Positions 1-35,335 of a stretch of 35,335 nucleotides of DNA are shown here, one piece after another. The DNA comes from a virus (taxonomy: Duplodnaviria; Caudoviricetes): the IMG/VR virus record IMGVR_UViG_3300022719_000275, positions 1-35,335 of that record; one strand, 5' to 3'. Made by a program: the position numbers and the translations under genes. The number at the start of each line of letters is the position of its first letter. The first letter of the stretch is position 1. The notes below the pieces were generated by a model that saw nothing but the letters and a program-made list of their open reading frames with translations, searched no databases and was not told the origin of the DNA.

Positions 1-378
1 ACCTCTTAGATTTGCACCTGTGAGAGTTGCATTTGTGAGATTTGCATCTTGTGAAACTGCACCTGTGAGAGTTGCATTTGTGAGAGTTGCATTTCTTAGA
101 TCTGCACCTCTTAGATCTGCACCTGTGAGAGTTGCATTTGAGAGAGTTGCACCTGTGAGAGTTGCATTTGTGAGAGTTGCATTTGTGAGAGTTGCATTTC
201 TTAGATCTGCACCTCTTAGATCTGCATCTTCCAGATCTGCACCTGTGAGATCTGCACCTGTGAGATTTGCATGTTCTGAAACTGCTTTTTCAAGCGTGTC
301 TCGTATTGTGTTGTCTTCCTGCGTGTGTGAGAATAGTACTTTGTTGTTGAATGCCTTTATTTCGATTTTTGATTTCAT
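1..378 (-). CDS. Pentapeptide-repeat protein, paralog 1 (runs off window edge)
   Basis: Manual translation MKSKIEIKAFNNKVLFSHTQEDNTIRDTLEKAVSEHANLTGADLTGADLEDADLRG...; A(D/N/T)Lxx repeats; N-terminus nearly identical to 836..1576. Confidence 0.9.
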   Translation of the reverse strand, partial: MKSKIEIKAFNNKVLFSHTQEDNTIRDTLEKAVSEHANLTGADLTGADLEDADLRGADLRNATLTNATLTNATLTGATLSNATLTGADLRGADLRNATLTNATLTGAVSQDANLTNATLTGANLRG

Positions 379-395
379 TCTAGTTGTCAGCCTCC
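277..395. repeat. ~119-bp near-identical repeat of 1475..1593 (5' ends of both pentapeptide genes plus junction motif)
   Basis: Direct alignment at offset 1198 with about 5 substitutions. Confidence 0.9.
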
Positions 396-700
396 TCATT
401 TCGGCAGTTTCTGCATAGTCCAGTTGAGTTTTTTCTTCCGCGTGGTGTCATGACTGTGCTGTTCACTGTATCATATAGCAGTTCCCCGACTATTATTGTC
501 ACTATTATTTCCAGGTTGCCAGTTGTTGGTATCTCTACCATGTTCAAATCACTGTAACCGACGTACTCGAACGCCTCGCTAACTTTTCCGTCAACGTCAA
601 AGAAGGAGACGATACCTTTTGTCTTGCTGATTAGTAATTCCTGAGAATGCTGATATATTCTCTTTGTGTCGCCATTTCGGTCTTTTATGATTATTTTCAT
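380..700 (-). CDS. Hypothetical protein ending in half a Zn ribbon (CRNC)
   Basis: ATGA-coupled to the upstream RHH gene; C-terminal STVMTPRGRKNS shared with 35123..35260. Confidence 0.7.
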   Translation of the reverse strand: MKIIIKDRNGDTKRIYQHSQELLISKTKGIVSFFDVDGKVSEAFEYVGYSDLNMVEIPTTGNLEIIVTIIVGELLYDTVNSTVMTPRGRKNSTGLCRNCRNEEADN

Positions 701-834
701 AATACTTCCTCCAGTTTTTCGTTGATTAACCGTGAGAGCGGGCAGTTTTTCTTGCTCTCTGAGATGGTAGCTGCTTGTAGAAGTCTTAGCTTTGCCTCTA
801 TTGAATCATCGAGGTTGATTGTTACCCTGCCCAT
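697..834 (-). CDS. Ribbon-helix-helix-like DNA-binding protein (45 aa)
   Basis: MGRVTINLDDSIEAKLRLLQAA...LSRLINEKLEEVL; ATG at 834 follows the junction motif. Confidence 0.7.
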   Translation of the reverse strand: MGRVTINLDDSIEAKLRLLQAATISESKKNCPLSRLINEKLEEVL

Positions 835-835
835 T

Positions 836-1576
836 CTAGATTTCAGCCTCCAGTACGGAATCAATGAGAACCAACGCGTGTGCTGCAAAGAAGCTGTTTT
901 GTGGCGTATCTCCTTTTCTGATCTGAAAGAACCACTGTTCGCAATAGTTGTGCAGGCCTTTTATGTAAAAGGGAATGCATGAGACTGTTTTCTGTATGCA
1001 TTTTTTGTCGCCTTTTGCCAGGGTTCCAATCAAACAGGCACACTGACCTTCGTATTGTGTTCCATCTATTTGTCCCTTGACTAGTTTTTCCCTCAAAAAT
1101 GGTAGTTCAGTTTTGAGATGTTCAAACACAAACAGCATGTCTCGTGAGCATTGATTGATGTATGACTCTGGAATGTTTTTTGCACCTCCTAGATTTGCAT
1201 ACATTAGATTTGCATACATTAGATTTGCAAACATTAGATTTGCACCTCCTAGATTTGCATACATTAGATTTGCAAACATTAGATTTGCACCTTCTAGATT
1301 TGCACCTGTGAGATCTGCATATGTGAGATCTGCATTTCTTAGATCTGCATTTCTTAGATCTGCATTTCTTAGATCTGCACCTTCTAGATCTGCATACATT
1401 AGATTTGCATCTTCCAGATTTGCATTTCTTAGAGTTGCATATGTGAGATCTGCATATGTGAGATCTGCATCTTGTGAAACTGCTTTTTCAAGTGTGTCTC
1501 GTATTGTGTTGTTTTCTTGTGTGTGTGAGAATAGTACTTTGTTGTTGAATGCCTTTATTTCGATTTTTGATTTCAT
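836..1576 (-). CDS. Pentapeptide-repeat protein, paralog 2, with C-terminal GxCACLIGT domain
   Basis: ADLTY/ANLMY/ADLRN repeats from 15-bp units; start set at MKSKIEIK by identity with paralog 1. Confidence 0.9.
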   Translation of the reverse strand: MKSKIEIKAFNNKVLFSHTQENNTIRDTLEKAVSQDADLTYADLTYATLRNANLEDANLMYADLEGADLRNADLRNADLRNADLTYADLTGANLEGANLMFANLMYANLGGANLMFANLMYANLMYANLGGAKNIPESYINQCSRDMLFVFEHLKTELPFLREKLVKGQIDGTQYEGQCACLIGTLAKGDKKCIQKTVSCIPFYIKGLHNYCEQWFFQIRKGDTPQNSFFAAHALVLIDSVLEAEI

Positions 1577-1577
1577 T

Positions 1578-1829
1578 CTAGTTTTCAGCCTCCGCGAAAT
1601 ATCTTTCCCTAATTTCATCTGCTAAAATACTTGCATTTGCTGTTTTTTTCGCATAGTCGAACTCTTCTGCAAGAGTCAGAAACTTGTCCTCGAAAATTAG
1701 ATCAAGTTTTTCAGTATCAAGTCTCATGTCATATTCGCATATCTCACGAGTCTCTTCTTTGAGTGCTTGAAATTTTTCGATTTGATCGACGATGTGGCCG
1801 TCACCCATTTGGTTTTGTGTTGTATTCAT
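1578..1829 (-). CDS. Hypothetical protein
   Basis: Start MNTTQNQ with upstream GGAGG directly after the preceding stop; ends EAEN* in the junction motif. Confidence 0.65.
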   Translation of the reverse strand: MNTTQNQMGDGHIVDQIEKFQALKEETREICEYDMRLDTEKLDLIFEDKFLTLAEEFDYAKKTANASILADEIRERYFAEAEN

Positions 1830-1830
1830 T

Positions 1831-2214
1831 TTAAAAACTTCCTCCATGTTTTTTCCAGAATTTTTCTTGTTCGTCATGATATTTGTCAACTTCATTACCT
1901 GCAATGCCTTTCATTTTTTGTGCTTGATTTTTGATGTACATTTCAGAAATTTTGTCGAATTTTCTACTTGATTCTAATGTGTTGACTTGTTTTTTTGCAA
2001 CATACATTTTTTCGACTTCGTCTAATGTTTCTTGATATATTTTTTCAAGACCTACTTTTTGTTCTTTTGATAATCGCTTCCATATTGCTAGATTGCTTAG
2101 ATTTTGTCTCATTTTTGAGATGTCATCTTGTCTATTGACTATGCTTTCGACTGAGTCTTTTTGAAGCTTAACGCTAAGGCCGTCACCCATTTTTTTGTTG
2201 AATTGCTTCTCCAT
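1831..2214 (-). CDS. Coiled-coil hypothetical protein, first gene of a leaderless early transcript
   Basis: TATA-like TTATATTAA starts 30 nt upstream of ATG(2214); begins ATGGAGAAGCAA. Confidence 0.7.
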   Translation of the reverse strand: MEKQFNKKMGDGLSVKLQKDSVESIVNRQDDISKMRQNLSNLAIWKRLSKEQKVGLEKIYQETLDEVEKMYVAKKQVNTLESSRKFDKISEMYIKNQAQKMKGIAGNEVDKYHDEQEKFWKKHGGSF

Positions 2215-2235
2215 GATTAACATTATCATACAACC

Positions 2236-2248
2236 TTAATATAAGTAT
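2236..2248 (-). promoter_or_regulatory. Archaeal TATA promoter (early type)
   Basis: ATACTTATATTAA on the minus strand; related boxes at 2908-2916, 3021-3030 and 3151-3160. Confidence 0.65.
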
Positions 2249-2285
2249 CGTTTTTTGTATTTAAAGATGCAAATATGCTTATAAG

Positions 2286-2390
2286 TCAATCATAGAGAAA
2301 TTGACAATCTACGCATGGAAAATGTAGTGTTTTTGCATGGCACCTAGGGCACTTCTTGACAGTTCGATACCAGTTTATCCATGAGCTCAT
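2286..2390 (-). CDS. Zn-finger microprotein (34 aa)
   Basis: MSSWINWYRTVKKCPRCHAKTLHFPCVDCQFLYD; two CxxC motifs; below ORF-track cutoff. Confidence 0.6.
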   Translation of the reverse strand: MSSWINWYRTVKKCPRCHAKTLHFPCVDCQFLYD

Positions 2391-2391
2391 T

Positions 2392-2559
2392 TTAATAATT
2401 GTTGAATTTTTCATTTTTCAGCTCTAAGTATACTCTGCTGAGCTCCTTACCGCAACGCGTACAGACAAATATCTTGACGTCGGTGTTATGTGGGCGTTGC
2501 TCCTCTACGTATTTTTCAGGATGCTTGCAATGATGAAAGTCCGTGACTGTTGGGTTCAT
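2392..2559 (-). CDS. Zn-finger microprotein (55 aa)
   Basis: MNPTVTDFHHCKHPEK...FVCTRCGKELSR; ATGA overlap with the upstream stop. Confidence 0.6.
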   Translation of the reverse strand: MNPTVTDFHHCKHPEKYVEEQRPHNTDVKIFVCTRCGKELSRVYLELKNEKFNNY

Positions 2560-2777
2560 TGTTTATTCTCAACTATTTTTCTATTATCATCCCTGAATGC
2601 TTTCTCAGTTTCCTTGATCAGTGAGAGTAGTTTTAGTCCCAGTGTCGTGGTGGCACCCGTGTCTTTCAAGTCGCCTGCAGTGATTTGGTCTGAGTGATAT
2701 TCCACCGTCGCATCAAACTGCCATGCGCCTTTGGCTGACTGGTGGGCGTTGATTCTGAAACGTGGTTTTTCGTCCAT
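2556..2777 (-). CDS. Hypothetical protein
   Basis: 73-aa ORF abutting neighbours on both sides. Confidence 0.65.
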   Translation of the reverse strand: MDEKPRFRINAHQSAKGAWQFDATVEYHSDQITAGDLKDTGATTTLGLKLLSLIKETEKAFRDDNRKIVENKQ

Positions 2778-2885
2778 CTATTGCGCCCCCATTAGCTGAT
2801 CCAGATAACTGATGTCTTCTTCAATTATCTCTAGTTGTTTTTCTATTTTGGCATCAAGTGCCTTGATTAAATTTTGCTTCTCCAT
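2778..2885 (-). CDS. Small coiled-coil protein (35 aa), leaderless
   Basis: MEKQNLIKALDAKIEKQLEIIEEDISYLDQLMGAQ; TTAATATA box starts 30 nt upstream; begins ATGGAGAAGCAA. Confidence 0.65.
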   Translation of the reverse strand: MEKQNLIKALDAKIEKQLEIIEEDISYLDQLMGAQ

Positions 2886-2914
2886 ACTTATAGTATGAAG
2901 TGTGTACTATATTA

Positions 2915-2939
2915 AGTATTCCCTCCCCTTTGGAATACT
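2915..2939. promoter_or_regulatory. Inverted repeat AGTATTCC-N9-GGAATACT (operator or RNA 3' hairpin)
   Basis: Perfect 8-bp arms abutting the TATA box of the 2885 gene and the 3' end of candidate RNA-1. Confidence 0.5.
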
Positions 2940-2999
2940 AGAGAGGTGGCATGTGCTAGGAGAAGCAACGAAAAATGGTTTTTCGTCATGCCACCCTCT
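2940..2999 (-). ncRNA. Candidate Y-shaped antisense small RNA (RNA-1, ~60 nt)
   Basis: AGAGGGUGGCAUG/CAUGCCACCUCUCU closing stem; inner hairpins ACGAAAA-ACCAU-UUUUCGU and UGCU-UCUCCU-AGCA; own TATA box (3029->3021) predicts a start at the first stem base. Confidence 0.6.
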
Positions 3000-3035
3000 G
3001 CCATATGTTACAATCACTGATAAATATAAGTTATT

Positions 3036-3129
3036 AGGGAAGTTGTAGGTCAGGATCGCTATACCCGCGATCACTGACCGTGCTGGTCATGTTGTATCGC
3101 ATCTGCACGATTCGGGAGGCTCCAAGCCT
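3036..3129 (-). ncRNA. Candidate structured small RNA (RNA-2, ~90 nt)
   Basis: Stems AGGCU/AGCCU, CGUGC/GCACG and GGUCAG-GAUCGC/GCGAUC-CUGACC; TATA-like TTAATTTA starting at 3158 predicts a start at ~3128-3129. Confidence 0.5.
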
Positions 3130-3231
3130 AAATAGTAATATTCTAAGTAATAAATTAAGGTTGCTTCATTTTTCCTTCTTCCAGCCTCACAAGGCTGGAT
3201 ACTGTCATGTGACACGAGTTGTTCTGTTATT

Positions 3232-3624
3232 TCATGCAATTTTAGCTAGAAAGTGAGGTTGAGTCGCATGGTATTTGTGATTCTTGAATTTCAGTCTACC
3301 TTTTATCCAAATAATTTGGTAACCCATGCTGCGTATATTATGAAACCATTCCTGATCGGTCTTGGATGGCAGTAGCATGAATGAGCAACACTTGTTTGCG
3401 TTTGCTTCTGAAATAGCCTTATCCACAAACTGAGGCAGATGAGAATAAGGTGGATTTACATAGTTGTATTTCTTCCACGGTATTTGCAGTCCGTCAAAAT
3501 CGGGATTGAGAGGGCATGGATCAAACATGTCATCTTTTGACAGGCCAAACAGTTGATAAATCATATCGTATACTCGGTCAGGTGTTTCGTGTACGTCTGA
3601 CTTACGCAATGGCATGTAACTCAT
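3232..3624 (-). CDS. Phage-type DNA N6-adenine methyltransferase
   Basis: HETP...FDPCP...DGLQIPW...YVNPPYS...LLPSKTDQEWFH...GRLKF; ATGA-coupled to the MCM stop. Confidence 0.9.
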   Translation of the reverse strand: MSYMPLRKSDVHETPDRVYDMIYQLFGLSKDDMFDPCPLNPDFDGLQIPWKKYNYVNPPYSHLPQFVDKAISEANANKCCSFMLLPSKTDQEWFHNIRSMGYQIIWIKGRLKFKNHKYHATQPHFLAKIA

Positions 3625-5669
3625 TTCTGCCTCCTCAGTTTGCCTACCTTCGGCTCGTACAGCCATCCAGATTTTTTTCTGGAATCAATGTAAGACGATA
3701 TGGAGCGGTCTGTCTTGAAGAATTTCTGGTTTTCCAGCAGCTTTTCGGCAAGCTCATACTCTACAACATCGCCGTCGTCGTCTTCCAGTGCCAGATTTCT
3801 GAATGTCTCCTCAAAGAACTCGTCGCGGTTGATTGATCTGCCTCGCAGGTCAACTTGATGTATTCCATTGGACGTATTCATACCTAATGATTCAAGACAC
3901 TCCTTGTAGAAGTTTAACGCCCTCTGTACTATTAATTCGTCGATTTCCTTGCAGAACAGCAGTTTTGCATATGCCTCGGCGATTCTCTGTATTCCTTCCA
4001 TCTGCCTGGTCTGGATTGGTAGCGCTCCGTCTGGCTGTTCTACCTGTGAAAATTCAACAAACTTGTTGATCAGCATCTCCTCCGCCTCCGGTGTAAATAT
4101 TGGTCGTAACTTTCTCAAATGATTCAGCAGACCTCTCAGCCATTTTGGATCTGCTGCGGGTTCCAGGTCGCCGCGTTTCTGTCGTGCTATATGCTGCATT
4201 TTAGCCCTAATTTGGTTCTCCTGTGTCTCATGTCGTAATCTAATTACTATGTCAAATCTCGTTAGGGTTGAACCGTCGAAGGGGACATTGTCTATGATTG
4301 GGGCATGTTCATTCCAGATTTCATTTGAGGGATTGCATGCAGATATTACCGTGGTCTTTGTTTCTGCATTGCCTACGTGACCGCCCTTGTTGTATGTTGC
4401 TCTTTGCTGCTCCATTGCGATGTTTAGCTTTTTCTGCTCGGATTTTGGCATCTTGTCATGCTCGTCTACTATGAGATGCCCACCCGAGTTCAGTATCATT
4501 GCGCCTGCCCGCAGTATCTTGATTCCATCATATTCATCTAATGCAAACAGCACGCCCACTCCGGTACTGTTAGAACCGTCAATTATGCTAGCTTTTTCTG
4601 CTATCATATTTGTGAATTTGAGCAATTCGGATTTTCCGGTATCGGCCTCAGAAATTAGCATCATATGGGACTCTTTTCTATAACCTACAAAGTTAGAGCC
4701 TCCCAGCAGTGAAAGATATAATGCGAGTTTTTCAAGCCGTCTGCCAAATATCTTCGGGCAAAACGAGTCTATCAGATGATCTAGATACTGAGCTGGTTTC
4801 GTGCTTGCAAATTCATGTGCTATCTGAATTTCATGTGGGGTGAGAGTGATTTCCTGTTTTTCTGCAACATCGGCCACCATTATTGCGTCTATGACTAGAG
4901 ATTTTTCACTTGTTACCTTCTGTCCGCTTACTGGTTCCTGCGCCTGGTAGAATCCGATAATCTTCTTGTTCTGCCCTAATCCGATATTATTAGTGTCATC
5001 GCCATGGAGTATGCATTTGATGACGACCGGGTTGTTGTTTTTTGCACGAGACTCGGGCTCCTGAATCAGGACATTTTGTATATACTTTCCTGTTTGTGTA
5101 TCAAGTTTTTTGGGACTGGGTCCAATTATAACGCATTGAAACGATATGACTGTGCTGAGGTCGGTTTCCCGAAGATCAGACAAGCTGATTTCTGGTATGT
5201 CTACTGTAAGATCTACCTGTATCGCGTTTCGAATGTGATCTGAAAGCATCTTTGCACCCTCATTCATTGAATATTTTGTCACTGCCTGCGAGGGTTCAAA
5301 TCCCTGCAGTCCTGCCCATTTTGTGACCCAATACGTCCATACAGCCTCGTATACTGCGTTTTCTACTCTTGATTTCAAGTCGTGCTTTGCTGCCTGTATG
5401 AATTCAGTATCTGATATTTTAATAGGATAATACTGTTTTAGTATCGTGTCCTTGTGATTTTCATTTAGTAATTTGTCTCGTAGCTCATCCTGATGCCTCG
5501 ATGCTGTCTTGAGATCCTTTTCATGGATTCCTTTGAATAATGTGAGTTCCTGATTGATTATTGTTGAGATTTTTTCCTGTACTGTTACCCCTTGCTTTTC
5601 AAGGTAATGCTTCCAGTCAATATAATCATCTTTTTCTCCAGCGTACTTGAATGATACAGTATCTGACAT
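3621..5669 (-). CDS. mcm: MCM replicative helicase
   Basis: Walker A variant SEADTGKS, Walker B IVDEHDKM, AMEQQ, Arg finger TRFD, sensor-2 TRQMEG; start MSDTV preceded by GGAG. Confidence 0.93.
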   Translation of the reverse strand: MSDTVSFKYAGEKDDYIDWKHYLEKQGVTVQEKISTIINQELTLFKGIHEKDLKTASRHQDELRDKLLNENHKDTILKQYYPIKISDTEFIQAAKHDLKSRVENAVYEAVWTYWVTKWAGLQGFEPSQAVTKYSMNEGAKMLSDHIRNAIQVDLTVDIPEISLSDLRETDLSTVISFQCVIIGPSPKKLDTQTGKYIQNVLIQEPESRAKNNNPVVIKCILHGDDTNNIGLGQNKKIIGFYQAQEPVSGQKVTSEKSLVIDAIMVADVAEKQEITLTPHEIQIAHEFASTKPAQYLDHLIDSFCPKIFGRRLEKLALYLSLLGGSNFVGYRKESHMMLISEADTGKSELLKFTNMIAEKASIIDGSNSTGVGVLFALDEYDGIKILRAGAMILNSGGHLIVDEHDKMPKSEQKKLNIAMEQQRATYNKGGHVGNAETKTTVISACNPSNEIWNEHAPIIDNVPFDGSTLTRFDIVIRLRHETQENQIRAKMQHIARQKRGDLEPAADPKWLRGLLNHLRKLRPIFTPEAEEMLINKFVEFSQVEQPDGALPIQTRQMEGIQRIAEAYAKLLFCKEIDELIVQRALNFYKECLESLGMNTSNGIHQVDLRGRSINRDEFFEETFRNLALEDDDGDVVEYELAEKLLENQKFFKTDRSISSYIDSRKKSGWLYEPKVGKLRRQK

Positions 5670-5800
5670 AATATTACTCCTGACCAGCTGACAAGCTGAC
5701 AAGCTTACCGCTTTTATTTTCTTTTTTCAAACATCGTACTATCATATGTAAACCCTTACAGATCTTGACATTCTCAATATAGTCATCATAACCTTAATTA

Positions 5801-5824
5801 TCACTTCCATGTTTGCTTCTCCAT
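5801..5824 (-). CDS. Candidate leader mini-ORF MEKQTWK upstream of MCM
   Basis: ATGGAGAAGCAAACATGGAAGTGA; TATA-like TAATAAAG starts 28 nt upstream. Confidence 0.4.
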   Translation of the reverse strand: MEKQTWK

Positions 5825-5919
5825 TATCATAATAATAATAGTGTCTTTATTAGTTTTTTGTTTTCATTCAAGTGGCTCCATGGATGAATGAGCGTTTTCT
5901 CTCTATTGATTTAGTGTTA

Positions 5920-6075
5920 CTATTTTTTGTCATGATTATTGGGGACTGACACAGTTCCTTCCTTTTTTGTATTCATCTCCCCACTTACTACCATCCGGAT
6001 GGCTTCTAATTGCCTCCACAGCGAGAGGTATTCATATTGATCCGAGAGTCGAAAGTCAGCGTGTTTTTTGATCAC
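5920..6075 (-). CDS. Hypothetical protein (51 aa)
   Basis: GTGA overlap with the upstream stop; MIKKHADFRLSDQYEYLSLWRQLEAIRM... Confidence 0.45.
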   Translation of the reverse strand: MIKKHADFRLSDQYEYLSLWRQLEAIRMVVSGEMNTKKEGTVSVPNNHDKK

Positions 6076-6344
6076 TTTCTCATTGCCTCCGTGTTCCAAA
6101 CTGTTGCTGCATTAGCGATTGCCTGCTCGGCTCCGTGTTCCTTGCAGAGCTTGATGAATGCCTCTGTCATTATTATAGCACGTTTCTTTCTTTCCATCAA
6201 ATCGTCTATTGATTTGCCTTGCTGTGTTGCCTGACAGTTTTCGCCTGATATGCACCAGTTGTCATTCTTGTTCTTGTTGATCTCGTCACCAATATTGATT
6301 TTTTTGCCGCAGTCCTTGCAGATGTTTTCATATTTTGATTTCAA
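6072..6344 (-). CDS. Zn-finger protein
   Basis: CKDCGKKINIGDEI...WCISGENC; GAGGGTGA SD-like element upstream. Confidence 0.7.
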   Translation of the reverse strand: MKSKYENICKDCGKKINIGDEINKNKNDNWCISGENCQATQQGKSIDDLMERKKRAIIMTEAFIKLCKEHGAEQAIANAATVWNTEAMRK

Positions 6345-6361
6345 TTTGCTTCTTCACCCTC

Positions 6362-6859
6362 TTATGAAAAATCGTCAAGCGGACTGACACCATTGTCCTC
6401 CTCAAAGCATTCTATGAATCCCTCGACATTGGTGTCTGCATCCAATGTGATGACTTCTAGTTTGATCACCTGGCCAGCATCTACCTTGTGTCCAATGTTT
6501 GAAAATTCGTATGAGAATACCTGCATTCCTGCATCGAATGTAGACTCCATGGTCAGTGTCGATTTTGCAGTTTCTACTATCGTGCCGTTTACTTTCAAGA
6601 CAACCGCATCTGCAACTGATTGTGTATTACTGTTATTCAGAAAAAAGATGACTTTGGCACGAGCCAGATACATGTCTTTTGCCGTGTTTGCTGTAAGTGT
6701 AGCTAGATCACCAGTGGCAGAGAGAGATCCATCATCATGTCTGAGCTTGCCAAGGAATTCCTTTGTGGAAAGAAATAAAATATCAGACATTAATAACCCC
6801 GACGTGACCAGGTTCCCTGAAACGGGGATTGTATATGATTCTAGAACAGGAAATATCAT
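6362..6859 (-). CDS. Hypothetical beta-rich protein (possible virion component)
   Basis: 165-aa ORF, beta-strand-rich, ATGA-coupled. Confidence 0.65.
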   Translation of the reverse strand: MIFPVLESYTIPVSGNLVTSGLLMSDILFLSTKEFLGKLRHDDGSLSATGDLATLTANTAKDMYLARAKVIFFLNNSNTQSVADAVVLKVNGTIVETAKSTLTMESTFDAGMQVFSYEFSNIGHKVDAGQVIKLEVITLDADTNVEGFIECFEEDNGVSPLDDFS

Positions 6860-7011
6860 CCATTACTTTTCTCCTGCTTTAAATGTGAAATTGTCTTGTT
6901 TAATTCCTCTATAATTTTATTCTTATTATCCAGTTCGTTTTGTAGTTTTTCTTTTTCTAGCTGTTTTGAAATCATATAATTGTGCAAGCCTTGCCAGTCT
7001 AGCTGATACAT
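6856..7011 (-). CDS. Small coiled-coil protein (51 aa)
   Basis: MYQLDWQGLHNYMISKQLEKEKLQNELDNKNKIIEELNK...; stop overlaps the next ATG. Confidence 0.5.
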   Translation of the reverse strand: MYQLDWQGLHNYMISKQLEKEKLQNELDNKNKIIEELNKTISHLKQEKSNG

Positions 7012-7035
7012 TATACAATAAAAAGAAGGGTTTGG

Positions 7036-7479
7036 TTAATAATGTTTTTCATGAGTCCAGAATCCAAGTTTTTTGGTATCCTCAGCTGATGCGATGTCTA
7101 CACTGTAATATGCATGAGATTCAAAGTTATGATCAACCAACAGGGGTATTGCTAGATATCCATTTTGTGTTGTTGTATAGTTTTGTGTGATTATCGCAGT
7201 TGCAATATTGTCTTGGACTAGTGATATTGTCACTGTTACGTTTGCATATGGTACCTTGTACCTGTCACCATATTTGCATTCAGGATTCATGCTCTCACTG
7301 CAGATATTGACAAATATCGTAGTCTCGTTCTGCTTCCATGCATTTGAATTCATCCATGCCGAAATAGAGGGGGTTTTGTCATTAGGGTTATAGATTTTTG
7401 CCTCTGCCATCACGAATGCTGTAGTTACAGAAAGCCAGAGCAAGACGATTATCGCAGTTGCCGATAGAAGCTTCTCCAT
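7036..7479 (-). CDS. Secreted or membrane-anchored beta-rich protein
   Basis: Hydrophobic N-terminus LLSATAIIVLLWLSVTTAFVMA; several N-x-T sequons; own TATA box and downstream oligo-U. Confidence 0.75.
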   Translation of the reverse strand: MEKLLSATAIIVLLWLSVTTAFVMAEAKIYNPNDKTPSISAWMNSNAWKQNETTIFVNICSESMNPECKYGDRYKVPYANVTVTISLVQDNIATAIITQNYTTTQNGYLAIPLLVDHNFESHAYYSVDIASAEDTKKLGFWTHEKHY

Positions 7480-7615
7480 ATAATTTGAATGTGGGTGATT
7501 TTATAAATAGTTTTATGGGGTCTGATTTAGCAGGTTTGATTATCTATGATTTCGCGAACGCGGGTATAACATACTCCGTGCCCAGATGTTTTATGATTAT
7601 ATATGTATCTGGGCT
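7458..7615. repeat. 158-bp exact direct repeat, copy 1
   Basis: Identical to 8302..8459 (offset 844). Confidence 0.95.
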
Positions 7616-7657
7616 CATCATTACTGTGTTCCTTTTTTGGTGATATCATTTCAGGTG

Positions 7658-7843
7658 TCAATCTACAAAACTCCTTTCTTCGCAGCATCTGCCACAAAAT
7701 CTTCTATCGAGTCCTACGCCTGTTTTTAATACATACCAAGAACCACCACACCAAGAATGACCTAATAATAGACAAACTAATTTACAATATGAGTTGGATA
7801 TTATCTTACCACAAAGTTTACAAAAATTACTACCCATATACAT
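7658..7843 (-). CDS. Cys-rich Zn-finger microprotein (cargo cassette)
   Basis: CKLC...CLLLGHSW...RFCGRC. Confidence 0.6.
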   Translation of the reverse strand: MYMGSNFCKLCGKIISNSYCKLVCLLLGHSWCGGSWYVLKTGVGLDRRFCGRCCEERSFVD

Positions 7844-8076
7844 TAAACATTATCACCCTTTTGTTTAGTACATTTTTTTGGAGTTATTAGTAAACCATTT
7901 GCACAATCAAAACATAATGTGGGGTGTCCTCCTTTGTTAGAACAACCTTTTTCAATTTTAATCCATCCTAAAGATTTTTTACATTCCCAACATTTACAAA
8001 GTTCATATTTTGCCATAACGCTTTCAGGTAATCCCGTCAAAGGTTTTCTAATCTTCTTTTTATCCAATAGTTTCAA
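7843..8076 (-). CDS. Zn-finger microprotein (cargo cassette)
   Basis: CWEC...CFDC; GGAGGT SD upstream of the TTG start. Confidence 0.65.
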   Translation of the reverse strand: MKLLDKKKIRKPLTGLPESVMAKYELCKCWECKKSLGWIKIEKGCSNKGGHPTLCFDCANGLLITPKKCTKQKGDNV

Positions 8077-8219
8077 AATGTCATACCTCCATGCCTAGCA
8101 GTCGCACACCCCTTACTAATTCGTCTGTGTGTTTTTCTAGGTGCTATCACACTCGGTTCAGGGCTTAAACTCGTGAAGGTATGACTATAAAATAATAAAC
8201 AATTGTTATCTACTTTCAA
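8073..8219 (-). CDS. Hypothetical microprotein (48 aa, cargo cassette)
   Basis: TTGA overlaps at both ends; GGGAGG SD upstream. Confidence 0.4.
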   Translation of the reverse strand: MKVDNNCLLFYSHTFTSLSPEPSVIAPRKTHRRISKGCATARHGGMTF

Positions 8220-8323
8220 TTTGAAGCCTCCCAATCATGGACAGAGTCTAAGGACACTTTGAGATAGTCTGCAGTAACTGTAGGTTTTGAGTGTCTAAGT
8301 TTTGCCGATAGAAGCTTCTCCAT
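8216..8323 (-). CDS. Chimeric 35-aa ORF (first 7 codons of the 7036..7479 gene fused to insert sequence)
   Basis: MEKLLSA|KLRHSKPTVTADYLKVSLDSVHDWEASN; the fusion point is the repeat boundary. Confidence 0.5.
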   Translation of the reverse strand: MEKLLSAKLRHSKPTVTADYLKVSLDSVHDWEASN

Positions 8324-8459
8324 ATAATTTGAATGTGGGTGATTTTATAAATAGTTTTATGGGGTCTGATTTAGCAGGTTTGATTATCTATGATTTCGCG
8401 AACGCGGGTATAACATACTCCGTGCCCAGATGTTTTATGATTATATATGTATCTGGGCT
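8302..8459. repeat. 158-bp exact direct repeat, copy 2
   Basis: Contains the tail-fibre 3' end, a TATA promoter (AAAACTATTTATAAA) and the MEKLLSA start. Confidence 0.95.
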
Positions 8460-10580
8460 GGCAGGTACATTGTTTGCCAGACCCGCGGCGCCAACGGTGG
8501 ATTGACCTGTGGGAAAATCAACGGTAAGTCCTGATGATTTGAATACAATATCTGTTGCCACATCACCGTTTATATTCACGTCGTCGGTACTAGCGTTTCC
8601 CAATGATACGTTGCCTTCTATTATTGCATTACCATCGACCTGGAGCACATTCGTTAGATCGAGTGATGTAGCCCAGATCGTGCCCCACCTTGCAGTCTCT
8701 TTCCCAATTAACTGTGATGAACTGTTGGCGATAAAGTTTGCATTTGTTTCAAGTTCGTCTGATGTGTTGACTTTAATCAGAAGGTTTGCTGAGTCTGCTG
8801 CATTTCTCCACCTGATTGAGGCGTCGTTGATCAAACGTAGTGCCCCGGCATCTGCTTCTGTTCCATTTTGTCGTAATGAGTTGAAATTGGTAATTGAATT
8901 GTTGTCCATGTTCAAATCACTGTCTGCCACTGCGTTGAATGTTATCGTATCAGTTGAAAGTGCTCCAAGATTGACATCGTTGTCTATATTGAATGATGTT
9001 GCCGTGACGTTGAACTGTTGTATATTGTCGACTTTTCCGACGATGTTCCCTGCACCGACGTCTGTGATTGTTACTTCCGTGTCGGCAATCTTGATTTGAG
9101 ATGCTATGCCCCACTTGACTCCAGGTGACGCTGCTGTGTCAGCTAGCAGTACCTGTCCATCAGCTCCAACAGGGATTCGTGCATCAGCAGTATCATAACC
9201 AAACAGATCGCCTTTCGTAGTAAGTGGGGAGCCCGCGGAGCCTATATCTGAGAGATTTTTCACCATGCCACCTGTGTGAACCTTGACGTCAGTTCCATTT
9301 ACAGTGAATATTCCATCGGCAACAGGATCAGTTGACGAGTTAGAAATTAAAACAGTATTGGATGCGACATAATTAGCACCTGTGAGGGTTCCTGGACTCA
9401 TAGTCCATTTTTGGACATTATTTTCGGTAAATGTCCATTCGTAGCCTGTTGGCACGTTGAACACTAGTTTTGTGTCAGATGAATTGACTGCTATGTTGAC
9501 GTCAGTTGCACTTGTACCTGTATTCGATATGAACATCGCCCTGTCTATATTTGTCAAATCATTGAGATTCATGTCGATGTTTTCTGGTACTTTGTTACTT
9601 GCTGACAAGTTGCTCAAGTCAGTCCGCAGAAAACCAAAGTTGGTTGTACCTGAGACCACCTCTACAACATCATATGTAGTGCCTCCGTCATTCGTCCTGA
9701 AAACATAGACTCCTCTGTCATCCTGATCAAGCGTTATGGTTGATAATTGTCGGACTTCTGCGGGAAGCGTCACAGTAAATGTAGATCCAGTTCCGTCTTG
9801 TTGCAGTTCCAGCTCAAATGTCATCTGTGTACCGGAACTTGGCGGGTTTGAGAAAGTAAGCGTAAGGTCTGCATCGACTGTAAACTTGTGTACGTGTCCG
9901 TCTGTGGTACTGAGGTCGATTGCAACTGGTGATGTCCAGGTGTCAGAATAATCTGTGATACGTGGTGTAAGTGGAAACGATGCTGTTGCGGTACCGCCTG
10001 TTATTGATTTTGCATATAGTATTGACCATCCTCCGTTGTTTCCGTTTGGGCTCAAAGTCACATCATACTGTAATTCTACCACTATCGGGTCAAATGAGGT
10101 TGTTATCACGAGGTCTGTACTGTCCCCTGAAACTATGTTACCGCCTGCATTATTTGAATAGTCCTCAAGCGTAAGGGTGGATGCTCCCGGTACCTGCAGC
10201 CACAATTTTTGTCCGGAAAACTGTGCCCCTTTGATTAGCTGAATCTTGTCTGGTGATGAAAATGACGCTATGACATATGAGGAACTTTGGTGATTTGACG
10301 TCGCGCCAACTGATATGTCAAGCTCGTCTGAGCCAGTAATTGATACTGTCGCTGGATAGAAAGCTATTGGGCCTACCATCGTGTCGCCTTTTGTCTTAAG
10401 AAAATTTCCCTGGGAGGATTGCGTTCCCCCGGCTGAGCCACCTAGGTTGCCGAGTGGGGCGTTTGAGTATGCTGCAGGTGTTCTTCGTATCCTTCCAAGC
10501 GAGTATAGCTCTGACTGCTTTCGTATCGCGTTTCGTAGCCTGTCAGTGGTGGTTGCAACCTTCTTTGCCTTTTGGGTCAT
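8388..10580 (-). CDS. Tail fibre / receptor-binding protein
   Basis: G/S/T/D/N-rich modular protein; fibre-type motifs LKTKGDTMVG and LTTKGDLFGY...IPVGADGQVL; last gene of the tail block. Confidence 0.75.
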   Translation of the reverse strand: MTQKAKKVATTTDRLRNAIRKQSELYSLGRIRRTPAAYSNAPLGNLGGSAGGTQSSQGNFLKTKGDTMVGPIAFYPATVSITGSDELDISVGATSNHQSSSYVIASFSSPDKIQLIKGAQFSGQKLWLQVPGASTLTLEDYSNNAGGNIVSGDSTDLVITTSFDPIVVELQYDVTLSPNGNNGGWSILYAKSITGGTATASFPLTPRITDYSDTWTSPVAIDLSTTDGHVHKFTVDADLTLTFSNPPSSGTQMTFELELQQDGTGSTFTVTLPAEVRQLSTITLDQDDRGVYVFRTNDGGTTYDVVEVVSGTTNFGFLRTDLSNLSASNKVPENIDMNLNDLTNIDRAMFISNTGTSATDVNIAVNSSDTKLVFNVPTGYEWTFTENNVQKWTMSPGTLTGANYVASNTVLISNSSTDPVADGIFTVNGTDVKVHTGGMVKNLSDIGSAGSPLTTKGDLFGYDTADARIPVGADGQVLLADTAASPGVKWGIASQIKIADTEVTITDVGAGNIVGKVDNIQQFNVTATSFNIDNDVNLGALSTDTITFNAVADSDLNMDNNSITNFNSLRQNGTEADAGALRLINDASIRWRNAADSANLLIKVNTSDELETNANFIANSSSQLIGKETARWGTIWATSLDLTNVLQVDGNAIIEGNVSLGNASTDDVNINGDVATDIVFKSSGLTVDFPTGQSTVGAAGLANNVPASPDTYIIIKHLGTEYVIPAFAKS

Positions 10581-13222
10581 GATAGCCTGTCAACTCCAAG
10601 TATTTTTCGTATGAATCCAGAGGCAGTACTACCTGACTTGTCTATTGTGTATTCTATTTCCTTGGCGACTAGTTCTACCGTATTTGATGCACCGTCTGAA
10701 TCATTGACGATGCGGTCGTTTTTGACCTTGAATGACTCGAAAAGATTGATGTCAAAGCGACCCTCAGTTACTATTGTATAGCGCTTGTGCCGGAACTGGT
10801 TTTCTTCAAGCCTTGCGAGGTTAGCCTGATCATTCTGATATCTGTTGATTATCAGCGGTTCCTCGTCAAAGTCGGTAAACATCGCTCTTCCGGTTGTAAC
10901 GGGGTCTGATACTGACAATAGAGGCTTCACAAAATGAAACGCATCTATACTCCAGGTGATGTTGAATCCGTCATTGAACAGGCCTGTTATGACGTCTTCC
11001 AGATTAGGAAATATTGTACCAAACGCATTAAACAGTAATGTATATCTGCCCTCATCGTCGTATGGTGCCATCCATTGCAATCCTATCTTTTTGATGTTAG
11101 TATAGTCAAACCGCTGCAATATTTCAAGTCCGTTAAGAAATACATTGCTTCCTGAATTTTCCAGACTCCACGGAATTCTTGCCCTGTACTCGTTGAATGC
11201 CGAAAACGGTATAGTTATCTCCTCCCAGTTGTCATTATGTGAAATTGTAAAGTCAGCTATTACAACATTATCGTTTAGATCATACATGTAGCATCTGCAT
11301 GGAATGTTGCCTGCTCGTACAAGACTTCCCGAGCCATCTTTTGCAGACGTCCACTTAAATTTTGTCATGAAGCGAATTGCATCAAGCGGGCCTAGCTCGT
11401 CAGCCTGATCATGGTTGAATCCCCTTCTTGAGTTTGGAGCGTAGTCCATGTTGTTTGTGTCAAACGTCGCAGGTTCTCTTACCGTACTGCTTGAGCCATA
11501 TTTTACACCCATTGTAGCTAAATTGAATCCATTTGGTGGAAAAGGAGCCTTTAGATTTATGCATGCCCCGGCTCTGTAATACGTACGTGACGATAATGAA
11601 GTTACGTCGTTCTGCGAATAGCGATATTCGTAAGTTACTGCCGAATTAGTTCCAAAATCACCGCCACCAGCCATTGTTTTGTTGTTGTGTCCTGCGGTAT
11701 TCGTAATAGAATAAACTGGATGATAAGCATCGTTTGCCTCGTCGTTGCCGGAGTCATCTGCCCATGTCCCGCCAGATTTTTTGTAGACCTTTGCCTCATC
11801 ATCAATGCAGACATACTCGTCATTGCTAGTACTGCGAAACAGTCGCCACTCCCCATTGTCAGCGTCATATTCTACTATATCATTGTCAAAGCCTGCAAAG
11901 TCTCCCGTACCCGTACCGTTTACCAGTACGCGAAATCCTCGTGGCGGAGTTGTTCCGGCATATAGGTAGTCTGCGTTAATTCCCGCCGGACTGGTACCTT
12001 GGGTGTCAACCCACGTGCGAAAGAACGTGCCGTCATAGACTACCTGATTCATGTCCCAGGTGTAGATAGAGTTTGCATCCGGCGGATCATCGGACTGGTC
12101 GCCGTCAGGATTTGCTCCTGAATTTTCCCAGCCTTCTGCAAACGCGTTTGTCCAGGGGGAATAGACACCAGTACCGCCCATCTCATTGATCTCAAACGTG
12201 GTAAACGTGTAAGAGTCCCAGTCAGTGTTATTTGTCTCAGAAGTTGGTGGTGCCGAGCTTGTCTCCTTGTTTGACTTGAAGTGTAGCTCGTCGCCTTCTG
12301 AATCAGGGCCGGTGTTTCTTCTTCTTACTATGCTTCCAGAGGGATAGGTCTCACCAGGTACATAATCTGGCATTGCTGCCCATGCTGTCAGTGCATCCCG
12401 GAACTGCCCAACTCTTGCAGGAAGCGTTCCGAATCCATCGCCCCCCCATGTGGCCTGAATTGTCGCTCGCGTGGACTCTATCCCACCTTCCTCCTCCCCG
12501 GGGTTGACATCAACTGCATCAACTATGGTGACACTTGAATCAATACCGCCTGATTTGACAGCATAAAATTTGATGTCAGTTTCATTGGCAACATTACGGT
12601 TGAAGCCATACTCCCAGAAATCTCCTCCGCCTCCGGCAGCAACTGAAGAGCCAACTCTGTCTACAACATAGCGCAGTCCGTCATAGACTGCCATGGGTGA
12701 AATCGAAAACGGATAATGGTTTGCAGTATATTTTGGAAGTGTGTTTGCAGTTGTGTTGTGTCCCGATACTGAAGGTTGCAGGGATGCCTTTTCGTTATTG
12801 TAGATGTCTATCATGTCCTTGCTAACCTGGTAGGCAGATAGTGCCCTTTCTCTCCTTCTTGATTCCAGAACGAATTTAAAACGCATCAAATGCTGTTCAG
12901 GTCCAAGGCATTCTATGTCAAGTACTGTTCCACGCTGTACTGTGTCTGTTTGTCTCAAGTGATCAACCTCGTAGTTTGCAGTGAATGTTGTTGAGTCCTC
13001 GTCTGTGACTGATACCTGTATGACATCAAACTCATCCAAAATCGGGGTGTCACCACTGGAACTGTTAGTCATGAATTGGCCGTCCTGCCCGTCGAGTGTG
13101 ATTGTGCAGCTTCGAATTTCGCCAGATCCGGATTCCTTGAATTTTATTGTCTGTACATAATCGGAGATATCTGTTGCGGTACCATTTGGGTCGTATGTGA
13201 CAGTGTAAGAGTACTCAGTCAT
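10577..13222 (-). CDS. Large tail / baseplate-hub-like protein
   Basis: 881 aa; hub-like termini (DISDYV..IKFKE; VAKEIEYTI) with beta-rich inserts; position in the tail block. Confidence 0.65.
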   Translation of the reverse strand: MTEYSYTVTYDPNGTATDISDYVQTIKFKESGSGEIRSCTITLDGQDGQFMTNSSSGDTPILDEFDVIQVSVTDEDSTTFTANYEVDHLRQTDTVQRGTVLDIECLGPEQHLMRFKFVLESRRRERALSAYQVSKDMIDIYNNEKASLQPSVSGHNTTANTLPKYTANHYPFSISPMAVYDGLRYVVDRVGSSVAAGGGGDFWEYGFNRNVANETDIKFYAVKSGGIDSSVTIVDAVDVNPGEEEGGIESTRATIQATWGGDGFGTLPARVGQFRDALTAWAAMPDYVPGETYPSGSIVRRRNTGPDSEGDELHFKSNKETSSAPPTSETNNTDWDSYTFTTFEINEMGGTGVYSPWTNAFAEGWENSGANPDGDQSDDPPDANSIYTWDMNQVVYDGTFFRTWVDTQGTSPAGINADYLYAGTTPPRGFRVLVNGTGTGDFAGFDNDIVEYDADNGEWRLFRSTSNDEYVCIDDEAKVYKKSGGTWADDSGNDEANDAYHPVYSITNTAGHNNKTMAGGGDFGTNSAVTYEYRYSQNDVTSLSSRTYYRAGACINLKAPFPPNGFNLATMGVKYGSSSTVREPATFDTNNMDYAPNSRRGFNHDQADELGPLDAIRFMTKFKWTSAKDGSGSLVRAGNIPCRCYMYDLNDNVVIADFTISHNDNWEEITIPFSAFNEYRARIPWSLENSGSNVFLNGLEILQRFDYTNIKKIGLQWMAPYDDEGRYTLLFNAFGTIFPNLEDVITGLFNDGFNITWSIDAFHFVKPLLSVSDPVTTGRAMFTDFDEEPLIINRYQNDQANLARLEENQFRHKRYTIVTEGRFDINLFESFKVKNDRIVNDSDGASNTVELVAKEIEYTIDKSGSTASGFIRKILGVDRLS

Positions 13223-13704
13223 GGGACACTCCTGTAAAATCGCGCGACAAAACTAACCTCATCGCGTGGACTCTCTAGATCCTGCACATCCACATCAACC
13301 AGGATGTAGCCCGCGACAGCTGAAGGTGTAAGGTCAAGCGTTCCCCCTGCGAAATCGTTCAATCGCAAGCCAAACCTGCCGAATGGTAGTGCCGAGTTTG
13401 TGGCGTCTTCCTTCTGCCAGTTGTAGAACTGGGCCGGCCCTGTGGTAGTGTCATGATCATTGAAATAACCTGTCACTATGACCTCTGTAGTGCCGAGCTT
13501 GTTGTCCTGCCACTTGGTCCCTGCCCGTCTTGGATTTGGGTGGGGCGATACATCGCGTAACATCCTAAAGCCTGTTGCTATTATTTTTCCAGTTGCGTCG
13601 GGCACCGTACCCCCGTTAAACTCTATGATTTCGCCTGCTGTTCTTGCATCAGATTCTGTCTCGCCTGCTGTATCAATTCTAAATATTGCACCAGTTCCGG
13701 CCAT
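13219..13704 (-). CDS. Putative tail protein (distal-tail-like position)
   Basis: Synteny and ATGA coupling; function inferred. Confidence 0.5.
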   Translation of the reverse strand: MAGTGAIFRIDTAGETESDARTAGEIIEFNGGTVPDATGKIIATGFRMLRDVSPHPNPRRAGTKWQDNKLGTTEVIVTGYFNDHDTTTGPAQFYNWQKEDATNSALPFGRFGLRLNDFAGGTLDLTPSAVAGYILVDVDVQDLESPRDEVSFVARFYRSVP

Positions 13705-14360
13705 TAAAAAAGCCCCTGTGCGTGATCTGTGTAGTCAATCTCGTTGAGATGTAAACGATTTACACCGCCCTCTCGAATCTGCCTTAATGTGTTAGCATTT
13801 CCGGCTCGTCCAAGATTGTTAATGAAGCCTTGTCTGGTCTGGACGATTAACCCGCGTTCGCCTATATTCAAATCATATGCTGTCTGCCTGTCCATCAGTG
13901 CGTTAAACTCTTTTTCCATCTGTCTTTTCCATCTTAGGTCAAACGGCCCTCCTGGTTTTGTAAGCTCGTTAATAATTATCGGAATAAGTACAAGTGCAAA
14001 TGATACTACTGCTGCATGTGGAAGAAACTGCAGTCCCTCGGCTACCAACCCCTCTGGGTTCTGAAACTTGGACAAAGCGGATCTTGCAACTCCCACGCCC
14101 TGTGAGGACGTAAATCCGCCTTCCTCTCCGGCATCAAGTGTTGGAAGTGTGCTGTCTCCTTGTGTCTGCTCATCTACAATATCGCGAATCGTGTTTCGTA
14201 TGATTTCATCAAAGTCAGCAGAAGACACATCAGTGCGAAGTATCTTGTTGACTTTTGGCGAGTCTCCCCCTGCTGATGTAATGTCTGCTGTGAGCATCAT
14301 CTGCTGGATTAGCTGAATAAGCGTGTCTGTAAAACTGGAGCTAGTAGGTACTGCGCTCAT
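13704..14360 (-). CDS. Protein with one hydrophobic helix (short tape-measure/ejection-like)
   Basis: AAVVSFALVLIPIII; lies between tube-like and hub-like genes. Confidence 0.5.
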   Translation of the reverse strand: MSAVPTSSSFTDTLIQLIQQMMLTADITSAGGDSPKVNKILRTDVSSADFDEIIRNTIRDIVDEQTQGDSTLPTLDAGEEGGFTSSQGVGVARSALSKFQNPEGLVAEGLQFLPHAAVVSFALVLIPIIINELTKPGGPFDLRWKRQMEKEFNALMDRQTAYDLNIGERGLIVQTRQGFINNLGRAGNANTLRQIREGGVNRLHLNEIDYTDHAQGLF

Positions 14361-14782
14361 GCTGAACCTGCGACGCCTCCCTCAGACTCGAGTCTGATTT
14401 CGTACCATGAAAATCCTTCCTCTGGGGCTATAAAATGAAGTTTTGTGAGATAGAAATCACTTGACATTGTAGCGCCATTTCCCTGCTCGTCTGTTCCCGT
14501 TATCAAGAATAATTTTTTTGGTGGCAGATTGTTTGACTGCGTGGTATATCCTACCCACGTTACGAGTTCCGGCTCTGTAAGCCATATCTCCGCCTCCACT
14601 GCAAAGTCCCTTAGATCAAAGTGTTTCTCCAAGACGCTGTCTGTTCTCTGACGCTTGACAACGCCTGTATCTATGTACAGGCGAACATTTCGCATCTGCT
14701 TGAATGTCAGTGCATCAGTTGAGTTTATGATTGACCATTTTCCACCATTTATAATTTCGTCTCTTTCACCAGCATCAGTCAT
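14357..14782 (-). CDS. Putative tail-tube-fold protein
   Basis: 141 aa, alternating beta pattern; synteny. Confidence 0.5.
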   Translation of the reverse strand: MTDAGERDEIINGGKWSIINSTDALTFKQMRNVRLYIDTGVVKRQRTDSVLEKHFDLRDFAVEAEIWLTEPELVTWVGYTTQSNNLPPKKLFLITGTDEQGNGATMSSDFYLTKLHFIAPEEGFSWYEIRLESEGGVAGSA

Positions 14783-15750
14783 TATGCTGTCGCCCTCGTC
14801 GTCGGTTTGGTTAGACGTCCCGTGACGTTGAATTGTACAAGCTGCTCATCGCGTGAGATCTTTTCCATCTCGACTATCTTCATTGTGCTTGTTGTAGTCA
14901 GCGTGGCAGGTGTTCCCTCTTTGTTATCGACTGCATGGAGAAACACTGCCTGCACATGCTCCCCGTTTGCCTGTAAAATGTAAATCTGATTAAGCTTTTC
15001 TGCAGTGCTTCCGATGTCGGATTTCTTTGCAAACAGCCTGGCACGAAATACACCCCTGAATGTTCCGGCCCCCAGTTTTGGAACTCTTGCGCCGTCTATA
15101 GTATCCTTGCCAAGTGCCTCAATGACACTCGTCCCCTCTCTGATTATTACTTGTTCTGCCTCAGTGTAGATATAATCACCTGCAGGAGCAGAATCCATAT
15201 TTGTAGATGCCGACATGTCAAAGGTTAGCACACCGCCGTAGCCGCGATACACCTCGTCTGATGATGACTGTATCTCGCTTAGCGTAATGTCAAGAACCCG
15301 CACAAGCTCTGGCTTTGTCGCATCTACTTTGTCCTCGTTTCTCCAGCTGTATCGCGCAGTAAAAAATACTCCTGTTCCCGTTGTCGGGTCGTAGACTGTC
15401 TGAAATATACGTACTACTTCTATACACATGTCCTCAATGTCCTGTTCTGCAGTATCGTAGATTGTCTCGTCTTTTCCCATGACTCTGTAACGACACTTGA
15501 TTGTAAAATTATGCTGTACTTCCGTGAAATGTGGATGCACCGTCTGGTTCTCGTTGTTTTGTGCCTGCGGGTCGAGTATCTTTGTGACTTCTACAGCCTT
15601 TTGCCATTCATGTAGTTCCGGGATCTGTGGATGTGCAAAGAATCGCACAACGTTTTCTACCCCTGCCGAGACCGTCTTTGAAACCCTTCCAGAAAGCCCC
15701 CAGTTTGTTTCAAGTAAGTCCCTTAATGTATCGGCGCCAAAAGTTCCCAT
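14782..15750 (-). CDS. Putative tail-completion protein, possibly fused to a tube-like domain
   Basis: N-half LRDLLETNW...EVVRI resembles tail terminators; C-half beta-rich, ending VQFNVTGRL. Confidence 0.5.
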   Translation of the reverse strand: MGTFGADTLRDLLETNWGLSGRVSKTVSAGVENVVRFFAHPQIPELHEWQKAVEVTKILDPQAQNNENQTVHPHFTEVQHNFTIKCRYRVMGKDETIYDTAEQDIEDMCIEVVRIFQTVYDPTTGTGVFFTARYSWRNEDKVDATKPELVRVLDITLSEIQSSSDEVYRGYGGVLTFDMSASTNMDSAPAGDYIYTEAEQVIIREGTSVIEALGKDTIDGARVPKLGAGTFRGVFRARLFAKKSDIGSTAEKLNQIYILQANGEHVQAVFLHAVDNKEGTPATLTTTSTMKIVEMEKISRDEQLVQFNVTGRLTKPTTRATA

Positions 15751-16112
15751 TACTCAGTCCCCTTTATCTTGGATGATGTTTTTGAGAATGTGTTTTGCGA
15801 TGTGTCATCCATCATGCTTGAATATTCCACCTTCAGGTGATCCACTATGGACTGCTTGAAATGCTCAACCGGCTTGATATCCTTCTTGCTTGAATTCCAG
15901 TATGTGTATAATGCTGCTGCCAGACTAGAGCCTAACGCCAGCAGTTCGGCATCTGAGGTGTCTGGCTGCGTGCCCTTCATTAATTTGACTCGTGTATTGA
16001 TAAATTCATCGGCCTCTTCTAGATAGTCGTCTATTGCAGAATCAACATCTGTTATGCTTGTGTCTATGCCTAGTCTGCGTTTGACTATATCTGATGTCCC
16101 ATAATCGGCCAA
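15750..16112 (-). CDS. Head-tail adaptor-like protein
   Basis: YGTSDIVKRRLG...IDDYLEEADEFIN helical pattern; follows the capsid gene. Confidence 0.75.
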   Translation of the reverse strand: MADYGTSDIVKRRLGIDTSITDVDSAIDDYLEEADEFINTRVKLMKGTQPDTSDAELLALGSSLAAALYTYWNSSKKDIKPVEHFKQSIVDHLKVEYSSMMDDTSQNTFSKTSSKIKGTE

Positions 16113-16134
16113 TATGAAAAATGATTATTCAAAA

Positions 16135-16147
16135 TTAAAAGTGTTAA
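16135..16147 (-). promoter_or_regulatory. Conserved late-type promoter TTAACACTTTTAA
   Basis: Ends ~23 nt upstream of start 16112; repeated before other structural genes. Confidence 0.75.
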
Positions 16148-16395
16148 TACTTCTTGTATTTCTTGGAAACCTTTTGCTGTATTTCTTTTTTGCGCGACTC
16201 GTTGTCGGTAACCTTTGCATGAACTATTTCCTGTTTATCGCCTGCAAGTTTGGAATTTGGATACCAAACTATGAAGTTTCCTTTTCCCGGACATTTTCCC
16301 GGCGACCTTGCCGCATGGTCGATCTTGGAGTCGGCTGCGGATTCAGAATCCGCTTCGGCTCTTGCGCCGCATTTGATGCAGTATAATACGCCCAT
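16144..16395 (-). CDS. Small Zn-binding protein
   Basis: CIKC...DH...KC; own promoter. Confidence 0.7.
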   Translation of the reverse strand: MGVLYCIKCGARAEADSESAADSKIDHAARSPGKCPGKGNFIVWYPNSKLAGDKQEIVHAKVTDNESRKKEIQQKVSKKYKKY

Positions 16396-16419
16396 TATAC
16401 ATGTGATTATAACATCAGA

Positions 16420-16432
16420 TTAAAAGTGTTAA
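16420..16432 (-). promoter_or_regulatory. Conserved late-type promoter TTAACACTTTTAA
   Basis: Ends ~25 nt upstream of ATG 16395. Confidence 0.75.
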
Positions 16433-16440
16433 TGATTTTT

Positions 16441-16456
16441 AAAAAAATAAAAAAAG
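16441..16456 (-). terminator. Oligo-U terminator after the major capsid gene
   Basis: CTTTTTTTATTTTTTT on the minus strand ~10 nt after the stop. Confidence 0.65.
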
Positions 16457-16465
16457 AGTGTTAGA

Positions 16466-17641
16466 CTAGAAGCTAGTCACTTTGTATGCACCATTCTCAT
16501 CTGCCTCTTTCACGTCGAATCTAATTACTAGATCAGAGTCATAGAGACCTCCAACGGTCATGTCATAGTTTTCTATTGTCAGGTCTTCTCGAAGTCCAAC
16601 CACCTGTGCTACGTCACGTATTGTAATCATGACGGTGTTCTCAGTCATCTGTGGTGTTTCCCAAACGTTTTTGAGCCCAAGGGCTGCTGCCAAGCCTGAG
16701 TTGTTTACAACGTCAGAGTTGGAATCTTCCCTGAGTATTCTCTTGTCCAGGAATGGGTATGAACCGGATGCGCCAGTGGATTTGGCTGCAATTTGATAAG
16801 CGTCAGCTGGATGGATAAACATCGTGTCAGCAGTATTTCTTTGACTTCCTGGGAACTTTGAACGAATTACGTTCATCAAGCCTTCCAATTCACTGTGAAT
16901 TGGAGTTGCAAAGTCTAGGTCCGCAAGTGTATCGGTGTTGGTTGCAGTGTCGGCGATCATCTGGTCAAGAATTCTTTTTCCTGCGAGATAGTAGTACAAG
17001 TTGCCAGCGTTTTTCAGTGGCTGTTCTACTGCCATGAAGTTATTGTCCTTGACGTCGTTTCTCTCGACTCTAATGGTACCTCGGAATGAGTTCTTTGTAT
17101 TGCTACAATCGAGCTCGATTGGCTCCATCTTGCCGCCAATCACGGGTGGCTTTCCGCCTGCTTCCTTGAAGATATTGATAGAGTCAGCGTTTTCGCCTCC
17201 GACTTGATTTGTATATCGAGTCTTAGGTACGTTGACCTTAGGTGCATCCATATCGATCAGCCTAGAATATTGTTTCCAGTCAGACCATGGTTCTGCACCC
17301 TCGATTATCTCGTCGGAAATTTTTAGGATTGACAATGTGTTTGGAACGCTTACGGTTTCTCGTACTGCGTGTCCACCTTTTGATGCATAATCTCCGATAC
17401 GAATGCCATACATCTCGTGCCAAATTCGCGGGAGATTTGGGTTCATTCGCATCTTGTCCATGGAGCCGTCAGCCTTGTCAAAGAATACCTTGAGTGGCGT
17501 TTCTCGGATTGGTTTCCAGAAGTTCCATGTTCTTCCGACTTGCTGATATGCCTCTGCTGCGTCGTTTAGTGCCTCACGTATTCCAGTGAATTCATCAGAT
17601 TCAAGAAGAATGCTGCGGTTAACTTTTTCACCAGTAGCCAT
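16466..17641 (-). CDS. Major capsid protein (HK97 fold inferred)
   Basis: 391 aa after scaffold and cement genes; ADTMFIHP, REDLTIENY...VIRFDVK C-terminal pattern. Confidence 0.85.
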   Translation of the reverse strand: MATGEKVNRSILLESDEFTGIREALNDAAEAYQQVGRTWNFWKPIRETPLKVFFDKADGSMDKMRMNPNLPRIWHEMYGIRIGDYASKGGHAVRETVSVPNTLSILKISDEIIEGAEPWSDWKQYSRLIDMDAPKVNVPKTRYTNQVGGENADSINIFKEAGGKPPVIGGKMEPIELDCSNTKNSFRGTIRVERNDVKDNNFMAVEQPLKNAGNLYYYLAGKRILDQMIADTATNTDTLADLDFATPIHSELEGLMNVIRSKFPGSQRNTADTMFIHPADAYQIAAKSTGASGSYPFLDKRILREDSNSDVVNNSGLAAALGLKNVWETPQMTENTVMITIRDVAQVVGLREDLTIENYDMTVGGLYDSDLVIRFDVKEADENGAYKVTSF

Positions 17642-18129
17642 TATAAGATTCCCTCCAGTGTAACCTCACATAGTATAGCGTCAGTGAATGCTGTACTGGC
17701 TTGCAGTGCTCTTCCGAAAACAAAGTCGCCTGCGACAGCTCTTTGTGCTATTTCATCAGTTCCTGAGCAACTGAGTGGGTCACCAATTGCAATATTGGAG
17801 TTTGCACCGCCAGTCGATCCGTCAACTCTTACTTTGCATCTTCCATGTGTTACGACCTTTACAGCTTCGCCTGCTGCGCTTGCAGCTTCTCCATCGTTTG
17901 CGGTTGTACCGTCAACCCAGATGCCATTGTTATCTCCGCCTGCGACTACTCCTACGACTGCAAGAGTACCGTCGGTTGTTGGCTCTACACGAGGTGATTT
18001 CTCACCAGTGGCAGCCGGAACTGGTATAACAGGCGCGCCAATTTCAATAGCTTCGTCTGCTATAGCGTTGATAACGATAGCGCCTGCGTCGGCACCTCCG
18101 TCAAAAAGACCTGGATAATTATCGGTCAT
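17641..18129 (-). CDS. Capsid cement / decoration protein
   Basis: G/A-rich; AIEIGAPV, VVGV, AAGEAVKVVTHG, IAIGDPL, VFGRALQA; immediately before the capsid gene. Confidence 0.75.
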   Translation of the reverse strand: MTDNYPGLFDGGADAGAIVINAIADEAIEIGAPVIPVPAATGEKSPRVEPTTDGTLAVVGVVAGGDNNGIWVDGTTANDGEAASAAGEAVKVVTHGRCKVRVDGSTGGANSNIAIGDPLSCSGTDEIAQRAVAGDFVFGRALQASTAFTDAILCEVTLEGIL

Positions 18130-18150
18130 GAATCGAGTAGCCGAATTCGC

Positions 18151-18161
18151 TTAAAGGTGTT
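18151..18161 (-). promoter_or_regulatory. Conserved late-type promoter AACACCTTTAA
   Basis: Ends ~22 nt upstream of ATG 18129. Confidence 0.7.
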
Positions 18162-18180
18162 AGCATTTCGTGCTGGAATG

Positions 18181-18192
18181 ATAAAAAAGAAA
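18181..18192 (-). terminator. Oligo-U terminator after the scaffold gene
   Basis: T-rich run just after stop 18202. Confidence 0.5.
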
Positions 18193-18201
18193 GGAAATAC
18201 G

Positions 18202-18942
18202 CTAGTATTTTCCCGAATTATACATGTTGTTGAGTTTTTCAATCTGTGAACGAGTAGCTTCAAGATCATTGACTTGGGAGCTTGTCTCCCTTACTGCCCT
18301 GTGTGACGGTGCTCCTGCCATTCCCAGTTTGCTTCCCAACTCTAAAGTTTTTGGTTGTTGTTGCTGTGTTTCCTGAACCTTTCTATCAATGGCCTTGATT
18401 GCCTCGTTTATTTTTCTGATTTCAGGATTGAGTATTCTTCTGACAGTCTCTGTGACTGTGTATGAGATTTGTTGTTGTGGTGTCATTTGTGGTGGATGCT
18501 GCCCTCCGTATGGCTGTTGGCCTTGTGGTGCCATTTGTGGTGCCATTTGTCCTGCCATTTGCTGTGGGTATTGCCCCATTTCGTTGATTGCTACACCCAT
18601 TTGGTCTTTTTTGTCTGGTTGAGCAGATGCTTCCTCAGGTGCAGTATGCTCTTCACCTTGCTTTTCAAGTCCAGTAGTGGAGCTTGATTGCTTTGATACA
18701 CCGCCATCGGCCTCCTTGACAGAATCCTCGTCGTCTTGCATTCGTTTCTTGTTTTCTTCTGCGTCTTCCATTTCTTGTATGACTTTGTCTCTGAATCTTT
18801 TTGCGTGAGTTGGTTGTTTCTCCTGTATTGAGTATGATAACCCCATGAGCTCATGCGCGGTTGCTGAAGCATTTAATGTCTCCATTATTGGCCTTGCTTC
18901 CTCGTATGACTTGCATGCGATTAGTTTGTCTTTTATGCTCAT
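18202..18942 (-). CDS. Putative scaffolding protein
   Basis: Low-complexity, Q/E-rich, coiled-coil; promoter CACACTTTTAA (18965-18975) places the start at MSIKD. Confidence 0.7.
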   Translation of the reverse strand: MSIKDKLIACKSYEEARPIMETLNASATAHELMGLSYSIQEKQPTHAKRFRDKVIQEMEDAEENKKRMQDDEDSVKEADGGVSKQSSSTTGLEKQGEEHTAPEEASAQPDKKDQMGVAINEMGQYPQQMAGQMAPQMAPQGQQPYGGQHPPQMTPQQQISYTVTETVRRILNPEIRKINEAIKAIDRKVQETQQQQPKTLELGSKLGMAGAPSHRAVRETSSQVNDLEATRSQIEKLNNMYNSGKY

Positions 18943-19012
18943 GCACAAGAATATGCTTATTTATTTAAAAGTGTGAATACTGCGGAATTAGTCAAGATTG
19001 GTTCGATTATAG

Positions 19013-19819
19013 TCAAGATTTAGGGGTAATGTTATCGGATTCGTTCTCAATCTGTCCCTCTACCACTTCACCGCCAGTTAGTTGCCATTCACGCCTGTTT
19101 TTACTTCCTTCCTTGTATTCAATTGTATACGAATCAGACCCCGGAAAATAGAACCTCAGCTCGCCCTCACCGAGCGTGATGTCAAAGAACCTGTCCCTGC
19201 CCTTAAGGTGATCCATGCGGACAGAAGTGTCAACCATCTGAGGTATCTTTTCAACAGCACACGTATTTGCAAACATGACGTCTATTGCGCCAGTGATTAG
19301 CCCAGGTGTGCCGTTAAACTTGGAGTCGTCTATGAACCTGTACCGCTTGACGACATCCCTGCGAATAAACATAGCTGCAAAGCCCGAAAACGGAAATGAC
19401 TGTATTGTTGGCCTGAATTTTGTGTCCTTGTGAATCCACGCGTACCACCTCCAGCCTATTTGATTGCGTTTTGGCACCATTCGTTGCGGATGCGGCAGGT
19501 TCTCTGTTATGTTCAGATAATTCTTGTTGTCAACGTTGTCAACGTTGCAGACTCCCGACAGTAACGGATAGTCCTTTTTTTCTAGTGTCTTGATAAGCTT
19601 GAGCAGATGCTTCTTTTCAACAATCAAGTCATCTGGACATATCACCATGTGTGTGTATTCCTCGTGATCCAGAAACCATTGGCGCATCCGGTTGTAGGCT
19701 ATCCTCTCGGGAAAATACTTTGCATACAGTCGCGGAAATCTTGTCTGCTTTAGTGCGGTGTACACCTCTGAAATGTCCCTAGGTGAGGGCGAGCATAGCA
19801 GCGGTTTTACTGTGTGCAT
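19013..19819 (-). CDS. GT-A fold (GT2-like) glycosyltransferase
   Basis: YTHMVICPDDLIV, GFAAMFIRRDV, IDVMF, RMDHL motifs. Confidence 0.8.
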   Translation of the reverse strand: MHTVKPLLCSPSPRDISEVYTALKQTRFPRLYAKYFPERIAYNRMRQWFLDHEEYTHMVICPDDLIVEKKHLLKLIKTLEKKDYPLLSGVCNVDNVDNKNYLNITENLPHPQRMVPKRNQIGWRWYAWIHKDTKFRPTIQSFPFSGFAAMFIRRDVVKRYRFIDDSKFNGTPGLITGAIDVMFANTCAVEKIPQMVDTSVRMDHLKGRDRFFDITLGEGELRFYFPGSDSYTIEYKEGSKNRREWQLTGGEVVEGQIENESDNITPKS

Positions 19820-19893
19820 TTTCTATTTTCCTGCTGCTGACTGTATGTTTCAGCACTCATACATAAAATGTGCAAATCCCATTATTATGTATT

Positions 19894-22050
19894 TCATATT
19901 AATTCCAGTTTTGTCGTCCCTACACCGGGCGTTGCTTTTGGAATATATCTTCCTTGCCAAGTTATGCCGGCCGGATTTGTTACTACCCAAGTAAACGCTA
20001 TGCCATCAATCTCACCTAGCACGAGTCCGCGTGGCACTACAAAGCACTCCCCGGTATCACATTCGGTATGCATATGCCGTGGCTGACCTGCATTGATTGA
20101 TACTGCGTTAATGTCACCTGACTCGATATACTGTATAATTTCAGGATCTCTCAGATGTACGAGCATCTGGGACTCTTTTCTGATTTGATCATATTCGGCA
20201 TCCAAGACGTCCGAATCAACTGCATATGCTGTTCCAAGATGGTTGATGTCGGTGGTCTTGCCTATTCCTGTTCGTGTTAACTGTGCCAATTCGTCGCCTT
20301 TCAGTAGCCTTCTGTATGGCTCGCCTTCTGATCGATGATCCGTTATTGCCTCAGCTGATGCCCTTACCAGCACGAATCTTCCGCCCACTTCCGGTGAAAG
20401 CCTCCTGACCCTGTCCAGATAGTCTGGCGTAATCCAATTGAACTGCTGTGCCAATTCCGCTACAGTCTCACGTATCAGTTTTGTTTCATTGAATCTTGAA
20501 ATTTTTAATTCTGTAATAGGTTTATTGAATTTAAAATCTATATTATTTTCTTTAAGCGTGTTTGATAAAGCATCTAGTACGTCTGTATTAACAACCCAGG
20601 GATATTCATCTAAATCTCCACCGTCATTTAGAAATGACTGTATGGAATATAATTCTGCTATAGTTTCAGGTGTCCTGTTGGAAGGTACGTCATAACCATA
20701 TGCCTCAAGATCCTCGATAAATGAGTTTAACGGTGGGTTATTTGATATTGCGTTATCAAGCGCTCGAATTGTTTCAGAATCAAGATCAGCTACTATTGCA
20801 TGTCCTACCTCATGTGTTAATACATCTGGCAATCTTTCCTGCTCCATTGGCTCGTCAGTTCCATAGATTGATAGTTCTCCAGTGCCAATTGCATAGTGAC
20901 CCAAGGCACCATCTGGCGAAATTTTATCCGAAATAGTGATTTTTGAGATTAGGTTTCTATGTTCTGCTGGTATACTATTCCATTTCTCGGATATAGCTGA
21001 AAGAACATCCTCATCATATATCTCTCTTGCTTCATCTGTGATTTTAATATTTTGATTTTTTTGTAAGTTAAAACCAAATTTGTTTTTTCCAACAAACTGG
21101 CCTCCAGCGGATGTTCCTTTATCGACACGTGGGTGATCTTCTTCATTCCAAGTTTCATTGAACGGTGGAAAATCAAAGATTAGGCTGTTGTCACTGAATG
21201 ACTTTTCATCACTGCCCTTTACCATAGGGTTAGCAGATAGGTGTCCCTCCTCGTTATGCATTGATGGTTCAGAGTCTTTTTTTGCTCCCGTATCTGATGC
21301 GTATAACGAATGTGATTCGGCAAGGTATGGCTCTGCTGGCTGTTCCTCATAGCTGGCTTCCGTCTTGTCATACAGCGGGAATACCTGCGTGCCAAAGGGA
21401 AGCCTGTCTCCAAACTCATGAAACTTGCAGATTGCATCTTCTGATATCACATCACGTACTAGTGCGCACTCGTTTCCTTCCACGAAAAATTTGCAGTTGC
21501 CACACTTGGCTTGCTGTTCATTTGTTTCAGGATACACGTAAGGCTTTCCTGCAGGCCACGGCTCTGTGCTTAACAATAGTTCGTCTGGTGTAATGCCGTC
21601 CGGCCTGTCGCCTTCTGGTGAATAATTGGGAAATACATGCTCGTAGTTTTCAAGTGATAGCTGTTTTGGTGGCCAATCCATGTCGTCTGCGTTGTTTGTT
21701 GCCTCTGATATTTTGCAGCTGAACTGTTTCTTTAGTATGCGGTTAAAATATGCACCCTTGGAGCTTGCCCCCTTGAAGCTGTCATAGACCCGTTCTGGCA
21801 CATCGCAGAACGTGTAGGCCTTGCCATTTAGCAAAACCCTCATGGAGTTATCAAAGCTATTGTATCTCACGTTGCCAACAAAGCTTGAGCTTCCTGTAAA
21901 TGCCTTGAACTGCGGGGATTCAGAATCATCGATTGCCGATTCATTGATGTCAAGCTCCTTTATCGAACTGTTGCATATTGCATAGGCTGAATCTGTTGAT
22001 TTTCCCTGCGATGTTATATGATCTATGCATCGCTCAAACTTTTCAGGCAT
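19894..22050 (-). CDS. Multidomain prohead-protease polyprotein (KTSC, HiPIP-like, HExxH zincin, C-terminal maturation protease)
   Basis: KTSC: SSFVGNVRY...YTFCDVPERVYDSFKGASSKGAYFN; CGNCKFF...C...C; THEVGH; protease-like DINH and AVSI. Promoter at 22074-22086 places the start at MPEKF. Confidence 0.75.
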   Translation of the reverse strand: MPEKFERCIDHITSQGKSTDSAYAICNSSIKELDINESAIDDSESPQFKAFTGSSSFVGNVRYNSFDNSMRVLLNGKAYTFCDVPERVYDSFKGASSKGAYFNRILKKQFSCKISEATNNADDMDWPPKQLSLENYEHVFPNYSPEGDRPDGITPDELLLSTEPWPAGKPYVYPETNEQQAKCGNCKFFVEGNECALVRDVISEDAICKFHEFGDRLPFGTQVFPLYDKTEASYEEQPAEPYLAESHSLYASDTGAKKDSEPSMHNEEGHLSANPMVKGSDEKSFSDNSLIFDFPPFNETWNEEDHPRVDKGTSAGGQFVGKNKFGFNLQKNQNIKITDEAREIYDEDVLSAISEKWNSIPAEHRNLISKITISDKISPDGALGHYAIGTGELSIYGTDEPMEQERLPDVLTHEVGHAIVADLDSETIRALDNAISNNPPLNSFIEDLEAYGYDVPSNRTPETIAELYSIQSFLNDGGDLDEYPWVVNTDVLDALSNTLKENNIDFKFNKPITELKISRFNETKLIRETVAELAQQFNWITPDYLDRVRRLSPEVGGRFVLVRASAEAITDHRSEGEPYRRLLKGDELAQLTRTGIGKTTDINHLGTAYAVDSDVLDAEYDQIRKESQMLVHLRDPEIIQYIESGDINAVSINAGQPRHMHTECDTGECFVVPRGLVLGEIDGIAFTWVVTNPAGITWQGRYIPKATPGVGTTKLELI

Positions 22051-22073
22051 GAAATGTTTCACCAACTAAAATA

Positions 22074-22086
22074 CTAAAAGTGTTAA
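22074..22086 (-). promoter_or_regulatory. Conserved late-type promoter TTAACACTTTTAG
   Basis: Ends ~24 nt upstream of ATG 22050. Confidence 0.7.
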
Positions 22087-22607
22087 TCATCCTCGTCAAG
22101 CTGCCTTAGCGCCTCCTGCAGTACTGATATTTTCTTGAGGCGTTTGACCTCTTCTCTCATGTTTTTAGTGATTTCTGATACAGTGCCGGATACAACTCCT
22201 TTTTTACCCTGTACTCGAATCACGTTTCGCTGTACTGCCTTGGCTACCCCGGATGCTGGAACTGCAATTCTATTTGTGACTGACGCGGTCCCTGTTGTCG
22301 GGGCAGGCAAGATGTCGGTCTTCTTTGCCGTACCCTTTGCCTTTAGTGATATCGTTTCGGACAGTAGCGATGTCCCAAATGTAGGTATCTCGACACGCAT
22401 CTCCAGTATTTGTTTTTTTGCCTGCTTTCTTCTGCGTCTTAATTCTTCCCTGAGATCTCCACCAGCGCCTATAGTGACATGAGAAACAGGTTTCTCTGAA
22501 GGTGTTACTACCTGAATTGAATCAGCAAGGATAAGCAAAGAGCCTCCCGAATCGTTGATTTCAAGCGTGTCGGCGGAATCGTTGATTTCTAGAAGAAATT
22601 CAGTCAT
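22083..22607 (-). CDS. Hypothetical virion-associated protein
   Basis: Duplicated LEINDS N-terminus, basic patch, short beta repeats. Confidence 0.6.
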   Translation of the reverse strand: MTEFLLEINDSADTLEINDSGGSLLILADSIQVVTPSEKPVSHVTIGAGGDLREELRRRRKQAKKQILEMRVEIPTFGTSLLSETISLKAKGTAKKTDILPAPTTGTASVTNRIAVPASGVAKAVQRNVIRVQGKKGVVSGTVSEITKNMREEVKRLKKISVLQEALRQLDEDD

Positions 22608-22948
22608 CAGTTAACGCGTCTCACGGAGTGCGTGAATGGAAGAGATGTGAGTGTCTGACCTGACGAAAACACGACCTTCAAATATATCTTGTAGTTTCCC
22701 GGAACGGTTAATATGGTGTCATCTGAATCGGGCTGATCCCACGTTGCAAAATAATCAGACGCTACCTGTGCGGCGGTAATATTTGATGTAAGCGTGACAG
22801 AATCAGTCACGTCCCTGAAGACCAATATTGATAAAGCTGGCGAACCTGTGACTATGTCCAGTGGAATGTTAGAGTCAGTATCGGGATCATACACTTCTGC
22901 CTTTATCTTGATTTCTATGCCGGTGTCCCCGACGAGTGAGCTGGTCAT
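22607..22948 (-). CDS. Small Ig-like (BppU N-terminal-like) protein
   Basis: VGDTG...LTVPGNYKIYLKVVFSSGQTLTS pattern. Confidence 0.6.
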   Translation of the reverse strand: MTSSLVGDTGIEIKIKAEVYDPDTDSNIPLDIVTGSPALSILVFRDVTDSVTLTSNITAAQVASDYFATWDQPDSDDTILTVPGNYKIYLKVVFSSGQTLTSLPFTHSVRRVN

Positions 22949-24501
22949 GTTGTATCGCTCACCGATATCGAATTTAAGTTGATCGTGTCCTCGTGCCAGA
23001 CTCCCCTCTCAGTCCCAGTGTTGACGATATAATCATCAGTACCGTTTACCTGCACAGAGCTCACTCCGTCATCAACTGATATCCTCCACAAGGTCTTGTT
23101 TGCGTCTGTCAGCTTGACACCTGATACGATGAATTCGCTTGTCCATTCCATGTTATCCAAAAAAATTGGTGTTCCCAGTTCCCCGTTAAATTTTGTTGTC
23201 AGCTCTGCCAGTATTGCATCGTATTTTGAATCGTCATCTGAATCTGCTGCCTTATTGAAATACAACATGGCATTCCATCCATACAGCCTCACGTGTCTTA
23301 TTAATTCGTCTGCATGCAGCGGCTGCTTGTGCCACTGCGCCCCATTAGCTGACCTGCTTCTTTCGCGGAGGTATGGCATTTCCCTGATGTGTGGTGCACA
23401 CCTCTGGTTGATTTTCAAGTCATTGACGTGAAGTCTTAATACGTTGAATGCCGTCTTGTCGTAGTTCCCGTTGTTCATGAAGCTTGGCGTATTAATTGAT
23501 CCAAGGTTCTGCATCGTTCCGTACAGTACTGGACACTGAAAATCCCCACAAACTGCCTCATCTGGCATGACGTGGCCGTTTCCGTTTGGAGTTGACAGCT
23601 CAAGTGCCTGAAGTGCAAGTGGCTTGATTGCTGCGGAATACTGTACCACCGGAACATTTGGAAACACCTGATGGAACGGCTTGATCAGATACTTTGCTAT
23701 TTCCATGTAGCCCCACCTTGCAGTTATTCCAGTGATATTTTTCACAGTTTGGGAGTTTAACGGTATAGTTGTCCCTTTCAAGTCCTGCAGCACGGTGCTG
23801 CCGAACCTGTCCTTTATCTCATTGAACCGCGGATCAGCATCGTACGCATCTAGTGCGTCGTCGATGTCGTCAGCATTGCCTAGCATCTTCCAGAAAAATA
23901 TTGATGTTGGCACGTCCTCGATATCCATCACGAAAAAATCCAAGACGTCATCGCCTACGCCTCCGGCGTCCTTCAAGTCCTGAAAGTAGCTTTTCACGTT
24001 GCGCGCCACTGGCGGCCCCCCGCTGTCACAAAATGGAGTCCTGTATAGCTTTGAGTTAAAACTTGCCTTGTCAGAGTCATCATCAAACATTGAATCCCAC
24101 GCGTTTGTCACGTCGATGCTCTGCAGCGTCATGCACCTGCGCCCCACAGGCCTGTTCAGTAATGCAGTTGCCCTGTTTGCAGCTGACTGATTCAGGAGAA
24201 GCACGTTGCCAACCATGTTGTTAGTGTAGCCTCCCGGGTTGTGCCGTGGTGTGAACCAACAAATCATCTGTGTGCTGTTGTCTGTCGTGTACGATGGAAT
24301 GTTATCATACATGCTATTTGCTGCAGGGTTGAGAATGCCGGCCGGCCCCATAGTGACATCAAGCAGTGTTGTAGATGTCTTGTTTGAGTTAATTTTGTTC
24401 GTCACATTTTTTGTTATCGTTTTCTGTATTCCCTCAAGGAACCCACCGCCCGGGTAGAATGACTCTATCTTTGCGTCAACAAGTGACTCTTTCTTGACCA
24501 T
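22945..24501 (-). CDS. Putative glycoside-hydrolase-like TIM-barrel protein
   Basis: LDFFVMDIE, FPNVPVVQY, CPVLYG, ELIRHVRLYG...LYFN; family unassigned. Confidence 0.45.
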   Translation of the reverse strand: MVKKESLVDAKIESFYPGGGFLEGIQKTITKNVTNKINSNKTSTTLLDVTMGPAGILNPAANSMYDNIPSYTTDNSTQMICWFTPRHNPGGYTNNMVGNVLLLNQSAANRATALLNRPVGRRCMTLQSIDVTNAWDSMFDDDSDKASFNSKLYRTPFCDSGGPPVARNVKSYFQDLKDAGGVGDDVLDFFVMDIEDVPTSIFFWKMLGNADDIDDALDAYDADPRFNEIKDRFGSTVLQDLKGTTIPLNSQTVKNITGITARWGYMEIAKYLIKPFHQVFPNVPVVQYSAAIKPLALQALELSTPNGNGHVMPDEAVCGDFQCPVLYGTMQNLGSINTPSFMNNGNYDKTAFNVLRLHVNDLKINQRCAPHIREMPYLRERSRSANGAQWHKQPLHADELIRHVRLYGWNAMLYFNKAADSDDDSKYDAILAELTTKFNGELGTPIFLDNMEWTSEFIVSGVKLTDANKTLWRISVDDGVSSVQVNGTDDYIVNTGTERGVWHEDTINLNSISVSDTT

Positions 24502-24641
24502 CAGTCAGCAAGATACTCCGTAAATTGTGATGATATCTTTCTTAGCATTACTGATGTTCCCGTGATTTTGTTGGCAAACACAGCGGTTCCCGTGATTTTG
24601 TTGGCAAACACAGCGGTTCCCGTGATTTTTTTCCGGAACAA
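24501..24641 (-). CDS. 46-aa protein with KITGTAVFAN repeats
   Basis: TTG start; stop overlaps the next ATG (TGATG). Confidence 0.5.
   Translation of the reverse strand: MFRKKITGTAVFANKITGTAVFANKITGTSVMLRKISSQFTEYLAD
24556..24629. repeat. 30-bp tandem repeat (~2.5 copies)
   Basis: GTTCCCGTGATTTTGTTGGCAAACACAGCG twice plus 14 bp. Confidence 0.95.
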
Positions 24642-24690
24642 CTACTATCCTATTACTCCCGGCGCAAACGACCTGTTTGTGTCTGCCATG

Positions 24691-26313
24691 CTAGCCCCTC
24701 TTGTCTACTATCAATGATAATGTTACGCGTTGAATTGAAGTTACAGAGTCCACGTTATATCTTAGTATGTCACCTTTAGCTAAAGTTGTTGCCCATCCCG
24801 TCAGTGTGGTGTCCTCTGACTTTGTTGCACCTGAAACCGTCGGCACTGCACTTGCAGTAATGCTGTCCGCGTCTGTCGCGGGATAGTTTGCGTACGTGTC
24901 TTTCCAGATGTCAACTGCTATGCTGCCTGATTGATCTGCAAACATTCTGACTGATTTTATTACACAATCAAATGGTATTTCAATGTCTCCCTTTATTCCA
25001 GTTTCTATTACAGCCCCTCCACCATCAATTACAAATGGAATTCCTGCCTGCTCGGTAAAGTATTCTACCCCGGTTCCGGCAGCATCAGTTCGTATTCTCT
25101 GGTATGCATCGCCGTCGGCAAGCTTTGATACTGCTATCCCTGCACTGGCTGAAATGTCTGCGTTTACTATACTTCCCCATGACGCATCAGTGCCGTCTGA
25201 TTTCAGTACAGTGTTTGCAGAACCTATGGCAAGTGCTGCCCATTCTGGTGTAGCATCACCGACTATCAGGTCTCCCCTTGCCACGGTATCAGTAGTTGAA
25301 TCTGTGTGTGTTGCAGAAAGCAGGGCGTGTGATGATCCGCCGCCTTCGTCCTCCCACGATGGAAGACTTGACGATACTTTGAGTACCTGCCCGTTTGCGC
25401 CGATTGGGAGTCTTGTCCATGTGCCGGACCCATTCCTGTGAATCATGTCGCCGTTTGCCTCAGAGGCAATCACAAAGGTTCCTATGTCAACTGCGTTGCT
25501 TGAATCTGTAATCGTCTTGTTAGTTAATGTGTCTGTCGTGTCTTTTCCTATTATGTCGACATTTGAGTCTGGAAGAGTCGCAGTGTACACTGTTGAAGAT
25601 GGATGTCCGGTTGCAAGTGCAAACTTGAATTTCTTTGTATCATCAATGTTATCAACAATCCAGGTCGATCCCTCACGAAAGCTTTTTCCTGATACAGTTA
25701 TTGTGTTGGAAGCATCCAGCAGCGTGGTACCATTCCATAGCAAATTTTTATTGAATGACCCGCTTACGGATAATGCCACATCTAAAATGTCAGCTGGGTC
25801 TCTCCACGCTATTGTGTCAGATGACGCAAGGCGTATTTTCCCGGACTGTGCTGGAAGTGACGTATCTGTGAGTAGTGTGCCAACATTGTCAATCGTCTGC
25901 GAGTTAAAATCAACAGTTGCAGTCGGTACTGCCATCTGGTCAAGCCTGTTTGCCTGAACCCCGGTATCAAAGTCTGATATTGTTGTATGGGCCTGCGCAC
26001 CAGTATGGTTTGCACGTGAAAGTGGGTCTGTGTCCAGGTCGGCTACCTGAAGCTGTGCACCGATGAACTTTGTTCCGTTGTCACGCAGATATTGACCAGC
26101 CGATGGCGCAGCCTGGTCTATTGTATTATCATCTACTGTAATCGTCTTGTTTGTCAGCGTTGATGTCCTGTCATTGCCATGATCAAGCAAGTCGCCTAAT
26201 GTGTCCTGCCTTACCTCGGTGGTTGTAGCTTCTGACATGTCCTCAACTACAAGTATATCCGAGTCCGAAATCGACGGAAGTGTTGTCAGGTCACGCGGTC
26301 TCTTGTTTGACAT
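24691..26313 (-). CDS. Fibre-like structural protein (head fibre candidate)
   Basis: TLTNKTI repeats, GDMI/GDLIV...IGANGQVL modules, beta-rich C-terminal domain; in the head block. Confidence 0.7.
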   Translation of the reverse strand: MSNKRPRDLTTLPSISDSDILVVEDMSEATTTEVRQDTLGDLLDHGNDRTSTLTNKTITVDDNTIDQAAPSAGQYLRDNGTKFIGAQLQVADLDTDPLSRANHTGAQAHTTISDFDTGVQANRLDQMAVPTATVDFNSQTIDNVGTLLTDTSLPAQSGKIRLASSDTIAWRDPADILDVALSVSGSFNKNLLWNGTTLLDASNTITVSGKSFREGSTWIVDNIDDTKKFKFALATGHPSSTVYTATLPDSNVDIIGKDTTDTLTNKTITDSSNAVDIGTFVIASEANGDMIHRNGSGTWTRLPIGANGQVLKVSSSLPSWEDEGGGSSHALLSATHTDSTTDTVARGDLIVGDATPEWAALAIGSANTVLKSDGTDASWGSIVNADISASAGIAVSKLADGDAYQRIRTDAAGTGVEYFTEQAGIPFVIDGGGAVIETGIKGDIEIPFDCVIKSVRMFADQSGSIAVDIWKDTYANYPATDADSITASAVPTVSGATKSEDTTLTGWATTLAKGDILRYNVDSVTSIQRVTLSLIVDKRG

Positions 26314-26314
26314 T

Positions 26315-26623
26315 TTAACCTATATGTAGCTCGCTCTTGATGTCAACTATTGTCGTAAGCGCGGAATCTGTCTCAACTGACGGCCTGTACACAGCATTGC
26401 ATTTTGCCTTTCCTTTTGGCGGGATTCTTTGCGGAATGCTATCTATTGAAACATCATCGTGTGTTTTGATATGCTTAATCGCAAGGATCGGCCATTTCTC
26501 TGACTCATTGTATAGATAGAATGTGATCTCTGACTTACTGCCTATCTCCGTGCGCGGAAAAAGAAACTGCCTTACCGGCGTTGTCAGTGATTCATCCTTG
26601 AATAATTTTAGTAATGATGGCAA
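26315..26623 (-). CDS. Small Ig-like protein
   Basis: FPRTEIG...FYLYNES...IPPKGKA...YRPS pattern. Confidence 0.6.
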   Translation of the reverse strand: MPSLLKLFKDESLTTPVRQFLFPRTEIGSKSEITFYLYNESEKWPILAIKHIKTHDDVSIDSIPQRIPPKGKAKCNAVYRPSVETDSALTTIVDIKSELHIG

Positions 26624-26625
26624 TG

Positions 26626-28404
26626 CTACAGCTTCCTTAGTGCCTCTACTATCTGCCGTCTTTGTTCATTTTTTAGTCTTTCTTTTTCAAGCTTGATTTT
26701 TCTTTCCTCTTCGTCAAGTGTCTCGGAATTGTTTCCAGTATTTGCAAGCCATTCGTTTGCGTCGTCTGGCATTAGCTCGTCTGGAAGATTTCCTGATACG
26801 GAACGGTTTGCGGTAAAGTTGAGCCTTGGGTCAGATGGCTGCGGATTCTGTGCCGCGTTGTTTCCCTGCCATGTTGCATCACTTGACTTTATGTCAAAGT
26901 CACGATTTGATGACGAGAATCCCGGATCATCATATGGTCTCTGTGCGACGTCCTGATTGTGCGTGTCAAAGTTTTGTTGCTGCATGCCAGGCGGGTATAC
27001 GCTTGTATTGTTGTATTCATTTGATAATGACTGTGTGAATTCGTGTCGTAGACCGAGACCAGCATCTTCAAGTAACTGCCTTATCTCGACTGGATCCTGT
27101 ATTGCGCCTGACTGAATTCCTATCTCTAGCATCTTCATGCTTTCTTCTGCCGGTACGTCCCGTTTTTGTATACGTCCAAAATTCAATTCGGGGTTTGCCT
27201 CCTTCCATGGTACTGATACTATCCCGCCTCCGTATTCTGGCACTATGATGCCTCCGTTCATTTCATACCAAGGCTGAAAAAGTTTCTCCTGTAGTTGTTT
27301 TGTAATTGCAAGTGGGAATGATGCTAATCCTAATTCGTCAAGCGCAGCAGATGTCTCGGCGTTTGCATACTGATGTGATGACTCGCTTCCCTGCTTGCCT
27401 GAAAAGTCATTCAGTGCCTTGAATATCTGACCCATTACGGTGTCCATGAACTGGGATGGATCATATGCCCTTGCATTTGTTCCAAGCTCCTGAACTTCGA
27501 CCTTGTTGCCTACGACGATATCCTCTCCTGTGTCCAGGTCTGCCAGGTCACTTGATAATTGTAACCTTTCATCAGCTGATGCATCAGCTGCTACATACAC
27601 GTTATGCGGTGAATATCTTCTTGCTGACAAGTGAGTGAGCATAGCCATTGAATATTTTCTGTCCATGAGTGAGGGCAGTTTCTTTTGCACTGTGCCGGTG
27701 GGGGTTAGATCCTCAAAGTCCTTTGATGCTACCAAGGCTGCCATGAATCCAGTGCCAAATGCTGAGGCATTAATTGGGTTCCATGATAAATGAATGATGT
27801 CTTCTGCGTTGTGGTATCCTTGATATTCCGAACCCCTGAATTCAAACTTGTAGGGAACACGGTTACGATCCCACCAGATACGGACAAATGACGATATAGG
27901 TATGTGCATAATGTCATCGCGGTTTCTAATCTGACTGATTCCCAGCCTGGCTTTCCATACCGAGTTTCCATACGCCAATAGTTCCTTGATCATGATGTTG
28001 TCCAGCCAGTCAAAATCAATGTCTTTTGAGAACTGCGTCATAGTATCCTGAATTTGCTCTATCTCTGACTTCCAGTAATGTTGTCCGCCTGTGATCAAGC
28101 TGGATAATCTATGCAGTCCGTGCTGAATATCCTCGTCTCTTTCAACAAAATAGACTTGCGTAGAATGTGGCACTACCGGTGTGTCAAACGTCTTTGAGGT
28201 GTAGCCCTCCCTGGAATAGTTTCCGACCATGGAGATCTCAGGCCCCCATACTGGTTGTGAGAATCCTGGGCTGTTGAATGCCTGAATCTCTGATAATGAA
28301 ATTGAATTTGCCTGTTTGGGATTGCCAACGCGTTGACTGAACTGTCCTTGCTGACCTGCAAATATACGTGAAAATCCTAGTTTCAGACGGTTGGCAAAGC
28401 CCAT
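26626..28404 (-). CDS. Portal protein
   Basis: KELLAYGNSVW, DIIHLSWNPINASAFGTG, EIRQLL motifs; follows terminase. Confidence 0.85.
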   Translation of the reverse strand: MGFANRLKLGFSRIFAGQQGQFSQRVGNPKQANSISLSEIQAFNSPGFSQPVWGPEISMVGNYSREGYTSKTFDTPVVPHSTQVYFVERDEDIQHGLHRLSSLITGGQHYWKSEIEQIQDTMTQFSKDIDFDWLDNIMIKELLAYGNSVWKARLGISQIRNRDDIMHIPISSFVRIWWDRNRVPYKFEFRGSEYQGYHNAEDIIHLSWNPINASAFGTGFMAALVASKDFEDLTPTGTVQKKLPSLMDRKYSMAMLTHLSARRYSPHNVYVAADASADERLQLSSDLADLDTGEDIVVGNKVEVQELGTNARAYDPSQFMDTVMGQIFKALNDFSGKQGSESSHQYANAETSAALDELGLASFPLAITKQLQEKLFQPWYEMNGGIIVPEYGGGIVSVPWKEANPELNFGRIQKRDVPAEESMKMLEIGIQSGAIQDPVEIRQLLEDAGLGLRHEFTQSLSNEYNNTSVYPPGMQQQNFDTHNQDVAQRPYDDPGFSSSNRDFDIKSSDATWQGNNAAQNPQPSDPRLNFTANRSVSGNLPDELMPDDANEWLANTGNNSETLDEEERKIKLEKERLKNEQRRQIVEALRKL

Positions 28405-28426
28405 TGTGTTTTGTTATATTGTTTGC

Positions 28427-28439
28427 TTAAAGGTGTTAA
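28427..28439 (-). promoter_or_regulatory. Conserved late-type promoter TTAACACCTTTAA
   Basis: Ends ~23 nt upstream of the portal ATG. Confidence 0.75.
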
Positions 28440-28507
28440 TTATCAAATGAACAGTCATCATCATGGTCTTGCATCATACCGCCACATTCGGGGCATGTCC
28501 TACTCAA
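28436..28507 (-). CDS. 23-aa Zn-finger micropeptide
   Basis: MSRTCPECGGMMQDHDDDCSFDN (CxxC...H...C), TTG start. Confidence 0.45.
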   Translation of the reverse strand: MSRTCPECGGMMQDHDDDCSFDN

Positions 28508-28703
28508 TTGTGATCATGCTCTCAGTGTCTAATTGCTTCAGGCACTTGCCACCTTTTCCCCTTCTCTGTCGTGAGATGTAGTGCTCGGGATGAATTGTCT
28601 CTGCACAATCAAAGCAAAGCTGCCACTCAGTCCAGTTGTGGGCGTATGGGTTCTTTGATATTTTCTTGCAGCCTGTGTTATGTCTGTAGCCTAGGCAACG
28701 CAT
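28500..28703 (-). CDS. Cys-rich small protein
   Basis: C...C...CFDC; AT-rich box ~26 nt upstream. Confidence 0.6.
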   Translation of the reverse strand: MRCLGYRHNTGCKKISKNPYAHNWTEWQLCFDCAETIHPEHYISRQRRGKGGKCLKQLDTESMITIE

Positions 28704-28742
28704 ACCGCTAGAAATATGCGATACTCGCTATTTAACTCTTGT

Positions 28743-30545
28743 TTATCTTCTCTTTCTTACCCTTGATATGGTGAAATCGTCACCCTTATAGTTTTCTCCG
28801 GCCACAAAGCAGTATATCTGAGACATCATACTGTCAGGCGGGTGGGAGAATTCCTTTCTTACATTTTGCCTGCGATCCTCTACTGGAGTTTCTGGATTCT
28901 CTTCCAGGTCTTTTCTTGTTAATCTTGGCCACTCTGCAAGAATAAAGTCAATCTGATAATCAAGTTTTGCGGGTATGATGTACGCTGGTCTCTTCATTGA
29001 TTCGTCTGTCGGGTGTTTCGGATGTGCAACATACTGTCCAAACAGGTCTATGAAATTTTGTATTATTGTTGTCTTATCTATCGTTATTTTTGCAAGTTCC
29101 CTGTTTCCCTCGTCTGTTACTTCTTCTGTGAACTGCGTGTAAGGTTTGGACGGGTCTCCTATTGTATTGCATCCCATGAACTTTCTTCTACCGAGTCCCT
29201 CAAATGACTGGTCCTTTGAATCCCTTCCGCCCTTCTGGATGAATGGTATCATGTCTTGACCGTGTCCCCAATCGCCTACCGAGAAATCACACCCAAACGC
29301 CCTGAATGTGTCGGCTATGTGCCTTGCCTTGTCCATGGGGTGATCAGACTGTGGTATCTTCTCTATGTGTGCAATCTGAGTTCTTCGTGACTTGCGCCAG
29401 AATATATTCACTGACAGCACGGTGGTTGGAGTAGTCGTTGAGCTTCCAAAATCCACACCACCAAGTACATGAATTTCATTTCCAAATGTCTGCTTTAACT
29501 CCCTTACCTCTGCAGGCGGCATTAATGAATAGTGCTGGTCCATGCAGTTTCTTATCATTTCTGGCGTGATTGGTCTTCTTTCTGCCTTGTAGTCCTCAGC
29601 TAATGTGTGTGATAGATAAATTGAGCGCGGAAAATGCTTTTCCTGGTATTCTATTGACAGCTCTGCCTGCACATGATAATCATTAATTGCTGATTCTATT
29701 GTCAGTGGTATTGTTGGAACTATTGTCTGCGATATGTGATAACCGCGATACTGTGTGTTTTCAGGCTTTTGTGCTACCCATCTGCCGGCAAGTATTGACT
29801 TTAGCTCCCTAGAATTGTTCGTTATATTTCCCTGTGAATCAAACTTTAGATAGCTTCTCCAGTCAGGATCATCATATATCCATTCCCTTTGATCTGTCCT
29901 ATCCCATAATTTGACATAATCAGAGCCTTGCTCACCTCCAATGCCGAATCCATAGAATCTGCCGTGCGTCTGGGACAGTGTGTATAATGCCTTGTATAGG
30001 AACTCAACATCATGATACTGGAATTCATCGCACACAAGAAGATAGTTTGACTTTCCCTCGACTGCTTTGTATTCTCCCTCGTCTGTCATCAAATAGACTA
30101 CCGACCCTATCTTAGTATTGATTTCTGTAACTGATGCACGTTCGTACGGCAGGAACTGTTTCAGAACAGGATTGGCAAGAAATGTCTCACGCCTGAGCCT
30201 TTGCTTTGAGAATGCTGATCTGTGCGCGTCATTGTCTGCAACATATGATACCTCTGAGCCTGCCATGGTAGTTGCTGCACATGCTATCAAGTCAGATGCA
30301 GTAGTTGTCTTGAATGTCTGTCGCGCACATTTCGCCATGATGTTTGGGTGGTTGTCTTCGTAAATATCCACCCAATAGGGGAAGAGATCAAAGTTACGCT
30401 TACGCCTGCCTATGCAGGGTCTGGCTTTGAATATCCACTGCATCGTGTTTTTTGGCAGTTCTGGCAGTACTATATCGTTACTTTGTATTGAATTAACGTA
30501 TGCCTGAAGACGCGATGGCATTTTAACGGCCATGTGTCTCTGCAT
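28743..30545 (-). CDS. terL: Terminase large subunit
   Basis: ARQTFKTT (atypical Walker A), LLVCDE Walker B, GGVDFG nuclease motif, C-terminal HPPD. Confidence 0.88.
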   Translation of the reverse strand: MQRHMAVKMPSRLQAYVNSIQSNDIVLPELPKNTMQWIFKARPCIGRRKRNFDLFPYWVDIYEDNHPNIMAKCARQTFKTTTASDLIACAATTMAGSEVSYVADNDAHRSAFSKQRLRRETFLANPVLKQFLPYERASVTEINTKIGSVVYLMTDEGEYKAVEGKSNYLLVCDEFQYHDVEFLYKALYTLSQTHGRFYGFGIGGEQGSDYVKLWDRTDQREWIYDDPDWRSYLKFDSQGNITNNSRELKSILAGRWVAQKPENTQYRGYHISQTIVPTIPLTIESAINDYHVQAELSIEYQEKHFPRSIYLSHTLAEDYKAERRPITPEMIRNCMDQHYSLMPPAEVRELKQTFGNEIHVLGGVDFGSSTTTPTTVLSVNIFWRKSRRTQIAHIEKIPQSDHPMDKARHIADTFRAFGCDFSVGDWGHGQDMIPFIQKGGRDSKDQSFEGLGRRKFMGCNTIGDPSKPYTQFTEEVTDEGNRELAKITIDKTTIIQNFIDLFGQYVAHPKHPTDESMKRPAYIIPAKLDYQIDFILAEWPRLTRKDLEENPETPVEDRRQNVRKEFSHPPDSMMSQIYCFVAGENYKGDDFTISRVRKRR

Positions 30546-30942
30546 ATTTCATATTCATTAATGTCGGGCCATCTCCTTGTATTACCCAGCGAGTGTTTAT
30601 TACATCAATCAATTGTTTCATAATCTTTAGCTTCTCATCCGGATCAGTTGTTTTTGAGCGCATAGACTGTAACTCTAATTCTATATCCTGTAGCTGATCT
30701 ATTGTCTTTTTTGTTTCAAATACATAGCCGTCGAGCGTATGACCCGAAAGCCACGTTTTTGCGTTTGTCCTCATCCAGTGCAGGTCGTTTTTTACCTTTG
30801 ATACTGGTGCGCCTATCTGCTGTGCAATCTGCGTTGGTGATATCATTGACTTTGACAGACATAATGATACCTGCTCCCTTCTTTTTATAGTCTGAGCTGC
30901 TGTTCCCAATACAATTATAATCTGTTTGGTTGTTTTTATCAC
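30523..30942 (-). CDS. terS: Terminase small subunit (HTH plus coiled coil)
   Basis: SPTQIAQQIGAPVSKVKNDL HTH; directly upstream of terL; true start may be TTG at 30909. Confidence 0.65.
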   Translation of the reverse strand: MIKTTKQIIIVLGTAAQTIKRREQVSLCLSKSMISPTQIAQQIGAPVSKVKNDLHWMRTNAKTWLSGHTLDGYVFETKKTIDQLQDIELELQSMRSKTTDPDEKLKIMKQLIDVINTRWVIQGDGPTLMNMKYAETHGR

Positions 30943-31243
30943 TTTCTTTTTGTTCTATTAATCGCACATTTTTCACCCAATTCACTGCACCAGCTGGATG
31001 ATGGTATCGTTTCGGGCAGGCGAATTTTTTTAGTATCTTTACCTTGTATGAATATCTGTAACTGTATTTGTTATGTGTTTTCTTGCAGTTTTCCAGGCGA
31101 ATAACCCCAAGGCACTGTTTGTTGTTAGTCAGCAATAGTAATGGCAAACCTAATTTTTTTGTCTTCCAATTGCGGTATTCATGTTTCTTTGAACCGTTTA
31201 TTATTTTTCCTGCAAATGGCTGGCGTATAAACAATCCGTTCAT
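30716..31243 (-). CDS. ASCH-domain protein
   Basis: GLFIRQPFAGKIINGSKKHEYRNWKT signature; C-terminal tail overlaps terS. Confidence 0.8.
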   Translation of the reverse strand: MNGLFIRQPFAGKIINGSKKHEYRNWKTKKLGLPLLLLTNNKQCLGVIRLENCKKTHNKYSYRYSYKVKILKKFACPKRYHHPAGAVNWVKNVRLIEQKESDKNNQTDYNCIGNSSSDYKKKGAGIIMSVKVNDITNADCTADRRTSIKGKKRPALDEDKRKNVAFGSYARRLCI

Positions 31244-31346
31244 TTTATCTTTGTTTCGTTGATTCTCTTCGCTATATTAATCCAGATTCCTTGAATTTTA
31301 TCGTTTCATCATTCATAAGAATTGTATACATGTATAGTATATATAC

Positions 31347-31952
31347 TCAGAGTGAGATCTTGACATTGTCATTAATATACAGTACGTATCCATATTTCAT
31401 GATTGGTGATTTAAGCCTGTGAATCATCTGTCCTCTATCAGATTTATGATTCAGAAACTCGTCGACAGAAACCGCTCTTGTGACCCTGATATAGTACGAG
31501 TATGATTTTGCATGGAAATTCCTATAGTATGCCATGTACCCATATCCCTCAACGAACCTGACGCCTATTTTTCTCCAGGTCTCTTCTATCAATCTTGATG
31601 ACGCACCAATGCCCCGGATGCTTGGATGTAGTACTATTCTTGATATTACCATTGTGTTTTTGTTCAGTACCTGCCCCCTCCTTCTCTGGCTACGAAATCC
31701 TGCCAGCAGTTTTCCCAGTACTGTCCTTTTGCGTGCCGCGAGCGCAAGTGCTGGCATTCCATATATAACTACTCCATACAGAATCTTGTTGTGATACAGT
31801 CCGAAACATCGTCTCTTACCGCCCGGTATTTTAGTATTGATGTAATGAAACTGTGCAAGCTTGTGATATTCCGAGGGGGAAACTTCCATTATCTTGAACT
31901 CGTCACGCAAAAACTTTTTGCTAACTTTTGTCAGATACTTCCACTCTTTCAT
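31347..31952 (-). CDS. Mom-like GNAT acetyltransferase
   Basis: LAQFHY, GVVIYGMP, ISRIVLHPSIRGIGASSRL acyl-CoA loop; start set at MKEWK. Confidence 0.8.
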   Translation of the reverse strand: MKEWKYLTKVSKKFLRDEFKIMEVSPSEYHKLAQFHYINTKIPGGKRRCFGLYHNKILYGVVIYGMPALALAARKRTVLGKLLAGFRSQRRRGQVLNKNTMVISRIVLHPSIRGIGASSRLIEETWRKIGVRFVEGYGYMAYYRNFHAKSYSYYIRVTRAVSVDEFLNHKSDRGQMIHRLKSPIMKYGYVLYINDNVKISL

Positions 31953-32580
31953 GATATTCCTTGAAGATATTATAGTCCGCGTGCAGGTATTCAATGAGAT
32001 CATCATGTGCCGAGGCAAGAATGAATGTGATTGCAAATGAATCCCGGAGCCTTGGTATGTTGTTTGCCACTGCTTTTGCTGACGTCCTGTCCAGTGTAGC
32101 GCAGAACTCGTCAAATATTATGATTCTATGTGCTGCCTTGCTCTTACTGAGTGTCATTATGCTGTGATACAGAATAAACCTGAATTTTTCACCGTCTGAC
32201 AGCTCATCATACCTGGATATGAATTTCCATGCCTCACCGAGTCCGCAATTGGCAAGAATTGACAGCCTTTCATCCGATGGTGTGTCCGTGAAGAATTCTA
32301 TCAATGGTTTGTTCTCAATGGACAGTTCCTGCCATTTTTCTATGTAGATTATGTGATGATCATCAGTATCCTTCAGCTGCCTGTGAATCTCTTTCAGTAT
32401 TGATGACTTGCCGCTTCCAGAATATCCGCAGATGTAGTATATTTTCCCGTCATGTATTTCCAGATCAAAGTCTTTTACTACTGTGTTGTTTTTTATCGTG
32501 TCCAGTCCGAATGCATCGAGAATCTTTTGTGTATCCTTGTTTTTCACAAATTTTTGATCATATCTAATATCAATCTTCAT
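31921..32580 (-). CDS. Soluble ABC-type ATPase
   Basis: GYSGSGKS, LSDGEKFR, IIIFDEF, SAHDD; no permease nearby. Confidence 0.9.
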   Translation of the reverse strand: MKIDIRYDQKFVKNKDTQKILDAFGLDTIKNNTVVKDFDLEIHDGKIYYICGYSGSGKSSILKEIHRQLKDTDDHHIIYIEKWQELSIENKPLIEFFTDTPSDERLSILANCGLGEAWKFISRYDELSDGEKFRFILYHSIMTLSKSKAAHRIIIFDEFCATLDRTSAKAVANNIPRLRDSFAITFILASAHDDLIEYLHADYNIFKEYHERVEVSDKS

Positions 32581-33157
32581 GTGATTCGACCAGCTTAAGC
32601 AATGCAGTTTCCTTGTTTATGTCTAATGATTTTAGCTTTTGAAGTATGGTCTCATACTCCGTGATACTCGTAAACTCAAAGTTTATACGAAATTTTTCAC
32701 CAATCACAATCTCATCTTCTATTGCCTGTTGCGGTTTGGAGTCTGAATCCACGGGAATCTTGAAATCATCAAGATTCATCTCAAAGGGCTCAATGTCAAT
32801 GGGTTTCATTTCGCTGAGCAGTATCTCGACGTTTTGCTGTATCCAGTGGGATTCTGCAAGTAGGTTGTCACGTAGAACTATCTTGTGTTTTTCTGATTTT
32901 GTGAGATTGTATAGTGTTATTGCAGGTATTGTTTTTTCTCCCAGTTCTGTCATGGCCTGGACTCTTCCATGTCCAGCCAATATCTGGTTTTTTTCATCGA
33001 TTATTATGGGATATGTATAGCCTATTTTTTTGTCTGCCATCATGCGCTTGAGATCATTAATTTGCTCTGGCGGATGCTCCTTCACATTTTTGGAGTATGG
33101 TTTGAGTCTGGATATGGGTACAAGTTTAGGCTTGTTTTTGTTTATCATATTATTCAT
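32570..33157 (-). CDS. ParB/Srx-like domain protein
   Basis: LKPYSKNVKEH...PIIID...ILAGHGRVQA; start uncertain (33148-33184). Confidence 0.88.
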   Translation of the reverse strand: MNNMINKNKPKLVPISRLKPYSKNVKEHPPEQINDLKRMMADKKIGYTYPIIIDEKNQILAGHGRVQAMTELGEKTIPAITLYNLTKSEKHKIVLRDNLLAESHWIQQNVEILLSEMKPIDIEPFEMNLDDFKIPVDSDSKPQQAIEDEIVIGEKFRINFEFTSITEYETILQKLKSLDINKETALLKLVESHED

Positions 33158-33229
33158 TCTAATCTCCCTAGACATAATATACATATGTAAGTTAAATCAA
33201 TTTAGATTAACTATGCCTCAAGTGGTATC

Positions 33230-33320
33230 AAATTTTTCACCAATCACAATCTCATCTTCTATTGCCTGTTCCGGTTTGGAGTCTGAATCCACGGGAATCT
33301 TGATGATTTCAAGATTTATC
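33230..33320. repeat. ~91-bp near-identical copy of 32690..32780 (ParB-gene fragment)
   Basis: Offset 540; two substitutions and one 5-nt inversion. Confidence 0.9.
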
Positions 33321-33515
33321 CAGGTCTGACGGCGGTCCGGGATGGTATATTGAGCCCTTGATCTCTACCTTGGTCATTCTATTGCATAAGTCATCAAGTT
33401 TTCTTTCTACCATTCTTTGGAATGAGTTTCTTTCCTTGAGTGTGAAAATTAGCAATGGTGTGGTTATTGCTACTACGAAAGACAGTACAGGAACGAGAAA
33501 ATCATGGTATGCCAT
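33309..33515 (-). CDS. Single-TM protein with coiled-coil tail
   Basis: FLVPVLSFVVAITTPLLIFTL; promoter ACTCTTTTAAA at 33540-33550. Confidence 0.7.
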   Translation of the reverse strand: MAYHDFLVPVLSFVVAITTPLLIFTLKERNSFQRMVERKLDDLCNRMTKVEIKGSIYHPGPPSDLDKS

Positions 33516-33569
33516 TTCAAAATGTGTGTGAAGTTATGATTTAAAAGAGTTTAAGTTGAAAAAAGGAGG

Positions 33570-33782
33570 TTATTGGGGCTCTGCCCTTCTGAAATAGAAC
33601 TGTGTGACAAGTACCATCCCAGCTGACATTATTCCCAATAGCACCGTCAAAACTGGATTTTCCTGGGTCAGTCCCCTTTCTACGGAATAGAAGAGAAATG
33701 AAAAGTATCCCAACACGTAGATCAATGCGAGTATGTTCCTGATGTTCCAGAATTTTGATATTGCTGTCGGTTGTGTACTCAT
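33570..33782 (-). CDS. Two-TM holin-like protein
   Basis: Two hydrophobic helices ending VTQFYFRR; promoter ACTCTTTTAAA at 33805-33815. Confidence 0.7.
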   Translation of the reverse strand: MSTQPTAISKFWNIRNILALIYVLGYFSFLFYSVERGLTQENPVLTVLLGIMSAGMVLVTQFYFRRAEPQ

Positions 33783-33884
33783 GAAATTGAGTTTAGTTGT
33801 TATGTTTAAAAGAGTATTGACGGCTCAGATTTCACTTTTTCTCCATACTGGATGTTGTACAATAAGCTTTATTGTCAGCCAGGC

Positions 33885-34064
33885 TTAGCTTGTGTGGCTC
33901 GACCTGCTGTAGAACTTCTTCATCGCCTGTATTTCATCGATTATATCGTTTAATATGAATGCTAGTCTCTGCTCGATTGGTGTCAGTGCCACGCCTCTGT
34001 ATGAGTACTGTGTAGTTTTACCCTTGTGACCCTTATATGGTTTTAGTTGTATCTTTCTAGTCAT
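33885..34064 (-). CDS. Hypothetical protein (59 aa)
   Basis: MTRKIQLKPYKGHKGKTTQYSYRGVALTPIEQRLAFILNDII...; overlaps the upstream stop. Confidence 0.55.
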   Translation of the reverse strand: MTRKIQLKPYKGHKGKTTQYSYRGVALTPIEQRLAFILNDIIDEIQAMKKFYSRSSHTS

Positions 34065-34290
34065 ATTTTATTCCTAAATCTTCAGTTGAACTAGAACCTG
34101 TTGTTGCAAACCATCCCGGTACAGTGTCATTGTATTCAGCTATACTATCATTATGTTTCGTATTTAGATTATTTTTGATCTCGTCAAGGTGTTTTTCTAG
34201 TTCAAGTAATCTCTTGTACTGTTTTGAGTTCCTGATTTTTTCAATCTCTTCCCTGGTTAGTGCCTTTGTATAGTTTTCAATGTTATCCAT
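34057..34290 (-). CDS. Hypothetical coiled-coil protein
   Basis: 77-aa ORF coupled to the matrixin gene. Confidence 0.6.
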   Translation of the reverse strand: MDNIENYTKALTREEIEKIRNSKQYKRLLELEKHLDEIKNNLNTKHNDSIAEYNDTVPGWFATTGSSSTEDLGIKYD

Positions 34291-34987
34291 TTTTGAGTCC
34301 TCTTATCCTTTTGTGTATGATGAATTTTAGTATTTTGTATCTGAGCCAGTTGCGGAATAGTCTACTGCCGTATTTTTTCCTGATGTCGAGTATCTCCTGC
34401 GGTTTTAATTGCACTTCATCGTTGTAAAAGGGATACATGACGCATTTTCGGCAATCCTCAATATGGCGCAGTCCCAGCGAATGTCCTATTTCATGTATCA
34501 GTGTATGCACAATGTTGTATACCTTTACGTTTGATATCGAACCGTCGGGATTTGTTACAGGTGTTGAGCCTTCGGCGAGACCCCAAATGTAGTCGTCATT
34601 GAACACTATGATTCCTGAGACGTCGCCCTGTCCGGGAAAGTATGCATATGCTAGTGTGCCAGGCCGTTCGCGGAAAAGTTCGTCATGCTTTGACGTCCTG
34701 AATTCCAAAGTAATGTCAGGTGGATTGTTCGCATCAAATGGAATGTATTTTAGTTGCGATTTTATTTCAACATCCCACACGGTCATCGCCCAGTTCATTG
34801 CAAAGTGTTCAGGTTTTTCCCTTGGGATGTCCTCTGTACCTCTTATTACAGAATATGTTATGATATTATTTTCCCATTTATGGGGCCAGTCCTGAATCGA
34901 TTCTGTCTCAAAGTCAGCCTCTAATGTAGCAGTGTTTCTGATTCTAGCCAGACATTTTACCAGTTTATTTTGTGATTTATCTTTCAT
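34283..34987 (-). CDS. Matrixin-like (M10) zinc metallopeptidase
   Basis: GTLAYAYFP, HEIGHSLGLRH (HExxHxxGxxH), Met-turn VMYPFY. Confidence 0.92.
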   Translation of the reverse strand: MKDKSQNKLVKCLARIRNTATLEADFETESIQDWPHKWENNIITYSVIRGTEDIPREKPEHFAMNWAMTVWDVEIKSQLKYIPFDANNPPDITLEFRTSKHDELFRERPGTLAYAYFPGQGDVSGIIVFNDDYIWGLAEGSTPVTNPDGSISNVKVYNIVHTLIHEIGHSLGLRHIEDCRKCVMYPFYNDEVQLKPQEILDIRKKYGSRLFRNWLRYKILKFIIHKRIRGLKNG

Positions 34988-35121
34988 GATTCATCCCTCA
35001 TTTGATTGAAACTCTGTACTATGATATATTCTATCTGCTTTTTTCTGCTTCTGCCTTCTAGTTGTGCAGTTTCTTCTATTTTTCTGACGGTGTCAGCCTC
35101 AAGATCTATGTTGATTTTCAT
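34984..35121 (-). CDS. Ribbon-helix-helix-like protein (45 aa)
   Basis: MKINIDLEADTVRKIEETAQLEGRSRKKQIEYII. Confidence 0.7.
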   Translation of the reverse strand: MKINIDLEADTVRKIEETAQLEGRSRKKQIEYIIVQSFNQMRDES

Positions 35122-35122
35122 T

Positions 35123-35260
35123 CTAGATTTCAGCCTCCAGTACGGAATCAATGAGAACCAACCTTGAGTTTTTTCTTCCGCGTGGTGTCATGACCGTGCT
35201 TGTCACTTTATCGCATCTCATACAGTGAAATCTGACTCGTTGTCCTTCGTACCAGTTCAT
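35123..35260 (-). CDS. Chimeric 45-aa ORF (half Zn ribbon plus pentapeptide-gene C-terminus)
   Basis: MNWYEGQRVRFHCMRCDKVTSTVMTPRGRKNS-R-LVLIDSVLEAEI; 35164..35200 matches 424..460 (1 mismatch) and 35119..35162 equals 832..875. Confidence 0.65.
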   Translation of the reverse strand: MNWYEGQRVRFHCMRCDKVTSTVMTPRGRKNSRLVLIDSVLEAEI

Positions 35261-35335
35261 CTAGTTCTCAGCCTCTTCGATGATTTGAATTAAAATGTGG
35301 TCCGGGTGTCTCTTGTGGTGTCTTTCTGCCTTTTT
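35261..35335 (-). CDS. 3' end of a hypothetical gene (partial)
   Basis: ...KKAERHHKRHPDHILIQIIEEAEN* ending in the junction motif. Confidence 0.5.
   Translation of the reverse strand, partial: KKAERHHKRHPDHILIQIIEEAEN

Follow-up and report, generated by a model that had tools for sequence, protein, structure and literature searches.

A candidate 60-nt antisense RNA complementary to the first codons of early genes in a tailed virus with a probable archaeal host

A 60-nt element in a tailed-virus genome folds into a stable three-way junction and carries the complement of a word found at the first codons of several of the virus's own genes. From these features we lean towards reading it as a trans-acting antisense small RNA that would block leaderless early mRNAs. 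The window, meaning the whole stretch of DNA analysed, is the entire viral record of 35,335 nt, and its long ORFs lie on the minus strand. Scans of 31 and 30 window proteins found a terminase large subunit, an MCM helicase and a Dam-type methylase, and no integrase. Because the nearest named relative of the MCM is that of Nitrososphaeria virus YSH_922147 (62%), the host is probably an ammonia-oxidising archaeon. Contigs of the probable source run, which is not independent of the window, match it over the element. The features of the element and its surroundings are as follows.

2940 to 2999, minus strand: candidate 60-nt small RNA, a three-way junction (-27.9 kcal/mol, z -6.63)
3021 to 3029, minus strand: TATA-like box TTATATTTA of the candidate RNA gene, 30 nt before A2999, putatively active
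2959 to 2968, minus strand: main antisense word UUGCUUCUCC, RNA positions 32-41, with UCUCC unpaired in a 6-nt loop
2968 to 2978, minus strand: second element CCAUUUUUCGU, made of the CCA loop and the 3' side of the 8-bp arm
2915 to 2939, no strand assigned: perfect 8-bp inverted repeat with a 9-nt spacer, folding as a separate hairpin
2908 to 2915, minus strand: TATA-like box of gene 2885, which reads TATA-like on the plus strand too

The initial annotation had drawn a three-way junction closed by a 13-bp stem with one bulge, and folding of the minus strand from 2999 to 2940 bore this out, at an energy and z-score reached by none of 200 shuffles (a wider stretch, 2935-3005, gave z -5.99). The bulged base of the closing stem is a U. 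Two arms stand on that stem, one of 8 bp capped by CCA and one of 4 bp capped by UCUCCU; of the 10-mer UUGCUUCUCC only UCUCC sits in a loop and the remaining five bases are paired. The element was the strongest non-coding fold in a structure scan of the window, and ranked second of 547 z-scored candidates, taken from the 32,143 non-coding sense-strand windows that the window and 95 MCM-family loci provide. The scan missed a hairpin in record G001 (see below) that was masked by an opposite-strand ORF; such scans can therefore overlook elements elsewhere. Rfam gave no match at gathering score anywhere in the window and, in a search of positions 1-9000, nothing over the element at E<=5, and no tRNA was found at the element. 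Two ORFs that overlap it, 3004-2912 (30 codons) and 3074-2907 (55 codons), were not taken as genes, the former because its ATG at 3004 lies upstream of the predicted start at 2999. The candidate RNA does not end in a U-tract; the second hairpin, 2939-2915, comes next, abutting the 3' side of the junction and, at its other end, the 2885 TATA box. This inverted repeat is a candidate 3' hairpin of the RNA or a candidate protein operator.

All coordinates and words quoted by the initial annotation are present in the sequence, and the spacing of its proposed promoter was confirmed: the same 30-nt offset separates a TATA-like box from A2999, from ATG 2214 (TTATATTA, at 2244) and from ATG 2885 (TTAATATA, at 2915). 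The minus-strand box thus predicts a start exactly at the first base of the element's stem. Since all pairs of the element are Watson-Crick, both strands fold (the plus strand at -27.2 kcal/mol, z -4.95), and its strand was assigned by the promoter alone. The plus strand could be the transcript, either as a decoy RNA showing AGGAGA in a loop and titrating a protein that reads the word, or as a 20-codon ORF from ATG 2975 held sequestered. Its fold agrees with this idea, as does the 2908-2915 box, whose plus-strand reading is TATATTAA, some 30 nt ahead of 2940; that box, however, is already accounted for as promoter of 2885, the genome has its long ORFs on the minus strand, the start predicted by the minus-strand box falls precisely on the stem, and no candidate RNA-binding protein was seen among the window proteins scanned. 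We consider a plus-strand transcript very unlikely. Further hairpins lie upstream of the RNA promoter on the minus strand (3232-3030), with z -2.2 and -1.1.

The sites that the element could recognise, with predicted net pairing energies, are listed here.

2874 to 2883, minus strand: target word in ORF 2885-2778 (35 codons), at +3 to +12; net -11.6 kcal/mol
2203 to 2212, minus strand: target word in ORF 2214-1831 (127 aa), at +3 to +12, with a TATA-like box at 2244-2237
2187 to 2194, minus strand: AAAAATGG, a further site in the 2214 mRNA; net -8.3 kcal/mol for bipartite pairing
5813 to 5822, minus strand: target word in the 7-codon ORF 5824-5801; net -11.8 kcal/mol, the best site in the genome
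5674 to 5824, minus strand: chain of overlapping mini-ORFs of 7, 22 and 23 codons, putatively translated
3621 to 5669, minus strand: MCM helicase gene (Pfam MCM, 5.8e-37), putative downstream target of the 5824 leader
7470 to 7477, minus strand: 8-nt target word in ORF 7479 (147 aa), at +3; net -8.0 kcal/mol
8314 to 8321, minus strand: duplicate 8-nt target word in ORF 8323 (35 aa), at +3; net -8.9 kcal/mol
6346 to 6353, minus strand: AGAAGCAA before TTG 6344; outside the 12 best sites by energy
2766 to 2773, minus strand: ACGAAAAA in gene 2777, at +5 of the gene
715 to 724, minus strand: CAACGAAAAA, complementary to RNA positions 25-34 over 10 nt and lying 23 nt ahead of ATG 700

The coding strand holds three copies of GGAGAAGCAA (2212, 2883 and 5822) where 0.08-0.17 would be expected, each preceded by AT and thus at +3 of an ATG; the single copy on the other strand (2959) lies inside the element. 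The complementarity to starts 2214, 2885 and 5824 that had been claimed is therefore upheld, although the word at 5824 opens an ORF of only 7 codons. ORF 2885 is the first of a coupled run, 2885-2777-2559. TATA spacing suggests that 2214 has a leaderless start; the gene also has in-frame ATGs upstream, at 2229 and 2223. Its protein (127 aa) yielded no homologue, and Atlas matches at 0.90 showed low recognition and were set aside. The word at 5813-5822 is placed also as a ribosome-binding site, 12 nt before ATG 5810. ORF 5824 (7 codons) overlaps 5810 (22 codons), which overlaps 5745 (23 codons), and the chain stops 4 nt before the MCM start at 5669; it shows no insertion or deletion in a source-run contig. 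Both 8-nt starts, 7479 and 8323, were present as described, but they lie within one 158-nt duplication of 100% identity and so count once. The copies, 7458-7615 and 8302-8459, comprise the end of the tail-fibre-like gene 10580, a promoter and a start. Altogether the genome holds six 10-nt complements of the element, four of them at starts; ranked by energy, the one at 715-724 is not among the top 12 sites. RNA positions 13-24 recur exactly as the 12-mer 2774-2763.

Matches of this kind were compared with chance on a curated set of 50 starts from which 5824 and 8323 were left out. Three curated start regions (2885, 2214 and the site 23 nt before 700) contain 10-nt complements, a score matched by 5 of 3,000 shuffles and, among 3,528 genomic 60-mers, by four, each of which overlaps the element. 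Complements of 8 nt occur at 8/50 starts, equalled by 5/3,528 60-mers and 5/3,000 shuffles, and structure-preserving shuffles attain the 8-nt and 10-nt counts in 7/5,000 cases each. At 9 nt the excess on curated starts is weak (55/3,528 60-mers and 48/3,000 shuffles do as well). With automated starts, 8 of 52 were matched at 8 nt (0/2,000 shuffles), two at 9 nt (59/2,000) and two at 10 nt (3/2,000). The excess over shuffled controls at 8 and 10 nt, for which the initial annotation had proposed a comparison, was thus found at p ~0.001-0.002. Met-Glu-Lys starts are common enough in relatives (34/2,181), and many words were examined after the fact, so that a fortuitous match within a terminator-like hairpin has to be weighed; besides the controls, however, the GAG-AAG-C spelling is fixed in the window even though GAA and AAA are its commoner codons (559 vs 449 and 542 vs 408). 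Coincidence of this sort strikes us as extremely improbable. Nor are MEKQ starts equally frequent in relatives lacking the RNA: none was found among 2,181 ORF starts of MCM-family relatives without the element, and ATGGAGAAG stood at two of these 2,181. The complementary word at these starts exceeds chance, and the feature is real and non-random.

Pairing energies were estimated by a seed-and-extend calculation that charges the opening of both RNAs. Opening RNA positions 33-41, the small arm, is predicted to cost 4.0 kcal/mol, and the whole 20-nt core 9.9 kcal/mol; cofolding without loop-loop pairs gained 0 to -2.1 kcal/mol. The strongest sites were 5822 (-11.8 kcal/mol), 2883 (-11.6), a coding site at 11228 (-9.1), 8321 (-8.9) and 2212 (-8.3). 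Start regions supplied four of the top six and six of the top ten sites, levels reached by 1/55 and 0/55 control RNAs, in a ranking that is partly circular, 5824 and 8323 being counted as starts. Predicted binding is modest, at about -12 kcal/mol, and a best site as strong as -11.8 was found in 6 of the 55 control RNAs.

The element had been described as a two-loop RNA with bipartite targets. The 2214 message does contain both elements, and it is the only one to have them in full; its bipartite site (-8.3 kcal/mol) is predicted to be weaker than the single sites at 5824 (-11.8) and 2885 (-11.6). As a targeting element the CCA-loop word looks weak: AAAAATGG occurs at its expected frequency (4 on the coding strand vs 2.2-4.1 expected) and adds no binding energy. 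The second element CCAUUUUUCGU complements 2187-2194, 2766-2773 and, with neighbouring bases, 715-724. Within 2214, AAAAATGG runs into an MGDG-coding stretch that recurs close to the start of gene 1829 and to that of a gene in the related record G005. One seed loop would be enough for the data, with the CCA arm at most an auxiliary contact. The MGDG stretch, ATGGGTGACGG, is a shared 5' cassette: three early genes that are otherwise unlike carry it about 22-25 nt past their starts (window 2190 and 1808, minus strand; G005 41729, minus strand).

From the observed fold, promoter-like spacing and complementary starts we propose a mechanism in which a candidate RNA of 60-90 nt would be transcribed, on the minus strand, from its own TATA promoter at 3029. 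Its exposed UCUCC loop would pair in the cell with GGAGA at +3 to +7 of target messages, and the weak 4-bp arm could then unzip to give an 8-10 bp duplex across the first codons. The small subunit would then be unable to load on the leaderless message. Such a route suits what is described for archaea: GeneMarkS-2 placed 11 of 11 Thaumarchaeota genomes in a leaderless-rich group with a box ~26 nt from the start (excerpts of PMC6028130), and in archaea the 30S subunit binds the 5' end of a leaderless mRNA directly (excerpts of PMC11698992). Predicted targets for repression are the 2885-2777-2559 run, 2214, 7479/8323 and, via the mini-ORF chain, MCM. The MCM-coupled chain, entered through the 7-codon ORF 5824, would be the most consequential of these, and the RNA may thus damp replication and early functions. 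It might serve timing, copy control or immunity, the initial annotation having suggested immunity or a lytic/latent switch.

The element might instead act in cis, as a structured leader, attenuator or terminator of a transcript reading into 2885 or of MCM-Dam read-through, pairing with the 2883 word in the manner of the P4 leader. On the element's own strand the 2883 word follows 76 nt further downstream, and there are partial matches on the upstream side, at 3174-3160; U-rich tracts follow the analogous hairpins of L159 and G008 (below), L159 has a matching site just upstream of its hairpin, and P4 CI RNA pairs with sites on both sides of itself (excerpts of PMC4825925). Yet when 2999-2850 is folded as one chain the junction stays intact and the 2883 word is largely free, 2885 has a TATA box of its own, and the sites at 2212, 5822 and 7477 are out of cis reach. 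Cis action is in our judgement improbable; it is also compatible with the trans-acting explanation, the two not being exclusive. A 4-codon ORF at 3169 contains 8-nt matches to both RNA elements in reversed order.

Relatives were then compared for the element and its word. The exact 20-nt core had no match in viral contigs. Two looser patterns hit at least 119 loci each (41 and 47 of 64 parts), and among the matches listed none folds into the junction; the 238 loci listed were put down to chance, as none showed the fold and no more than two had any protein similarity to the window. Neither these loci nor related records contained a homologue of the element, and the target word is absent from the sense strand of the MCM-family loci (14 close viral, 80 metagenome, 1 genome). 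Analogues were sought by scanning 61 records for non-coding windows that both fold and read antisense to several starts, and those described here were chosen after the fact. The scan recovered the element and two others, in G002 and L159, besides weaker or low-complexity ones.

Record G002 (capsid protein 83%) has a stem-loop at ~1014-1056 carrying GTTCATTTCCAA, complementary to a GGAAATGA word at six TATA-led starts. The hairpin is antisense to 6/61 starts at 9 nt (0/2,000 shuffles), with a fold z of only -2.7. Its inverted word could also be a plus/minus promoter copy, since a weak box is suitably spaced from it on the opposite strand. Record G008, 73% identical to G002 on average over 13.6 kb, keeps the stem and the 12-nt word unchanged while the remainder of the loop differs; it has fewer matches itself, one of 10 nt at 17580 and one of 8 nt at 3475. 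L159, whose MCM has the same length and identity as the YSH_922147 protein, has a hairpin of -24.5 kcal/mol (z -6.7) adjoining an integrase-like gene, and there TCATTTCTT matches AAGAAATGA at four gene starts. This hairpin is antisense to 6/50 starts at 9 nt (4/2,000 shuffles), with no excess at 10 nt (113/2,000). Integrase-like genes scored above the cut-off in L400 and under it in L159.

Record G005 (terminase 73%) has ATGGAGAGTCAA at three TATA-led starts and no structured antisense copy of that word in its 42.5 kb. A predicted complement hairpin failed there, the one full complement being a plus-strand gene start. The record is linear, without an end repeat, and both its ends fall in the early region. 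G002 and G008 are in line with loop and word being kept together in relatives; the word of G005, standing without a hairpin in its linear record, comes near to a refuting condition named in the initial annotation.

G005 also bears on a different account, in which the start word is a mark on DNA, or one read by a protein, spread by duplication of promoter-plus-start cassettes, and the element is a DNA site or relic. The 158-nt duplication behind 7479/8323 is such a cassette event; in G005, where no antisense hairpin was found, the related word occupies three promoters, on both strands, and in its longer form resembles the plus-strand reading of the element core. The element also folds as single-stranded DNA (z -8.09 and -7.54), inverted repeats flank promoters in the window (2915-2939) and in G005, and a weak RHH-like gene lies at 35121 (E 0.013, under the Pfam cut-off). 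Against such a mark, the word is non-palindromic and single at each site, and its inverted copy, which has no ATG and no TATA box at the matching distance, falls where the strongest non-coding fold of the genome has its loop and its weakest arm. Moreover, G002 and G008 retain the inverted word in a hairpin across 73% divergence, and the missing G005 hairpin concerns a linear record with both ends in the early region. We judge a DNA-level mark rather unlikely. The reading as an antisense RNA on early-gene 5' ends is favoured by the genome-wide controls, the absence of MEKQ starts in relatives and the G002, G008 and L159 pairs, with the hairpin-free word of G005 on the other side.

The six hairpins align poorly (45% column identity) and are treated as analogues, not as established homologues. 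G001 (21979-21925, minus strand; L400:10290-10355) has a hairpin of -28.6 kcal/mol with an 11-nt loop and no clear targets, just downstream of its homologue of gene 2777, a family with 98 members at E<=0.001. Synteny with this family was considered as a link between the hairpins and rejected, as the genes beside the G002 and G008 hairpins are not members; no comparable hairpin lies beside the 2777-family members of G007 or L159. A closing-stem pattern found only the G001, G002 and G008 types in 121 records, and misses the window's own stem. Record G003, which has no MCM or 2777 match, has one weak candidate hairpin. Rfam identified a tRNA gene in this close relative (L410:2544-2612).

Tentatively, and as a possibility that we hold well short of the trans-acting reading itself, Nitrososphaeria tailed viruses may make a family of short anti-start RNAs of their own: each virus would mark a set of leaderless or near-leaderless early messages with a 5' word and encode a hairpin whose loop fits it (GGAGAAG here, GGAAAUG in G002 and G008, AAGAAAUGA in L159). 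Word and loop would change together and define immunity groups, and the RNA would gate MCM through the 7-codon leader ORF.

Among known systems, the C4 RNA of P1/P7 is likewise a small multi-stem viral RNA whose single-stranded parts pair with translation starts and whose target specificity resides in a variable loop (excerpts of PMC5320573). The element shares three stems with unpaired recognition elements; geometry and size differ (~77 nt for C4 vs 60 nt), and the element does not match the C4 Rfam model. Whereas the C4 5' end arises by RNase P processing and C4 targets a Shine-Dalgarno region, the element has a predicted primary 5' end set by a TATA box and would target several probably leaderless 5' ends in separate operons (excerpts of PMC5320573). 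CI RNA of P4 is also a structured early-region RNA with complementary sites on either side, which damps replication genes; unlike the element, whose best sites are at +3, it is processed from a leader and acts by premature transcription termination (excerpts of PMC4825925). The element's candidate CI-type flanking sites are 2883 downstream (10 nt) and, on the upstream side, no more than 8-nt pieces, at 3174 and 3167, which stand in the reverse order. C4 itself has two separate elements, a' and b', for bipartite targets and a role in superinfection immunity and lysogeny; here a complete bipartite site occurs only in 2214. By analogy, the element would function like C4 or CI and is not a member of either family.

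The earlier view that archaeal tailed viruses offer no precedent needs narrowing. The Tant antisense RNA of halovirus phiH is cis-encoded and contributes to immunity (excerpts of PMC4284463 and PMC6210493), and the asRNAs of HFTV1 are cis-encoded (excerpts of PMC12542753 and bioRxiv 10.64898/2026.09.13.751334). Like the proposed RNA they belong to an archaeal tailed virus and control early genes by antisense pairing, but they come from the strand opposite their target and are fully complementary to it, whereas the element is intergenic, lies on its targets' strand and would act in trans, on several messages, through matches of 8-10 nt. What stood of the claim concerns trans action: searches of open-licence PMC and bioRxiv articles turned up neither a trans-acting sRNA from an archaeal virus nor one directed at leaderless 5' ends, and the main text of a Nitrososphaeria virus survey contains neither 'antisense' nor 'small RNA' (bioRxiv 10.1101/2025.08.23.671958). 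The archaeal sRNA162 of Methanosarcina mazei does act in trans, masking a translation start by short pairing; it is cellular and uses an unstructured linker against an internal ribosome-binding site, whereas the element is viral, loop-seeded and directed at first codons (PMC3510493). If real, one 60-nt RNA would switch a set of archaeal virus early genes, the helicase included, and leaderless messages, which have no leader to mask, would prove repressible through their first codons. The 10-nt word and the 6-nt loop form a testable pair, with natural variants in G002/G008 and L159.

Several other features were observed in passing. The repeat GGTAAGCTTGTCAGCTTG lies just upstream of the MCM start (window 5675-5710, minus strand) and is kept, with differing flanks, in L156:2148-2207, L159:9970-9997, L105, L108 and L150; it is a candidate origin or operator, and a similar repeat is the top non-coding fold in L133. 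Stretches at gene junctions are repeated within the window (316-395, 832-900, 1514-1593 and 35100-35200) around two pentapeptide-repeat genes and two small RHH-like ORFs, which suggests cassette duplication across the record's ends. A second contig in run X1 shares window 1800-1829 and then continues into a different TATA-bearing upstream stretch; it would be a co-occurring variant in which gene 1829 is leaderless and gene 2214 absent. L161 is an MCM-family virus contig in a genome labelled Woesearchaeota, and possibly mis-binned. L400:17528-19897 (G001), in a virus with an integrase, holds a four-gene cluster with a weak RAMP match (E 0.0074, under the cut-off), which we take to resemble a type IV CRISPR csf module.
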